This document shows positions 1-64,000 of a stretch of DNA of 64,000 bases, one piece after another. Position 1 is the first letter of the stretch. Each line of letters opens with the position of its first letter. The notes under the pieces were generated by a model. That model was given only the letters and a program-made list of their open reading frames with translations. It ran no database searches and had not been told where the DNA came from. This DNA comes from an uncultured Spirochaetota bacterium (GTDB taxonomy: Bacteria; Spirochaetota; Spirochaetia; SZUA-6; Fen-1364), in assembly GCA_963781885.1 (NCBI GenBank), contig CAWAHW010000002.1, forward strand, positions 608,001 to 672,000, given 5' to 3'. Position numbers and translations under genes: made by a program.

Positions 1-1059
1 CTCGTGCAGATCATCAGTGCCGTGGCAATCGGCGCCATTGCGTGGTTCGGAGGCTTGCAGGCGCGCGGCGGGCTCATCAGCGTCGGCGGGATCCAGGCGT
101 TCCTCGGCTACGTCACCTTCATGATGTGGCCGATCCAGGACCTCGCCCGCGTCTATGCCGACATGCAGCAGTCCATCGCCTCCGCGGAGAGGACATTCTC
201 CCTCATCGACGCGGTGCCTGAGATCGTCGACGGACCGGAGGCGGCCCCCTCCGCGGCGGCCGGCTCCTGCCTCTCCGGCGACATCGAGTTCGACCACGTC
301 GACTTCCACTACCAGGAGGGAAAGCCCGTGCTCACGGACTTCTCCCTGCACGTCCGTCAGGGAGAGACGATCGCGCTGGTCGGACCGACGGGCGGCGGCA
401 AGTCGACGATCGTGAACCTCGTGTGCCGTTTCTATGAGCCGCAGGGTGGCGTCATACGGCTTGCGGGGCGGGACTACCTCACGATCCCCCTCCACGCCAT
501 CCAGTCGCGCATCGGCATGGTCCTCCAGACCCCGCACCTGTTCTCGGGCACCGTGCGGGAAAACATCCGCTACGGGCGGCTCGATGCCGCCGACGCGGAA
601 GTGGAAGAAGCGGCGGCGCAGGCAGGGGCGCACGATTTCATCCAGCGCCTGGCGAAGTGCTACGACGCCGAGGTGGGGGAGGGCGGCAATCGCCTTTCTG
701 TGGGCCAGAAGCAGCTTATCAGCCTCGCACGCGCGATCCTGGCGCGCCCGGACGTCTTCATCATGGACGAGGCCACCAGCTCCGTGGACACGCTTACGGA
801 GAGCCTCATCCAGAAGGGCATGGAAGCACTCATGCGCGGACGCACGAGCTTTATCATCGCGCACCGGCTGTCAACCATTCGCCGCGCGGACAGGATCGTC
901 GTGATTCAGGGCGGCACAATCGCGGAGATGGGCACGCACCACGAGCTCATCCAGGCGCGAGGCCACTATTACGAGCTGTACACGCGGCAGTTCCGCCACG
1001 AGCGCGAGGAGGGCCAGGAGGTGCTGGAGCTGCTGGGCAGCGACGCCGCGCCGGTGTAG
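1..1059 (+). CDS. ABC transporter permease/ATP-binding protein (MsbA/MdlB-like), 5'-truncated by the window
   Basis: Last TM helices, Walker A GPTGGGKS, signature LSVGQKQ, Walker B IMDEATS, H-loop AHRLST. Confidence 0.93.
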   Translation, partial: LVQIISAVAIGAIAWFGGLQARGGLISVGGIQAFLGYVTFMMWPIQDLARVYADMQQSIASAERTFSLIDAVPEIVDGPEAAPSAAAGSCLSGDIEFDHVDFHYQEGKPVLTDFSLHVRQGETIALVGPTGGGKSTIVNLVCRFYEPQGGVIRLAGRDYLTIPLHAIQSRIGMVLQTPHLFSGTVRENIRYGRLDAADAEVEEAAAQAGAHDFIQRLAKCYDAEVGEGGNRLSVGQKQLISLARAILARPDVFIMDEATSSVDTLTESLIQKGMEALMRGRTSFIIAHRLSTIRRADRIVVIQGGTIAEMGTHHELIQARGHYYELYTRQFRHEREEGQEVLELLGSDAAPV

Positions 1060-1121
1060 AGCGGATGTGCGCGGGCTTCGCTATTCTGACCCTTCCACCC
1101 TGTCCCGTCTCTCCCGTCATG

Positions 1122-2124
1122 TCATACCCGGAAATAGTGCGGCCCTTTTGGATCGTAGATCGTGCGAAGCGCACCGGGCAGCAGGTCCACGGCAAAGCGG
1201 GTGGAGAAGATCAGCTCGCCGTCGAGGTGCGCCGGGGCCTCTTCCCGGTATTCATAGTCTATCCTTGCGGTCTGGAAATACCTCACGGCGGGGTTGTTCA
1301 GGTGCGATGCCTTCTTCACCTCGCCGAAGATGCCGAACCTTTTGAAAAGCCCCATCGGCAGCGTCGTGCAGATGTCGAGGAGGCCATCGTTGGCAATTGC
1401 CCTTGGCGTCACCTGCAGCCCTCCCGCGAGCCTCCTGCCGTTTGCGATCGTGTTCAGGAATGTCCTGTGCTCTTCCACCTTGCCGTCCAGGGTGATTTTC
1501 ATCGGCTTTTCGCGATAGAAGAGGATGTTCTTGACGATGTGCCATGTGTACTTGGCCTTGTTGCCGCCCCGGACCCTGCCATTCGACACGGTCGTAATTC
1601 TCCGCGGCGATCTGCGCGTCGACACCGAGCCCCATGCCGTTGATGAAATACCTCCCATTGCAGCGGCCGACGTCCATGTCCTGCGTCGCGCCGTCGAAAA
1701 GGGCCTGCCACTGCGCGTCGCCGAATCGGTCGGGGAATCCGAGGATATGGATGAAGTCGTTGCCCGTGCCCGCCGCCACGGCGCCGAATGTCACGTTCTT
1801 CCTGCCGACGAGGGCCTGCGCGATCTCCCCCAGCGTGCCGTCGCCTCCCACGCCGACGATGAGCGGGTAACCCTTCGCCGCGTAGTCGGCGGCGAGCTCG
1901 GTCGCGTGGCCCTTGGCGCGCGTGAGCACCACGTCGCCGGTGGCGCCGTGACGCTCCATCATCTGGCGGACGGTGCCGGCGCAATGGGCGCCGTACCCGT
2001 TTCCCGCCACGGGATTCACGATGAAGACCCAGGGCCGTCCCTCCTTGTTTCCGGCCCGGGTGCCGCTTTCCTGTGGCCGCTCCCGCTCGCCGCGGGGGGC
2101 TTTTTCGTCCGAGTGGCTCGTCAC
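1122..2124 (-). CDS. Diacylglycerol/lipid kinase family (YegS/BmrU-like), split by one indel near 1588
   Basis: IVNPVAG, GGDGT and GTGNDF in frame 1252..2157; ANGRRLAGG, DGLLD and HLDGE in frame 1122..1658; GTG start overlaps the upstream stop (GTGA). Confidence 0.85.
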
Positions 2125-2846
2125 GTCGTTTTTTCTCCCATTTCTTGAAGTTGGCATCGCACTTTTTCCATTATTTCTTCATCACGCAGGCCGGCAAGCG
2201 CCCTGTAGGCAAGCGGCGCGCCGATGCCGATCCGGATCGGCTCCCGGGGGTTCAGCACGACGCTTCCCTTGCGCTTCAAGGCGAACGTGCCGCTGATCGA
2301 AACCGGAAGAACGTCGCTTTCGCTCTCCCGGAGCACCGCGACGAAGCCCCTCTTGAGCTGCTGCACCTTCCCGGTCACCGTGCGCGTCCCCTCCGGGAAG
2401 ATGCCCACCGAGACGCCACCGCGTATCTCCTTTGCCGCCAGGGCCAGAGCCTGCCCGGGCGCTGCGCGCGCTCGTCGTGTCGATGGGCACATAGTGGAGG
2501 ATCTTCAGGAGCCGGCCGAAAGGGGGATCCGCATGAGGTGATCCCTGCCCATGATGGCGATGCCGGGCACCGCGGCCATGAGGGCGGGGATGTCATACAT
2601 GCTGGAATGGTTGGCGACGACAAGGTAGGCCTTGCCGGGCTCCAGGTGCTCGCGGCCGCTGATGCGCGGGTGTCGCCCGAGCGTCCAGAAAAGGAGACGG
2701 GCCCACACCTGGCAGCCGACCCGGATAAAGGCCTTCCAGTTCACCAGGGCTGCCAGGCAGCCGAGGATGACCCCCACGATCGTCAGCGCATATCCCAGGA
2801 TATAGCACGCAAGCGTGGCACCAACCGTTCTCAAGGTATTCAACAC
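2121..2846 (-). CDS. plsC: 1-acyl-sn-glycerol-3-phosphate acyltransferase (PlsC-like), two compensating indels near 2520 and 2456
   Basis: NHSSMYD and FPEGTRT motifs; the intervening segment reads FGRLLKILHYVPID in a shifted frame. Confidence 0.8.
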
Positions 2847-2966
2847 GGCGTCATTGTATAGTCCATTTTTCGAAAATCCGCCATACGTTGGCTGGCGATG
2901 TCCGCGAGGCGCAGGGAAGCCGCGTGCGATGCTGGCACCGCCGCGTGCGAGGGTCTATGATGCGCC

Positions 2967-4262
2967 ATGAGGATCATCGTCGGCCACACGAATATGGACC
3001 TCGACTGCCTCGGCTCCCTCACGCTGGCCCGTCTCCTCTATCCCGGTTACCGCGCCGTCCGCAGCAGGCTGATCCACCCGGTTGCCCGGACGCTCTACAA
3101 CCTCTATGCGGACAGGCTCGACATGGCTTCCCTGGAGGACCTCGCGGGAGAAACGGTGGACGCCATGGTCGTCGTGGACACCAGGTCGGCTGCGCGGATC
3201 AAGGAGTTTCTCACCTGCATGAACCCCCTTCCCGCGTCGATCGAGGTGTGGGACCACCATCCGGCCGATTCATCCGACATCCCCGGCGCGGTTGTCCGGG
3301 AGGACACGGTGGGTGCCAACACCACCTTGCTCGCGCGTGAGGCGATGCGTCGCGGCGTCCATCTTGCTCCGGAAGATGCCACCATCGCGCTCACGGGCAT
3401 CTTCGCCGACACGGGCAACTTCACGCACGAGAACGTGCGCCACGCCGATTTCGACGCTGCCGCGTGGCTCACCGGGCAGGGCGCATCGCTCGTGCTCGTG
3501 AAGTCGTTCCTCCAGACCCTGAAGGAGGAATCGCAGATCACGCTGTTTCACGAGCTTCTCAACCGCCTCACCTACCAGACCATCCACGGTCATTTGCTCG
3601 TCACGGGATATATGGAGATGGACCGCCAGGTGGGCGGTCTCGCCGCCGTCGTCGAGAAAGTGCACGAGGTGGAGAACCCGGACGCGACATTCGCCGTGTT
3701 CTCCTTCCTCCGGCAGAATGAGACACTCTTGATCGCCCGCAGCCAGGAACGGGGCATCGACGTCGCGCAGATCCTTGCCCCTTTCGGCGGCGGGGGCCAT
3801 CACCAGGCCTCCTCCGCGCTCGTCAAGGGAGTCACCGGTCGCACAACATTCCATGCCCTCCAGGCATGCCTGAAGACGATGCTCGCCGAGGCGGCGACCG
3901 CGCAGACCCTCATGAGCCGCGAGTTCGCGGCGCTGGACGTGAATGTCTCCCTCGGGGATGCATCGCTCTTCCTGGAGACGCACGACCGCACGGGGGTGCC
4001 CGTGGTGGACGCGGACTTCCACCTCTGCGGCTACCTCAGCCTCCGCGACGTCGCCAAGGCGCGCCGCGGCGGGCAAATGGCCGCGCCCGTCGGTTCCCAC
4101 ATGGCGCGCCAGGTCGTTCTCGGCACGCCGGCGATGTCGCTGCGCGAGATCGAGGCGCTGTTCTTCACCCACACGGTTTTCGACGTCCCGATCGTGGAGA
4201 ACGGCAAGCTCGTGGGCGTGGTGACGCGTGACGCGTACCTGAAGGCGCGCGCGGCCTCTTGA
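2967..4262 (+). CDS. DHH/DHHA1 phosphoesterase with C-terminal CBS pair
   Basis: HTNMDLD, VVVDT, DHH, ADTGNF, GGGGH, then two CBS motifs. Confidence 0.85.
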   Translation: MRIIVGHTNMDLDCLGSLTLARLLYPGYRAVRSRLIHPVARTLYNLYADRLDMASLEDLAGETVDAMVVVDTRSAARIKEFLTCMNPLPASIEVWDHHPADSSDIPGAVVREDTVGANTTLLAREAMRRGVHLAPEDATIALTGIFADTGNFTHENVRHADFDAAAWLTGQGASLVLVKSFLQTLKEESQITLFHELLNRLTYQTIHGHLLVTGYMEMDRQVGGLAAVVEKVHEVENPDATFAVFSFLRQNETLLIARSQERGIDVAQILAPFGGGGHHQASSALVKGVTGRTTFHALQACLKTMLAEAATAQTLMSREFAALDVNVSLGDASLFLETHDRTGVPVVDADFHLCGYLSLRDVAKARRGGQMAAPVGSHMARQVVLGTPAMSLREIEALFFTHTVFDVPIVENGKLVGVVTRDAYLKARAAS

Positions 4263-4429
4263 CGCCGCGGGGCACCGCGGACGGGCGTCCGTACTTGACC
4301 AAGCTTCAATCATGGAAGCACACTCAGGCCGGTTGGTTCCCGGGGGCACGCCGCGCGCCGCCGGTGAACGAGGCATTCGCGGCTCGCCGCACCGGGCATG
4401 CGCGCGCCGCGTAAAGGAGCGGGCCTTCC

Positions 4430-7261
4430 ATGAACGATATGCTGGCGCATCTCTTCTCCCTCAAGACGGAAACACGCGGCTATTGGGCGGAGCGCATCGT
4501 GGCGGAGCTCGAGTACGCCGTGCACTTGTCCCGGGGCGCGGGGCGGCGCCACGACGCGCTCATCCGCGCCGCCATCGAGAGCCTCGCGTCCGCGCAATCG
4601 TCGCTGGGCGCGATCACGCGCGACATCGTTGAAGAGACCGAGGCGAAGCTCGCCAACGTCGCCGAGGAGGCCAAGAGTCTCACCATCCTGTGCCCGGCGC
4701 ACGCGCATATCGACATGAACTGGCTCTGGCGATTCGACGAGACGGTCGCCGTCACCTTGGACACGTTTCGCACGATGCTCACCCTCATGACCGAATACCC
4801 CGGATTCACGTTCTCCCAGTCGCAGGCCGCCGTCTACCGGGTCGTGGAAGAGTACGACCCCGAGATGCTGAAGGAGATCAAAAAGCGCGTGAAGGAGGGC
4901 CGCTGGGAGGTGACCGCCTCCACGTGGGTCGAAGCGGACAAGAATCTGCCCAGCGGGGAGAGCCTTGCGCGGCAGACGCTCTATACACGGCGCGCCTTGT
5001 CGCGCCTGCTCGACATCGACCCGGATACGCTCCTTCTCGACTTCGAGCCGGATACCTTCGGTCACAGCCGCAACGTGCCGGAAATCCTCGCGCGCGCCGG
5101 CGTGCGCTGGTACTACCACTGCCGCGGGGACGACGCGCACGTCCTCTACAAGTGGCAGGCGCCCTCCGGCGCGCAGGTGCTCGCCTACCGGGAGCCGGCC
5201 TGGTACAACGCCGCCGCGGGACCGTCTTTCGCGGCGATGGTCCCGGACTTCTGCCGGAAGCACGGGATCTCCGCCATGATGCGCGTCTACGGCGTGGGCG
5301 ACCATGGCGGCGGCCCGACGCGCCGCGACATCGAGCGCATCATCGACATGGACGGCTGGCCGCTTTTCCCCCGGGTCCGCTTCTCCACGTTCCGCGAGTT
5401 CTTCACGCTCGCCGAGCAGGCCACGGGGAAGCTGCCGGTCGTCAATCGGGAGCTCAACCCGATCTTCACCGGTTGCTACACCTCGCAGGCGCGCATCAAG
5501 GCGGCAAATCGGATGGCGGAGCAGCGGCTCATCGAGGCGGAGACGTTCTCGAGCATCGCCTCCGTGGTGACGTCCTCCCCGTACCGCACGGCGCATCTCT
5601 GCCGCGCATGGGAGGCGGCGCTCTTCAACCAGTTCCACGACATCGTCACCGGTTCGGGCGTGCCTGACACGCGCGACTACGCGCTCGGCCAGTTCCAGTC
5701 AGTCATGGCCGCGGCGAGCACCGAAGCATCGCTCGCGCTGCGCCGCATCGCCGCGCTGGTGGACACCTCCACGCTCGGGGATCCGCGTGAGGACGCGCGG
5801 GCCACGGTGTCGGAGGGCGCGGGCGCCGGCTACGGGGTTTCGGACTTCCGCCTGTCTCTGGTTGAACGGGGCAGGGGCAGGACCCGTATCGTGCACGTCT
5901 TCAACCCCCTTCCCTGGGAGAGGACGGGCAACGTGGAGGCGGTGATCTGGGACTGGGAGGGGGACCCGGCGCGTCTCCAGGCAAGGGATGGAAATGGCGC
6001 CCCGATCGACCATCAGATTCTGCCCAACCCGCAGCACCCCTTCTTCGGCGAAGGCTACTGGGACCACCATTACCTGCGCGTCCTGCTTCCCGTCTCGGCG
6101 CCCGGTTGCGGCTACGCGACGTACGCGATCTCGGAGGCGCTTCCCCAGGAGCTGCCCGTGCAGGAGCCGGACTATCCCCGGGTCGAGCGCCGGGACGAAT
6201 ACGTCCTGGAAAATGAGCGCCTCCGCGCCGAGTTCGACCCGCACACCGCGGCGCTCGTCTCGCTCGTCGACAAGACGTCGGGCGACCAGATGGTGGACGC
6301 GAGCCGGGGCGGGGGCATCTTCCGCCTCATCATGGAGGATGATGCGAAGGGGATGACGGCGTGGACGGTCGGCAGGTGGAAATCGGCGCGGAGCATCCAC
6401 GATGACGTGCGCCTCACCGCCGCCCCGGGCACGGGCGGCCTGCGCCAGTGGCTCTCCTTCGAAGCACACTTCGCCTCCTCGCGGCTGTCGGTCACGGTCT
6501 CCCTCGACCGAGGCTCCCCGGCGCTTTCCTGGAGCGCCGAGTGCGACTGGATGGAGATCGGGCGCAAGGGCGCCGGCGTTCCGCAGCTGAGCTTTTTCCT
6601 CCCGCTCGCCGGCGAGATGAAAGCGTACCGCTCCGATGTGCCCTTCGGTGTCCTGGATCGCCCGCCCGCGGACCAGGACTTTCCTGCCAACGGCTGGGCG
6701 CTGGGCCTGCCGAAGAAACCGGGCAGGACGTCTGTCATGCTGAACGCCGACCAGAAGCATGGTTTCCGCTGCGTGGACGACTCCCTTTCCCTCACGCTCC
6801 TGCGAAGCTCCTACGATCCGGACCCCTATCCGGAGCTGGGCGTGCATAGGTTCGGCTTTGCGATTGCACTGGTGGAGTGCTCATCCGCTGCACGCCTTGC
6901 CGCTTCCGCTTCCGAACGGGCGCATCCCCTCGCGCCGCTTTCCGGTACGGCGCACGCAGGATCGCTTCCTCTCGCGCAGGGCTTCTTCACCCTTGCGGCC
7001 GGCACCGTGGCGGTCTCTGCCGTGAAGATGCCCGAGGAGGAGGGCGGGGGAAGCCTTCTCGTGCGCCTGTATGAGACCGATGGGAAGAAGACCACGGCGG
7101 AGCTTCGCTTCTTCTGCGCGCCGTCCTCCGCGTGGCGCGTCGACATCAACGAGCGGAAAACCGACGGTGAAGTGATCCTCGATGGCCCCACCGTCCGCAT
7201 CGAGGTCGCGCCATTCACCGTCCAGACCGTCATCGTTCATTTCAACGGCTGCCGGGGGTGA
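4430..7261 (+). CDS. Alpha-mannosidase, glycoside hydrolase family 38
   Basis: HAHID zinc motif, PDTFGH nucleophile, YGVGDHGGG, NQFHD; SD AAGGAG. Confidence 0.92.
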   Translation: MNDMLAHLFSLKTETRGYWAERIVAELEYAVHLSRGAGRRHDALIRAAIESLASAQSSLGAITRDIVEETEAKLANVAEEAKSLTILCPAHAHIDMNWLWRFDETVAVTLDTFRTMLTLMTEYPGFTFSQSQAAVYRVVEEYDPEMLKEIKKRVKEGRWEVTASTWVEADKNLPSGESLARQTLYTRRALSRLLDIDPDTLLLDFEPDTFGHSRNVPEILARAGVRWYYHCRGDDAHVLYKWQAPSGAQVLAYREPAWYNAAAGPSFAAMVPDFCRKHGISAMMRVYGVGDHGGGPTRRDIERIIDMDGWPLFPRVRFSTFREFFTLAEQATGKLPVVNRELNPIFTGCYTSQARIKAANRMAEQRLIEAETFSSIASVVTSSPYRTAHLCRAWEAALFNQFHDIVTGSGVPDTRDYALGQFQSVMAAASTEASLALRRIAALVDTSTLGDPREDARATVSEGAGAGYGVSDFRLSLVERGRGRTRIVHVFNPLPWERTGNVEAVIWDWEGDPARLQARDGNGAPIDHQILPNPQHPFFGEGYWDHHYLRVLLPVSAPGCGYATYAISEALPQELPVQEPDYPRVERRDEYVLENERLRAEFDPHTAALVSLVDKTSGDQMVDASRGGGIFRLIMEDDAKGMTAWTVGRWKSARSIHDDVRLTAAPGTGGLRQWLSFEAHFASSRLSVTVSLDRGSPALSWSAECDWMEIGRKGAGVPQLSFFLPLAGEMKAYRSDVPFGVLDRPPADQDFPANGWALGLPKKPGRTSVMLNADQKHGFRCVDDSLSLTLLRSSYDPDPYPELGVHRFGFAIALVECSSAARLAASASERAHPLAPLSGTAHAGSLPLAQGFFTLAAGTVAVSAVKMPEEEGGGSLLVRLYETDGKKTTAELRFFCAPSSAWRVDINERKTDGEVILDGPTVRIEVAPFTVQTVIVHFNGCRG

Positions 7262-7327
7262 TCCCGGCGGCGTGGCTGGCCGCGCCGGAACGGCGTCGCG
7301 CGCCGACGATGAAGACTGCATGTCGTC

Positions 7328-7356
7328 TTGACGCGCACCCCGCCAGCCGCTATGAT
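7328..7356 (+). promoter_or_regulatory. Sigma70-type promoter for the small zinc-finger gene
   Basis: TTGACG-17 bp-TATGAT. Confidence 0.7.
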
Positions 7357-7382
7357 GCGGGCTCGATTTCACGGGAGGCGCA

Positions 7383-7589
7383 ATGGGAAAGACCCATCGA
7401 GGCAAAGGGCTGAAGGATCAGGTTCGCCAGGGTCGGAACGAATGCCCGGTCTGCAAGAGGACCGCGGTGAAGGTCGTATTCGAGGTTCAAGTCAAGGACA
7501 AGACGATAAAGGTCTGCAAGACCTGCAAGGCTTCCATCGGCCACGGCAAGCTCCAGAAGGAAGCGGAAGCGCTCGTTCCCGCCTCCTAG
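7383..7589 (+). CDS. Small basic protein with two CxxC motifs (68 aa), function unknown
   Basis: CPVC...CKTC, Lys/Arg-rich, SD GGGAGG, own promoter. Confidence 0.8.
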   Translation: MGKTHRGKGLKDQVRQGRNECPVCKRTAVKVVFEVQVKDKTIKVCKTCKASIGHGKLQKEAEALVPAS

Positions 7590-7645
7590 GCCGCCCCCGC
7601 GGTGCGTATCCGCACCACGCCCTCCGGGGCGCGGGCGGACATGCG

Positions 7646-7789
7646 TCATTTCTTCCGCAGGGCCTTGAGCACTTCCCGCGAGATGAGCCGAACGATTTCC
7701 TTTTCCATGCTCGTCTGTTTTGTCTGGCAGAGTTTCTTGAAATCCTTGTGAATCGGGTCCGGTAGCGCGCGGATCAGGATGCTTCCCAT
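7646..7789 (-). CDS. Small ribbon-helix-helix (Arc/FitA-like) DNA-binding protein, 47 aa
   Basis: MGSILIRALPDPIHKDFKKLC...SMEKEIVRLI follows the RHH strand-helix-helix pattern; not called as a separate ORF in the track. Confidence 0.7.
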   Translation of the reverse strand: MGSILIRALPDPIHKDFKKLCQTKQTSMEKEIVRLISREVLKALRKK

Positions 7790-7795
7790 GGGGAA

Positions 7796-7824
7796 ACAGT
7801 AACACCCGCCCGGAGCGGCGTCAA
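7796..7824 (-). promoter_or_regulatory. Promoter for the RHH gene (leaderless architecture)
   Basis: TTGACG-17 bp-TACTGT with extended TG, 6 nt before the ATG. Confidence 0.6.
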
Positions 7825-7903
7825 TGAATTCCGCGCCCCGCGCTGCCGCATTCCTTCTTTCAGGCGCCTTTGATACACTGTCGCATCCACGGAGGAAGAA
7901 GGC

Positions 7904-8311
7904 ATGACCGAGCCGGTATTCGTCGCGCTGCTGCTCGCCGACCGGGTGATCACGGAAGACAACCAGAAGAAGACCATCATCGGCACCTTCACGCAGTTCT
8001 CCGTTCGCCAGGTGCCTGCCGGCCTGCCGCCATGGTTCATCTATGCCGCCCTCACGAACATCGAAGGCGAGCATCCCTTTTCCGTCAATCTCGTCGTGGA
8101 CCGGACCCAGCAGGTCATCTTCTCCGCCGGCGGAACCCTGCGGGTGGACGAGCCGCGCCGCGTCGTGGAGCTGGTGATTCCCGTGCCGAATGTCGTCTTT
8201 CCCGAGGCAGGCACCCACATCGTCTCTTTCCACGTCGGGGGGGAGCAGCTTGCCTCCCGGATCCTCGACGTGGTGGTCGTGGATACCCATCCGAACCCGC
8301 CGCAGGCCTAG
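7904..8311 (+). CDS. Hypothetical beta-sandwich protein (DUF6941-like)
   Basis: ALLLADRVI...KTIIGTF and FPEAGTH pattern; SD GGAGG. Confidence 0.7.
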   Translation: MTEPVFVALLLADRVITEDNQKKTIIGTFTQFSVRQVPAGLPPWFIYAALTNIEGEHPFSVNLVVDRTQQVIFSAGGTLRVDEPRRVVELVIPVPNVVFPEAGTHIVSFHVGGEQLASRILDVVVVDTHPNPPQA

Positions 8312-8332
8312 GCAGGAGGCTTTCCCGCCCCC

Positions 8333-9649
8333 TCAGTCCTCGAAGCAGGCATCCTTCAGCTCGCATTTGCGATGACAGTGCTGCCGTCGCGACTCGAGCT
8401 GCTTCACGTACGCGGGGATATCCACCGTGACGGTGGCCGCACCCGTGTCCATCGCTGCCCGGGCCACGGCGGGGGCTTCCCAGAACAGGATGCGCGGATC
8501 GAGCGGCTTGGGGATGAGGTAGTCCGGTCCGAAGGAGATCGGGCCCGCGCCGAATGCGTCGTGCATGCAGGCGGGCACGTCCTGGTGCGCCAGCGCGGCC
8601 AACGCCCGCGCCGCGGCGAGCTTCATCTCGTCGTTGATGGACCGCGCGCGGACGTCGAGGGCGCCGCGGAAGATGTAGGGGAAACCGAGCAGGTTGTTGA
8701 TCTGGTTGGGGTAATCGCTTCGCCCCGTTCCCACGATGGCGTCTGCGCGCGTCTGGCGGGCGAGCTCGTAGCGGATCTCGGGATCGGGATTGGCGCAGGC
8801 GAAGACGACCGGGCGCGCCGCCATGCTCTCGAGCATCGCGGGGGTGAGGAGGTCCTTTCCCGAAAGGCCGAGAAAGACGTCGGCGCCGCGCACGGCATCC
8901 GCGAGCGTCCTCTCAGGGGTGTCCGCCGCAAGACGCTCCTTGTGGGCATTCATGTTCTCCCGCCTTCCCCTGTAGACCACGCCCTTCGTGTCCACGAGAC
9001 GCAGGTTGCCGCGCGCGGCGCCCATGGTGACGTAGAACTCCGCGCAGGTAATTGCCGCGGCCCCGGCGCCGCAGACGACCACTTTGATGGCGGAGATCGA
9101 CTTGCCGGTGATTTCAAGCGCGTTGAGAAGCGCGGCACCGGTGATGATTGCCGTGCCGTGCTGGTCGTCGTGGAAAACCGGGATGTCGAGCATCTCCCGC
9201 AGGCGGCGCTCCACCTCGAAGCATTCCGGAGCCTTGATGTCCTCCAGGTTGATGCCCCCGAATGTCGGTGCCATGGCGGCGACCGCCGTCACCATCTGGT
9301 CCGGCGTCCGCGCGTCGAGCTCGATGTCGAAAACGTCGATGTCGGCGAAACGCTTGAAGAGGATGCCTTTCCCCTCCATGACCGGTTTCGCGGCAAGCGG
9401 CCCCCGGTTGCCCAGCCCCAGTATGGCCGTGCCGTTTGTCACCACGGCCACGAGATTCCCGCGCGCCGTGTACTCCCAGGCGGCCGATGGCCGCCGCTGG
9501 ATCTCCTCCACGACGACCGCCACGCCCGGGGTATAGGCGAGCGACAGGTCACGCTGCGTGTCGAGCTTCTTCGTGGGAAGCACCTCGATCTTGCCCGGTC
9601 GGCCGGCGCGGTGGTAGTCGAAAACGTCTTGCGGGGAAATGTTCGCCAT
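8333..9649 (-). CDS. NAD(P)-dependent malic enzyme without a phosphotransacetylase domain
   Basis: [43 protein letters not shown]. Confidence 0.92.
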
Positions 9650-9659
9650 GTTGTCTTCC

Positions 9660-12128
9660 TTATTGAAGCAGGAATGTGCGGATCTGGCATCCGTCGAGCG
9701 TGAGCGGGAGGGTGCGCCCGTCGCACCCCGCCATCGGCCGCGGGTTTCTCTCCGCGAGATCGGTCTCCACGATTGCCCGCGGAGCAAACGGAAGGATGAG
9801 CCGCGCATCCGCGATCTTCGCGCCGGTGGCCTCGTAGACGCGGATCACGATCCCGCGATCGCTGCGGCGGACGGCGGAGAGCACGATGCGCGGGTCGGAG
9901 GCCGCGAACCAGGAATAGCGGGCGGGCAGGGAACCCCCGTGCGGCTCCGCGGGGAAGGCGATCACCGGGGTATTGAAATCGTGACCTTCCTCCCACGGGC
10001 GCGCCGCGCGCCAGTCACCGGCGTGGGCGTACAGCGCGTAATGGAACGTGTGCGCCACGCCTTTCTCACGTGCCAGCGCAGAGTCCGCTGACGGCGCCGT
10101 GCACCGGAGCAGCGAAAGCATCATCACGCCATCCACCACGTTGTTCCCCGGCAGGCCGCGGTTGAGCAGCGCCACGCCCCTGCTGCCATCGCGCGCGCCG
10201 TAGTCGATCCAGGTCTGCGCCGGCAGCTCTCCCGCGGGTCTCTCGACCGCGCCGAACGGTATCTCGTGCGTGATCCTGCCGCCGGCAATTGACGTGGGAA
10301 AGGCGGCCCTGTAGCGACAACGCTCGTCGTTGTTCACGATCGTCGTGGCGATCTCCACGCGCGGAAGCCCCGCATAGATGCGCACCCGGGTGGCAACCGA
10401 TCCGGTGCCCCAGGGGCTATCGATGCAAAGCTCGGCAAAGGCATTGCCGTGCCGTATTTTCCCCTCGACGGGGACCATGGGGAAGAAGAGAGCGGCGCTG
10501 TCGTCTTTCGCGGGGAAAGGCCACAGACCCGAAGCGTCGTCAAATTGCCGCAAGTCACCGTCGTCCCGCTCGCGGGCGATGGTGTTGCCGCACCGACGGC
10601 TGCCCGACACCGCGTCCCATCCCGTGGACTTCTCGATCAAGCCGGTGATGATGCCCCTTTGCTCGTCGAGGCAGACCCGGACCCTGGCGTTTTCCAGGAA
10701 TGCCTCCGGCGCCTCAGAGGCGATGATGTCGGAAGCCGCGTTCCCGCCGGGCCGGCAACCCGCGGGGAGCGGCACGATCCTGTAGACCTCGTAGCCGAAC
10801 GAGGGAAGGTCGCGCGCGATGAAGAGCACTCTCCCGCGCAGGATCGCGCCCTGCCGATCGCGCTCGACGGAGAGCAGATCCGAAGGAACCGCGATTCCCT
10901 CCGCGTTTCGCACCTCGATCTCGAAGCAGCCGGAGCCTGCCACGGTGAAATCCGTTTCCACGGCGTCCGCGCGGCCGTGCCCCAGCGTGTTGAAAACCGC
11001 CACGGGCATCCCCTCGCCGCGAGTGTCCACGGACTCCACGATCCGTGCCGCAGCCTGCGCGATTCCGAGGCGTGCCTGCTCCTCAGACGATGCGAAGCTC
11101 TCCAGCGCGGCCCGGTAGAACTCGTCCACGTGGGTGCCGCAGATGATGTCGGGGGCCTGGTTGAGCAGCACGGGCTGCCAGGCAGTCGCCAGGGACGCGG
11201 GCGATGGCGCAGCCTCGACCGATGTCGCGAACGAAGCGGCCGCGTCCAGCTTCTCCCAGTCCAGGAGGCTCGTTTCCAGCGCCCTGTTTCTCTGCTTGAC
11301 CGCGATCCTGGCGCTGAAGCATCCACGGAATGCCCCGGTGAAGTCACCCGCGATGGCAGGAAGCATGCCGTAGTCCATCACTTCCTCGAAATATCGCGCG
11401 GGCGTGGAGAAGACCGCCTCATAGCATTCCTGGGTCTTGTTGTACGCATCCAGCGTCGCGGATCTCGTGAGGTCAGGGCCGCAGAGCGCGAGAAGCCCCG
11501 GCTGCTCGCAGTTTTTCTGGAGAAGCGCGAGGCGCTCGTCGAAGAATCGACGGAGCTCCCCGGTCGACGGAGCGCCACGGAACACGTCGCATCCCAGCGG
11601 CATGCAATGGATGAAGACGCGCGTCCCGTCCATCCCCTGCCACAGGAAGTCGGCCGCGGCGTCTGGAGGCGTCCCGCGCGGGATGATCGCCCAGTCGAAC
11701 CCGCAGCCGGCAAACACCTGGGGCATCTGGGGGTGACAACCGGATGCATCGAGTGTCCACGCGCATCGCGCATCGATTCCCAGCGACTCGAAGAAGGCCC
11801 TTCCCTCGATCACCTGCCGGATGAACGACTCGCCGCAGGGCATGTCGAGGTCGGGGCTCACGAGCATCGCCCCTTCGAGGGTGAGCCGTCCTTCCCCGAT
11901 AAAGCGCATCAGAGCCGGCTTTTTTTCGGGATGACTCTGGAGATAGGCCATGAGAATCCATGCGCCGTCCAGCGCGAACGTGGCGGCGCGATCTTCACCC
12001 AGTGCGTGCAAGGCGCTCTCTATACGCAGAAAACCGGCCTCGACGCCGTCCCCGCCTGCGGGGATGAGCCCCGCATCACCGCGGGTCTGCGGGATCACGT
12101 GCACGCGCCGCCTTTCCGTTTCCGGCAT
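9660..12128 (-). CDS. Divergent GH38 alpha-mannosidase-like protein
   Basis: GH38 architecture ([29 protein letters not shown]), but the metal-binding motifs are altered. Confidence 0.8.
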
Positions 12129-12136
12129 ATGCCTCC

Positions 12137-15100
12137 CTATGGCGCGATGCGGTACACGGTGCCGCCTGTCCTGCCAAAGACTTCCGGCTGATACATGAGC
12201 TCCGCCTGGACGGGCGGCGTGGGAAACACCCCCGGAGTCGTCGCGCGGAAGAGGAAGCTCACGTCGTGCCTTCCCCGGTCGAGCTGGTCGAAGAAGAAAC
12301 GCACCTCGCTGTCGTAGATCCGGCTCGTGTACCCTTTGTCAGGGGCCTCGTCGAGCGCGGCGACGTCCGTGTCCTCCGAGCTTTTGTCCGCGGGTGGCTT
12401 CACGACCTGCGACGTGACGAGCGAGCCGTCGATGGGCTCGGCGCCGGAGGGCAGCGGCGCCCGCAGCGCGAAGTAGGTCCTGTCCTTCGATGAATAGAAG
12501 ACGACCCGCATCGTGTACACCTTGCCCAGCGTGAGGTCGTTTCCGGAAACCGCGGCTCCCGTGTCGTCGAGTATTTCCGTCTCGATGCCGATGCCTTCAT
12601 CGCGCGGGTCCGCGCCGGAAGCGGAAAGCGCGTCGCGCAGCTCCGCCGCGTAGTACAACGTGCCCTTGCCCGACAGGCCGAATGTGAGCGGGAGCTGCGC
12701 ACCCGCGCTGCCGAGCTTTGAGGCCGGGATGAATTGGGCGAATGGCGCCCGGGAGGGACCCTTGAATCGAGCACCGGCAATCTCGGTTCCGCCCAGCTTC
12801 ACGCTCGCGGTGAAGTCGGACTGGTTTTCCCTGTTGGCCGCAATGACTTCTGCAAATGCCTGGAGCACCCATCCGGCATTGCTCGTGTTTTCCCAGTGCC
12901 CCGTGCCGTTCGCGGCCAGAAGGTCGTTGGCAAGGCCGAGCACCAGGGGTGAGTCCGGCTGCAGGCGCGTGAAGAGCATGAGAAGCAGCGCCTTTGCCTG
13001 GAGATCGCCTCCGTACCAGAGCCAGTCGTTGACGGTGCCGACGAGGGTGACGGTGCGCGTGCCGACACGGATGAAGCTCTTGAGCCGGCTCAGCACGGCC
13101 TGGGCGGACTTCTGGTTTCCCATCGCCTCGTAGGAAAGCCCGAGGAATCCGTAGCCGAAAACACCCGCCTTGTCGGCAAGGGCGGCGATCGCGGCCGCCT
13201 TCTCCCGTTCGATCCTGCCGTCACTGGTGAGGACGTACAGGGCATAGGCCTGCAGGTAGGTGTCCTGGTCGGCCCATCCGTTGTCGAGATAGGACAGAAG
13301 CGCGTCCCTGTCGAGGTCCGTCGGTATTGCGATACCGTGCGTCTTTGCCGCTGCAAGAAGGTGGGCGACCCGAAGCGAAACGTAGTAGTTGGACCTGCGA
13401 GGCGCAGGGTCGTCCCAGTAGGAGAAGCCGCCATCGGGGTTCGCGAAACGGCTGAGAACGGAGAGATCGGCGGCTCCAATGGAAGGGAAGAGAACGCGCG
13501 CGAAGAGCTTGCTCGTCACCTGCTCGAGGCAGTCATAGGGATAGACGTCGAGGTACCGGATGGCTCCGGCAAGCGATGAGGCGATCGTCGAATCGAGGCT
13601 CAGATACAGCCCTTCCTCCGGCACGCCGAGGAAGGCGGGCGGCACCGTGATGCCTTCCTGTGCAAGGTCGTTGGTCTTTCCGACGATGGTGAAGGATTCG
13701 CTCAGGTGCTCCTCCACCACGGCAAGCGTCTCATCCAGCCTCTCCTTCAGCACGTCGGAGTCCACGCCGAATGAAAGCTTCGCCGTTCCCGGGGAGGTCG
13801 CCTTCATGTCGAACGCGACTTCCGCCGTTTCTCCCTTCTGCAGCGTGACGCTTTTTTTCTGCGGTCCCGTGAGGTCCAGGCCCTGCGCGGAGAGGGTCAC
13901 GGCCACGGTATGCGCAATCGTGTCGATGTTCGTGAGCACGACGCCCGCGGTGGCGGTGTCGTCCACGCGCATCTGCCGGGGAAGCGCCGCGCGCACGTTG
14001 AGGGGGTTCTGGACGACGATCTCCCCTTCGACGATCCCGAAGGCGTCGTCCTTCACGGCAACGGCGGTCGAGCGGAAGCGCGTGAGGCTGTCGGGGAGCT
14101 TGAATGTCGCGCTCACCTTCCCGTCCTTGCCGGTGACAAGACCCGTGCGGAACACGGCCGTGGGGTTGAAGTCGCGGCGCACCGACGCGCCCGGTCCCGC
14201 CGCGGCCTCTTCCAGCTTCTCGTCGCCGCCGGGCAGGTCATTCGCCTTCCACGTGACCGGGTCCATCAGCATGTCGCGCGTGTCGTAGTGCGCGACCTTG
14301 TCGGGGAAGTTGTCCCGGCTGTAGAAGAAATCCATGGGATTGGGGACCCGGTAGTCGATGAGGTCCAGCACGCCCCTGTCCGCGGCGACCAGCGCGATCT
14401 CCGCGCCCTGCACCGGCTGCCCGTTCATGGTGGCCGTGAGGGTGACGGTGGCCTGGCTGCCCGGCCTGTAGCTTTCCTGCGCGTTCGAGATTTCGAGCGT
14501 GATCGTCCTGGACGACGCCTCCACGGGAAGCTCCACGAGACCGGAATAGCCGCGCGGCGTGCCGAAGTCCGGTTCATCGGGGCTGGCCGCGGGCGGCTGG
14601 GTCCGACCCGTTGCCGTTGCGACGAACACGTACACGATCGGGATGTGCGCCGCGGTGAGGGGGATGTCGATGGTTGGGGCGCCGCCCGCCAGATCCATGG
14701 TCTTTCTGTCGATCACGCCGTCGCGCTCCACGCTCACGAGATACGTGCCCCGGGCGACGGGGCTCTTGATGAGGAGGTGGGCGACGTCCCCCGGCGAATA
14801 GACCTTCTTGTCCGGGACGATCTCGATCTGTCTCTCGTCGGTGCGCTGCCAGGCGATCTCGTCCGAGCCGGTGGCGTAGAATGAGAGCTTCGTGAAGCTT
14901 TCCCGTCCGCTCTGGTCTTTTCCCATCAGCTCGATGCGGTAGGAGCCGGACTTCTCCGTGGAGAGCTGCAGCGCCGCCGCGGATCCCTTCGGGTTGACGG
15001 TGAAGGTCTTTTCCACGACGTCCTGCTTCTCATAGCGCGTGTCCACCTCTCCGCCGATTGCCGCCTCCCGCACGAGCTTCCATTCTTCACGGATCAGGGC

Positions 15101-17746
15101 GCCGCTCACCGCCGAGGCCGGGTAGGCCACGCCGTCAGGATCGACGGAAACGACCTTGAGCGTGAATGGCACGGCCTTTGTGACGAAGTACAGCGCGTCA
15201 TCCGATTTCGCATCCGCCGTGAGCTTCGCGCCGAGCTGCTGGGCAGAGGAGAAGACGGTGCGCGCGTCGCGGGTGGAAATTGCCTGCCGGTCGATGTCCT
15301 GGACCGTGGCGACCATCTCGTATGTATAGACGCGTCCCTTCTCCGCATCGCCGAGCTTCTGCGGCGCCTCCACAATCCCGTTCGACGGAAGGGAGCCCGA
15401 ATCGGAGGTGAGGTCCTCCGCCCAACCCTTCTCCACGTCCCCGAATGTGTACGACTCCCATTCGTCTCCCGGCGGTTGATACCAGGTCTCGCGCCGGGTC
15501 CAGAACCAGGTGTAGGTGCCCTTTGCGATCGTCCCGCCCGCCAGGTACGTTCCCGTAAATCGGGCGTCGATGCTGCCGCCGATGAAGAAGCGGTCGTCAG
15601 GGACCGTCAGGTCCACGCCGAACGTGACGCGTCTGAAATTGGCCACTTGCACGGAGGCCGTTCCCGTGTGGGTGTCTTCCTTTCCTGCGATGCGATGGAA
15701 AGAAAGAAGCAGGTCGCCCGGCTCCAGCGTCTTCGGAAGGGCCATTTGCCCTGAGAAGCTCCCGGACGCCGACACCGTTCCCGTGGCGGAGGCAAGCGCC
15801 GTGCCGTCCTCCGAGCCATTGCCGAGGTCCACGCGGAATTTTCCCGGTACGGCGGTGAACCGGCCGAGCGTCAGGTTGCGGTCGATGCCGGCAAAGGAAA
15901 GCGTCTCCCCGGGTCTGTAGATGCCCCGATCCGACCATATGTAGGTGAGAGGTTTCGCGTTTTCCGCCGCATAGGGCGCCTCGGAATTCCACGAGCGGCC
16001 GGGAATCTCGTGGGGACGCAGGACCAGGCGATCCTGGCCCTTGGCGATCTCGATCTCCGCCTTTTCTTCGCTTCCCTGGAAGCCTGCCATGAGACCGCCG
16101 GGCGGCAGCGAGACTGCCGCAAGACCCTTCGCGTCCGTGCGGCCGGATGCCAGGGCCTTGCCGTCGCGCCGAAGCGTGACCGTTGCATCGGCGATCGGCG
16201 CCCCCGTGGCGAGCGAGCTTGCCAGCACGAGGATTGAATTGTAGCCGACGCTCACGGACGCCCCGATGTCGGTGACCTGCACAACGAGCTGATCGTCGGC
16301 ATCCTGCGCCGTGTCACTTCCCCAGAAAAGGCCCTTGAATGCCCAGGAGAGGAATGCCGTGCCCCGACCGGCGCCGTTGAGGTACGGGGAAAGATCGTAG
16401 ACCTGGAAGTGCCGCGTGTTGCGCGGGATCTTTTTCGCGTCGACCCTCACGACCGGCCCCTTGGGAGGGGTCGCGGAGGGGTTGTCCAGCCGTCCGATGA
16501 CGTAGCTGCCGGAGTCGATATTCTCCATCTCGATGGCGACGCGCGGGGGAAACTGCGCTTCGAGGATGCGCTGGCCCGTGCTGCGGAAATCGACGTATGC
16601 TTCCGCCGGTCCCACCTCGAGCTTCACCACCTGGTCCTTGCCCAGCGTCTGGCCGTAGGTGTCCTCGATGCCCGCGCCCAACTTCATGTCGAATGTCGAC
16701 TCGAAATCGACCGGCACGTTGTGGAGGAAGACCCACGAGCCGGACACCTCGAGATTCCTGCCCACGTCATAGCCGGGGAAAGGGAGCTGGATGTTGGCGG
16801 CAACCGTCTCCTCTTTCAGGTCATGATTGAACTGGAGCTCCGCGGTCGCGCTCGCACGCCCCATGCTGACGTCGGATTGGTCGACCGCGAGGGGCAGGAG
16901 GGTGTGGAAGCCCTGGGTGAGATCGTCGTCGGTGCCGTAGTTTTCCGGCAGGGGCTTCGCCCCTTTCAGCACCCGCACGACGATGTCCGCGTCGCGCGGC
17001 AGCGCCTTCACCGGCGTGAGGGAAACGAGCCTGTTGGCGTCCTCGTACGGCCCGAGCTGGAGGCGGCTCGAGATCTGCGGCCGCGCGGCCTTGAATGCCA
17101 CGGGGTCACCGTCAGCCTCGATGCGGATGAAGGGCAGGATGGTCGGAAGATCCACGGGGAAATTGAAGGTGACGACAAGCTCACCGCTGGATGCAGGCTC
17201 GACGTCATCACCCGAGGGAAAGAGGGAGACGATGGAAAGAGGCTCGGTGCGGAAGCTGAAGCGCGTCGTGCCCGTGAGCGGCTCGCCCGCGAGAGATCGC
17301 AGCGACGGGCTCACGGTGAACGTGTATTCCGTGGCAGGCGCGAGCTGGCTCTTTGGCTCGAATGCAAGAAGCCGCGAGCCGTACCAGCGGTAGATGCCGT
17401 CCACGCGCGGCGAGATGGCGAGGATGCCCGACGAGGTGGCAGGCTTCTCCAGCGTCTTCAAGGCAACGACAGGCTTGTTGAAAAGCACCCACACGCCGCC
17501 TTCGAGGTTTTCATGCGCGACCGTTCCCGTGGGCCCCACGTCGTCCACGGCGAACGCCCCTTCCGCCGAACCCGTCCCCAGGGCGGCAAGGACCGTGGGG
17601 ACCTGCGGGCGCGGGCCCGGTCGCACGGGGCCCACCCGGGAGGGGGTGCATGCCCCCAGCGCGAGGGCCAAAAGGGCGGCGATTGCCGCCACGGTGTTCC
17701 GCGGCAGTCCGCGGCTTTCGCGGCCCGCGGGGAGCGCCTTTCTCAT
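12137..17746 (-). CDS. Bacterial alpha-2-macroglobulin family lipoprotein
   Basis: Lipobox LALGAC, DRGIYRPGET (MG2), FKLPDSLT, thioester YPYDCLEQ, C-terminal AELMYQPEVFGRT; SD GGAGG before ATG 17746. Confidence 0.92.
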   Translation of the reverse strand: MRKALPAGRESRGLPRNTVAAIAALLALALGACTPSRVGPVRPGPRPQVPTVLAALGTGSAEGAFAVDDVGPTGTVAHENLEGGVWVLFNKPVVALKTLEKPATSSGILAISPRVDGIYRWYGSRLLAFEPKSQLAPATEYTFTVSPSLRSLAGEPLTGTTRFSFRTEPLSIVSLFPSGDDVEPASSGELVVTFNFPVDLPTILPFIRIEADGDPVAFKAARPQISSRLQLGPYEDANRLVSLTPVKALPRDADIVVRVLKGAKPLPENYGTDDDLTQGFHTLLPLAVDQSDVSMGRASATAELQFNHDLKEETVAANIQLPFPGYDVGRNLEVSGSWVFLHNVPVDFESTFDMKLGAGIEDTYGQTLGKDQVVKLEVGPAEAYVDFRSTGQRILEAQFPPRVAIEMENIDSGSYVIGRLDNPSATPPKGPVVRVDAKKIPRNTRHFQVYDLSPYLNGAGRGTAFLSWAFKGLFWGSDTAQDADDQLVVQVTDIGASVSVGYNSILVLASSLATGAPIADATVTLRRDGKALASGRTDAKGLAAVSLPPGGLMAGFQGSEEKAEIEIAKGQDRLVLRPHEIPGRSWNSEAPYAAENAKPLTYIWSDRGIYRPGETLSFAGIDRNLTLGRFTAVPGKFRVDLGNGSEDGTALASATGTVSASGSFSGQMALPKTLEPGDLLLSFHRIAGKEDTHTGTASVQVANFRRVTFGVDLTVPDDRFFIGGSIDARFTGTYLAGGTIAKGTYTWFWTRRETWYQPPGDEWESYTFGDVEKGWAEDLTSDSGSLPSNGIVEAPQKLGDAEKGRVYTYEMVATVQDIDRQAISTRDARTVFSSAQQLGAKLTADAKSDDALYFVTKAVPFTLKVVSVDPDGVAYPASAVSGALIREEWKLVREAAIGGEVDTRYEKQDVVEKTFTVNPKGSAAALQLSTEKSGSYRIELMGKDQSGRESFTKLSFYATGSDEIAWQRTDERQIEIVPDKKVYSPGDVAHLLIKSPVARGTYLVSVERDGVIDRKTMDLAGGAPTIDIPLTAAHIPIVYVFVATATGRTQPPAASPDEPDFGTPRGYSGLVELPVEASSRTITLEISNAQESYRPGSQATVTLTATMNGQPVQGAEIALVAADRGVLDLIDYRVPNPMDFFYSRDNFPDKVAHYDTRDMLMDPVTWKANDLPGGDEKLEEAAAGPGASVRRDFNPTAVFRTGLVTGKDGKVSATFKLPDSLTRFRSTAVAVKDDAFGIVEGEIVVQNPLNVRAALPRQMRVDDTATAGVVLTNIDTIAHTVAVTLSAQGLDLTGPQKKSVTLQKGETAEVAFDMKATSPGTAKLSFGVDSDVLKERLDETLAVVEEHLSESFTIVGKTNDLAQEGITVPPAFLGVPEEGLYLSLDSTIASSLAGAIRYLDVYPYDCLEQVTSKLFARVLFPSIGAADLSVLSRFANPDGGFSYWDDPAPRRSNYYVSLRVAHLLAAAKTHGIAIPTDLDRDALLSYLDNGWADQDTYLQAYALYVLTSDGRIEREKAAAIAALADKAGVFGYGFLGLSYEAMGNQKSAQAVLSRLKSFIRVGTRTVTLVGTVNDWLWYGGDLQAKALLLMLFTRLQPDSPLVLGLANDLLAANGTGHWENTSNAGWVLQAFAEVIAANRENQSDFTASVKLGGTEIAGARFKGPSRAPFAQFIPASKLGSAGAQLPLTFGLSGKGTLYYAAELRDALSASGADPRDEGIGIETEILDDTGAAVSGNDLTLGKVYTMRVVFYSSKDRTYFALRAPLPSGAEPIDGSLVTSQVVKPPADKSSEDTDVAALDEAPDKGYTSRIYDSEVRFFFDQLDRGRHDVSFLFRATTPGVFPTPPVQAELMYQPEVFGRTGGTVYRIAP

Positions 17747-17819
17747 CGGAGCCTCCATGGAGAAACACGATAGTAGCAGGTTCGGCGGGCCTGTTTCAAC
17801 GAACGGGTGGCTCAAAGTG

Positions 17820-17848
17820 TTGACAAAAGAAGCCTCTTTGGTCATATT
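17820..17848 (+). promoter_or_regulatory. Promoter of the tRNA cluster
   Basis: TTGACA-17 bp-CATATT just upstream of tRNA-His. Confidence 0.6.
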
Positions 17849-17858
17849 TCTCGCGCAC

Positions 17859-17932
17859 GGTGGGTGTAGTTCAATTGGCAGAGCACCAGACTGTGGATCT
17901 GGAAGTTGTGGGTTCGAGACCCATCACCCACC
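17859..17932 (+). tRNA. tRNA-His (GTG), G-1 included
   Basis: Cloverleaf, anticodon arm CCAGA-CTGTGGA-TCTGG, TTCGAGA T-loop, C discriminator. Confidence 0.95.
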
Positions 17933-18036
17933 CATAGCGTGCCGAAGGCGCGCGAGGGCGGGTAGGCCGCGCGAGCCCGACAGCCGTTGCCACGCAACGG
18001 CAGAAGGGCCACAGCGGGAAGGTAACATGGACTCGA

Positions 18037-18110
18037 GCGTCCGTAGCTCAGTTGGATAGAGCGCCGGGCTTCGAACCCGTAGGCCGCAGGTTCGAGTCCT
18101 GCCGGACGCG
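18037..18110 (+). tRNA. tRNA-Arg (TCG)
   Basis: Acceptor GCGTCCG/CGGACGC, anticodon loop CTTCGAA, GGTTCGAGTCC. Confidence 0.93.
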
Positions 18111-18155
18111 ATTGAAAAGAAGGTGCCACGAAACTGCGCGGGCACCGCGCAAGAT

Positions 18156-18317
18156 ACCGTGGCCGCAAATGCCACGGATTACCGTGGCCGCAAATGCCAC
18201 GGATTACCGTGGCCGCAAATGCCACGGATTACCGTGGCCGCAAATGCCACGGATTACCGTGGCCGCAAATGCCACGGATTACCGTGGCCGCAAATGCCAC
18301 GGATTACCGTGGCCGCA
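18156..18317. repeat. Tandem palindromic array, 25-bp unit ACCGTGGCCGCAAATGCCACGGATT, 6 full copies plus one partial
   Basis: Identical units read directly from the sequence; no spacers. Confidence 0.97.
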
Positions 18318-18335
18318 CTGTGGGTTTGACATGAC

Positions 18336-18408
18336 GGGCCGCTAGCTCAGTTGGTAGAGCAGAAGACTCTTAATCTTCGGGTCGCAGGTTCGAGTCCTGC
18401 GCGGCTCA
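18336..18408 (+). tRNA. tRNA-Lys (CTT)
   Basis: Anticodon arm GAAGA-CTCTTAA-TCTTC; canonical D and T arms. Confidence 0.95.
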
Positions 18409-18476
18409 ATACGATGAAAGGGAATCGCCAGGGCACCGCGTCTTGACGAGTCCCGGCCGTCGTGGTTACTATCCAG

Positions 18477-18560
18477 GCGAGAGTGGTGGAATTTGGCAGA
18501 CACGCCAGACTTAGGATCTGGTGCCGAAAAGGCTTGAGGGTTCAAATCCCTTCTCTCGCA
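18477..18560 (+). tRNA. tRNA-Leu (TAG)
   Basis: Anticodon arm CCAGA-CTTAGGA-TCTGG, long variable arm. Confidence 0.95.
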
Positions 18561-18574
18561 GTGGGAGAGCGCAC

Positions 18575-18647
18575 GCGGGAATAGCTCAGTTGGTAGAGCT
18601 CCACCTTGCCAAGGTGGATGTCGCGGGTTCAAGTCCCGTTTCCCGCT
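18575..18647 (+). tRNA. tRNA-Gly (GCC)
   Basis: GCGGGAA/TTCCCGC acceptor, anticodon loop TTGCCAA. Confidence 0.95.
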
Positions 18648-18656
18648 CACGGAGAA

Positions 18657-18691
18657 GGCGATCTGGAGGGCAGTCCGGGTCGCTTTTTTTT
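18657..18691 (+). terminator. Intrinsic terminator after the tRNA cluster
   Basis: GCGATCTGGA/TCCGGGTCGC stem followed by a T8 run. Confidence 0.8.
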
Positions 18692-18783
18692 CGCTACCGC
18701 TGCAGAATGCCACGCGCCTCCCGCACTGTCCGTGCGCGGCAACGCGGCAGGGCCAATACCGTTTCGGAAAGAGGTCATCAAAG

Positions 18784-20133
18784 GTGAATGCGACCAAGGA
18801 AGTGGAGTTCCTCGAGAACTCACAGGTGAAGCTCAAGGTGCACGTGCCGACGGCGGACGTGAAGCAGGAATACGACAGCATCGTCAAGGAGTATTGCCAG
18901 AACGCCCACCTCAAGGGCTTCCGCAAAGGCAAGGTGCCTGCGGACGTCGTCATCCGCAAGCTCGGGCCGTCGCTCATCGATCAGACCCGGGCGGAGGTAC
19001 TGGAGAAGACCCTGTCCGAGATTTTCGAAACCGTGGAGCAGAAACCCATCCCCTATGCCACGCCCGAGATCAAGTCGGAGGAGGCGTTGGAGCTGGGCAA
19101 GGACTTCAGCTTCGAGGTGGTCTACGACACGTGGCCCGCAATCGAGCTGGGTCCCTACCTCGGCCTGGAGGTGGATCAACCGGAATGGGAGATCACCGAC
19201 GAAGACATGGGCCGCGAGCTCACGGGCCTCCAGGAGCAGAACGCGCTCTACACCGACAAGGAAAGCGGTGCCGTGGAGACGGGCGACATCGTCAACATCG
19301 ACTACGTCGAGATCGAGTCTGCCGGCACGGAGCGCCCGGGCACGAAGCGGGAGGCTTTCGTCTTCGAGGTGGGCACGGGGTACAATGTCTACAAGCTGGA
19401 TGACGAGGTCATCGGCATGGCGAAGGCGGAGACGAAGCTTGTCACAAAGACCTTCCCGGAGGATTTCGAGACCAAGGTGCTCGCCGGCAAGACCGTCATG
19501 CTCCGCGTGACGCTCAACAGCATCAAGGAGAAGAAGCTCCCGGAGATCAACGACGAGCTCGCGCAGGACCTGAGCGAGAAATTCCAGACCCTGGACGATC
19601 TGAAGGCGGACATCCGCAAGAAGCTGGAAGACGCCGTGAAGTCGGCGCTGCGCTCGAAGACCGTCACACGCGTGCTGGATTCCGTCGTGGAGACGTCGAA
19701 GATCGCGCTCCCCGCGTCCATGGTGGACTACCAGCTGGAAGCGATGTGGCAGGAATACGCAAACAGGCTGCGCGTGGATGAGAAGCAGCTGGCCGCCATC
19801 CTGGAGCAGCAGGGAAAATCCGTGGAGGACGTGCGCAAGGAGTGGACCCCGGGGGCGGAGAAGAGGGCGCGGCTTCAGCTTGTCGTCTCGGAGATCGCCA
19901 AGAAGGAAGGCATCGGCATCGAGGAAAGCGACCTGGACGCGGAGATCGGCAAGATGGCGGAGGAGCGCAAGGTCACACCGGAGGAGCTGAAGGCGAACCT
20001 GGCGAAGAACGACCTCGTTGACTACATGCGCAGCAACCTGCGCACGGACAAGCTCTACGACTACCTCCTTTCCAAGACGAATATCCGCACGGCGGAGAAG
20101 AGGAAAGTATTGGACATTCTCCAGGGTAATTAG
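18784..20133 (+). CDS. tig: Trigger factor
   Basis: GFRKGKVP ribosome-binding motif, FKBP-like middle domain, position before clpP. Confidence 0.95.
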   Translation: MNATKEVEFLENSQVKLKVHVPTADVKQEYDSIVKEYCQNAHLKGFRKGKVPADVVIRKLGPSLIDQTRAEVLEKTLSEIFETVEQKPIPYATPEIKSEEALELGKDFSFEVVYDTWPAIELGPYLGLEVDQPEWEITDEDMGRELTGLQEQNALYTDKESGAVETGDIVNIDYVEIESAGTERPGTKREAFVFEVGTGYNVYKLDDEVIGMAKAETKLVTKTFPEDFETKVLAGKTVMLRVTLNSIKEKKLPEINDELAQDLSEKFQTLDDLKADIRKKLEDAVKSALRSKTVTRVLDSVVETSKIALPASMVDYQLEAMWQEYANRLRVDEKQLAAILEQQGKSVEDVRKEWTPGAEKRARLQLVVSEIAKKEGIGIEESDLDAEIGKMAEERKVTPEELKANLAKNDLVDYMRSNLRTDKLYDYLLSKTNIRTAEKRKVLDILQGN

Positions 20134-20176
20134 GTACCATTAAGGATGATCATGACGGATGCAAGGACGGCGCGCG

Positions 20177-20774
20177 ATGGATGAGATGGACACGAACCTC
20201 GTTCCGATCGTCATCGAACAGACGGGCCGTGGAGAGCGGTCGTACGACATCTACTCCCGGCTGCTGAAGGACAGGATCGTCTTCGTGGACGGGGAGATCT
20301 ACGACGTGAACGCGGACATGGTGGTCGCCCAGCTGCTGTTCCTGGAGTCCCAGGATCCCGAGAAGGACATCCATCTCTACGTCAATTCCCCCGGTGGGAC
20401 GGTGACCGCGGGCCTCGCCATCTATGACACCATCCAGTACATCAAGCCGAACGTGCAGACCATCTGCCTCGGGCAGGCCGCCTCGATGGGCGCGCTGCTC
20501 CTGGCCTGCGGAACCCACGGCAAGCGGGTCGCGCTGCCCTCATCGCGCATCCTCATCCACCAGCCCTGGGGGGGCGTGTCGGGGCAGGCGGTCGACATCA
20601 GCATCCAGGCCCGCGAGCTCGTGCGGATCAAGAAGCTGATCGTCTCCTATTTCGCCGAACATACGCAGAAGGCGCCGGAGGCGGTGGAGCGGGACCTGGA
20701 GCGGGACTACTACATGTCCGCGGAAGAAGCGCTGGAATACGGGCTGATCGACAAGATCCTGAAGCGTGGGAAAA

Positions 20775-20797
<23 letters not shown>
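20177..20797 (+). CDS. clpP: ATP-dependent Clp protease proteolytic subunit
   Basis: [25 protein letters not shown]. Confidence 0.96.
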
Positions 20798-22028
<1,231 letters not shown>

Positions 22029-22041
22029 AAAAGCGCGTCCC

Positions 22042-24633
22042 ATGAGGGTACTGCTCAAGCGCAACGAGCTGTTCATGGTCCCCCTCAAGGACCTGGTCGT
22101 CTTTCCGCGCATGGTCGTGCCCTTTTTCGTCGGCAGGCGCAGGTCGGTGCGCAGCGTGGAAGAGGCGGCGCGGACCGGCAAGTCCCTTTTCCTCGTGACG
22201 CAGAAAAAGACCGTCGTGGAAGATCCCGGGGAGCACGACGTGCACACCGTGGGCACCATCGCGAGGGTGCTCCAGATGATGAAGCTCCCGGACGGCAAGC
22301 TGCGCCTCCTCATCGAGGGCCAGGAGAGAGCGGCCATCGGGCGCTACACGGAGACGAAGGACTGCTTCCGGGTGATCGTGCGGACGATCCCGCCGCACAA
22401 CGACGTCACCCCGCAGATCTCCGCGCTCATGCGCACCGTGCTCTCCCAGTTTACCCAGTTCAACGAGATCTCCAAGAAGGTCGCCCCGGAGGCGGTGACG
22501 GCCATTGAATCCGCCGTGCTCCCCGACGTGCTCGTGGACCTCGTGGCGGGCACCGTGCCGCTGAAGCTCGAGGAGAAGCTGGAGCTCCTCTCCATCGAGG
22601 ATGCCTCCGCGCGCCTGGAGCGCTGCGCGGCGATACTCGGCGCGGAGATCGAGCTCATGAGTCTCGAGCAGGAGATCACCGGCAAGGTCCGCAAGAAGCT
22701 GGAAAAAACGCAGAAGGACTACTTCCTCAACGAGCAGCTCAAGGAGATCCAGAAAGAGCTGGGCACGGAGGGAGACGACCCGACGGGTGCGCGCGAGCTG
22801 GAGGACAAGCTCAAGACAAAAGGTCTCCCCGCCGAGGTTTCCGACAAATGCCAGAAGGAGCTCAAGAGGCTCGCGCGGATGCAGCCGATGTCGCCGGAGT
22901 CGGCGCTCCTGCGGACCTACCTCGAGTGGATGGCGGACCTGCCGTGGAAGGAGACAACGCCGGACAACCGCGACATCGAGCGCGCCCGGGAGATACTGGA
23001 CGAGGATCACTACGACCTGAAAAAGGTGAAGGAGCGGATACTCGACTTCATCGCCGTGCGCCAGCTCAAGAGCCGGATCAAGGGACCCATCCTCTGCTTC
23101 ATCGGGCCTCCGGGCACGGGCAAGACCTCGCTGGGCAGGTCCGTCGCGCGCTCCCTGGGACGCAACTTCGTGCGCGTGTCGCTGGGCGGCGTGCGGGACG
23201 AGGCGGAGATACGCGGCCACAGGAAGACGTACGTCGGGGCGCTGCCGGGCAAGATCCTCCAGTCCATGCGGAAGGCGGGATCGACGAACCCGGTCTTCCT
23301 GCTCGATGAGATCGACAAGATGAGCTCGGACTGGCGTGGGGATCCGGCCTCCGCTCTGCTGGAGGTCCTGGACCCCGAGCAGAATCACACCTTCATGGAT
23401 CATTACCTGGAGGTGCCGTACGACCTCTCCGACGTGATGTTCATCACGACGGCCAACTCCACGCACAACATCCCCTATCCGCTGCGCGACCGGATGGAGG
23501 TGATCGAGATCTCGGGGTACACCGAGTTCGAAAAGGAAAACATCGCGGAGAAGTTCCTCGTGCCCAAGCAGATCCAGGAGAACGGCCTGGACTGGGCCGC
23601 CATCACGTTCCAGAAGTCCGCCATCATGCGTCTCATCCGGTCGTACACGATGGAAGCAGGCGTGCGAAACCTCGAGCGCGAGATCGCCAACATTCTGCGG
23701 AAGATCGCACGCGAGGCGGTGCGCCAGGGCCTGATGCCGCCGGCCGCGGTGCCCGTGGCCAAGACGGAGGCGCCGGGCGCGGGCAAGGATGCCGCGAAGG
23801 AAGGCCCGGCATCCGCCTCCGTGGAGCCGGCCGCGGCCGAAATCCTCGCGCCGACGGAAAGCCCGGCCGCCCCCGCGCCTGTCGAGCCTGCCTTCAAGGT
23901 CGTTGTCACCGGGCGCACGGTGGAGAAATACCTCGGCAAGGAAAAGTTCCAGGAGAGCACATTCTCCCAGGACATGAAGCCCGGTCTTGCCTACGGCATG
24001 GCGTGGACCGAGCTCGGCGGCCAGCTCCTTCCCGTTGAAGTGGCCATTGTCGTCGGCAAGGGCGAGCTCACCCTGACGGGCAGCCTCGGTGACGTGATGA
24101 AGGAAAGCGCGCAGGCGGCGCTCACCTTCCTCCGCGCGCATCACGCGACGCTGGGCATCGATCCCGGGTTCACGAAGGACCGCGACATCCACATCCACGT
24201 TCCCGAAGGCGCCATACCGAAGGACGGGCCGTCGGCGGGCATCACGCTGGCCGCCGCGCTTCTCTCTGCCGTTGCCGGCGTGCCCGTCACCCCCGGCTTC
24301 GCGATGACGGGAGAGATCACCCTCACGGGCCGCCTTCTTCCCATCGGCGGCGTGAAGGAGAAGGTCCTTGCCGCGCACCGCTACAAGATGACGCGCGTGC
24401 TGCTGCCCCAGCGGAACGAAAAAGACCTTGAGGAGATACCCGCCGAGGTGCTGGAGGCCCTGGATTTCCACTTTGCCGACTCGGTGCTGGATGCCCTCTC
24501 GATACTCTTCCCCGACCGGCGTTTCGACCGCGGGGTCACCGACGCTCCCGTCACGGAGGCAGTCGTCGACGCCGTGCGACGCGCGCCACCGGAGCCGCAA
24601 GACCACCCCTCGCTGGAGCAACCCGTCCACTGA
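22042..24633 (+). CDS. lon: Lon protease (endopeptidase La)
   Basis: [35 protein letters not shown]. Confidence 0.97.
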
Positions 24634-24710
24634 GGCGTCGGGCGCGCCGGACGGCCCCGCTCCTGATGGCACCCCTTGCGCGACGTACGCCCCGTCATGC
24701 ATTATTTTCC

Positions 24711-25898
24711 ATGATCAATTTCGCACAGAGAATGTCGAGCGTGCACAGGTCCTTCATCCGCGAGATCCTGAAGGCCGCGGTGGACCCGTCAATCATTTCA
24801 TTCGCCGGCGGCCTGCCCAACCCGCGCTTCTTCCCCGTCCGCGAGCTCGAAGAGGCGGCGCGGAGCGTGATCTCCCATGACGGGGATGCGGCACTGCAAT
24901 ACGCCACGACGGAGGGTTATCCGCCGCTGCGGGAAAAGATCGCCGAGCGCTACGCGGCGCGGGGAACGAAGGTCTCGGCCGACGAGATTCTTGTCCTCAA
25001 CGGCTCCCAGCAGGGGCTGGATCTCGCGGCAAAAATCTTCATCGATGCCGGCGACGATATCCTCGTGGAAAGCCCGTCCTATCTGGCGGCACTGCAATGC
25101 TTCGGCCTGTTCGAGCCGCATTTTCGCCCGCTCGCCCTGGACGCCGAGGGAGTCTCCATCGCGGCGCTCTCCGACAGCCTGCGTACCGGCTCCCCCAAGT
25201 TTTTTTACGCCATACCCAATTTCCAGAACCCTTCGGGCATCAGTTATACGGAAGCCCGGCGGCGCGAAACGGCACGGGCGATCGCCGGCTCCTCCACCGT
25301 GCTCGTGGAGGACGATCCTTATGGAGAGATCAGGTTCATGGGGCGTGACCTGCCTTCCCTATGGACCTGCATGGCGGAGGAGGCGACGGGCGCGGAAAGG
25401 GCCGTGCTCCTGGGCACGTTCTCCAAGATCGTCTCACCGGGCATGCGTCTGGGATGGATCTGCGCCGGCCGTGAGATAATGGAGAACCTCGTGGTCGCCA
25501 AGCAGGCGGCGGACCTGCACTCCAATGAGCTCACGCAGAGGATCGTGCACCGCTACCTCTGCACGGCGGACGTGAATGGATACATCGCGCGCATCCGCGC
25601 CGCCTATCGCACGCAGCGCGACGCCATGGTCGGCGCCGTCCACTCCCTTTTCCCAAAGGAGGTCGTCTGCACCGAGCCCGAAGGCGGGATGTTTCTCTGG
25701 ATGACGCTCCCGCGGGGCATGTCGGCGCTTGCCTTCTTCGAGAAGGCGCTGGCGCAGAAGGTGACCTTCGTGCCGGGCAGCGCGTTTTTTGCCGACGGCG
25801 GCGGGGAGAACACGCTGCGCCTGAACTTCTCCAATTGCGACGTGGCCCAGATCGAGCAGGGCATGGAGAGGCTGGCGCGCGTCTACGCCGCCCTGTGA
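24711..25898 (+). CDS. PLP-dependent aminotransferase, class I/II (LysN/ARO8-like)
   Basis: ISFAGGLP, FQNPSG, EDDPY, TFSKIVSPGMRLG. Confidence 0.9.
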   Translation: MINFAQRMSSVHRSFIREILKAAVDPSIISFAGGLPNPRFFPVRELEEAARSVISHDGDAALQYATTEGYPPLREKIAERYAARGTKVSADEILVLNGSQQGLDLAAKIFIDAGDDILVESPSYLAALQCFGLFEPHFRPLALDAEGVSIAALSDSLRTGSPKFFYAIPNFQNPSGISYTEARRRETARAIAGSSTVLVEDDPYGEIRFMGRDLPSLWTCMAEEATGAERAVLLGTFSKIVSPGMRLGWICAGREIMENLVVAKQAADLHSNELTQRIVHRYLCTADVNGYIARIRAAYRTQRDAMVGAVHSLFPKEVVCTEPEGGMFLWMTLPRGMSALAFFEKALAQKVTFVPGSAFFADGGGENTLRLNFSNCDVAQIEQGMERLARVYAAL

Positions 25899-25993
25899 TC
25901 CGTCCTGCGCGCCACCGACGAGCACGGCCGCTCGGGCTCCTGTACCTTCAGCGTCGTTGCGCGGCAGTAAGGGGGCGCTACCCGCCGCGCGAG

Positions 25994-26854
25994 CTAGTCC
26001 GGCAGGGGCACATCCATCCAGCCGCCCGAGGTGAGCTGGCGCTGCGACGAATAGCCCGCGGCGCGGAGCAGGGCCGCTGCCTGGTCGAAACAGCCGTCGA
26101 TGTCCGAGGGCCTGTGCGCGTCCGCGTTCACCATCATCGGGATGCCCCTGCCGCGCGCCTCTTTCACTATCCACTCTGACGGGTAGAAGGCGCCGCTGGT
26201 GTTGCGCACGACGCCACCGGTATTGATCTCCAGTATGCTGCCCGACCGCGCCACCGCATCGAGCGCCGCGAGGACCGCGGCACGATACCACGGCTCGTCC
26301 TCGCGGAAGTAGTCGGCATTCCTGTTGTTCTTCTTCACGACGTCGAAGTGCCCGATGATGTCGGGCTTCGTGTCGACCGCCATCGCCGCGACAAGGGCAT
26401 AGTAGCGCTCGACCATCGCGCGGACGTCCCCCGCGTACACTTTCTGCAGCCCGGATTCGAGCTCTTCCCGGGATCCGTCCACCGTCCACAGATGGTCTCC
26501 CCCCACGGGCTCGGCGAAGTGAACGGAGCCGATGACGAAGTCCCAGCCCTGCTCCTTGATCCGCGGATGCGCGGGTGAGGTCACCCCAGGGATGTAGTCG
26601 GCCTCGATGCCGAGGAATACCTCGAGCCTTCCCGCGTTGCGCGCCGCCGCCTCGCGCACCTCCCGCCGGTAGCTTTCAAGGTTCTTCTCCGGCATGGTCC
26701 AGTCGGTCGGGAAGGGAAGCACATTGTGGCCGGAGAATCCCAGCCACTTCATTCCCTTGCTGATCGCCGCCGCGGCGTAGTCCTGCGGCGCGCCGTTGCC
26801 GTCGCAGTGATGGGTATGCGTGTGGTAGTTGCCGATTCCGACGCCGGTTTTCAT
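25994..26854 (-). CDS. PHP-family histidinol-phosphatase (HisJ-like)
   Basis: YHTHT, GIEAD, IGSVH, GHFD, ADAH. Confidence 0.85.
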   Translation of the reverse strand: MKTGVGIGNYHTHTHHCDGNGAPQDYAAAAISKGMKWLGFSGHNVLPFPTDWTMPEKNLESYRREVREAAARNAGRLEVFLGIEADYIPGVTSPAHPRIKEQGWDFVIGSVHFAEPVGGDHLWTVDGSREELESGLQKVYAGDVRAMVERYYALVAAMAVDTKPDIIGHFDVVKKNNRNADYFREDEPWYRAAVLAALDAVARSGSILEINTGGVVRNTSGAFYPSEWIVKEARGRGIPMMVNADAHRPSDIDGCFDQAAALLRAAGYSSQRQLTSGGWMDVPLPD

Positions 26855-26913
26855 AGGCGGAAGATACCACGCGCCACGACGCGCCGGATAGCCCGGCCGG
26901 GTTCCGCGCGGCG

Positions 26914-28206
26914 CTACAGGAGCACGAGCTCCCGGGCGCCGACGGGGCGTATCATGAGGTCGTGGCAGGAGGAGGGACCGAAGAGCGCCTTCATTGCCGC
27001 GATGTACGCGTCATGGGCGGAAGCCGGAACGAATGCCTGGATGGTCCCGGCAAAGCCGCCCCCATGCACGCGCCAGGCGCCGATGCCGCCCAGGATCGCC
27101 TGGCTGGCGGCGAGCCCGATGCAGACTCCCTGTTGGTCCACGAACCTGTTCGAATAGCAGTTCTGCAGAAGCATCCAGGAGCTTTGCCCGCTTTCCACGA
27201 CGAGCCTTCGGAAATCCCCGAATCGTCCCTGCTCCAGCGCCGCGACCTGCTCGACGACGCGCGCGTCGTCGGCAAAGAAGTGCAGTGCCCGGAGGATCGC
27301 GCGGTCGCTCACCCTCTTTCGCAGCTCGGGCGTCGCGGCAAGAACCTGGTCGCGGGTGACCTCGCGCAGGACCCGCGCGCCGAGTGCGCGCGCGACGCCC
27401 TTCATCTCGCGCTCGATCGCGGCGTAGTCCTCCGTAAGGTCCTCGTGACTCCCGCCGGTGTCGACGATGACGAGGGAGAAACCGCTCGCCGCAAGGTCGA
27501 ACGGAACACTGCGCACGACGGGCTTCTGAAAATCCTGGAAATCGATCGTGACGAATCCGCCGACCGCGCTGGTGGTCTGGTCCATGAGCCCACAGGGCTT
27601 GCCGAAATAGTGGTTCTCCGCGTGCTGGCAGATCCGGGCGATCTCGGTCTCCTCGATGCGTCCCCCGTTGTACAGCGTATTGAGGATCGTGGCGATCAAT
27701 ACCTCGTAGGAGGCCGAGGAGCTGAGCCCCGATCCCTTGAGGACCGAGCTGATGGCACAGGCGTGAAAACCGCCCACCGTGTGCCCGAGGGCGGCAAAGC
27801 GCGCGGCGACGCCGCGGGTGAGCGCCTGGGTCGTGCCGGTCTCCGCCTCCCGGAAGGCAAGCTCGTCCAGGACGATCTCCTGCCGGCTGTAGCCTTCGCT
27901 TTCCACGATGATGCGACGGTCGTCGCTCCGGGCAACGACCGCCGCGGCGTCCATGTTCACTGCCGCGGCGAGCACCCGGCCGGCATTGTGATCCGTGTGA
28001 TTGCCCGCCACCTCCGTCCGGCCCGGGGCGCTGAAGATGCGCGGCTCCCCGTCAAGCGGAAAAAGCGCGGCAAACCGGTCCAGAAGGTTCGCGTAGCGCT
28101 TCTTCTGGTGCGCGAGGATGTCGGGCCTTTTTCCATACAGCTGCTGAAGCTCGCCGGTGCCGCGTGGGCTGTCCAGCGCGGCATGGAGCGTATGCGCGGA
28201 ATACAT
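26914..28206 (-). CDS. galK: Galactokinase (GHMP family)
   Basis: APGRTEVAGNHTDH, GSGLSSSAS, CGLMDQ, HGGGFAG. Confidence 0.88.
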   Translation of the reverse strand: MYSAHTLHAALDSPRGTGELQQLYGKRPDILAHQKKRYANLLDRFAALFPLDGEPRIFSAPGRTEVAGNHTDHNAGRVLAAAVNMDAAAVVARSDDRRIIVESEGYSRQEIVLDELAFREAETGTTQALTRGVAARFAALGHTVGGFHACAISSVLKGSGLSSSASYEVLIATILNTLYNGGRIEETEIARICQHAENHYFGKPCGLMDQTTSAVGGFVTIDFQDFQKPVVRSVPFDLAASGFSLVIVDTGGSHEDLTEDYAAIEREMKGVARALGARVLREVTRDQVLAATPELRKRVSDRAILRALHFFADDARVVEQVAALEQGRFGDFRRLVVESGQSSWMLLQNCYSNRFVDQQGVCIGLAASQAILGGIGAWRVHGGGFAGTIQAFVPASAHDAYIAAMKALFGPSSCHDLMIRPVGARELVLL

Positions 28207-28266
28207 TGGTTCCCCCTAAACCGCATCATTTCGCATGGGCGCGCGGCGCGCAAGGGGGGGCCTGCG

Positions 28267-30660
28267 TCAGCGCGCGCGCTCCAGGGTGAGCCGCGTGAAA
28301 GCCCGCACGACGATCCTGTCATTGTTGGCGGGCATCGCGACGCCGTCGATGGTAACACGTTCCACGGCGGCGCCGTGCAGCTGGAGCGCGATCGATTCGT
28401 ACGGCCACGCATAGCCGCCTTCATGTCCCCAGGAAAGCTCCGCCTGCCGGGGCGTCCCGCGGAACGTAAAGCGGTCGATCCGCCTCTCGCCGTCGCCGTC
28501 ACCGGCATCGGAATAGAGCAGGCTCACCCGTTCCGCGCCCGCATCCGGCAGGAAGAGGTGAAGCGTGACCGTCTTGCCGGTGACGTCGGGTATGACGGCG
28601 CCCTGCCGCACGAGGAGGGGATCTTTGAAAGCGGCGCGTCGAGGGCCGCCGTCTGGCCGCCCGGCGAGCGGGAGACCGGTCTCCCACTCGAACCATGTCC
28701 CCGGCGGAAGGCGAACAGTGCGCTGCCGGGCGCCGTCCGCAAGGATCGGTGCGATCAGAAGCGAGTCCCCCGCCATGAACGCGTCGTCGATCTTCCAGAG
28801 GTCCACGTCCGCAGGGTCCAGCCAGAAAAGGGGCCGCAGCAGCGGCGCGCCCGTCTCATGCGCCTGCCAGGCGGTGGTGTACCAGTAGGGCAACAGGCGG
28901 TAGCGGAGCTTCAGCGCGCCGCGCGCGACCTCCAGCACCTCGGGCCCGAGCTCCCAAGGCTCGCGCCGCGGCAGGAAGAAGGCTGCATGCGTCCTGAAAA
29001 ATGGCATGAACGAGCCGAGTTGGAACCAGCGCGCGAAAAGCTCGGGGGATGGGCGTCCCGAGAAGCCGCCAATGTCCGGGCCGGCGAATGGCTGGCCGCT
29101 CAGGCCGATCCCGAGCACCGTGGAAATGGTCAGGCGCAGCATCTCCCAGGAGGTCTGTGTATCTCCCGTCCACGTCCAGGCGGTGCGCTGCATCCCCACC
29201 CAGCCCGAACGGGAAAGCAGGAAGGGCCGCCGGTCAGGTCGAAGCCTGCGCAGGCCTTCGTACCCCGCGTGATTCATGAGGTGACCGTAGATGTTGTGCG
29301 CGCCCCGGTGGTCCCCGCCCGCGCCCTCCATGTCGTGCCGCATGCCCCGCGGCAGGGTCATTTCCCCCCATGCGGTGAAGGCGGACGGCTCGTTCATGTC
29401 ATGCCAGAAGCCGTCAATACCCGCCGCGAGGTGCGGCGCGTACCGGGTGCCCCACCAGTCGCGGGCCGCGGCGGACGTGAAGTCCGGAAAGACGCACACC
29501 CCGGGCCAGACCACGCCGGTCGCGGGCTTTCCGTCCTCATCCTTGATGAAGGCGTCCACCGCGCTGCCGGTATCGTAAACGTCGTAGCCTCTCTCCCGCT
29601 TCACGCCGGGGTCCACGATGGCCACGAGGTGCGCCTCCGAGGCGGCGAGCTCCGCGGAGAATCCGGCGATGGAGGGAAAGCGCGTCTCGTCGATGGTGAA
29701 CGTGCGGTGGCCCCGCTGATGGTCGATGTCCATGACGAGCGCGCTGATGGGCAGATCGTGCGCCTTGAAGCCTGCCCAGACTCGGCGCATTTCCTTTTCA
29801 TCGCCCCATCCCCACTGCGACTGCATGTAGCCCAGCGCCCAGCGGGGCGGGAGTGCCGGTCTGCCCGTGAGCCAGGACAGCCTTTCCAGGAGGACCGACG
29901 GCGCGCCCGCTGCGCAGTACCAGCGTGATGGCCCGCCCGTGAAACGCATCACCGCTTCTTCGCCGAATGTCGCGGAGGACTCGAACTGGTTGTCATAGAA
30001 CGCGAGCGTGGAGCCGCCGCGCTGAAGACAGAGGTACACCGGCATGCAGATGTAGAGCGGGTCCTTTCCCGGGCCGTAGCTTCCGCCCGGATCGTTGTTC
30101 CAGCACCGATAGGACCCGGGCCGCAGGTCCAGCCGCGCCGCCCTCTCTCCCATTCCGCAGATCACCGCCTCGGACGACAGCCTGCACCGGCTCGTCCATT
30201 CCACCCCGGACCATGAAGGGGGCATCTCCTCGCGCACGGTGAGGCCGGCGGCGTTGCTGATACACAGCCCACCGTCCGGCAGGACGCGTACTTCCATTGC
30301 CGCTGTGCGGAGACGGGAGGAACCCTCGCGCTCGCTGACGTCGACCGGCACGGCCGGCGGCGACTCCACGGCGACGGCCCACGACGGGGTCATGCCTGCC
30401 CCGTCCCAGGAGAAAAACGCCAGATCGGTCAGGAGAAAGCGCACCACGAGCGACGCATTCTCGAACCGGTATGTCGCCCCCGACGCGGAATGCGTCGTGG
30501 CCATCAGTCGGCCCGGGACGCGTTCCGCCGCGCCTTTTTCATTTGTCTTGCGCAGAGCGGCATCCCGCTTGTCGCGTCGCCAGGCGAAGCGCACCGAACG
30601 CAGCCCATTGGCAAGACCGATGAGCGTGACGCTGAGGATCGCCTTCTGGATGACGTTCAT
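28267..30660 (-). CDS. Glycoside hydrolase family 31 (alpha-glucosidase-like)
   Basis: WHDMNEP nucleophile, WTGD, GPDIGGF. Confidence 0.92.
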   Translation of the reverse strand: MNVIQKAILSVTLIGLANGLRSVRFAWRRDKRDAALRKTNEKGAAERVPGRLMATTHSASGATYRFENASLVVRFLLTDLAFFSWDGAGMTPSWAVAVESPPAVPVDVSEREGSSRLRTAAMEVRVLPDGGLCISNAAGLTVREEMPPSWSGVEWTSRCRLSSEAVICGMGERAARLDLRPGSYRCWNNDPGGSYGPGKDPLYICMPVYLCLQRGGSTLAFYDNQFESSATFGEEAVMRFTGGPSRWYCAAGAPSVLLERLSWLTGRPALPPRWALGYMQSQWGWGDEKEMRRVWAGFKAHDLPISALVMDIDHQRGHRTFTIDETRFPSIAGFSAELAASEAHLVAIVDPGVKRERGYDVYDTGSAVDAFIKDEDGKPATGVVWPGVCVFPDFTSAAARDWWGTRYAPHLAAGIDGFWHDMNEPSAFTAWGEMTLPRGMRHDMEGAGGDHRGAHNIYGHLMNHAGYEGLRRLRPDRRPFLLSRSGWVGMQRTAWTWTGDTQTSWEMLRLTISTVLGIGLSGQPFAGPDIGGFSGRPSPELFARWFQLGSFMPFFRTHAAFFLPRREPWELGPEVLEVARGALKLRYRLLPYWYTTAWQAHETGAPLLRPLFWLDPADVDLWKIDDAFMAGDSLLIAPILADGARQRTVRLPPGTWFEWETGLPLAGRPDGGPRRAAFKDPLLVRQGAVIPDVTGKTVTLHLFLPDAGAERVSLLYSDAGDGDGERRIDRFTFRGTPRQAELSWGHEGGYAWPYESIALQLHGAAVERVTIDGVAMPANNDRIVVRAFTRLTLERAR

Positions 30661-33600
30661 TTTTTCTCCGTACCTTCCTGCTTTACGTGCACTTGCGCGA
30701 GCGCCCAGGAGGATATCCCCGGGTCCACGGATTCAGGGTCCTCCATCTTCACCCGTGCGAAGGCGGAGCGCGCCGTGTCGGCGAGGCCGAAGCGCTGGGC
30801 CCGTATGCCGTAGGCAAGCCAGGCAGAGGAGCTGGGCGACGCCTCGCCGCTCTGGTCGAGGTATTTTTCAAAAACCTCCTGCGCCTCGAGGAAACGTCCC
30901 GCGTCCGCCAGGAGACAGGCGAGCGTGTGCAGCTCCGCGGCGTTTCCCTCCACGAGTCGCTGGACGAGCTGCCGCTGCTCCATCACGGCGGGGTCCGGCG
31001 CGCCCGTGTAGAGTCCGTACCAGGCGAAGTTGTTGTAGTCCTGCAGCTCGGCCGTCCCGGAGTCGAGGATGGACCCCGCGACCGCGATGGCCTCGGCGTA
31101 GCGGCCCGCGTTGGCGAGCCGGTCCTCAAGCAAGCGCTGCAGGCCGATGTCGCCCGGCTTCGCCGCAAGGCGCGTGCGGATGAGGGCGTCCGCGTCGGCG
31201 GGCGCGCCGGCGTGCTCCAGGGCGATGCAGAGCAGGCCCAGTGCCACGGTGTTGTCCGGCGCATCCCGGAGGTACCCGGCCGCGACGTCTTTCAGCTCCG
31301 TGAGCATCCCCGCCGTCAGGAGCCCCTGCGCGAGGGACGTCTCGATGACGAGCCGGCGTGCCGCGTCCTGTTCCGTGCGCCACTTTGGCATGACCAAGGT
31401 CGCCCCCAGCCGCGCATCCGCGGGGGACGAGGATCGCGTGAGGGCAACGCCCGCCGCCAGGCGCAGGGCATCCGGACCCGCCCCGTCGGGAGGCAGGAGC
31501 GTGAAGAGCGGGTCGGTTGAGATGTCGGGGAATACGGCGGTCTTCTCGTGCTGCGTACGCAGGAGGTGATACCAGGACCGGGCGTCATTCACGCGCCCCG
31601 CGTCGAGCAGGGCAAGGCTTTCCCTTGCGATGCCCGCGCTGTCCGCCGCGGTGTCCACGATCCTGTAGACGTTTCCTTCCTTCGTGAGATAGAAGACAGT
31701 CGGCGTGAAGCCGGGGAAGGCGGGCAAGGTCACGAGCGCCGCGGTGGCGACGCCGTCGTTCAGGACCTTCACACTGATGAATCGGCTCATGAGGTCGAGC
31801 ATGGTGTCCGCGGGCACGGCCATCCGGGAGACGGCGCCGCGCATCGCATCGATGGTGCGTTCGGTCTTTTCCTGCTCGCTGGGGTCGACGAGCGCGGCGC
31901 GGACGCTGGACGCCATGAGGGCTTCCAGCGCCGGTGTCGTGCCGTCCGCCTGCAGGAGGAGGCTCATGAAGTGGAGGATGAGTCCCGTCGGCGTCGCATC
32001 GTCCAGGGCCTTGGCATCCGCCGGCGCGAGGTTTTTCAAAAGGTCCGCGAAAGCCATGGTCTGCGTGAGATTCGACGTGCCGCGCGCGCCGGCGATCATG
32101 AGCTCCGCGCTCTGGGGGTAACGGCGTATGTCCAGGAGGTATTGGGCGGCGGAGCCCAGCACTTTGCGGCGGTCGTCCGCGGAGGCGACCAGGCGCGCGG
32201 CCTCCTTCTGCGCCGCCGCCGTGCCGTCAATCGCCGCGGAGGCCGCCACGGAGAGCGCCTGCAGCGTCGCCGTCGGCGCACCCTCTTGCAGCGTCGTCTT
32301 GATCTCCTGGAACCTGCCGAGATAGAGGAGATCGATGGAGAGATTCGGCCAGAAGTCGCTATCCTTGATGTCCTTCTCGATGCTGCGGTACAGCGTGACC
32401 GCATCATCAAGCTTTGCACCGGCCCCGTAGCGGACCAGCCCGTCGTTGTACTCGTCCAGTATTGCAAGGTTGCGCGTAAAGGACGAATCCGAGGGATCGA
32501 GCTTGCGCGCGCTCTCATATTCCGCCCGCGCGCCGGCGATGTCCACGCCGCGCGTGAGGATGCGCCCGAAGGCGTCGTGCAGGAGCGTCCAGGCAAGGTT
32601 GCCGTGGGCGAGGGCGAGCGCGGGCTGCAGGGCGACCGCCGCGCGCGCCTCCGCGAGCGCATCCTCGCCGAAGCCGGCGGCCAGGAGCGCGCGCGAGATC
32701 TGCACGCGGTGGGATGCCTCGGCCGGGTAAAGAGCGGCCAGCGATTTGAACTCGTCCAGCGCCTCTCGATACCTGCCCGCCGCCAGGAGGGATTCGCCGA
32801 CTTGCTCGAAGCTCACGACGCTCGCCTGGCCGGCGAGGAAGGCACGCGCCGCCTCGTGCAGGGCCACGGTCTCCGCCGCGGTGTACACGCGCCGCACGCT
32901 GTCCAGATGCAGGACGCCGGTGACAGAGCCGTCCTGCTCGAGCGTGAACGTCTTCTTGAGGATCGCCGGGCCGAGAGGGACCGTCTGGTCCGGCGGGAGT
33001 GCCGCTGCCCGGAATCCCGGGGGCGGGATGATGTGGTAGACGTAGTCGCAGACGAAAGGCTCCCAGAGCCGCAGGTCGTTTTTTCGCGCGAAGGTGGTGC
33101 CGGCGGCATCGGCTTGCGTGACGAAATCCGGCAGGTACGACAGGAGTCCGCCGGCGCGCACGTAGACGACGGCCGAGCTGTCATCCGTGGCGCCCTCCTT
33201 CGTGCCCGTCGCTTCCACCGTCATCGTGAAGGGAGTGTCCATCGCGCGCGGGTCGCTCGTGGAAAAGCGCGCGAGCCCTTCCGCGTCGTATTCGCTCTTC
33301 ACGTACTTTTCCAGGTGGTCGTGGGCCTCCGTGGAGCTGCTCCGCTCGAAGCTGTCGCGATAGGACGCCTCGAAGCTGCCGCCCATGGTGCTCGTCTCCG
33401 TGAGCGCGGCCGGGCCGGACTCCGCGAGCCTGAACTCCCGAACTTCGCGGAACCAGTTGCGGGACGGAGGCGGATCCGGCGTGAGGGAGAGGGCCGCGGT
33501 GCCCGCGGTGATGATGAGCGCGCGTCGGGCCTGGTCCATGAGCGGAAGCTCGCCGGGAGGGACGAAGTCCGCCGTCGGATCGATCCACATCCCCTCGCCG

Positions 33601-34772
33601 GGCAGGTAGACGATGGCATGATTGAAAAGGCCGAATCCCGGAAGTTGGGGGGCCACGTCCAAGTCATCGCCCGCCATCAGGAGGGCCAGGCGCGCGTCGA
33701 TTCCGGCGGCCCGCAACGCGGCCGCGAGCAGGACGGCTTGGTCCTTGCAGTCTCCGTAGCCGCGCGTGAGGGTGTCCCGCGGCGGGTGCGGGACGATGGC
33801 GTTCTGGCCGAAATTGATGCCCGTGTAGCGCACGTCCTTGCGCACGCGATAAAGGATGGCGGCAATGAGGGCATCCGTCTTCATGGGCGTTCCGCCCGTG
33901 ATGCTCTGGACATAGGCCTTGAGGGACGTGCCGTCCAGCAGGGGGTCGGTCATTTGCGCGTATGCCCGCGCGATGTCCTTCCACGATGCGCCCGTGGAAA
34001 AATCCACGCAGGGCACCGGCGGCGTGTCCGACGTGAGGAGCTCCTCCTGCTCCTTCAGGCCCGCGATGTTCGTCGCGTCGAAACGGAGGGTGAGACGGCC
34101 TCCCGCCTCCTGGCGTACGGGGGCGAGGGCCTGCGTGCCGCGCACGGCGTAGCGCAGCGCCATTCCCGTCGGGCAGTCGATCAGGAGCCGGCGGGAAAGA
34201 ACGATGTCGGTGTGCCCGAACCAGACCCGCTCGGAGCTCCCGGCACCCAGCAGCGGCGCCTTGTCCGTCATGACGATCTGGTACTCCACGACGCATCCCG
34301 GCTCCAGGTTCGGCAGGGGCGCGTTGAGGACGCGCGAGTCGGAGTAGACGTCGGGTTCGTCTGAGCTCGCCGTGCTGTCGGCGACGGTCGTCGGGTCGAG
34401 CAGGGACTCCCGGCCGTCCTTGCCGATGACGCGCGCCCGGATGCGCGGTGTTTCCTGCCGCCACGGCTGCCACCAGGAGCTTGCGGTCGACCATTTCGAG
34501 ATCCCGTCCCGGTTGGCGATCTTGTAGATGACCCGGTAGGTATGCACCGCCGCGCCGGCCGTGTCGAATGTGAAGGAATCCTCCTCGTGCATGATCACCA
34601 CGTCGTCGCTCCCGGCGCCCTGGACCTGGGCCGCGGCGGCAGCGATGTCCGGGGCGGCGAGGCTGAAGGCTGGCGCGTCCCAGGCGATGGCGGAAAGTGA
34701 CACGGGGATGAACAGGGCTATTGCGAGCGCGGCGGCTGCGCCGCAGCGAGGGACGGATGGTGCTTGTTTCAT
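30657..34772 (-). CDS. Exported DUF3857/transglutaminase-like protein with TPR-like region
   Basis: Signal peptide; GYGDCKDQA, FNHAIVY and WIDPT triad; helical repeats; start MKQAP inferred. Confidence 0.82.
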   Translation of the reverse strand: MKQAPSVPRCGAAAALAIALFIPVSLSAIAWDAPAFSLAAPDIAAAAAQVQGAGSDDVVIMHEEDSFTFDTAGAAVHTYRVIYKIANRDGISKWSTASSWWQPWRQETPRIRARVIGKDGRESLLDPTTVADSTASSDEPDVYSDSRVLNAPLPNLEPGCVVEYQIVMTDKAPLLGAGSSERVWFGHTDIVLSRRLLIDCPTGMALRYAVRGTQALAPVRQEAGGRLTLRFDATNIAGLKEQEELLTSDTPPVPCVDFSTGASWKDIARAYAQMTDPLLDGTSLKAYVQSITGGTPMKTDALIAAILYRVRKDVRYTGINFGQNAIVPHPPRDTLTRGYGDCKDQAVLLAAALRAAGIDARLALLMAGDDLDVAPQLPGFGLFNHAIVYLPGEGMWIDPTADFVPPGELPLMDQARRALIITAGTAALSLTPDPPPSRNWFREVREFRLAESGPAALTETSTMGGSFEASYRDSFERSSSTEAHDHLEKYVKSEYDAEGLARFSTSDPRAMDTPFTMTVEATGTKEGATDDSSAVVYVRAGGLLSYLPDFVTQADAAGTTFARKNDLRLWEPFVCDYVYHIIPPPGFRAAALPPDQTVPLGPAILKKTFTLEQDGSVTGVLHLDSVRRVYTAAETVALHEAARAFLAGQASVVSFEQVGESLLAAGRYREALDEFKSLAALYPAEASHRVQISRALLAAGFGEDALAEARAAVALQPALALAHGNLAWTLLHDAFGRILTRGVDIAGARAEYESARKLDPSDSSFTRNLAILDEYNDGLVRYGAGAKLDDAVTLYRSIEKDIKDSDFWPNLSIDLLYLGRFQEIKTTLQEGAPTATLQALSVAASAAIDGTAAAQKEAARLVASADDRRKVLGSAAQYLLDIRRYPQSAELMIAGARGTSNLTQTMAFADLLKNLAPADAKALDDATPTGLILHFMSLLLQADGTTPALEALMASSVRAALVDPSEQEKTERTIDAMRGAVSRMAVPADTMLDLMSRFISVKVLNDGVATAALVTLPAFPGFTPTVFYLTKEGNVYRIVDTAADSAGIARESLALLDAGRVNDARSWYHLLRTQHEKTAVFPDISTDPLFTLLPPDGAGPDALRLAAGVALTRSSSPADARLGATLVMPKWRTEQDAARRLVIETSLAQGLLTAGMLTELKDVAAGYLRDAPDNTVALGLLCIALEHAGAPADADALIRTRLAAKPGDIGLQRLLEDRLANAGRYAEAIAVAGSILDSGTAELQDYNNFAWYGLYTGAPDPAVMEQRQLVQRLVEGNAAELHTLACLLADAGRFLEAQEVFEKYLDQSGEASPSSSAWLAYGIRAQRFGLADTARSAFARVKMEDPESVDPGISSWALAQVHVKQEGTEKK

Positions 34773-34937
34773 ATGCCGGGAAGTATAGCCCCGCGGCATG
34801 GCCCCCACAACTGGCGGGAGAGCGCGGCGATTTCTGTTTGCGCGTCCCGAGGGCGGGCTTTGGCTGTGGACGATGGGCACCGGCGACCGTACCTTGTGTA
34901 GTGTCGCGCCTTCCCCGGCGCGGAAGAGGAGGATGCA

Positions 34938-35561
34938 TTGGCAAAGACTCACCGGGCGGCCCGTTTGACCGCCCTTGTATTCGCCGCCGTGGCGGCCTTT
35001 GGAGCCCAGGGATTCGCACAGGCCGCCTCGTCCGGCAGCACGGTGGCCCCGTCCGTCGACGGCACGATCTCGGCCGTCTCCGGCTCGATGGTGACCCTCA
35101 CCCTCGCCGATGGAACGAGCAAGTCCGTGAAGCTGCAGGGCACGACGATGGTGCTCGCGCGGCAGGTCGCCACCCTGGACGGGATCATGGCGGGTGACGC
35201 GGTGGGAATCGCCGCGCGCCGGGACAGCAACGCCCTCGTGGCGACGAATATCAATATCTTCGCCCCGCAGATGTGGGACATCGTGCGCAAAGGCCAGTTC
35301 CCAATGGCCGACGGCCAGACCATGACCAATGCGGTCGTGGCGCAGGCGGTGAAGGGCGTGCAGGGCCGCACGCTCACGATGAAGCTGACCGAGGGCGTCT
35401 CCACGATCAGCGTGCCGGACGAGGTCCCGATCCACCGCCTGGTGGCCCTGACCACGGCGAGCCTGACCGTGGGGCTCCACGTCCTGATCCGCGGATCAGC
35501 CAACGCTGACGGCTCGTTCACCGCGGCGTCCGTAAGCTTCGACCAGTCTCCGAAGAGGTGA
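34938..35561 (+). CDS. Exported hypothetical protein (DUF5666-like duplicated beta modules)
   Basis: Signal peptide, two similar beta-rich halves, SD GAGGAGG before TTG. Confidence 0.7.
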   Translation: MAKTHRAARLTALVFAAVAAFGAQGFAQAASSGSTVAPSVDGTISAVSGSMVTLTLADGTSKSVKLQGTTMVLARQVATLDGIMAGDAVGIAARRDSNALVATNINIFAPQMWDIVRKGQFPMADGQTMTNAVVAQAVKGVQGRTLTMKLTEGVSTISVPDEVPIHRLVALTTASLTVGLHVLIRGSANADGSFTAASVSFDQSPKR

Positions 35562-35569
35562 GAGACAGA

Positions 35570-35594
35570 CGGGGAAGGCCGACGGCCTTCCCCG
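35570..35594. terminator. Perfect intergenic hairpin
   Basis: CGGGGAAGGCC-GAC-GGCCTTCCCCG; no long T run. Confidence 0.5.
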
Positions 35595-35612
35595 CGTCTC
35601 GCTATTCAGAAA

Positions 35613-36467
35613 ATGGCATCTTGCGACGAGCTGTCAGGGGGAGTGGAGCGCTTGGCCGCGCTCATGAAGGGGAAGAATGTCCTTGCGCTGAGCGGCGCCG
35701 GGCTCAGCACGGAGTCCGGCATCCCCGACTACCGGGGGCCCCGCTCGATGCAGCGGCGCACGCGACCCATCTATTACAAGGAGTTCGTGGAGAGCGCGAC
35801 GGCACGCGCCCGGTACTGGGCACGCAGCACGGTCGGCTGGCCCACGGTGGCTGCTGCCCGGCCCAATGCGGGTCACGTGGCATTGGCTGGTCTGGAGCGC
35901 GCCGGCGCGCTCAGCGGCGTGATCACGCAGAACGTGGACAGGCTCCATCACGCGGCGGGAAGCACCGTCCTGGAGCTGCACGGCAGCCTTGCGGACGTGG
36001 TGTGCCTCGCCTGTGGGGCCGTCGAGGCCCGGTCGGACCTCCAGGAACGCGTCCTTGCCTTGAATCCTCAGTGGGCGGTCGGCGTCCATCGCGCTGCATC
36101 GGCTGAGCCGGACGGCGATGCCCGGGTGGAGCCGCCGGCGGACGGATCGTTCCTCATACCCGACTGCCTGCAATGCGGCGGCATGCTGAAGCCTGACGTG
36201 ACGTTCTTCGGCGAAAGTGTTCCCCGCGAGCGGGTGGAGCGCGGCTTTGCGATGCTCGCCTCGGCGGACGTACTGCTCGTCGTCGGCTCGTCTCTGGCGG
36301 TCTTCTCAGGCTATCGTTTCGTCGTGCGCGCCGTGGACGAGGGAAAGCCTGTGGCAATTGTCAACAACGGCCCCACGCGGGGAGATCCTGTTGCCACCGT
36401 GCGCATCGATGCCATGCTTGGTGAGGCGTTGCCACGGCTTGCGATGGCGCTTTGTGCTTCCGCTTGA
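35613..36467 (+). CDS. NAD-dependent protein deacylase, Sir2 family (class II/SIRT4-like)
   Basis: GAGLSTESGIPDYRG, ITQNVDRLH, HGS, two CxxC, KPDVTFFGE. Confidence 0.92.
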   Translation: MASCDELSGGVERLAALMKGKNVLALSGAGLSTESGIPDYRGPRSMQRRTRPIYYKEFVESATARARYWARSTVGWPTVAAARPNAGHVALAGLERAGALSGVITQNVDRLHHAAGSTVLELHGSLADVVCLACGAVEARSDLQERVLALNPQWAVGVHRAASAEPDGDARVEPPADGSFLIPDCLQCGGMLKPDVTFFGESVPRERVERGFAMLASADVLLVVGSSLAVFSGYRFVVRAVDEGKPVAIVNNGPTRGDPVATVRIDAMLGEALPRLAMALCASA

Positions 36468-36492
36468 CACCGGCGCCGTTCGGTGATAATCT
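36464..36492 (+). promoter_or_regulatory. Sigma70 promoter driving an intergenic RNA
   Basis: TTGACA-17 bp-TAATCT with extended TG. Confidence 0.7.
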
Positions 36493-36587
36493 CCTGCCAG
36501 ATTTGATTGTTCTGGAGCCGCCTCTCTGATCTCGTCGCCAACGCGCGAATTGTGCGCTGGCAGAGGTGGCGCTTCGAAACTGAAAGC

Positions 36588-36633
36588 AAGCCATCGCTGC
36601 CACGGTATACAGTGCAGGATGGCTTTTTTATTT
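36588..36633 (+). terminator. Intrinsic terminator-like hairpin inside the candidate RNA
   Basis: AAGCCATC...GATGGCTT followed by TTTTATTT. Confidence 0.65.
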
Positions 36634-36731
36634 CCCCGTGCGGGCTCACCGCGTTGCGGCACGCCTGCACGGGCACTCCGTCCGCGGGCGGAAATCCACG
36701 AGCCTGCGAAAGCAGGGAAAGGAGGTGCGTG

Positions 36732-36779
36732 GTGAAGAACGATCAAGACATGCCTGACCAGAGGTGGTCCGGCATCTAG
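36732..36779 (+). CDS. Possible 15-aa peptide MKNDQDMPDQRWSGI
   Basis: AAGGAGGT at 36719-36726, GTG start, TAG stop. Confidence 0.3.
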   Translation: MKNDQDMPDQRWSGI

Positions 36780-36795
36780 ACGGTCAAATCTGTCG

Positions 36796-36838
36796 TGGCC
36801 GCCCCGCAACTCCGCCCGGAGCGGAAGGGGGCGGCCAC
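36796..36838. terminator. Hairpin between convergent transcription units
   Basis: GTGGCCGCCCC/GGGGCGGCCAC perfect 11-bp stem. Confidence 0.55.
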
Positions 36839-36839
36839 A

Positions 36840-37398
36840 CTATATGCGGGCAAGCTCGCCCGCCATTGCGGCAGTTGAGTCCCGTATCGCCTTGATCTTG
36901 TACTCCCGATTCCACCTGTTCACCGACACCATGTCGAAACGACGCGCCCCGACATGCTGGGTGAGCCGCTCCATGCTCGCCAGGCAGCTCACCGCGCCAT
37001 TGCCCGGAGCCTCCCGCCGCTGCAACCAGGAGGAATGGCTTTCCCGCCAGCCGGCTGTGCTCTCCCGCGGTCGCCTCGCACCGGCGCAGGCGGTCGGTAA
37101 ATGCCTTTGCCGATTCGCTCATCTCCCCCCAGTAGACGGGCGTCACGAGCACCACGGCATCGGCGGCGCAAATGTCCCGGTGCACGGCCTGGAAGCCGTC
37201 CGCCACCTGGCACTCGTGCGTCTTGTTGCAGGTGCCCCAGCCATCATTGCACGCGCGGCAGTTGCCGACGCCGGCATCGTTGATGCGGATCTCCCGCGCG
37301 TCGACGCCTGAGCTGCGGGCGCCTTCGAGGGCAGACTGCGCGCAGGCCGCGGTGAGCCCATCCTTGTTGGGGCTGCTGCTGAGAACAATGATCTGCAT
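36840..37398 (-). CDS. Iron-sulfur flavoprotein/flavodoxin family protein, one indel near 37004
   Basis: SSPNKDGLT, CRAC...C...C, TPVYWG; C-terminus continues in frame 36840..37025. Confidence 0.82.
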
Positions 37399-37400
37399 AG

Positions 37401-40085
37401 CTACCTTCCGGCCGCCGGAGCGGCAAAAGCGCGCAGCACCGTGGGAAGGATGCCGCCATTGCGGTAATAGGAGAGCTCCACCTCCGAGTTGATGCGTGCC
37501 GTCACGGCGAAGCTCTTCTCCCCGCTCGGCCCGCGTGCCGTGACCGTGAGCGTCTGTCCCGGCTTCTCCGCCGGCGCGATGTCGTAGATCTCCTCACCCG
37601 TGAGCCCCAGGCTCTGTGCGCTTTCCCCCTTTACGAACTGCAAAGGCAGGATGCCCATGCCGACGAGGTTCGACCTGTGGATGCGCTCGTAGCTTTCCGC
37701 GATGACCGCGCGTACGCCGAGGAGAAGCGGGCCTTTCGCTGCCCAGTCGCGGGAGCTGCCGGAGCCGTATTCCTTTCCCGCGATCACGACCAGCGGCACC
37801 TTTTCCGCCGCGTAGCGCTCCGCGGCGTCGAATATGGCAAGCTGTTCGCCCGAGGGAAGGTGGCGGGTGTAGCCGCCCTCCACGCCGGGCACCATCCGGT
37901 TGCGGATGCGGATATTCGCGAATGTGCCGCGGATGAGCACCTCGTGATTTCCCCTCCGCGAGCCATAGGTGTTGAAGTCGGCAGGCTTCACGCCGTTCTG
38001 CACCAGCCAGCGCCCGGCCGGGCTCTTTTCAGGGATGGCGCCGGCAGGGGAGATGTGGTCCGTGGTCACGGAGTCTCCCAGCACCGCAAGCACACGCGCA
38101 CCTGCGATCTTCGGGACGCCGGCAGGTGCGGTCGTCATGCCCTCGAAGAAGGAAGGCTTTCGAATGTAGGTGGACTGAGTACTCCACGCGTAGCGCCGCG
38201 CCTCGGGGATCGTGACATGTTTCCACGCCTCGTCCCCGTCAAAAACATTCGCATAGACCGTGCGGAACATCTCGGGCGTGAGATATTCTTTCAGCGCCTC
38301 GTCGATCTCCGCGAGGGAAGGCCAGATGTCGCGCAGGTACACCGGCGCGTCGGTGTGATCCCGGCCGATGGGCTGCGTTGCAAGGTCGATGTCCATGCTG
38401 CCCGCCAGCGCGTAGGCGACGACGAGCGGCGGCGAGGCGAGGTAGTTCGCCTTCACCTCGGGATGTATCCGTCCTTCGAAATTCCTGTTCCCCGACAGCA
38501 CGGAGACCACGGTGAGGTCGGAATCCTTGACGGCGGCGCTGATCGACGATGCAAGAGGCCCAGAGTTGCCGATGCAGGTCGTGCAGCCGTACCCCACGAC
38601 GTGGAAGCCCAGCGCTTCAAGGTACGGGCTGAGCCCGGCCCGGTCGAGATACTGTGTCACGACCTTGGATCCGGGGGCGAAGCTCGTCTTCACGGATGCC
38701 GGTACATGCAGTCCCAGGTGCACCGCCTTGCGCGCCAGGAGCCCCGCGGCGAGCATCACCGCCGGGTTGGACGTATTCGTGCAACTCGTAATGGCGGCGA
38801 TCACCACCGCGCCGTCGCGCAAGGTCTCCCGGGTGCCGCCCACCTGCACCTCTACTTCACGCGGGGTGCCATTTGCGGGCGTCCCTGCCTGGCGCCATGA
38901 GTCCTTGGCGCGGGAAAGCGGGACCCGGTCCTGGGGCCGCTTCGGACCGGCGAGAGAGCTCTCCACCGTGGCAAGATCCAGCGTGAGCGTCGTGGTATAG
39001 GAAGGTTCCTCCGCGTCCGCGCCCCGGAAGAGACCCTGCTCCTTGCAGTATCTTTCCACGAGGTCGACCAGCTCGGGGCTCCGGCCGGTGAATCGCAGGT
39101 AGTCGAGCGTCTTCTCATCCACGGGGAAGAAGCCTGCCGTGGCGCCGTACTCGGGGGACATGTTTCCGATGGTCGCGCGATCCGCGACGCTGAGAGACGC
39201 GAGCCCGGGGCCGAAGAACTCGACGATCTTGTCGACGACGCCGTGCGCGCGGAGCATCTGCGTGACGGTGAGCACGAGGTCCGTCGCGGTGACCCCTTCG
39301 CGGAGGCTGCCGTTCATCTTCACCCCGACGACCTCGGGGATGAGCATGTAGAGCGGCTGCCCCAGGAGCGCAGCCTCCGCCTCGATCCCGCCGACGCCCC
39401 AGCCCAGGACGCCGATGCCGTTGATCATCGGGGTGTGGGAGTCCGTTCCGACCACCGTGTCGGGAAATGCCGTGGCGAGCTTCGCCCCCGGTTGCCGGCG
39501 CACCTGCACGACCTTCGCGAGGTACTCGAGGTTGACCTGGTGCACGATGCCGGTTGCCGGCGGCACGACGCGGAAGTCGGCAAAAGCGCGCGATCCCCAG
39601 CGCAGAAACTCGTAGCGCTCCTGGTTGCGCCGGAACTCGAGTGAGGCATTGCCCGCCAGTGCGCGCGTGGAGCCGTAGAGGTCGACCTGCACGGAATGGT
39701 CGATGACGAGGTCGACCGGGATGATGGGGTTGATGCGCTGGGGATCGCCTCCCATCGCCTGCATGGCGTCCCGCATGGCCGCGAGGTCCACGATCGCGGG
39801 CACGCCCGTGAAGTCCTGCATCACGACCCGTGCGGGCTTGAACGGGAACTCGCGCGTCCCCGCGTCCGGTGCATTCCAGGCGCACAACGCCTGGACGTCC
39901 TCCTCACGGACGTCGAAGCCGTTCACCTGGCGCAACACCGATTCGAGCAGGATCCTGATGGAGAATGGCATGCGGGAGACCTTCCCCAGCCCGCGTGCTT
40001 CCAGCCGAGGCAGGCTGGCGTACTGGAAGCGCCCCATCGCCGATTTCAATATGCTCCATTCGATTGCAGGCTCCGCATGTGCCAT
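37401..40085 (-). CDS. acnA: Aconitate hydratase A
   Basis: QDFTGVP, GTDSHT, ITSCTNTSNP, GYGCTTCIGNSG, GSSRDWAAKG. Confidence 0.96.
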   Translation of the reverse strand: MAHAEPAIEWSILKSAMGRFQYASLPRLEARGLGKVSRMPFSIRILLESVLRQVNGFDVREEDVQALCAWNAPDAGTREFPFKPARVVMQDFTGVPAIVDLAAMRDAMQAMGGDPQRINPIIPVDLVIDHSVQVDLYGSTRALAGNASLEFRRNQERYEFLRWGSRAFADFRVVPPATGIVHQVNLEYLAKVVQVRRQPGAKLATAFPDTVVGTDSHTPMINGIGVLGWGVGGIEAEAALLGQPLYMLIPEVVGVKMNGSLREGVTATDLVLTVTQMLRAHGVVDKIVEFFGPGLASLSVADRATIGNMSPEYGATAGFFPVDEKTLDYLRFTGRSPELVDLVERYCKEQGLFRGADAEEPSYTTTLTLDLATVESSLAGPKRPQDRVPLSRAKDSWRQAGTPANGTPREVEVQVGGTRETLRDGAVVIAAITSCTNTSNPAVMLAAGLLARKAVHLGLHVPASVKTSFAPGSKVVTQYLDRAGLSPYLEALGFHVVGYGCTTCIGNSGPLASSISAAVKDSDLTVVSVLSGNRNFEGRIHPEVKANYLASPPLVVAYALAGSMDIDLATQPIGRDHTDAPVYLRDIWPSLAEIDEALKEYLTPEMFRTVYANVFDGDEAWKHVTIPEARRYAWSTQSTYIRKPSFFEGMTTAPAGVPKIAGARVLAVLGDSVTTDHISPAGAIPEKSPAGRWLVQNGVKPADFNTYGSRRGNHEVLIRGTFANIRIRNRMVPGVEGGYTRHLPSGEQLAIFDAAERYAAEKVPLVVIAGKEYGSGSSRDWAAKGPLLLGVRAVIAESYERIHRSNLVGMGILPLQFVKGESAQSLGLTGEEIYDIAPAEKPGQTLTVTARGPSGEKSFAVTARINSEVELSYYRNGGILPTVLRAFAAPAAGR

Positions 40086-40262
40086 ATTCCTTCTCCTTGT
40101 AGGTGAATATACATGAGCGGACCTCATTCGGTCAGGCCCGCGGATTGTCGCCCCCTGGGCGGCAGCAGCGCGGCTTCGCGCAGCGGGAGCCTCGCCATCC
40201 CTTGCCACGCCTTGTCAATCCCGCACAATTGCTCTATCATTGAACTCGAGAGAACGCAGAAG

Positions 40263-40874
40263 ATGCTGGTCCCCGCAGAGGTTTGGACAGTGGCCAAGGC
40301 CGAGCAAGGCAATGCGGTACTCGTCCGACCCCTCGGTCTGGACGTCGCCGTACCCATATTCATCGCTCCCCTTGAAGCCCAGTCCATCCTGATCGGCCTC
40401 GGGAGCGTCAAGATGCCCCGACCGCTGACGCACGATCTTTTCATCTCCGTCCTGGAAAGCCTCGAGTCGTCCGTGAACCGTGTGGAGATCACCTCGCTGA
40501 AGGAAAGCACGTACTACGCAAAGCTCATTCTAGAATCCTCGGGCTCGGAGATCTCGGTGGATGCCCGGCCCTCCGATTGCCTCGCACTTGCCGTGCGCGT
40601 GAAATGCCCCATCTACATCGATGAAGCCGTGGTGGACGAGGCGGGCATATCCGTGAAGATGGTGGAAGAGAAGAACCGCGAGCTGAAGCAGTCGGACGTC
40701 CCGGGGGCGATCCGGGAGTCTTCAGAGGCCCCCCAGCTCACGGAGCCTGCGGTCATCGAATCTGACGCGGAAATGACGGACCTCAAGAAGCTGCTGGATG
40801 CTGCAATCGAAGAAGAAAACTACGAAGAAGCCGCCCGTATCCGCGACAAGATCCGGGACGTGGAAAACACTTAG
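40263..40874 (+). CDS. Bifunctional nuclease family (DUF151) with C-terminal UVR motif
   Basis: PRPLTHDL, DARPSD, AIEEENYEEAARIRDKI. Confidence 0.9.
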   Translation: MLVPAEVWTVAKAEQGNAVLVRPLGLDVAVPIFIAPLEAQSILIGLGSVKMPRPLTHDLFISVLESLESSVNRVEITSLKESTYYAKLILESSGSEISVDARPSDCLALAVRVKCPIYIDEAVVDEAGISVKMVEEKNRELKQSDVPGAIRESSEAPQLTEPAVIESDAEMTDLKKLLDAAIEEENYEEAARIRDKIRDVENT

Positions 40875-40876
40875 CG

Positions 40877-41060
40877 CGGCCACGGTAGTCCGTGGCATTC
40901 ATGCCGGCCACGGTAGTCCGTGGCATTCATGCCGGCCACGGTAGTCCGTGGCATTCATGCCGGCCACGGTAGTCCGTGGCATTCATGCCGGCCACGGTAG
41001 TCCGTGGCATTCATGCCGGCCACGGCACCCCGTGGCATTCACGCGGCCACGGTAGTCCGT
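40877..41060. repeat. Tandem palindromic array, 28-bp unit CGGCCACGGTAGTCCGTGGCATTCATGC, 5 identical copies plus one variant and one partial
   Basis: Read directly from the sequence; lies between convergent genes. Confidence 0.97.
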
Positions 41061-41081
41061 AACGCTTGGCGCCCCGAAACC

Positions 41082-41780
41082 TCAGTCTGGACCGATCGAT
41101 GTTCCCACGAAGCTTTGCCCATCGAGGATGCGCGCGACATTTTCCAGGTTGCGCCCCTCGGCGAATATCACGCGGATCCGGGATCGCGCCGCGGCGTGCG
41201 CGGCAGTCGGGTCGAATGGGGTGTTTTTCCCCGGCGTCCAATCGTCACCAATAATGGAGAGAAGCCCGGCCCAGGAGACCTTTTCCAGAGGTCGGGCGGA
41301 CGGATCGATCTTCGGGTCGGCTGAATAGACTTGCGCGATATTCGACAGGTTGATCACCGTGGACGCCGAAAAACGCTGCGCAAGCACGACCGCGTCATTG
41401 TCGGTGGAGAAGCCCGGTTTCCATCCCGCGCCGACGAGGACGCGACCGGCAAAGACCGCCACCGCGGTGGGGTCCGTGACGAGGTCCTCCACGCACCACG
41501 TCCGGAAGATGCGCCGCAGGAGCTCGCCGTTCACGCGGGTGGCGGCGATGCCGACCCAATCGAGGTCCTCCGCGCGGGCGTCCGTGGTCACCTCGCGGAG
41601 CGCTGCCTGGTAGTCGCGCGCGAGACTCCCGCCGCCGCAGACGATGATGAGCCTGCGCTCGCCGTCCTTCTCGAGGTATTTTCCCACGAGGTCGTGGAAC
41701 GCCTTCAGGAACGCGGGGTCGATGCCCCGGGGCGCGATGATCGAGCCGCCGAGTGAAATGACCGTGACTTTGTCGGACAT
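41082..41780 (-). CDS. pyrH: UMP kinase (archaeal-type subfamily)
   Basis: SLGGS, CGGGSLARDYQ, GWKPGFSTD, YSADP, PFDP. Confidence 0.9.
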   Translation of the reverse strand: MSDKVTVISLGGSIIAPRGIDPAFLKAFHDLVGKYLEKDGERRLIIVCGGGSLARDYQAALREVTTDARAEDLDWVGIAATRVNGELLRRIFRTWCVEDLVTDPTAVAVFAGRVLVGAGWKPGFSTDNDAVVLAQRFSASTVINLSNIAQVYSADPKIDPSARPLEKVSWAGLLSIIGDDWTPGKNTPFDPTAAHAAARSRIRVIFAEGRNLENVARILDGQSFVGTSIGPD

Positions 41781-41886
41781 GATCCTACTATAGAACATAC
41801 GGGGAGGCCCCGCCAGCGGCACGGCGTGCGCCCCATTGCGGTATGCATTACTTGCAAAAGCATGCATCTCGGTTTATATGTCCTGC

Positions 41887-42837
41887 ATGGTAAATACAAA
41901 GGTTCTCATCGCCGATACCCTGGCGAAGGAAGGCATGGAGGAGTTCGCGCGGTTCCCCAGTCTTGACCTCGTGGTGAAGACGGGCCTTCCCGTGGACAAG
42001 CTGATGGCGGAGGTGGGGGACGCTGCGGGCCTCGTCGTACGCTCGGCGACGCAGGCGACGCGTGAGGTGATCGCCGCCGGTCGCAGCCTGAAGGTCATCG
42101 GGAGGGCCGGCGCCGGCGTGGACAACATCGACGTGAAGGCGGCCGCCGAGCGCGGCATCGTCGTGCTCAACACGCCCGGCGGGAACGCTGAGGCGGCCGG
42201 TGAGCTCGCCGTTGCCATGATGTTCGCCCTGGCGCGCGACCTCGCGCGGGCGGATGCGACGATGAAGGCCGGCAAATGGGACAAGAAGAGCTTTAGCGGC
42301 ATCGAGCTCCTGGGAAAGACCCTGGGTCTCGTCGGCATCGGCAACGTGGGCAGCATCGTCGGGAAGCACGCGCGGGCCCTGGGGATGAAGGTGGTGGCCT
42401 GCGATCCATTCGTGAGTGAAGAGAAGGCCGCAGCCCTCGGCTTCCGCCTTGCAGCTTTCGACGAGGTGATCGGCATTGCCGATTTCGTCTCCATTCACTC
42501 CCCGCGCACGGAACAGACGCGGGGGCTTTTCAACGCGAAGACATTCGCGCGGATGAAGAAGGGCGTCTTCCTCATCAACTGCGCGCGCGGCGGCATCGTC
42601 GTGGAGAAGGACCTGATCGCGGCCCTGGACGACGGCACCGTGCGGGGCGCCGGCGTCGACGTGTTCGACAAGGAGCCGCCCGAAGAGTGGAGCCTCGCGC
42701 GGCATCCGAAGGTGATCGCCACGCCGCACCTGGGCGCCACCACGGGTGAAGCGCAGGTGAATGTCTCCGTGATGATCGCGCGGCAGATCGGCGCCTATCT
42801 CACCCGGGGGGAAATCGTCAACGCGGTGAAGGCGTAG
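41887..42837 (+). CDS. D-2-hydroxyacid dehydrogenase (short SerA-like, no ACT domain)
   Basis: RAGAGVDNID, GIGNVG, NCARGG, TPHLGA. Confidence 0.88.
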   Translation: MVNTKVLIADTLAKEGMEEFARFPSLDLVVKTGLPVDKLMAEVGDAAGLVVRSATQATREVIAAGRSLKVIGRAGAGVDNIDVKAAAERGIVVLNTPGGNAEAAGELAVAMMFALARDLARADATMKAGKWDKKSFSGIELLGKTLGLVGIGNVGSIVGKHARALGMKVVACDPFVSEEKAAALGFRLAAFDEVIGIADFVSIHSPRTEQTRGLFNAKTFARMKKGVFLINCARGGIVVEKDLIAALDDGTVRGAGVDVFDKEPPEEWSLARHPKVIATPHLGATTGEAQVNVSVMIARQIGAYLTRGEIVNAVKA

Positions 42838-42940
42838 GCGGGGCTCGGCGTCGCCGCGGCGGCCGGTTCTCCTGCGCCCGGCACGCCCCTTCTTGTCGAA
42901 AAATCCCGCCGGGGGTACATTGCTTTGAGGGGCGGGAGCC

Positions 42941-43729
42941 ATGAGCGCTGACATCACGGATCTGTTGAGAGACTGGGAGTTCGACTCGGACAACCAGATA
43001 CGCATCATCCAGGCGGAGGACGGCCGTCAGGTGCTTCAGGTCCGTCAGCCAATGGGCATCGAGCAGTACGAGCTGGATGGAAGGCCGGACGGGAAGAAGC
43101 CCTTCGGCCGCGATTCGGCGCTGGAGGAGTTCCAGTCGCGCCTGGAGAGCTACACGCAGGCCCACGGCGGGGACGAAGGTTTCACCCTCTCGCATGAGGA
43201 TTTCGCCGCCCTCCAAGGCGAGGGTGTGCTTTTCTATTTCCGCTACCTCGTGCTTTTCCAGATCGGGGATTTTGCGCGCACCGCGCGCGACACGGAGCAC
43301 AATCTCGCCCTGTTCGCGCTCGTGGAAAGATTCATCGAGAACGACGACGACCGTAGGGAGCTTCTCCAGTACAAGCCGTACGTCGTCCGCATGAACGCGA
43401 TTGCCCGCGCCATGATCTCCCTGCACAAAGAGATGAAGAGCACGGCGGAAGACATCCTTGCAACGGCGATCTCCGCAATTGAAGGCATGCACGAAATCGA
43501 CACGCCGGCATTCCAGTTCGAGCGGGTGCGCTCGCTGAACTACCTGAAGGCCACGCTGAAGCAGATCCACGAGAAGAAGGATTCCCCGCTGGAGGCGTTG
43601 AAAGGAGAGCTGCAGACCGCGATCGACGACGAGGACTACGAGAAAGCGGCCTCGTTGCGTGACCGGATACGGCAGCTCGACGTGAACGACGACGACCCGG
43701 GAGAGGTGCTGCGGGACACGGAGGAATAG
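42941..43729 (+). CDS. Conserved protein with C-terminal UvrB/UvrC (UVR) motif
   Basis: QYELDGRPDG N-terminal motif; AIDDEDYEKAASLRDRI. Confidence 0.82.
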   Translation: MSADITDLLRDWEFDSDNQIRIIQAEDGRQVLQVRQPMGIEQYELDGRPDGKKPFGRDSALEEFQSRLESYTQAHGGDEGFTLSHEDFAALQGEGVLFYFRYLVLFQIGDFARTARDTEHNLALFALVERFIENDDDRRELLQYKPYVVRMNAIARAMISLHKEMKSTAEDILATAISAIEGMHEIDTPAFQFERVRSLNYLKATLKQIHEKKDSPLEALKGELQTAIDDEDYEKAASLRDRIRQLDVNDDDPGEVLRDTEE

Positions 43730-43811
43730 GGCGCGGGAGCGCCTTGTACCGGCTCCATCCTCGCTTGCCCCTCCTGCCGCGTCCTGCTATTCTGGCGACC
43801 GGAGCGTCCCC

Positions 43812-44159
43812 ATGATCAAGAGAAAAAGCGACATGCAGAGAGAGGTGCGCGAGCGCATGCGCGATGGCACGGGCGCCGTCGAGCTCCTCCACATCTACCG
43901 CAAGGAGGAGCTCGCGGCAAAAACGCGTCTCTTCGCGCGGCTGCGCCTCGCGCCCGGCAGCTCCATCGGCTATCACACCCATGACGGCGAGGAGGAGGTG
44001 TACTACATCCTCCAGGGCACCGCGACGGTGAACGACCAGGGCGTCACCTCGACGGTCGGTCCGGGCGACGCCGTGCTGACCGGCGGGGGCGCGGGGCACG
44101 CCATCTCCAACCAGGGCACCGAGGCCGTCGAGCTCCTTGCCGTGATCCTCGTGTCCTGA
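43812..44159 (+). CDS. Cupin domain protein
   Basis: GYHTHDGEEEVYYILQG and GHAISN. Confidence 0.88.
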   Translation: MIKRKSDMQREVRERMRDGTGAVELLHIYRKEELAAKTRLFARLRLAPGSSIGYHTHDGEEEVYYILQGTATVNDQGVTSTVGPGDAVLTGGGAGHAISNQGTEAVELLAVILVS

Positions 44160-44169
44160 GCCCACGCCG

Positions 44170-46651
44170 ATGCTTTTCTTCGGTCCCCGTCGTCCCCCCG
44201 AAAGGATCGCGACCTCCTTTCGCTGGCTTGAGCCGCGCCCCCTTGCCGCCATCGAATCCCCGTCCTACTCCGCACGGTACGGGAAGGGAAGCTACGCGCT
44301 GGTGCTGCACAAGGACAGCTGCTTCGCGTGGGAGACGGTCGGCGGCACGGAGGGATTCTCCGACGTCGTCGTGGAGGCGGACATCGAGCTTGGACCGGCG
44401 AACGGGCATTCGGCGATCGGCCTCCTCTTCCGCCGCGTCGACGACGAGAACTTCTACTCCTTCCTCATCTCCACGCGGGGCAATTTCCGCATCGACCTCC
44501 TTTTCAACAGGCACCCGCTGCGCCTGGTGGACTGGACGCCTGTGCCGGCGCCGGATGACGACCCGGGGGGAGCGGGCGGCGCCGCGCGGCGGGTGAAGAT
44601 CGTCGCGCACGGCTCACGCTTTTCCTTCCACGTCGACGACGAGTGGGTGGCGGAGCTGGAGGACGAGACGCTTCCGGCGGGCGGCGTCGGGTTCGCGGCG
44701 CAGAACTTTGCCGGCGCGACCCCGGGCAGCTTCCACCTGCGGCGTCTTCTCGTCGACGCGCGGCCGCTCGTCGTGGAAAAGGAACATACCCGCTGGCGCT
44801 ACTACGCCCCCATTTCACCGGCCTCGCGCGTGCGCCTGGCCGAGACTCTTGCCGGGTCCGGGGCGTTCGACTCCGCCGTCGTCCAGCTCCGGAAGGCGCT
44901 GAAGGATCGCGCCGGCACGCCGCGGGAGCATTCGCTCCTGGCCGAATGCTACCTCAGGCTTTCCTTCCACGCCGACGCCCTGACGGAGATCGACCTTGTG
45001 CGGGCCCTCCAGCCCGACTATCCGGGCGCGGCCCGCGAACGGGCCAATATCCTCTACCTCTCACAGCGCATCCTGGAGGCGCGTGATGCCCTGCGGGCGG
45101 GCTTTGCCGACGGCACGATCGAACGGGAGGCAGACGCGTTCAATCTCCTGGGCAACGCGGAGTACGCGCTGGGCAACTGGGATGAGGCGATCGAAGCTTA
45201 TCGGAAGGCCGTGGAGGGGGAACCGGAGAACCCGCTTTTCCTTCAGAACGCCGCGCGAAGCATGGAAATGGCCGCCCGGGACCCCGAGGCCGTGGACCTT
45301 TACCTGAAATCCGCGCGCATCCTTTTTTCCGAGGAAGCATTCGACGAGCTTTCCCTCATCGTTCCGCGGGTGCTCGCCCTTGCCCCGGACGACCCGCGGG
45401 TCCATGCGCTGGAAGCGAAGATGCTCTACCGCGAAGGCAAGAGCGACGAGGCATTCGCCATTCTGCGGGAGCTGGAGAACGAGGGAAGCGACGACAGCGC
45501 CGTGCACTATCTCCTGGGGCTGCTCCTGGCGGCAAAGGGCCGCAAGGCCGACGCCTTGACGCGATTCATGCGCGCCGCGGAGCTGGAGAAGGATTTCCCC
45601 CTCTACCAGTTCCGGCTTGCCGAGACGCAGCACTTCCTCGGCCGGGACCCCCACGAGGCGCTGGACAGGGCGCTTGCCCTTGCGCCGTCGGATCCCTGGG
45701 CGAACAACCTGGCCGGCCAGTTGCGCCTGGAGGCGCAGGACCCGGCAGGCGCGATCCCTTGCCTGGAGACGGCGCACGCCGCGGCGCCGGCGGAAGTGGA
45801 CATCGCCATCAACCTTTCTGAGGCCCTTTCCCTGACGGGCAGGCAGGCCGATGCGATGCGGGTCATCGAGGATGTCGCCGCCGCGGCCGGTGACAACGCG
45901 CGGCTGGCCAACCAGCGGGGGACCCTCGCGTCGCGGCAGGGTGACCGCGAGCGCGCCGTGCGCGAATATGAGACAGCCATCCGCCTCGATCCCGCGGCCC
46001 CCGTCTACAAAGAGAACTGCGCCGCGGCGTGCCTCGAGCTGGACATGGTGCACCGCGCGGAAGAGCTGCTCGCCCTGGTGGAGCCGGAGCATCCCTCGGC
46101 ATCGGTCTACAACCTGCTCGGGCAGGTGGCGGTGCTGAAGGGGGAGCGCGCGCGCGGCGTCCTGGCCTACCAGGCCGGCCTCGACCGCGACCCGGGGAAC
46201 GTCGATCTCACGCTCAATCTCGCCCTCGTGCAGAACGAGCGGGGGAAGCACGACGAGGCGCGCGACCTGCTCCTGGCGCTCCTTGCCCGAAGCCCCGGGC
46301 ACGAACGGGCGCGCGCGCTTCTCCAGCGCATCCGCAATGAGCACGAGATGAGGGATCTCCTGTGCGCTCTGCGGCCGGGAGTGGTGGGCTCCCCGGGAGC
46401 TTCCGCCGCAGCAGGGCATCCGTGTGCGCGGGGAACCCCCGGCGGACGCCCCGGCGGGAAGGTGCCCGCGCTGCGGCAAGGTCTATTGTGTGGGCTGCGC
46501 ATCGGCAACCATCCGCAACATGCGCTTCCATTGCCCGGACTGCGGCGAGCCGCTGAAGCACTCCGACGACGCGCTGAAATGGCTTCTTGCGCGCGCGATC
46601 GAAGGCCCGGCGGAGCGCTCCGGGACCGCCGCGAAAGGCTTCTTGCCTTGA
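44170..46651 (+). CDS. TPR protein with N-terminal beta-sandwich and C-terminal 8-Cys finger; one indel near 46353
   Basis: Multiple TPRs (AFNLLGNAEYALGNWDEAIEAYRKA); the shifted frame gives CALC...CPRC-CVGC-CPDC and stops at 46651. Confidence 0.78.
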
Positions 46652-46675
46652 CAAAGCCGTTTGCATGGTTACATT
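46648..46675 (+). promoter_or_regulatory. Promoter for the lolA operon
   Basis: TTGACA-16 bp-TACATT. Confidence 0.55.
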
Positions 46676-46685
46676 GGGGTCAGCC

Positions 46686-47366
46686 TTGAACAGAAAAGCC
46701 GTTTTTCCCGCCATTCTCTGTATCCTGCTGTCCGCGTTCGCCTTCGGGCAGTCGAACGAGCTCGTTTCGGCGGAGAAGTATTTCGATACGCTCTCCGCGA
46801 GCTTCAGCGCGGTGAACGACTATGTCGCCGACATCAGCATCACGAACGGCAAGGCGAGCTACCACGGCCGGCTGTCGTACAAGTCGCCCCTGTTCCTGCG
46901 CATCGACTTCGACGACCCTCCCAAAATGGTGCTCAATTTCGACGGCCAGAAGCTCCAGTGGTATTCGCCGCAGAACGCGGTGGTGCTCGAGCAGGACTAC
47001 AAGAAGCGCGGCGCCGGCCAGACGGAGGCAATGGCGAGCAATCAGAGCTTCGCCCTCTGGAAGCGGAATTTCTCCATCGCCTACCTCACGGGCCCCGCGC
47101 CCGTCCCGCTGGAGGACGGCTCCCACGAGATGGTGGTCAAGCTGAAGCTTGTCTCGCGCGGCACCACGAACTTCACGCAGATGATCCTGTCGGTGAAGGA
47201 CTCTCTCATCCGCCGCGTGGAGGGGACCATGGCAGGCGGGGACAAGGTTGTCATGGACTATGCGAATATCCGAACGAACCAGGGGGTTCCCGACTCGCGT
47301 TTCGCGTATGACGCACCGGTCACGGTGAACACGATCCAGGACTGGCTCTTCGATTCGACGCAATAG
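46686..47366 (+). CDS. lolA: Outer-membrane lipoprotein carrier LolA family
   Basis: Signal peptide, YKSPLFLRIDF, NFDGQKLQWY, NQGVPDSRFAYDAP; lolA-rodZ-rimO order. Confidence 0.8.
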   Translation: MNRKAVFPAILCILLSAFAFGQSNELVSAEKYFDTLSASFSAVNDYVADISITNGKASYHGRLSYKSPLFLRIDFDDPPKMVLNFDGQKLQWYSPQNAVVLEQDYKKRGAGQTEAMASNQSFALWKRNFSIAYLTGPAPVPLEDGSHEMVVKLKLVSRGTTNFTQMILSVKDSLIRRVEGTMAGGDKVVMDYANIRTNQGVPDSRFAYDAPVTVNTIQDWLFDSTQ

Positions 47367-47374
47367 CAGGTAAT

Positions 47375-48502
47375 ATGGAATCGATCGGCGAGAAGCTTCG
47401 ACTGGCGCGCGAGCGCAACAACCTGACCATCGACCAGATCGCGCGGGAGACCCATGTCGCGAAGCGTTTCCTCAAGGCGCTGGAAGACGAGGACTTCGCC
47501 ACGTTCCCCGGCGAGACCTACGCCCTGGGCTTCCTCCGCAACTACGCGGAGTATCTCGGTCTTTCCCCGGACGAGCTGGTCGGCATCTACCGCAACATCA
47601 AGATCCAGGAGCAGCCGCTGCCGATGAACGAGCTGCTGGAGACGAAACCCAAGCTTCCCCCCCTGCGCCTGATCATTTTCATCGCGGCCGCGGTGCTCGT
47701 CCTGGCTGCCGCCGGCTACCTGATCTACCGGGCCACCACCCACGCGGGGGGCGGCGCCGCCGCCACGCAGCGCGCGCCGTCAGGCTCCTCGAGCGACTTC
47801 GTCTTCCAGGACGAGGTGAGCACGCAGTGGTTCAACCAGGGAGACGGCATCTCCATCCCGTACAATGGAAAGACCTACCGGATCGTGATCGCGAATATCG
47901 GCGACACGCTCACCCTCAAGGTGCCCGGCGGCACCGTGGACATGGGGCTGGGCAAGGAGCGCTACATCGACCTGGACGCCGACTCCACGCCGGAGATGCG
48001 CATCGTCTGGAACGACGTGGACCTCGGCTCCTCGTTGAAGCGCGTGAATCTCGGCCTCTACCGCACGACGGGGCAGGCTGCCACCGGTGTCACCTCCACG
48101 GTGGAGGATGCCTCTTCCACGGCGGCGTTGGCCGCGGCGCCGTCCGCGTCCTCCACGCCGCCGATCCGCACCGACACGTTCAAGACCCTGGCGATTCTCA
48201 CCGCGCCGCAGTCGGGTCTTTTCACCCTGGATTTCACATTCAAGAATGACTGCCTCTTCCGTTACCTCGTGGATGGCAAGGATCGCGAGGACCGCTTCTT
48301 CCAGAAGGGGGAGCAGTTCACCATCGACACGGGAAAGGTCCAGGTGATGATCTGGCTCTCCAACGCGGGGGCGGCCCGCATGCGCGTCCAGGGCAGGGAC
48401 TTCGAGCTGGGAGACCTCGGCGAGGTGGCCACCCGCAAGATCGCCTGGCGCAAGGACACGAATGCGGGCGGGTATGTCCTCGAGATCACGCCGCAGTACT
48501 GA
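47375..48502 (+). CDS. RodZ-like HTH membrane protein
   Basis: IGEKLRLARE HTH, YALGFLRNYAEYLGL, one TM helix, SNAGA. Confidence 0.85.
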   Translation: MESIGEKLRLARERNNLTIDQIARETHVAKRFLKALEDEDFATFPGETYALGFLRNYAEYLGLSPDELVGIYRNIKIQEQPLPMNELLETKPKLPPLRLIIFIAAAVLVLAAAGYLIYRATTHAGGGAAATQRAPSGSSSDFVFQDEVSTQWFNQGDGISIPYNGKTYRIVIANIGDTLTLKVPGGTVDMGLGKERYIDLDADSTPEMRIVWNDVDLGSSLKRVNLGLYRTTGQAATGVTSTVEDASSTAALAAAPSASSTPPIRTDTFKTLAILTAPQSGLFTLDFTFKNDCLFRYLVDGKDREDRFFQKGEQFTIDTGKVQVMIWLSNAGAARMRVQGRDFELGDLGEVATRKIAWRKDTNAGGYVLEITPQY

Positions 48503-49846
48503 GGGCGACGACCGCATCCGCAGAAGGATTTCCCCCGCCAGCAGCGCCACGCCCCATCGCAGTTTCCACGTGGAAAGTCTCGGATGCGCGAAGAACCAGG
48601 TGGATTCCGAGCTCATGATCGCGTCACTCGAGCGGGCAGGGTGGCGTCTGGCGGATTCACCCGACGACGCCGAGGTGATCGTCGTGAACACGTGCGGCTT
48701 CATCAACGCGGCGAAAAAGGAATCCATCGAGACGAGCCTCGAGATGAAGGCGCGCCATCCCGGGACGGAAGGTGATCATGGTGGGCTGCCTCTCCGAGCG
48801 CTACGGGGAGGAGCTCGCGCGGCGAGCTTCCCGAGATCGACGCCTTCCTGGGCAACCGCGACCCCGCGGCCATCGTGGACGTCGTGGAAGGCCGCGTTCC
48901 CGTCGACGCTGCCGGAGGGAGGCCGTACGAGCGGGCCCATCTCCTGTCCTATCCCGGCAGCGCGTACGTGAAGATCGCCGAAGGCTGCTCCAATCGCTGT
49001 ACCTACTGCGCCATCCCGCTGATACGCGGCGAGCTTGCAAGCCGCAGCCGGGCGGAGATCATCGATGAGGCGCGCGGTCTCCTGGACCGCGGCGCGCGCG
49101 AGCTCGTTCTGATCGCGCAGGACCTCGGATCGTGGGGCAGGGACCTCGGCGAGGCCCGGCTCACAAATCTGCTGGAGGATCTCTCCCGTCTGCCCGGCGA
49201 TTTCTGGGTCAGGCTCCTGTACATTCATCCGGATCATTTCCCCCCGGGGCTGCTCGACCTCATGGCCGGGGACGCCCGGTTTCTCCCGTACTTCGATCTG
49301 CCCTTCCAGCACGCAGCGCCTGACATCCTTCTGGCGATGGGTCGGCGGAACGATCCCGCGCGCAATGTCGGGCTCGTGACCGAAATCCGCGCCCGGCTTC
49401 CCGACGCCGTGATCAGGTCCACGTTCCTCCTCGGCTTTCCCGGCGAGACTGACGCGGATTTCGACATCCTGCTCGATTTCCAGGAACGCCTGCGTCCCGA
49501 TTGGCTGGGCTCCTTCACGTACTCGCGGGAGGAGGAGACCCCCGCGTATGAAATGGGCGGTCGCGTCACCAAGGCCGTCGCGGAGAAACGGAAGGAGGAG
49601 CTGGAGCGTCGCCAGACGGGCATCACCGACCGCGCGCTGGACCGGTACGTCGGGCGCACGCTTGACGTGCTGGTGGAAGAGCGCGTGCAGGGCGAGGAGC
49701 TGTCGCTGGGACGCGCCTACCTGCAGGCGCCCGACGTCGACGGCCTCGTGGTCGTGCGCGGCACCTTCGATGCCGGCCGCATGGTGCGGGTGCGCATCGA
49801 CAGACGCAATGGAGTTGACCTGGAGGGGGGCGTCGTTGGGCGCTGA
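48474..49846 (+). CDS. rimO: Ribosomal protein S12 methylthiotransferase; indels near 48768 and 48820; start uncertain
   Basis: SLGCAKNQVDSE, NTCGFI, EGCSNRCTYCAIP, QAPDVDG TRAM domain. Confidence 0.9.
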
Positions 49847-51936
49847 GCCGGCGTACATGGCGGTGCTCAATCCCGAGCAGCGCGAGGCCGTGATCCATTC
49901 CGGCAGCCCGCTCCTCATCCTTGCCGGCGCAGGGTCGGGAAAGACGCGCGTCATCACGACCAAGATCGCCTGGCTCATCGAGCACCACGCCATGAATCCG
50001 CGCTCCATACTCGCCGTCACCTTCACGAACAAGGCGGCGCAGGAGATGAAGGAGCGGGTCGTCTCGCTCGTGCCCCACGCGGAGGAGGTCATGGTGAAGA
50101 CCTTCCACTCCTTCGGGGCATGGTTCCTGCGGCGGAACGCGAAGCTCGCCGGGCCTTGCCCCGTCCTTCCACATCTATGACGATGACGACTCCGTGTCCC
50201 TGCTGAAGAACATACTCGGCACGACGGAGGACCGGGGCTCCCTGCGCCGCAGCCTGGAAGAGATAAGCCGGGTGAAGGACCTGGGCATCGGCCCCGACGA
50301 GCCGGAGGAGGTCATCACACGCGCGGGCTGCTCCTGTGACGTCTACCGCGCCTATGAAAAGGCGAAGCGCGCCACCGGCAATGTCGACTTCGGCGACCTG
50401 ATCCTCCTGCCGCTCCAGCTCCTCATGCATACCCCCGAGCTGCGCGAGCGAACGCGGCAGAGATTCCGCGTCGTGCTGGTCGACGAGTACCAGGACTCGA
50501 ACAAGGCGCAGTTCGAGCTCCTGCGGGAGCTCTGGGGTCCCGAGACGTATCTCTGCGTCGTGGGCGACGACGACCAGTCCATCTACCGTTTCCGCGGGGC
50601 GGAGGTGGGCAATATCCTCAATTTCCCGAAGGTGTTTCCCGGCACGCAGATCGTGCGCCTGGAGCGGAATTACCGCTCCACCCAGGCGATACTCGATGCG
50701 GCGTCCACCGTGGTGAGCAACAACGTGGGTCGGCTGGGCAAAACGCTCTGGACCGAGAAGCCGGGCGGCGAGCCTCCCCGCGTGGTCTGCTGCATCGACC
50801 AGGAGGAGGAGGCGGAGCTCTGCAGCCGTATCGTGCTTGACGGTTTTCAGGGCACCACGGCGATCCTGTACCGCATGAACGCGCAGTCCCTGCCGTTCGA
50901 GAAGCGCTTCCGCGACGACGGCATCAGATTCCGGCTGGTGGGTACCGTGCGCTTCTATTCGCGTGAGGAAGTGAAGGACGCCATCGCCTACCTCTCCCTC
51001 CTCATGAACGGGAACGACGAGGTATCGTTCCGCCGCGTCGTGAACAAGCCCAGCCGGGGTATCGGGGCGGCGAGCGTCGACAAGATCGTCGACGAGTGGC
51101 GCCGTGAGACCGCGGCCGGCAGGGACTTCGACCTGCTGCGCGCCAGTCGACGCGTCTCCGGCAGGCTTTCCGCCCGCGCGCGGGTGGGGCTCGCGGCGCT
51201 GCTCTCTGCCATGGACGAGCTCGCGCGGCGCGCCAATGAGATGCCCATCGCGGAGCTCGCCCGACTCATGCTCGGACGGACGGGGTTGTACGAGATGTAC
51301 AAGGCGCGCGACACCTCGGAGGAAACCTCCAAGACGGACAACCTCGAGGAAATGGTGAGCGACATGGCCTCCTACGGCGCGGGGCCCGCGGCACTCACGG
51401 CCTTCCTGGAAAGCGTCGCACTTGCGAGCCCCCTGGACGGGGAGACGAACGCGGAGGACGTGCAGGTCACCCTCATCACCATGCACAACACGAAGGGCCT
51501 CGAGTTCGACCGCGTCATCATCACCGGTCTGGAGGAGGGCATCTTCCCCCACGACTCCAGCAGCGGCAGCGCCGAAGACGTGGAAGAGGAGAGGCGCCTT
51601 TTCTACGTGGGCATCACGCGCGCGCGGGAGCGCCTCCTCATGACGTGGTGCCAGCGCCGGAGGCTTTTCGGCCGCACGACCGAGATGTCCCCTTCGCGCT
51701 TTCTCGACGAGCTGCCCGAGGGCATCGCGCGCACGGGCGGGGAGGGGGACACCGGGCCCGAGACGGAATTCCCCGTCGGGTCGGGCGTCTATCACGAGGA
51801 ATATGGTCCCGGCGTTGTCGAGCGATCGTGGTATAGTGATGGCGCCGTGCTCGTGCAGGTCCGTTTCGAGTCGGGTCGCGTGGGGAAATTCCTCCCGAAA
51901 TACGCGCGGCTGGAGCGGATCCACATCGGAGACTGA
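49836..51936 (+). CDS. uvrD: UvrD/PcrA SF1 DNA helicase; indel near 50152
   Basis: AGAGSGKT, TFTNKAA, VDEYQD, VGDDDQSIY, EERRLFYVGITRA. Confidence 0.9.
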
Positions 51937-51938
51937 GA

Positions 51939-52727
51939 ATGGAGCAACGATTGAAGGACGTGCAGTCGAGCCCCGACTTTCGCAATATGCCCATCCAGAA
52001 GGTGGGGATCCGCCAGATCCGCTACCCCATCACCGTGCGGGACAAGAGCAGGGATACCCAGCAGACAGTGGCGAACGTGAGCCTGTCGGTGAATCTCCCG
52101 CACACGAACCGGGGCACCCACATGAGCCGATTCGTGGAGGTGCTCGATCGTTTCAAGAACGAGGTGAGCTACCACAACCTGGATCGCATCCTCATCGAGA
52201 TCAAGAGGACGCTCCAGGCGGAGGAGTCGCACATCGAGCTTGCCTTCCCCTTCTTCCTGCGCCGCAAGGCGCCCGTCTCGGGCATGGAATCCCTCATGTC
52301 CTACGACTGCCGCATCGAGGCGACCTACGGGGCGCACATGCAGATCGCCACCCGGGTCGACGTCCCCGTGCACACCCTTTGCCCCTGCTCCAAGGAGATC
52401 TCGGAATACTCCGCGCATAACCAACGCGGCATGGTCGCCATCACCGTGGGCATGACGAAGTTCATCTGGATCGAAGACATCATCCAGATCGCGGAAGACG
52501 CCGCCTCCAGCCCCCTCTACGCCCTCCTGAAGCGGGAGGACGAGAAGTACGTCACTGAGCGCGCCTACGAAAACCCGCGTTTCGTGGAGGACGTCGTGCG
52601 GGAGGTCGCCCTCCGCCTCCAGTCCCTCCCCGGCCTGCGCTACCACATCGTCGAGGTGGAAAACTTCGAGTCCATTCATAATCACAGCGCCTATGCGGTC
52701 ATTGCAAAAAGCTTCGATGCAGGATAG
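51939..52727 (+). CDS. folE2: GTP cyclohydrolase I type 2
   Basis: RGTHMSRF, LCPCSKEIS, AHNQR, ESIHNHSA. Confidence 0.95.
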   Translation: MEQRLKDVQSSPDFRNMPIQKVGIRQIRYPITVRDKSRDTQQTVANVSLSVNLPHTNRGTHMSRFVEVLDRFKNEVSYHNLDRILIEIKRTLQAEESHIELAFPFFLRRKAPVSGMESLMSYDCRIEATYGAHMQIATRVDVPVHTLCPCSKEISEYSAHNQRGMVAITVGMTKFIWIEDIIQIAEDAASSPLYALLKREDEKYVTERAYENPRFVEDVVREVALRLQSLPGLRYHIVEVENFESIHNHSAYAVIAKSFDAG

Positions 52728-53550
52728 GAGCCTTCCGGCCGGCGTCCCCCGGATCCGTCGGGCCCGCGGCTTCCGTCTCTACGACACGGAGGGACGCCGC
52801 TATCTCGACCTGTACCGCGATGGCGCCCTGCTCGGGCACCGGGCCGCGGGCGTTCTCACGGTCATGAAATCCGTCCTGTCACAGGGGCTCTCCACTGCGC
52901 TGCCCACGGCGTGGGAAGGGAGGCTTTTGGCTGCCGTGAGGAAGATGATCCCCGGTGCCGCCGATGTGCGCCTGTATGCGTCGCTCGATCGCGCCCTCCA
53001 GGCAGCCGGAGACCTTCTCCACACCACCCTGACCGCGGCGGAGGTCTTTGACCCCGCCCTTGCCGGAGAGGCCCTGCCCCCCGCGCCGCAGGTTCCGGCG
53101 GCGCTCTGGAGACCGCTTCTCCCCTGTCCAGCGGCATGCGACGTGCTCCTTCTTCAGCTCCCCGTCACCGTCTGCGGCGCCCCTGTGCCCGTGTGTTGTT
53201 TTCCAACGGCCGCTGGGAAGATCAGGCCTTCCGACGCCATGCCCGGCTTTGTCCTTGCCGCTGCCGTGCGCGGTCTTGCGGCCGTGACGGGTCCTGCCGG
53301 GATGCCACTTGCGGACGGCATCGCGGCAGCGGAGCGCGCAATAGACCGGGCCCCCGGTTGGAAACGCCAGGGGCCGTACGTGCGTGCCGTTTTTCCCGAA
53401 GCGGACTACCCGCGCGTGCATGCGGAGTTCCTGGCTGCCGGTGTTTTGCTCCATCCCGGCTATCCCGGGCCGAGCGTGCTTCCCGGGGAATGCTCCCCGG
53501 GGGAAAACAGGCTCCTGGCGGATCTTTTCGCCGGGATCCCGGGAGGATGA
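52717..53550 (+). CDS. Hypothetical protein with class-III aminotransferase-like N-terminus
   Basis: RARGFRLYDTEGRRYLDL...LGH; overlaps the folE2 stop. Confidence 0.7.
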   Translation: MQDRSLPAGVPRIRRARGFRLYDTEGRRYLDLYRDGALLGHRAAGVLTVMKSVLSQGLSTALPTAWEGRLLAAVRKMIPGAADVRLYASLDRALQAAGDLLHTTLTAAEVFDPALAGEALPPAPQVPAALWRPLLPCPAACDVLLLQLPVTVCGAPVPVCCFPTAAGKIRPSDAMPGFVLAAAVRGLAAVTGPAGMPLADGIAAAERAIDRAPGWKRQGPYVRAVFPEADYPRVHAEFLAAGVLLHPGYPGPSVLPGECSPGENRLLADLFAGIPGG

Positions 53551-53551
53551 T

Positions 53552-53851
53552 ATGGACGTCGTGAGCTTCACCCAGGATGCCTCGCACCTCGTGCTGGGAG
53601 CATTCGCCACTTTCTGCGCCATCCTCCTCTGGTCGCGCACGCGCGACCTGGCGTGGACCTTCGTGATCATCGGGGCGATCGTCTCCTATGCCGACATCGT
53701 GCTTTCGACGCTGCGGGCATTCGGCATCCTCGGCGATGAGCTTCTCCGCTACCGCGGCGTGCCCGTGCTCCAGATCGCGCTCTCCGACCTGCCGCTCCTC
53801 TTCATGGGCATCGGTTTTCTCATCGCCGTCTCCCGCAGGAGGTTGCCCTGA
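53552..53851 (+). CDS. Small integral membrane protein (about 3 TM helices)
   Basis: SD GGAGG, hydrophobic helices, tight operon spacing. Confidence 0.75.
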   Translation: MDVVSFTQDASHLVLGAFATFCAILLWSRTRDLAWTFVIIGAIVSYADIVLSTLRAFGILGDELLRYRGVPVLQIALSDLPLLFMGIGFLIAVSRRRLP

Positions 53852-53853
53852 CC

Positions 53854-55368
53854 ATGGCCCGCATCCGTGTCATCCCCGCACGCGACGAGGCGAACATCGA
53901 ACAGAAGGTCGTCACCTTCCTCCTTGCCGCGGTCCAGGAAAAGCCGGACTCGATTATTTCCGTGTTCGCCGGCACACCGGCATTTGGCGTCTACAGGCTT
54001 CTGGTGGACCGGGCGCGCGCCGAGGTGGTCGATTTCTCCCGCGTCCGCTTTGTCGTGTTCGACGAGCTGCTGCCGGCGGCGGCCGCGCAGAAGATGGGCG
54101 ACCGCGGCCCGTTTCGCGTCACGCTCGACGAGCGGCTCTTCATCCCACTGGGAATACCGGCGGACAACGTGATCTGCTTCTCTCTTGCGCACGACCGTGA
54201 GGCGGAGACGACGAGGGTCGCGGGGCATCTGGCGGTGGCCGGCATCGACATTGCGCTCCTTTCCGTGGATTCCCGGGGCCACATCGGGTTCCACGTCAAC
54301 GGCTCCGATCTCGACTCGAAGGCGGGAATCGTGCGAGTGGAGAACCGCGAGCGTTGGGGCGCCGTGGAGGCTTTTTCCCTCGGGCTTGCAGACCTCGCGC
54401 AGGCGTCGCGCATCCTGCTTTTCGCCGCGGGACGCAACCTCGCCGAGATCGTGCGCCGTCTGACCGAGGGGACATTCGACCCTTCGGTTCCCATCTCCGT
54501 CCTGCAGCATCACGAGGACGTCCTGCTGGTTGCCGACACCGGCGCCCTCTCCCTCGTCGCCCGCGAGGAGCGCATCCACGGCTTCTACTCGGGGTTCCTC
54601 ATCATGGACGCGCGCTCCGCGCCCACGGGGCGGAGGATACTCGTGGTGTCGCCGCACCCCGACGACGCGCCCATCAGCCTCGGCGGCACCATGGCAATGC
54701 TGAGCCAGGCGAATACCGTGACGACCGCCATCATGACCACCGGGCATCGCTCCTTCATCTATGGCACCCAGCGCGCCGAGCGCATCGCCATCCGCGAGGC
54801 CGAGGTCCAGAAGGAGTCGCGCTTCCTCGGCGTGGAGCCGCGTTTCCTGCGGCTTCCCTTCTATGATGCCAACTACGAGATCGCGGAGCGCGACCTGGAA
54901 ATATTCGGCGCTTTGCTTGCCACGTTGACCCCGGACTGGATCTTCATGCCTCACCAGAAGGACAGCCACCCCGCGCATATCGCCACGCGCGCCGTCGTGA
55001 AGGAGGCGCTGAAGCGCCATCTCGCCGGCACCGCCCGGTCCATCGAATGCTGGCAGTACGAGGGGCCCTGGGCGCTTTTCAACCGCGGCGAGTTCAACGC
55101 CATCGTCACCGTCCCGCGCATTTTTTTCGAGCGGAAGCTGCAGGCCATCCGCGCCCACGAATCGCAGGTGGCGCGCACCCCCTACGACGTGGCGGCAGAG
55201 TCGCTCGCGCGGATGCGGTCCGCGCTGGTGCCGGAGTCGGAGCTGGCGGGTTTCGGGGCGCGACCGCCGCGCCTGGATGCATGGCTGGAATTGTTCTACC
55301 GGGAAGACGTGCGCGGGGACTCGGCCGGCTCATTGCCCTTGGCGGCGACGCCGACGGCGGCGCGGTAG
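53854..55368 (+). CDS. NagB-like domain fused to a PIG-L family deacetylase
   Basis: VVFDEL, GHIGF, PISVLQHH; SPHPDD, DSHPAH, AHESQ. Confidence 0.82.
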   Translation: MARIRVIPARDEANIEQKVVTFLLAAVQEKPDSIISVFAGTPAFGVYRLLVDRARAEVVDFSRVRFVVFDELLPAAAAQKMGDRGPFRVTLDERLFIPLGIPADNVICFSLAHDREAETTRVAGHLAVAGIDIALLSVDSRGHIGFHVNGSDLDSKAGIVRVENRERWGAVEAFSLGLADLAQASRILLFAAGRNLAEIVRRLTEGTFDPSVPISVLQHHEDVLLVADTGALSLVAREERIHGFYSGFLIMDARSAPTGRRILVVSPHPDDAPISLGGTMAMLSQANTVTTAIMTTGHRSFIYGTQRAERIAIREAEVQKESRFLGVEPRFLRLPFYDANYEIAERDLEIFGALLATLTPDWIFMPHQKDSHPAHIATRAVVKEALKRHLAGTARSIECWQYEGPWALFNRGEFNAIVTVPRIFFERKLQAIRAHESQVARTPYDVAAESLARMRSALVPESELAGFGARPPRLDAWLELFYREDVRGDSAGSLPLAATPTAAR

Positions 55369-55381
55369 CGACCGGCGGCGC

Positions 55382-55410
55382 AAAAAAGCCCGGCCAAGGC
55401 CGGGCTTTTA
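55382..55410. terminator. Bidirectional intrinsic terminator
   Basis: AAAAAAGCCCGGCC-AA-GGCCGGGCTTTT between convergent genes. Confidence 0.85.
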
Positions 55411-55449
55411 TTGTCTGCCGCATCGGGCGGCAGAATGGAACGGTCGGCC

Positions 55450-55635
55450 CTACTCGACCAGGATCGCCTCCGCCGGGCAGTCGCTGGCGGCGTCCCGAAC
55501 GGCCTTTTCCATATTCGCGGGCACCTCGGGGGTGATGACCTCTGCGATGTCCTTGCCCATCTTGAAGACCTGGGGCACGCTGTCCGTGCACAGGCCGCAG
55601 GCCGTGCACAGGTCGGCGTCTATCCTCACCTTCAT
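55450..55635 (-). CDS. Single-cluster ferredoxin
   Basis: CTACGLC...DCPAEAI; SD AGGAG. Confidence 0.92.
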   Translation of the reverse strand: MKVRIDADLCTACGLCTDSVPQVFKMGKDIAEVITPEVPANMEKAVRDAASDCPAEAILVE

Positions 55636-55782
55636 CGTCCGCTCCTTCCTGATGTGATTTCTCACCGTGCCGCGTTCGTCGGCAGGCAGGACCACCATAC
55701 CCCAGTTGCCATCGCTTTTCAAGGATCGGGCCATCGCGCGGCCCCGGGGGGCACCCGGGGCGCAGCCGGGGAGCGGTATTGC

Positions 55783-55810
55783 TTGACTAAAGCAGGTTTT
55801 TCGCTATCCT
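55783..55810 (+). promoter_or_regulatory. Candidate sigma70 promoter
   Basis: TTGACT-16 bp-TATCCT. Confidence 0.45.
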
Positions 55811-55839
55811 TGGCAGAGAAATACCACTGGAGGCAGCGC

Positions 55840-56094
55840 ATGATTGCTCTCATCATCGGCGTCGTTCTCGTGCTTTTTGCCGTCTACGCGGTTCTTCCTT
55901 TTTCCTGGAGCCTGAACTGGTGGCAGCCCGTTCTCGAGTTCCTCAAGGGGGGAGCCCCCATTCTCGCCGTCTTCATCGGTCTGATCGCGTTCTTCGTCGG
56001 CGTGGCGGACATCAAGGACAAGATCGAGGCGAAGAAGGAAGAGGCGGAGGAAAAGGCGGAGAAGAAGGACGAGCCTGCCAAGGGAGCCACTTGA
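55840..56094 (+). CDS. Small membrane protein (2 TM helices, charged tail)
   Basis: SD GGAGG; FLKGG...GVADIKDKIEAKKEE. Confidence 0.8.
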   Translation: MIALIIGVVLVLFAVYAVLPFSWSLNWWQPVLEFLKGGAPILAVFIGLIAFFVGVADIKDKIEAKKEEAEEKAEKKDEPAKGAT

Positions 56095-56176
56095 CATTCC
56101 CCCCCGGGGCATGCGACTGTAGCTTTCCGCGGCAGCCATGCCGCGTTTTTCCTGATCAGGGAGTGGTTGGAGAGCG

Positions 56177-56608
56177 ATGAAAACGATATTTGTAAAGCCC
56201 AGCGAGGTCGAGCACAAGTGGTACCTCATCGACGCGGAGGGGAAGGTGCTGGGACGGCTGGCGTCCCGTGTCGTGGCGATACTCCGCGGCAAGAACAAGC
56301 CTGAATACACACCGCACTGGGACATGGGCGACTCTGTGGTCATCATCAATGCCGGAAAGATCCAGGTGACGGGCCGCAAGCCCGCGCAGAAGCTCTATTA
56401 CCGCCATTCAAAATACCCCGGTGGATTCCGCGCGGAGCCCTATGAGAAGGTTTTTGCGCGCAAGCCTGCGTGGCCCCTCGAACGGGCCATCGAGGGCATG
56501 CTGCCCAAGGGTCCCATGGGCCGCAAGATCTTCAAGAGACTGAAGGTTTACGCCGGTCCCGAGCACCCGCACGCTTCGCAGAAGCCCATCAAGCTCGAGA
56601 TTTCCTGA
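56177..56608 (+). CDS. rplM: 50S ribosomal protein L13
   Basis: WYLIDA, LGRLAS, RGKNKP, GMLPKG. Confidence 0.97.
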   Translation: MKTIFVKPSEVEHKWYLIDAEGKVLGRLASRVVAILRGKNKPEYTPHWDMGDSVVIINAGKIQVTGRKPAQKLYYRHSKYPGGFRAEPYEKVFARKPAWPLERAIEGMLPKGPMGRKIFKRLKVYAGPEHPHASQKPIKLEIS

Positions 56609-56627
56609 AAGAAGCAAGGAGAATACC

Positions 56628-57020
56628 TTGGTAAAGAATCTGACGGTTGCGACAGGCAAGCGCAAGACTTCAATCGCGCGCGTCTTCCTCCGGGACGGCG
56701 CCGGCGCGGTCATTATCAACGGAAAAACGGTTGACGAATACTTTGCCGGTCTTCCCAACGCGCACAGCGTGCTCGCCCCGTTTGACGTCACCAACACCAC
56801 GGGGAAGTTCGACGTCCTGATCACCGTGAAGGGCGGTGGGATCACGGGCCAGATCGAGGCCTGCCGGCACGGCATTGCCCGCGCCCTGAACGCCTACGAC
56901 GCGACGAACCACCTTGCCCTCCGTGCCAATGGCTTCCTCACGCGCGATTCGCGCATGGTGGAAAGGAAGAAGTACGGACAGTCCGGCGCCCGCAGACGCT
57001 TCCAGTTCTCCAAGAGATAG
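56628..57020 (+). CDS. rpsI: 30S ribosomal protein S9
   Basis: GKRKTSIARV, GGGITGQ, ERKKYG...QFSKR. Confidence 0.97.
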   Translation: MVKNLTVATGKRKTSIARVFLRDGAGAVIINGKTVDEYFAGLPNAHSVLAPFDVTNTTGKFDVLITVKGGGITGQIEACRHGIARALNAYDATNHLALRANGFLTRDSRMVERKKYGQSGARRRFQFSKR

Positions 57021-57028
57021 ACCAGAGG

Positions 57029-57055
57029 GGGAAGACCCCGCGTCTTCCCTTTCTG
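57029..57055 (+). terminator. Terminator-like hairpin after rpsI
   Basis: GGGAAGAC-CCCGC-GTCTTCCC-TTTCT. Confidence 0.55.
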
Positions 57056-57663
57056 TCATTTCCGTCGAGCTCAAGGGAGCCGCCGGAGAGGCGGTCCGCA
57101 TCCACCTCTCCGACGGCTCTTTCTTCATCCTCCACTCCGAGGTATTCGCGCGCACGCAGCTCGCATCGGGATCACCCTTGGACGTCGATGCCCGGGCCGA
57201 GCTCCTTCTGCGCTCGGAGAAGCTCATGGCGCGTGACCGCGCGCTCCTTCTCCTTTCCCACGCCGGCCAGACCCGTCGCGGTCTTGCCCGGAAGCTCTCC
57301 GCACGCGGCTTCAGCGCTTCCGCCGTCCGCCATGCGGTCGCGCGCATGGTGGAGCTCGGTTACCTCGATGACAAGGCATTTGCCGAGTCGTGGCTGCGGT
57401 CGCGTCTCGCCATGCGCAAGGACGGCCTGCTCGCGCTTTCCCGCGGGCTGATCGCGCGCGGGGTCCCGCGACCGCTGGCCGACGAGGCGCTCGCGGCTTT
57501 GTATCTGCCGGACGACGAGGCGGCAGTTGCCCTCGAGCTGGTGCAGGGGCTGTCCCGGGATGCGGCGATCCGTCGGCTTACGGGGAGGGGCTTTCGCGCG
57601 CGCGCCATTGCGGCTGCTCTCCGTCAGCTCAAGGGAAGAGATCGAGAACGGGACGAGGAATGA
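57055..57663 (+). CDS. recX: Regulatory protein RecX (start uncertain)
   Basis: ALLLL...LARKLSARGF, GYLDDKAFAESW, LIARGV, LTGRGF. Confidence 0.8.
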   Translation, partial: VISVELKGAAGEAVRIHLSDGSFFILHSEVFARTQLASGSPLDVDARAELLLRSEKLMARDRALLLLSHAGQTRRGLARKLSARGFSASAVRHAVARMVELGYLDDKAFAESWLRSRLAMRKDGLLALSRGLIARGVPRPLADEALAALYLPDDEAAVALELVQGLSRDAAIRRLTGRGFRARAIAAALRQLKGRDRERDEE

Positions 57664-58288
57664 AATGGAATCCGTCCTCCAGCACGCGCCGCGCGAGGTC
57701 GAAAACCTCCCGCGCATTGTCCAACAGCACGGAGTCTGACGATGCGATGACGCCGTCATATGTCTTCAGGGGGTAGTCGGCGCTCTGCGCGACGTCCACC
57801 AGCACGGGGAAGGGAAGGGGCTGGAAGCGCACGCGGAGCTCCTCGGCCATGCGTCCCGAGTACGCAATGGGCGCATCGAGCCACACATCGGCGCGCACCG
57901 GGGACGACCGCCGCAAGGTCTGCACGATGGCCGGCATTGCGCGCCCGGTGAGCTCGCTGACCCTGTAGCTGCCGTGGGTTGCCGAGGCATCGCGAAGTAC
58001 GCCGTCGTCGGCGAGGAAAACCCTGCGCCCTGCCAGATAGCTTTCGACCGTGATCAGCACATTGTACCAGTCGATGCCCAGTGCTTTTCCCGTAGCGGAA
58101 AGGAGGACTTTCTTCCTGCGGCTCGATGCTGTATCATCGACGACGATGCTGCGAAACAGGCAGTTGCGTTCAAGCCGCGTGAGCCCGTGCCTGTCGCCGA
58201 CAAGTTTTAGAGATGCTTTTTCGGGATATCCTTTATTCCTGAGAAATCGATAGGTGTTGCATGCGTCGCGGAAATTATTGGTTGACAT
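57629..58288 (-). CDS. DUF434/DUF5616 family protein
   Basis: FLRNKGYP...LVGDRH, IDWYNVLITVES, DDGVLRD. Confidence 0.8.
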   Translation of the reverse strand: MSTNNFRDACNTYRFLRNKGYPEKASLKLVGDRHGLTRLERNCLFRSIVVDDTASSRRKKVLLSATGKALGIDWYNVLITVESYLAGRRVFLADDGVLRDASATHGSYRVSELTGRAMPAIVQTLRRSSPVRADVWLDAPIAYSGRMAEELRVRFQPLPFPVLVDVAQSADYPLKTYDGVIASSDSVLLDNAREVFDLARRVLEDGFHFIPRPVLDLFP

Positions 58289-58320
58289 TATGGATATAAT
58301 TGGTATACTGTATAATATTG
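58282..58320 (+). promoter_or_regulatory. AT-rich divergent promoter region
   Basis: TTGACA-16 bp-TATACT with extended TG; TATAATTG occurs twice. Confidence 0.65.
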
Positions 58321-58363
58321 AGAAATGGCCTGGTCGCCGCGCACGACCGAAAGGATAGCAGCA

Positions 58364-58990
58364 ATGGCGAAAAAGGAAAAGAAGGTTCGCATATTTTCGG
58401 CCCTTGAAGTTGCAGATATCTGCGGCGTCGTCAACCAGACAGCAATCAATTGGATTAAAAATGGCTTCCTCAAGGCTTTCATGACGCCCGGCGGCCAATA
58501 TCGCGTCTACGCGGAGGACCTCTTCGATTTTCTCTCTTCGCGCGGCATGCGCATTCCGGAAGAGCTTGCCGAGGCGGCCGAAGACGGACCCAACTGGGAA
58601 TGCATCCTCATCGTCGATGACGACGAGAACATCAACACGCTGTTGACGCGTTACCTGAGCAGGCGCTCCCCATCGTGGACGGTCATCCAGGCATTTGACG
58701 GCTTCGAGGCCGGCAAGCTCATCAGCGCGTCCCGGCCCGGGGTGATCCTGCTGGACATCAATCTCCCCGGCATCGACGGGCACAAGCTCTGCCGGCGCAT
58801 CAAGGAGGATCCGTCGCTCGGCGGGCCGATCATCATCGCCATCACGGGTCTCACGGACGAGGACATAGAGGGGACGGTCCTTGCGGAAGGCGCCGATGCG
58901 TTCCGGCGCAAGCCGCTTGATTTCGAGAACCTGTACCAGACGATCGGAGCGCTCTCTGCTGCGCGCGTCGGGGGAGGGGGCGCGGGATGA
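58364..58990 (+). CDS. Response regulator with N-terminal excisionase/MerR-like HTH
   Basis: EVADICGV...NWIKNG, TPGGQYRV; receiver motifs VDDD, LDINLP, KP. Confidence 0.88.
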   Translation: MAKKEKKVRIFSALEVADICGVVNQTAINWIKNGFLKAFMTPGGQYRVYAEDLFDFLSSRGMRIPEELAEAAEDGPNWECILIVDDDENINTLLTRYLSRRSPSWTVIQAFDGFEAGKLISASRPGVILLDINLPGIDGHKLCRRIKEDPSLGGPIIIAITGLTDEDIEGTVLAEGADAFRRKPLDFENLYQTIGALSAARVGGGGAG

Positions 58991-59343
58991 GCGGCGGTCC
59001 CCTGATCCTCATCGTCGAGGATGAGGATTCGATCCGTCTCACGCTGCGCGACTACCTGAAAAAGAAGGGCCACGAGGTGATTGTCGCCTCCGACGGCGTG
59101 GGCGCGATCAAACAGATCCTCGACCATCCCGTCAATCTCGTCGTGACCGACTACCGCATGGACATCCTGGGCGGCGACTACTGGATCCGTTTCCTGCGCG
59201 AGTTCTGCAAGGACAAGAAGGTCATCATCACGAGCGGCTTCCTCCAGCCGGAATTCCCCATTCCCTACACGGTGGTCTACAAGCCGTACGATTACTCGGA
59301 GCTGGAGACGCTCATCCGCGCCACCCTCGCGGAGGGCTCATAG
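58987..59343 (+). CDS. Single-domain response regulator
   Basis: VEDE, TDYRM, TSG, KPY; ATGA overlap. Confidence 0.88.
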   Translation: MSGGPLILIVEDEDSIRLTLRDYLKKKGHEVIVASDGVGAIKQILDHPVNLVVTDYRMDILGGDYWIRFLREFCKDKKVIITSGFLQPEFPIPYTVVYKPYDYSELETLIRATLAEGS

Positions 59344-59351
59344 GACGGGCC

Positions 59352-59639
59352 GTGGCGGGGGAGACGAACGCCGCATTTCACGCGTTCGTGTCGGGACGCG
59401 TCCAGGGAGTCGGCTTCCGCTACTCCGCCGTGCGGGAAGCGCGGCGTTACGGCGTCCGGGGCACCGTCTCCAACGCTGACGATGGCAGCGTCGAGGTGCA
59501 TGCGGAAGGGGACCTTGCGAGGCTGCAGCGATTTCTCGCATGGCTCCACGAGGGACCGCCGGGGGCGCACGTGCGCGAGGTCGCGGTGACCTGGGGTGCG
59601 CCCACGGGCTCCTACACGCGGTTCGACGTCTCGTTCTGA
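59352..59639 (+). CDS. acyP: Acylphosphatase
   Basis: GRVQGVGFR, GTVSNADDGSVE, GPPGA. Confidence 0.93.
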   Translation: MAGETNAAFHAFVSGRVQGVGFRYSAVREARRYGVRGTVSNADDGSVEVHAEGDLARLQRFLAWLHEGPPGAHVREVAVTWGAPTGSYTRFDVSF

Positions 59640-59720
59640 GCTTCCATTCGCAAGCTTGCCTATTCGCGCCGCATCTGATAGAAGAGAGCGCGACCCGGGA
59701 AACATTTGAGGAGTTGCACG

Positions 59721-61550
59721 ATGTGCGGAATCTTCGGCTACGCGGGACCGGACGCGAATCCCGATGTTCTGATCGAAGGCATCAAGCGCCTGGAGTATCG
59801 CGGCTACGACTCGTGGGGCGTCTGCGTCGCCCGGGAGGACAGGCTCTCGATTCTGCGTCGTGTCGGACGCATCGGCGGGGTCGATGCCGCGGAGCTGAAT
59901 CTTGGCACGGGCAAGGCGCGTTCGGGCCTGGCGCACACGCGCTGGGCGACACACGGCGCCCCGACCGAGGCCAACGCGCACCCGCACGTCGACTGCGCCG
60001 GCCGGATTGCCGTGATCCACAACGGCATCATCGAGAACTATGCCGCGCTGCGGTCAAAGCTGATCGCGCAGGGACACCATTTCCTCTCGGAGACCGACAC
60101 CGAGGTGATTCCCCACCTCGTGGAGGAGCTCCTGAAGTCGGAGACGGATTTCACCTCCGCATTCCTTGCTGCCACGAAGCTCCTGGTGGGCGCCTACGGC
60201 ATCGCTTGCCTGTGGGCCGGGGACCCCGATTCCATCTGGGTCGCGCGGCACGGGAGCCCCATCGTCCTGGGGCTGGGCAAGAACAGGACGCTGGTCGCGA
60301 GCGACCCCGCGCCGCTGGTGGCGCACACGCGTGATGTGATCTATCTCGACGACGGGGAGGCCGCCATCCTCCACTGCGACGGCTTCGAGACGCGCACGTT
60401 GGAGGGCACCCCCGTCAGCAAGCGCGTCCAGCAGATCGCCTTCAGTCTCCCCGACATCGAGCGCGGCGGCTTTCCCCACTTCATGCTGAAGGAGATCTCC
60501 GAGCAGCCCGAGTCCATCCGCAACGCGTTTCGGGGCCGCATCGTGCGCGCGGAGGGTACGGCGCATCTTGGCGGCGTGGACGAGGCGCTGCTGCGCAAGG
60601 TGAAGAGGTGCCACATCGTCGCCTGCGGCACCTCGTGGAATGCCGGCATGATCGGCAAGTACCTCATGGAGAATCTCGCGCGCATCCCCACCCAGGTGAC
60701 ATTCGGGGCGGAGTTCCGCTACGCGCACCCGGTCGTGGAGGCCGATACGCTCGTCGTCGCCATCAGCCAGTCCGGGGAGACCGCGGACACGCTGGCGGCG
60801 GTGCGGGAAGCGAAGCTCATGGGCGCGGAAACCATCGGCATCTGCAATGTCGTCGGCTCCACCATCGCGCGCGAGTGCGGGAAGGGGATCTACATCCACG
60901 CGGGACCCGAGATCGGGGTGGCCTCCACGAAGGCCTTCACGAGCCAGCTCGTGGTCCTGAGCCTCCTCGCGGTGCACATGGGACGCATGCGCGGCATGTC
61001 GTTGCGCGCCGGCCTCCTTTTCCTCGACGCGCTGGAGCGGCTTCCCGAACAGGCCGCGCAGCTTTTGGCGCGGAAGGAGTCGATCGCCGCGCTCGCCCGG
61101 CGGTATGCCCGGTGTCGGGACTTCCTCTTTGTCGGCCGTCTCTACGAGTATCCCGCGGCGATGGAAGGAGCGCTGAAGCTCAAGGAAATCTCCTACATCC
61201 ACGCGGAGGGCGTGCAGGCAGCGGAGATGAAGCATGGCCCCATCGCGCTCATCGATGCGGATGTGCCCACCGTCGTGCTCGCCGCACAGGCGGAGATCCG
61301 CGACAAGATGCTGGGAAACACGCATGAAATCCTCGCGCGCAAGGGTCCGGTCATCGCCGTCGGGCAGGAAGGCGATGACGAGCTTGCCGCTCTTGCCACG
61401 GAGACCATATTCATCCCGAAGACGCTCGATCCGCTCGTGCCGGTGCTCGCCATCATCCCGCTCCAGCTCCTTGCCTACTTCATCGCCGTGGAGCGTGGCT
61501 GCGACGTGGACAAGCCGCGCAATCTCGCCAAGAGCGTCACGGTGGAGTAG
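59721..61550 (+). CDS. glmS: Glutamine-fructose-6-phosphate aminotransferase
   Basis: MCGI, LEYRGYDS, HTRWATHG, SQSGETADT, KPRNLAKSVTVE. Confidence 0.97.
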   Translation: MCGIFGYAGPDANPDVLIEGIKRLEYRGYDSWGVCVAREDRLSILRRVGRIGGVDAAELNLGTGKARSGLAHTRWATHGAPTEANAHPHVDCAGRIAVIHNGIIENYAALRSKLIAQGHHFLSETDTEVIPHLVEELLKSETDFTSAFLAATKLLVGAYGIACLWAGDPDSIWVARHGSPIVLGLGKNRTLVASDPAPLVAHTRDVIYLDDGEAAILHCDGFETRTLEGTPVSKRVQQIAFSLPDIERGGFPHFMLKEISEQPESIRNAFRGRIVRAEGTAHLGGVDEALLRKVKRCHIVACGTSWNAGMIGKYLMENLARIPTQVTFGAEFRYAHPVVEADTLVVAISQSGETADTLAAVREAKLMGAETIGICNVVGSTIARECGKGIYIHAGPEIGVASTKAFTSQLVVLSLLAVHMGRMRGMSLRAGLLFLDALERLPEQAAQLLARKESIAALARRYARCRDFLFVGRLYEYPAAMEGALKLKEISYIHAEGVQAAEMKHGPIALIDADVPTVVLAAQAEIRDKMLGNTHEILARKGPVIAVGQEGDDELAALATETIFIPKTLDPLVPVLAIIPLQLLAYFIAVERGCDVDKPRNLAKSVTVE

Positions 61551-61552
61551 CG

Positions 61553-62788
61553 ATGAAGACACGGATCATGCTCTTCGAGGACCATCTGCTGGGCGACATG
61601 AGCCCCATCGCCCTCACGCGTCCGGCCTTTGCCGTGACGTGCGCCTGCTGCACGCTCTATGACATCGCCCGCGAGGCGGGCGGCGACGTCGGCTGGATCG
61701 TCCGCGACTATCTCCGCCAGACCGTGGGCCTGCGCTATCCCCGCGTCTCTTACGACCCGAGCGGTCCGTGGCTTTTCCTCAATGCGTCGCTCGTCCCCGA
61801 CGTACGCTACGCCGGTCACATCCGCGAGCTCATCGAGACGGGGCGGCCGTTCATCGCCACGGCGGGAAGCCGTGTCTCCGCTGCGCTCCTACCGGCCGGC
61901 ACGGAGGCCCCCCGGCCCCTCTCCTCCGACACCGTCACGCCGTGGCTGCTGGAGCTGAAGCTGCCCCTGCTCGAGCAGGAATGCTTTCGGACCCTCGACC
62001 ACCAGTTCGAAGTGATCAAGCACCTGGAGCCGCTCTTCGCGCAGAACATCGCCCATCGCATCGGCACGAGGGCCTACCACGAGATCAAGAAAGGCGTGTT
62101 CGCCGCCGCCGACGTTTCGATCGCGGATTCCGCCGTGTTCAAGACGAAGGACGGGCCGGTCGTGCTGGAGACCGGCGTGGAGGTGGCGGACTTCACCTAC
62201 CTGGTCGGACCGGTGCACGTGGGCGCCCATTCGCGCATCATCGAGCGGGCGTCGCTGAAGGAGCACGTCTGCATCGGGGAGACCTGCAAGGTGGGAGGCG
62301 AGGTGGAGGCGAGCATCATCGAAAGCTTCACCAACAAGCAGCACCACGGCTTCCTCGGTCATTCCTGGGTCGGCTCCTGGGTGAACCTCGGGGCCGGCAC
62401 GAGCAACAGCGACCTGAAGAACACCTACGGCGAGGTACGGCTGGAATACCCCCACCGGCGCGTGGAGACGGGCATGCAGTTCCTCGGCTGCATCATCGGC
62501 GACTACGCCAAGAGCGCCATCAACACGAGCATCTTCACCGGCAAGATCATCGGGGTTTCCAGCATGCTCTACGGTTTCATCGGCTCCAATGTCCCCAGCT
62601 TCTGCAACTACGCCCGGTCCTTCGGGCAGATCACCGAGTGCCCGCTTGACCAGGCCATTCTCGTGCAGAAGAGGATGTTCGAGCGCCGCGGGATCCACCA
62701 GAACGCGGAAGATGCCACGCTCCTGCGCGACGTCTTCGAGATGACCCGCGCCGAAAGGCTGCTCTCCGACGAGCCCCCCGCGCTCTAG
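61553..62788 (+). CDS. GlmU-related putative sugar nucleotidyltransferase with left-handed beta-helix
   Basis: PIALTRP N-terminus; KVGGEVE, NKQHHGFLGHS, NLGAGTSNSDLKN. Confidence 0.82.
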   Translation: MKTRIMLFEDHLLGDMSPIALTRPAFAVTCACCTLYDIAREAGGDVGWIVRDYLRQTVGLRYPRVSYDPSGPWLFLNASLVPDVRYAGHIRELIETGRPFIATAGSRVSAALLPAGTEAPRPLSSDTVTPWLLELKLPLLEQECFRTLDHQFEVIKHLEPLFAQNIAHRIGTRAYHEIKKGVFAAADVSIADSAVFKTKDGPVVLETGVEVADFTYLVGPVHVGAHSRIIERASLKEHVCIGETCKVGGEVEASIIESFTNKQHHGFLGHSWVGSWVNLGAGTSNSDLKNTYGEVRLEYPHRRVETGMQFLGCIIGDYAKSAINTSIFTGKIIGVSSMLYGFIGSNVPSFCNYARSFGQITECPLDQAILVQKRMFERRGIHQNAEDATLLRDVFEMTRAERLLSDEPPAL

Positions 62789-62809
62789 AAGACCGCGTTC
62801 TGTTTTGAT

Positions 62810-62838
62810 TTGACAATGCCCCAGCCGTGACCTATCAT
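62810..62838 (+). promoter_or_regulatory. Sigma70 promoter
   Basis: TTGACA-17 bp-TATCAT. Confidence 0.7.
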
Positions 62839-62892
62839 GGCGGCACAGGGCGTGGCTTCCAATCGAGTGGCTCGACACGAGGAGGTGCGGGC

Positions 62893-63135
62893 ATGTCGGA
62901 AGCAGAAAAGATTCAAACGGAGATCCAGAAAGTCATCGGTGAGGATCCTACGATCCACGACGCGAACCGCGTCATCGTCACGGTGGAAAAGCAGAGCTTC
63001 TGGAAGGGTGGCCGGGAGGTCGTCTACCTCAAGGGGAGCGTGCGCTCCGACGACGACAAGACGAAGATCGGCCATCTCGCGCACCTCCACGCGGCGGGTC
63101 GCAACGTCGTGGACGCCATCACCGTCCTTCACTGA
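62893..63135 (+). CDS. Small BON-domain protein
   Basis: VVYLKGSVRS...NVVDAITV; SD GGAGGT. Confidence 0.75.
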   Translation: MSEAEKIQTEIQKVIGEDPTIHDANRVIVTVEKQSFWKGGREVVYLKGSVRSDDDKTKIGHLAHLHAAGRNVVDAITVLH

Positions 63136-63266
63136 TCGCGGATCCCCGCGCGTTCCCGCCGGGGCAAGGCGGGTGAATCATCTCACCAATCGCCATGCGA
63201 ACCGCGGCGGGGCTCGAAGCTCATGCCCGGTTCTCACGACCCGCGCGGTCGTGGTAGCGTCATCCC

Positions 63267-63971
63267 ATGGCCCCGAAAAAGGATCTTCCCCTCAGAGTGA
63301 TGATGATCGCCGCGCATCCTGATGACGCCGAATATGGCTGCGCCGGCACCGTGGCGCGCTGGGCCGCGGAAGGCAGGGACATCACCTACCTGCTCCTCTC
63401 CAGCGGCGACAAGGGAAGCAAGGACGCCGGCATCCGACCCGGCACCCTGGCGACGCTTCGCGAGAAGGAGCAGGCCGCAGCGGCACGAAAGCTGGGGGTG
63501 GGCAACCTCATCTTTCTGCGGCATCCGGATGGGATGCTGGAGAACACCATGGCGCTGCGGCGCGAGTTGGCGGGAGCGATCCGCACCGCGCGCCCTCATA
63601 TCGTCCTCACCATCGACCCGTGGCACCACTACCAGACGCACCCCGATCACCGGGCGGCGGGCATGGCCGCCCTCGATGCGGTCTATGCCGCAAAGGAGGT
63701 CAACCTTTTTGCGGAGCAGCTCGTCGCGGGGGTGGAGCCGTGGCGGGTGAAGGACGTCTACCTGTTCTGGACCGACTCACCCGACCATTTTGAGGACATC
63801 ACGCTCTCCATCGGCCGGCGCATCAGTGCTCTCATGCTGCACGTAAGTCAGACCGGCAAGGACAGGAAAGGCTACACGGCAACGATCCGCAAGAACGCGC
63901 GTGAAACGGCCCGCAAAGCCGGCGCGGCCTTTCCGTACGCGGAGGCATTCAAGCATCTGAAGACGGGCTGA
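63267..63971 (+). CDS. PIG-L/LmbE family deacetylase
   Basis: AHPDD, LREKEQ, HPDH, HVSQ. Confidence 0.9.
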   Translation: MAPKKDLPLRVMMIAAHPDDAEYGCAGTVARWAAEGRDITYLLLSSGDKGSKDAGIRPGTLATLREKEQAAAARKLGVGNLIFLRHPDGMLENTMALRRELAGAIRTARPHIVLTIDPWHHYQTHPDHRAAGMAALDAVYAAKEVNLFAEQLVAGVEPWRVKDVYLFWTDSPDHFEDITLSIGRRISALMLHVSQTGKDRKGYTATIRKNARETARKAGAAFPYAEAFKHLKTG

Positions 63972-64000
63972 GGACAGCCGACGTGGCTGAGGACAGCCGA
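63966..64000. repeat. Start of a 19-bp tandem hairpin repeat GGCTGAGGACAGCCGACGT, cut by the window edge
   Basis: GGCTGAGGACAGCCGA at 63966 and again at 63985. Confidence 0.7.

Follow-up and report, generated by a model that had tools for sequence, protein, structure and literature searches.

The interval 36464-36845 (+) of the window, i.e., of the 64,000-nucleotide stretch of DNA from an uncultured Spirochaetota bacterium that we analysed, forms a stand-alone unit between convergent genes (SIR2 on one side, FMN reductase/aconitase on the other), and we are highly confident that it represents a genuine and conserved RNA gene belonging to an undescribed family. It appears to constitute a new RNA family. 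The unit is conserved among homologues, its helices covary, the 3' arm of its terminal helix has two mutually exclusive pairings, and a short ORF is maintained inside it. An unannotated, promoter-driven, structured + strand RNA had been proposed here by the sequence-only reading, and this proposal is supported by our analysis. As a working model, to which we assign a probability of about 0.4 as a whole, the element may be a self-contained regulatory RNA, gated by an internal terminator, whose 5'-3' clamp would be opened by ribosomes on the ORF. Structured RNAs outside the riboswitches and the classical sRNAs are rarely found, and this one couples a maximal ribosome-binding site, a peptide-neutral mini-ORF, a covarying clamp, an internal terminator, and a self-complementary loop, offering a concrete case where translation itself may be the conformational signal for an RNA.

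Extent, promoter and transcription

The features of the unit, all on the + strand, are the following.

36464-36469 (+): -35 box TTGACA, with a TTGAC box at the equivalent position in 29/35 copies
36484-36492 (+): extended -10 element TG-A-TAATCT (TG at 36484-36485, TAATCT at 36487-36492), 17-nt spacer
36498-36520 (+): 5' arm of the clamp (core 36498-36510, extension 36512-36520), pairing with 36770-36792; covaries (helix 1 of alignment A4)
36517-36570 (+): P1, a long, irregular, lineage-variable hairpin with GCCGCCTCT as its 5' strand; -29.5 kcal/mol, z -3.0
36589-36633 (+): T1, internal terminator-like hairpin (GCCATC...GATGGC) with U run; -19.8 kcal/mol, z -3.9
36635-36673 (+): Hx, 11-bp hairpin seen in sequence and fold, a lineage-specific insert between T1 and H1
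36678-36691 (+): H1, hairpin CCGUC-CGCG-GGCGG with self-complementary apical loop; 94% of cells paired (helix 1 of core alignment A5)
36703-36716 (+): H2, hairpin with GAAA loop; 97.9% of cells paired (A5 helix 2), 4/5 pairs changed on both sides
36717-36727 (+): Shine-Dalgarno (SD) site GAAAGGAGGTG; AGGAGG invariant in 25/25 rows of A4
36732-36779 (+): mini-ORF with GTG start, 15 codons (VKNDQDMPDQRWSGI), and TAG stop; a second in-frame GTG, at 36729, could serve as the start instead
36750-36775 (+): H3, hairpin within ORF codons 7-15; -15.0 kcal/mol, z -3.0 (A5 helix 3)
36770-36792 (+): 3' arm of the clamp, spanning the last codons of the ORF, its stop, and the 13 nt that follow
36779-36794 (+): L3, local alternative hairpin of the 3' arm (GACGG-TCAAAT-CTGTC); -5.7 kcal/mol, exclusive with the clamp
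36795-36845 (+): T2, terminator with 11-bp stem GTGGCCGCCCC/GGGGCGGCCAC and tail (covariation helix 6 of A4)
36807-36830 (+): dispersed repeat within the T2 loop, outside the family, with ~20 short matches elsewhere in the genome

Every sequence feature named in the sequence-only reading lies where that reading had placed it. This holds for the promoter, a TTGACA and a TAATCT separated by 17 nt and extended by TG, for which a regular expression (TTGAC-N16-19-[T/G]AnnnT) found a box in the same place in 29 of the 35 distinct copies. Of the six copies without a hit, two are truncated on the upstream side. A scan with the consensus reported no promoter-like site on either strand; it missed the TTGACA/TAATCT promoter as well, because TAATCT matches TATAAT at 3/6 positions only. 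From the promoter, the RNA start is predicted at ~36498-36500, and a contig from the RNA-library run X6 begins at 36495-36498.

Four metatranscriptome runs yielded one contig each, 90-95% like the element, and all four contigs cross T1. Those from X6, X17, and X18 end inside the element (at 36735, 36712, and 36720, respectively); the fourth, from X16, runs to 36894 and thereby past T2, covering 30 nt of the promoter and ~55 nt beyond the terminator. Contigs from RNA libraries could stem from contaminating DNA, and neither the parts of the stretch that lack cover nor the low word shares in the remaining RNA runs of the list are informative. The element seems abundant enough for assembly from metatranscriptomes.

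Distribution of homologues

In total, 35 distinct copies were collected, 19 of which come from records whose titles name a Spirochaet* MAG; pattern searches matched 22 times in GTDB genomes (19 in MAGs so titled) and 23 times in metagenomes. Model R1 detected the element in 11/25 genomes of the family, in all 4 genera, and in 17/92 genomes of the order, spread over 4 of 8 families. A class-wide sample of 151 genomes gave weak R1 matches only, and the best one outside the order (29 bits) lies within a coding region and lacks the architecture. Three pattern matches, in a Flavobacteriaceae MAG, an unnamed MAG, and a Methylomirabilota MAG, were not matched by R1 and were discarded as chance hits. 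The carriers found so far are only uncultured high-GC Spirochaetota of soil, peat, and wetland, and almost no RNA biology is known for such peat and wetland spirochaetes. Within its own genus the element is missing from 14 of 21 genomes (the genome of the window being one of the 21), some of the 14 being 95-97% complete, and it is therefore dispensable. The family is small and well defined with its 35 distinct copies, and is therefore ready for in vitro probing, toeprinting, and dimerisation tests.

Searches against known RNA families

The Rfam search suggested by the sequence-only reading returned no match: Rfam 15 gave none over the whole window at gathering scores, and none at E<=10 on 36300-37000. 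In nine homologues only sub-threshold matches appeared, the best being BjrC68, whose 24.3 bits fall short of its cut-off of 39. Over 36301-37000, ARAGORN gave neither a tRNA nor a tmRNA. A tmRNA was rejected, as neither ARAGORN nor Rfam matches at the element and an SD with an NTG start is present in 35/35 copies; a canonical tmRNA (RF00023, 157 bits) is found elsewhere in the genome. A riboswitch was likewise rejected: there is no Rfam match, the downstream gene is not conserved, and P1 is conserved in position but not in sequence among homologues, and is therefore not an aptamer. A full-text literature search found no description of such an element, and the passages of PMC5737381 that we consulted mention Spirochaetes for the ldcC motif only.

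Pairing of the two ends and its local competitor

The sequence-only reading had paired CAGATTTGATTG (36498-36509) with CGGTCAAATCTG (36781-36792) and extended this helix via TCTGGA/TCTAGA and GCCG/CGGC. This pairing is confirmed in the predicted fold and is kept among homologues by compensatory changes. In A4, a MAFFT alignment of 25 rows, 79.8% of cells pair, compared with at most 44.7% when partners are slid, and the covariation score was reached by 0/500 shuffles. The 5'/3' duplex amounts to -20 to -41 kcal/mol, with z <= -2 against shuffles in 26 of the 29 copies with promoter. The clamp and the helices thus exceed chance, because 26/29 duplexes beat their shuffles and the helices covary. 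The clamp is not universal, as four copies have no 5' arm (L099, L073, L065, and L080) and three others (L091, L087, and L074) carry a weakened one.

The dependence on the + strand, also noted earlier, holds too: two U-G pairs of the clamp would read A-C in the complementary strand, and the fold of the + strand is better (-144.3 kcal/mol, z -6.76, with 0/200 shuffles as good) than that of the - strand (z -4.96). These observations bear on the idea that we are dealing with a DNA-level feature (a mobile-element remnant, MITE, or REP) or with chance complementarity. The termini do form an inverted repeat, the occurrence within the genus is patchy, and a dispersed repeat sits inside T2; yet the G-U pairs are possible on just one strand, and a single orientation is conserved for promoter, SD, ORF, and terminators alike. 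Moreover, the genome holds one full-length copy, and the repeated part is confined to 36807-36830. We thus regard this explanation as the least probable of all and reject a MITE or REP.

The 3' arm has a second, local partner. Hairpin L3 is paired in 89.2% of cells, with 10 double changes at one of its pairs, and column 447 of the 3' arm covaries both with the 5' arm (UA7, UG6, AU5, CG4) and with its local L3 partner (AU7, UA5, GC3, GU3, CG2). The two pairings exclude each other and both covary. Mutually exclusive structures had been anticipated by the sequence-only reading at a different site, namely GCCGCCTCT, for which it listed three partners. All three are complementary, but only the first, which forms P1, appears in the predicted fold, whereas the pairings with the SD or the ORF hairpin are limited to the genus of the window and are not kept in other lineages, so that we rejected them as a family feature. 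The notion of exclusive structures therefore survives in the choice of the 3' arm between clamp and L3.

Internal hairpins and terminators

All hairpins described earlier are present: the U-tailed one (36589-36633), the 11-bp one (36635-36673), and the one with the GAAA loop (36703-36716). Hx is missing in most lineages beyond the genus, where 1-10 nt separate T1 from the core. Of the cells in core alignment A5, 88.8% pair, as opposed to at most 45.5% with slid partners, and 8/19 pairs have changed on both sides. In one lineage, H3 has undergone a compensatory change from GACC/GGTC to GTCC/GGAC. The H1 loop varies among the palindromes CGCG, UGCA, and UCGA, and including the closing pair, four versions (CCGCGG, CUGCAG, CUCGAG, and GUCGAC) are all self-complementary, while one lineage has non-palindromic loops.

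T1, with hairpin and T run, is found in 32 of the 34 copies with enough upstream sequence according to a stem-and-T-run rule (a cruder earlier rule had given 21/35). In 14/28 copies, the predicted pre-terminator fold joins the 5' strand of T1 to a segment further upstream, resembling an antiterminator; in the window this alternative is weak (-11.6 kcal/mol, z -1.3, versus -29.5 for P1 and -19.8 for T1). Hfq was rejected as a reader of the T1 U run, since no Hfq was found in the genome (92.55% complete). At the other end, a downstream hairpin with T-rich tail follows in 32/35 copies. The T2 stem is paired in 92.9% of cells in A4, with double changes at 4/11 pairs, its tail is weak in the window (ACACTATAT), and one homologue (L007) carries tandem 42-nt copies of the T2-loop repeat. 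The sequence-only reading had overlooked this terminator of the unit's own, at 36795-36838.

The internal terminator had suggested an attenuator, and part of this idea stands, as the antiterminator-like alternative is indeed predicted; what it lacks is a downstream gene to regulate. A cis-regulatory leader, attenuator or riboswitch, of a neighbouring gene would fit the internal terminator with its alternative in 14/28 copies, as well as an ORF as short as a leader peptide. Against this, T2 follows directly after the ORF, 11 of 15 contexts show a convergent gene downstream (3 a co-directional one, with 1 unknown) and the neighbours belong to unrelated families, the P1 sequence is unconserved, and the ORF lies 3' of T1 instead of 5'. 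An alternative C-terminal frame of the FMN-reductase gene had no Pfam match. We thus rejected a leader-peptide attenuator and consider any cis-acting leader very improbable.

Ribosome-binding site and mini-ORF

The SD block is the most strongly conserved part of the element, and it ends 5-6 nt upstream of the start codon in 34/35 copies. The 15-codon ORF behind it (36732-36779) had also escaped the sequence-only reading. Its start is NTG in 35/35 copies (GTG 18, ATG 14, TTG 3, CTG never), its length is 15 codons in 34/35, the sole indel being a 6-nt in-frame deletion (L069), and its stop is TAG or TAA in 35/35 amid variable flanking bases. In the two remaining frames, stops occur in 23/35 and 19/35 copies. 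The peptide, by comparison, is poorly conserved: residues 2-7 and 10-13 change freely, even among close relatives, and only a P8-(D/C/E/R)9...G14 pattern recurs in every version. The invariant Pro8 and Gly14 fall on the GCC/GGC base of H3, and the ORF-like look is therefore partly forced by RNA structure. The ORF is thus maintained as a frame, not as a peptide, and only the act of translation, which we infer from these patterns, seems to be kept.

These findings weigh on three further explanations. The most serious one, possible though clearly less probable than our working model, is a pure non-coding RNA, in which the SD-like GAAAGGAGGUG and the "ORF" would go untranslated and instead bind a partner, for example the 30S subunit, with 8-11 nt matching the 16S tail, or CsrA at ACGGA and AAGGA. 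The poor conservation of the peptide fits this view, as do nearly fixed nucleotides, among them the H3 loop within the genus, the peak of conservation in the SD block, a CsrA encoded in the genome, and two conserved ANGGA motifs ~33 nt apart, a spacing that would suit a CsrA dimer. However, the start codon varies but never ceases to be one (ATG, GTG, or TTG), 35/35 copies retain the stop amid variable neighbours, and the only indel is in frame. For CsrA in particular, the upstream one of the two motifs is half buried in the H1 stem. CsrB-type sponges carry far more GGA motifs than two, placed in hairpin loops, and with only two conserved GGA positions (ACGGA at H1 and AAGGA in the SD) a sponge of the CsrB/RsmZ type was rejected.

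Conversely, the element could be an ordinary small-protein gene, with the 15-residue peptide as its product and the folds setting stability and yield only. This reading, which we consider unlikely, draws on the maintained ORF with its optimal ribosome-binding site and on the pattern shared by all peptides. It is at odds with the free variation of the remaining residues, with compensatory stem changes that alter amino acids (PD..SG to PC..TG), with the H3 stem accounting for the fixed Pro and Gly, and with a conserved structure that far exceeds the need of a 48-nt ORF.

Finally, the analogy to type I toxin mRNAs drawn by the sequence-only reading did not hold up. In a toxin-antitoxin-like mRNA of hok or aapA style, the fold-back would keep a toxin mRNA inert until processing, and the element does have a 5'-3' fold-back, which covers the ORF end, and segments with alternative pairings. 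But the encoded peptides, read directly from all versions, are rich in D, E, K, R, N, and Q and have no hydrophobic stretch, i.e., 15 hydrophilic, charged or polar, and poorly conserved residues (e.g., VKNDQDMPDQRWSGI) in place of a hydrophobic, membrane-active toxin of ~20-60 residues. The consensus scan listed no promoter-like site on either strand, the + strand promoter included. Furthermore, the SD is not consistently sequestered: AGGAGG has an unpaired probability of 0.15-0.70 across copies, and we rejected a conserved anti-SD partner, since minimum-energy folds pair the SD with different segments in different copies. A toxin mRNA was accordingly rejected, and we see hardly any chance for this explanation.

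Proposed working

In our working model, a near-consensus sigma-70-type promoter would start an RNA of ~300-340 nt at ~36499, and its first 13-23 nt (the 5' arm) would subsequently base-pair with its final portion (the 3' arm). Between the arms lie P1, T1, H1, H2, a very strong and largely open ribosome-binding site, and the ORF with H3. T1 may let a fraction of transcripts pass, so that a short RNA (5' arm, P1, and T1) and a long RNA would arise, and would thereby gate synthesis of the ORF half, before T2 would terminate the unit. The long RNA is expected to fold back with both ends hidden. Ribosomes would load at the strong SD and translate the mini-ORF, irrespective of the peptide, and to get to the stop codon they would have to melt H3 and the clamp. 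The 5' arm might then be freed and the 3' arm flip into L3, making the RNA a translation-gated switch with its state set by ribosome traffic. The output may be a free or hidden 5' segment, acting on a putative target in trans, or the lifetime of the RNA itself.

A bolder and doubtful extension would make the element a new class of "ribosome-read" RNA device. Here, palindromic H1 loops could join two molecules into a homodimer, in which the clamp might form between the molecules, with the 5' arm of one held by the 3' arm of its partner. Ribosomes crossing the peptide-neutral 15-codon ORF would open this clamp, and the freed 5' arm together with the P1 strand would feed back on T1 of nascent copies. 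If true, this would be an autoregulating, RNA-only sensor of translational capacity without protein-coding output.

Comparison with known systems

Among known systems, the hok and aapA1 mRNAs share with the element the pairing of 5' and 3' ends over ~20-28 bp, exclusive alternative pairings, and a short ORF in a compact stand-alone unit. The element differs in that its 15-residue peptide is hydrophilic and unconserved, its SD is not hidden, and the clamp lies over the stop codon and not over the start region. trpL-type attenuators also combine a very short ORF with competing hairpins and an intrinsic terminator, and their 1:2/3:4 versus 2:3 layout recurs around T1 in half of the copies. In contrast to them, the ORF of the element follows the terminator, contains no regulatory codons, and precedes no downstream operon. 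A structured RNA with paired ends and a short internal reading frame is likewise reminiscent of tmRNA. However, tmRNA has no SD or start codon and carries a tRNA-like end, whereas the element has an SD and an NTG start and gives no tRNA-like match.

Dual-function sRNAs such as RNAIII/hld, SgrS/SgrT, and SR1/SR1P, which join a translated small ORF to a base-pairing function in trans, are also stand-alone structured RNAs with their own promoter and terminator and a short frame inside. In these RNAs the peptide is conserved and active, whereas in the element only translation seems to be kept and not the peptide. Last, the apical loop of H1 recalls kissing-loop RNAs such as the dimerising HIV-1 DIS, and RNA-only multimers were recently reported for ROOL, GOLLD, and OLE. 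The element has no sequence or Rfam relationship to any of these, but like kissing loops its H1 loop is self-complementary and its variants have mostly stayed so, with one non-palindromic lineage.

Organization of the locus

We consider, with a probability of about 0.9, that the interval 36464-36845, flanked by convergent genes, holds a real and conserved RNA gene that is transcribed and belongs to an undescribed family. The sequence features named in a sequence-only reading of this DNA were all found where it had placed them; that reading did not include the 15-codon open reading frame (ORF) led by a Shine-Dalgarno (SD) sequence, the hairpin H3 or T2 as the end of the unit.

Features of the element and its neighbours
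35613-36467, + strand, SIR2-family gene, upstream neighbour of the element
36464-36469 and 36487-36492, + strand, putative promoter, TTGACA and TAATCT with a 17-nt spacer and TG before the -10 box
36498-36509, + strand, 5' segment CAGATTTGATTG, complementary to CGGTCAAATCTG
36589-36633, + strand, T1, U-tailed hairpin
36635-36673, + strand, 11-bp hairpin
36703-36716, + strand, GAAA hairpin
36717-36727, + strand, SD segment GAAAGGAGGTG, behind the GAAA hairpin
GTG 5 nt past GAAAGGAGGTG to TAG at 36777-36779, + strand, mini-ORF VKNDQDMPDQRWSGI, 15 codons
36750-36775, + strand, H3 hairpin formed by ORF codons 7-15, -15.0 kcal/mol
Last ORF codons, stop codon and next 13 nt, + strand, 3' arm of the clamp (the pairing of 5' arm with 3' arm)
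36781-36792, + strand, 3' segment CGGTCAAATCTG, complementary to CAGATTTGATTG
36795-36838, + strand, T2, GC-rich hairpin ending the unit
Downstream of the element, both - strand, FMN-reductase-like gene, then aconitase gene

The pairing of CAGATTTGATTG with CGGTCAAATCTG continues via TCTGGA/TCTAGA and GCCG/CGGC. The T2 loop holds a short repeat dispersed through the genome, which at 36807-36830 forms an inner hairpin and has some 20 near-identical matches on several contigs; it recurs in relatives' genomes, in places as tandem arrays of 40-42-nt period (in L007, one of the homologous loci, 2.9 copies matching at 98%, positions 1492-1611), and looks like a REP-like element inserting into terminator loops. 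The neighbouring FMN-reductase ORF (36784-37398, - strand, 204 residues) matches FMN_red over residues 1-132 (profile 1-120 of 152), and its unmatched remainder runs over T2 into the 3' arm of the RNA. An alternative frame of 61 aa (36840-37025, - strand), for which no Pfam match was found, ends at 36840 just behind T2, and the gene may carry a frameshift or an assembly error.

Distribution and conserved architecture

The element is present once in its own genome, and BLAST against relatives recovered it from further members of its genus and from three more genera belonging to the family. R1, a covariance model built from 10 sequences and covering 118 positions of the conserved core, matched 11 of 25 genomes of the family, own genome counted, in all four genera, and 17 of 92 across the order: 10/24 in family f1, 1/2 in f4, 3/21 in f6 and 2/8 in f5, with none in f7 (0/24), f2 (0/5), f3 (0/2) or f8 (0/5). 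Among 151 genomes sampled from the class, R1 found nothing convincing outside the order; the best such match sits in a coding region and was discounted. A degenerate pattern reaching from the SD through the ORF to the stop hit 22 sites in GTDB species genomes, 19 of them on records titled Spirochaetaceae, Spirochaetia, Spirochaetales, Spirochaetes or Spirochaetota MAGs. R1 matches every one of these 19, two of them weakly (24 bits); the remaining three, lacking an R1 match, were dropped. The pattern also occurs in 23 metagenome contigs, 17 of which are R1-positive, including one that scores just 24 bits and has the same sequence as a genome copy. Removal of duplicates left 35 distinct copies. 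Kinship places the organism of the window among the high-GC Spirochaetota. One MAG (G005) holds two versions on two contigs (L063/L009 and L077/L021, 91% and 84% like the window) behind the same upstream gene end, more likely from strains binned together than from duplication.

The order of parts is constant across lineages: promoter, 5' arm, the variable hairpin P1, T1 with its U run, the hairpins H1 and H2, SD, ORF with H3, stop, 3' arm and T2. The promoter was not listed by a consensus promoter scan because TAATCT matches just three of six positions, and is supported by conservation instead, as 29 of the 35 copies carry a TTGAC-N16-19-[T/G]AnnnT box and two of the six without it are cut off upstream. 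A rule requiring a stem of 5 bp or more and then a run of four T or longer finds T1 in 32 of the 34 copies having enough upstream sequence; the other two show by eye a longer hairpin. Neighbouring genes belong to unrelated families, the gene after T2 being convergent in 11 of 15 distinct contexts, co-directional in three and unknown in one. Because part order is conserved while neighbours vary, the element is a stand-alone gene, and a cis leader is very improbable. The sole synteny seen is with aconitase, whose 3' end the element adjoins convergently in three genomes of the genus (L040 and L044); the window differs in having the FMN-reductase gene in between.

Fold, clamp and switch point

The predicted fold of the + strand RNA 36498-36792 has an energy of -144.3 kcal/mol (z -6.76, equalled by 0/200 shuffles), and the opposite strand folds more poorly (z -4.96). 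When 25 full-length copies were aligned with plain MAFFT, the named helices paired in 79.8% of cells, against at most 44.7% with partners slid by 1-3 columns, and 0/500 shuffles reached the observed pairing or covariation score. Both sides change at 3 of 13 clamp pairs (e.g. GC 9/AU 6, UA 11/CG 7) and at 4 of 11 T2 pairs. A model-fitted core alignment of 32 distinct rows, which is biased towards its own structure, gave 88.8% (slid, at most 45.5%) and both-side changes at 8 of 19 pairs, including 4 of 5 in H2. That the pairings reflect a DNA repeat or chance is extremely improbable.

The proposed pairing of the two ends held up further when the first 34 nt of each sequence were tested against the region around the stop: duplex energies were -20 to -41 kcal/mol, with z of -2 or below against shuffles in 26 of 29 copies. 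Two of the three failures have a hairpin inserted between stop and 3' arm, which moved the arm outside the tested region; the third, L099, is without any 5' arm. As L073, L065 and L080 likewise have no recognizable 5' arm, the predicted clamp is common, not universal. Homologues do show compensatory changes in it. L070 and L096 carry a perfect hairpin of ~37 nt exactly between ORF stop and 3' arm, with 3' arm and T2 retained behind it, and are natural insertion mutants of the switch region.

The 3' arm has an alternative local fold (GACGG-TCAAAT-CTGTC, 36779-36794, -5.7 kcal/mol), and the stop codon belongs to both structures. This local hairpin is paired in 89.2% of cells; 10 double changes fall at one of its pairs (AU7, UA5, GC3, GU3, CG2), and column 447 of that pair also covaries with the 5' arm (UA7, UG6, AU5, CG4). 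Of all the evidence, a nucleotide that follows two exclusive partners argues most strongly for selection on both states, and it bears out the mutually exclusive structures first suggested.

Most copies have CGCG in the apical loop of H1, and UGCA or UCGA occurs in three each; with the closing pair the loop reads CCGCGG, CUGCAG, CUCGAG or GUCGAC, each self-complementary. By our own count this applies to ~26 of 35 copies, with three ambiguous, and six copies of one lineage have non-palindromic or expanded loops. Such changes are the pattern expected of a kissing-loop homodimer, which we offer as a lead.

The mini-ORF

Start codons are GTG in 18 copies, ATG in 14, TTG in three and CTG in none, lying 5-6 nt past AGGAGG in 34 of 35; 34 copies keep a frame of 15 codons, and the remaining one is off by 6 nt. 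All 35 end in TAG or TAA although the surrounding bases vary, and stops occur in the other two frames in 23 and 19. In predicted ensembles the A-rich codons 2-6 are largely unpaired. The peptide shows no conservation beyond Pro8 and Gly14, both on the GCC/GGC base of H3, and compensatory H3 changes alter residues (PD..SG to PC..TG). Since start, spacing, length and stop are kept while the peptide varies, translation is probably under selection and the peptide, on the same comparison, appears not to be. A plain micro-protein gene would account for the frame, and is quite unlikely with so variable a product. A role in binding ribosomes or CsrA alone, with no productive translation of the frame, is unlikely for this RNA; CsrA is present in the genome, and just two ANGGA motifs are conserved in the RNA.

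The suggested sequestration of the SD did not carry over to the family: AGGAGG has an unpaired probability of 0.15-0.70 (whole-RNA mean 0.28-0.39), and its partners in minimum-energy folds vary between copies. For this reason, only one of the three partners proposed for GCCGCCTCT stands, that inside P1 (-29.5 kcal/mol); the other two are not family features.

T1 and presence in RNA libraries

T1, a conserved GCCATC...GATGGC hairpin followed by 4-9 T, looks like an efficient intrinsic terminator and lies upstream of the SD, so the ORF half would be made only by read-through. With each RNA folded up to just before the 3' strand of T1, the T1 5' strand pairs upstream (6-9 nt) in 14 of 28 copies with the segment otherwise serving as the P1 3' strand, the same 1:2/3:4 versus 2:3 layout as in classical attenuators. 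The attenuator idea thus survives in the conserved terminator and in this alternative pairing, and fails in the tests for a leader attenuator. Because the alternative is weak in the window (-11.6 kcal/mol, z -1.3) beside P1 (-29.5) and T1 (-19.8), termination at T1 would be the default unless the P1 5' strand is occupied; these folds are suggestive only.

Word matching against public runs turned up six RNA libraries that contain small shares of the stretch. Four were compared, each with one contig 90-95% like the window, i.e. from relatives: X6 (peat) covers 36498-36735, beginning 3 nt before the predicted start at 36498; X17 and X18 (wetland) cover 36574-36712 and 36569-36720; and X16 covers 36497-36894 plus 30 nt of promoter sequence. 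All span T1; the first three end inside the element, and X16 runs ~55 nt beyond T2. These contigs document presence in RNA libraries and not strand, level or true ends, DNA carry-over being possible.

Identity and working model

As the sequence-only reading had expected, no known family was recognized. At gathering scores Rfam 15 has no match in the region and, in the whole window, only five tRNAs elsewhere, which cluster within 800 nt at 17860-18647 (+ strand, 55-72 bits); at E<=10 it gave none on 36300-37000. Hits of nine homologues were all sub-threshold (BjrC68 24.3 bits, cut-off 39; sbrA 22.4, cut-off 45). ARAGORN found no tRNA or tmRNA in the region, and a canonical tmRNA (157 bits) lies elsewhere in the genome. 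Hfq was not found in the genome (92.55% complete). No description of the element was found in the full text searched or in passages of the 224-motif paper PMC5737381; subscription journals and supplements could still contain one.

We tentatively propose a two-part model that fits all parts: T1 would give rise to two products, a short RNA and a long one, and the long RNA would be clamped end to end until ribosomes crossing the peptide-neutral ORF open the clamp, upon which the freed 3' arm would flip into its local hairpin.

Among known systems, the element fails the tests for a leader attenuator, riboswitch, tmRNA, CsrB-type sponge and MITE. The analogy with type I toxin mRNAs, drawn from the fold-back, breaks down as an identity, as no toxin-like peptide was seen and the SD is not hidden; such an mRNA is highly improbable. 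The consensus promoter scan listed no promoter-like site for an antisense partner on either strand. In dual-function sRNAs the peptide is conserved and active; the element has neither a conserved peptide nor a known target. Although it differs from both classes in these respects, in its manner of working the element would most resemble type I toxin fold-back mRNAs and dual-function sRNAs.
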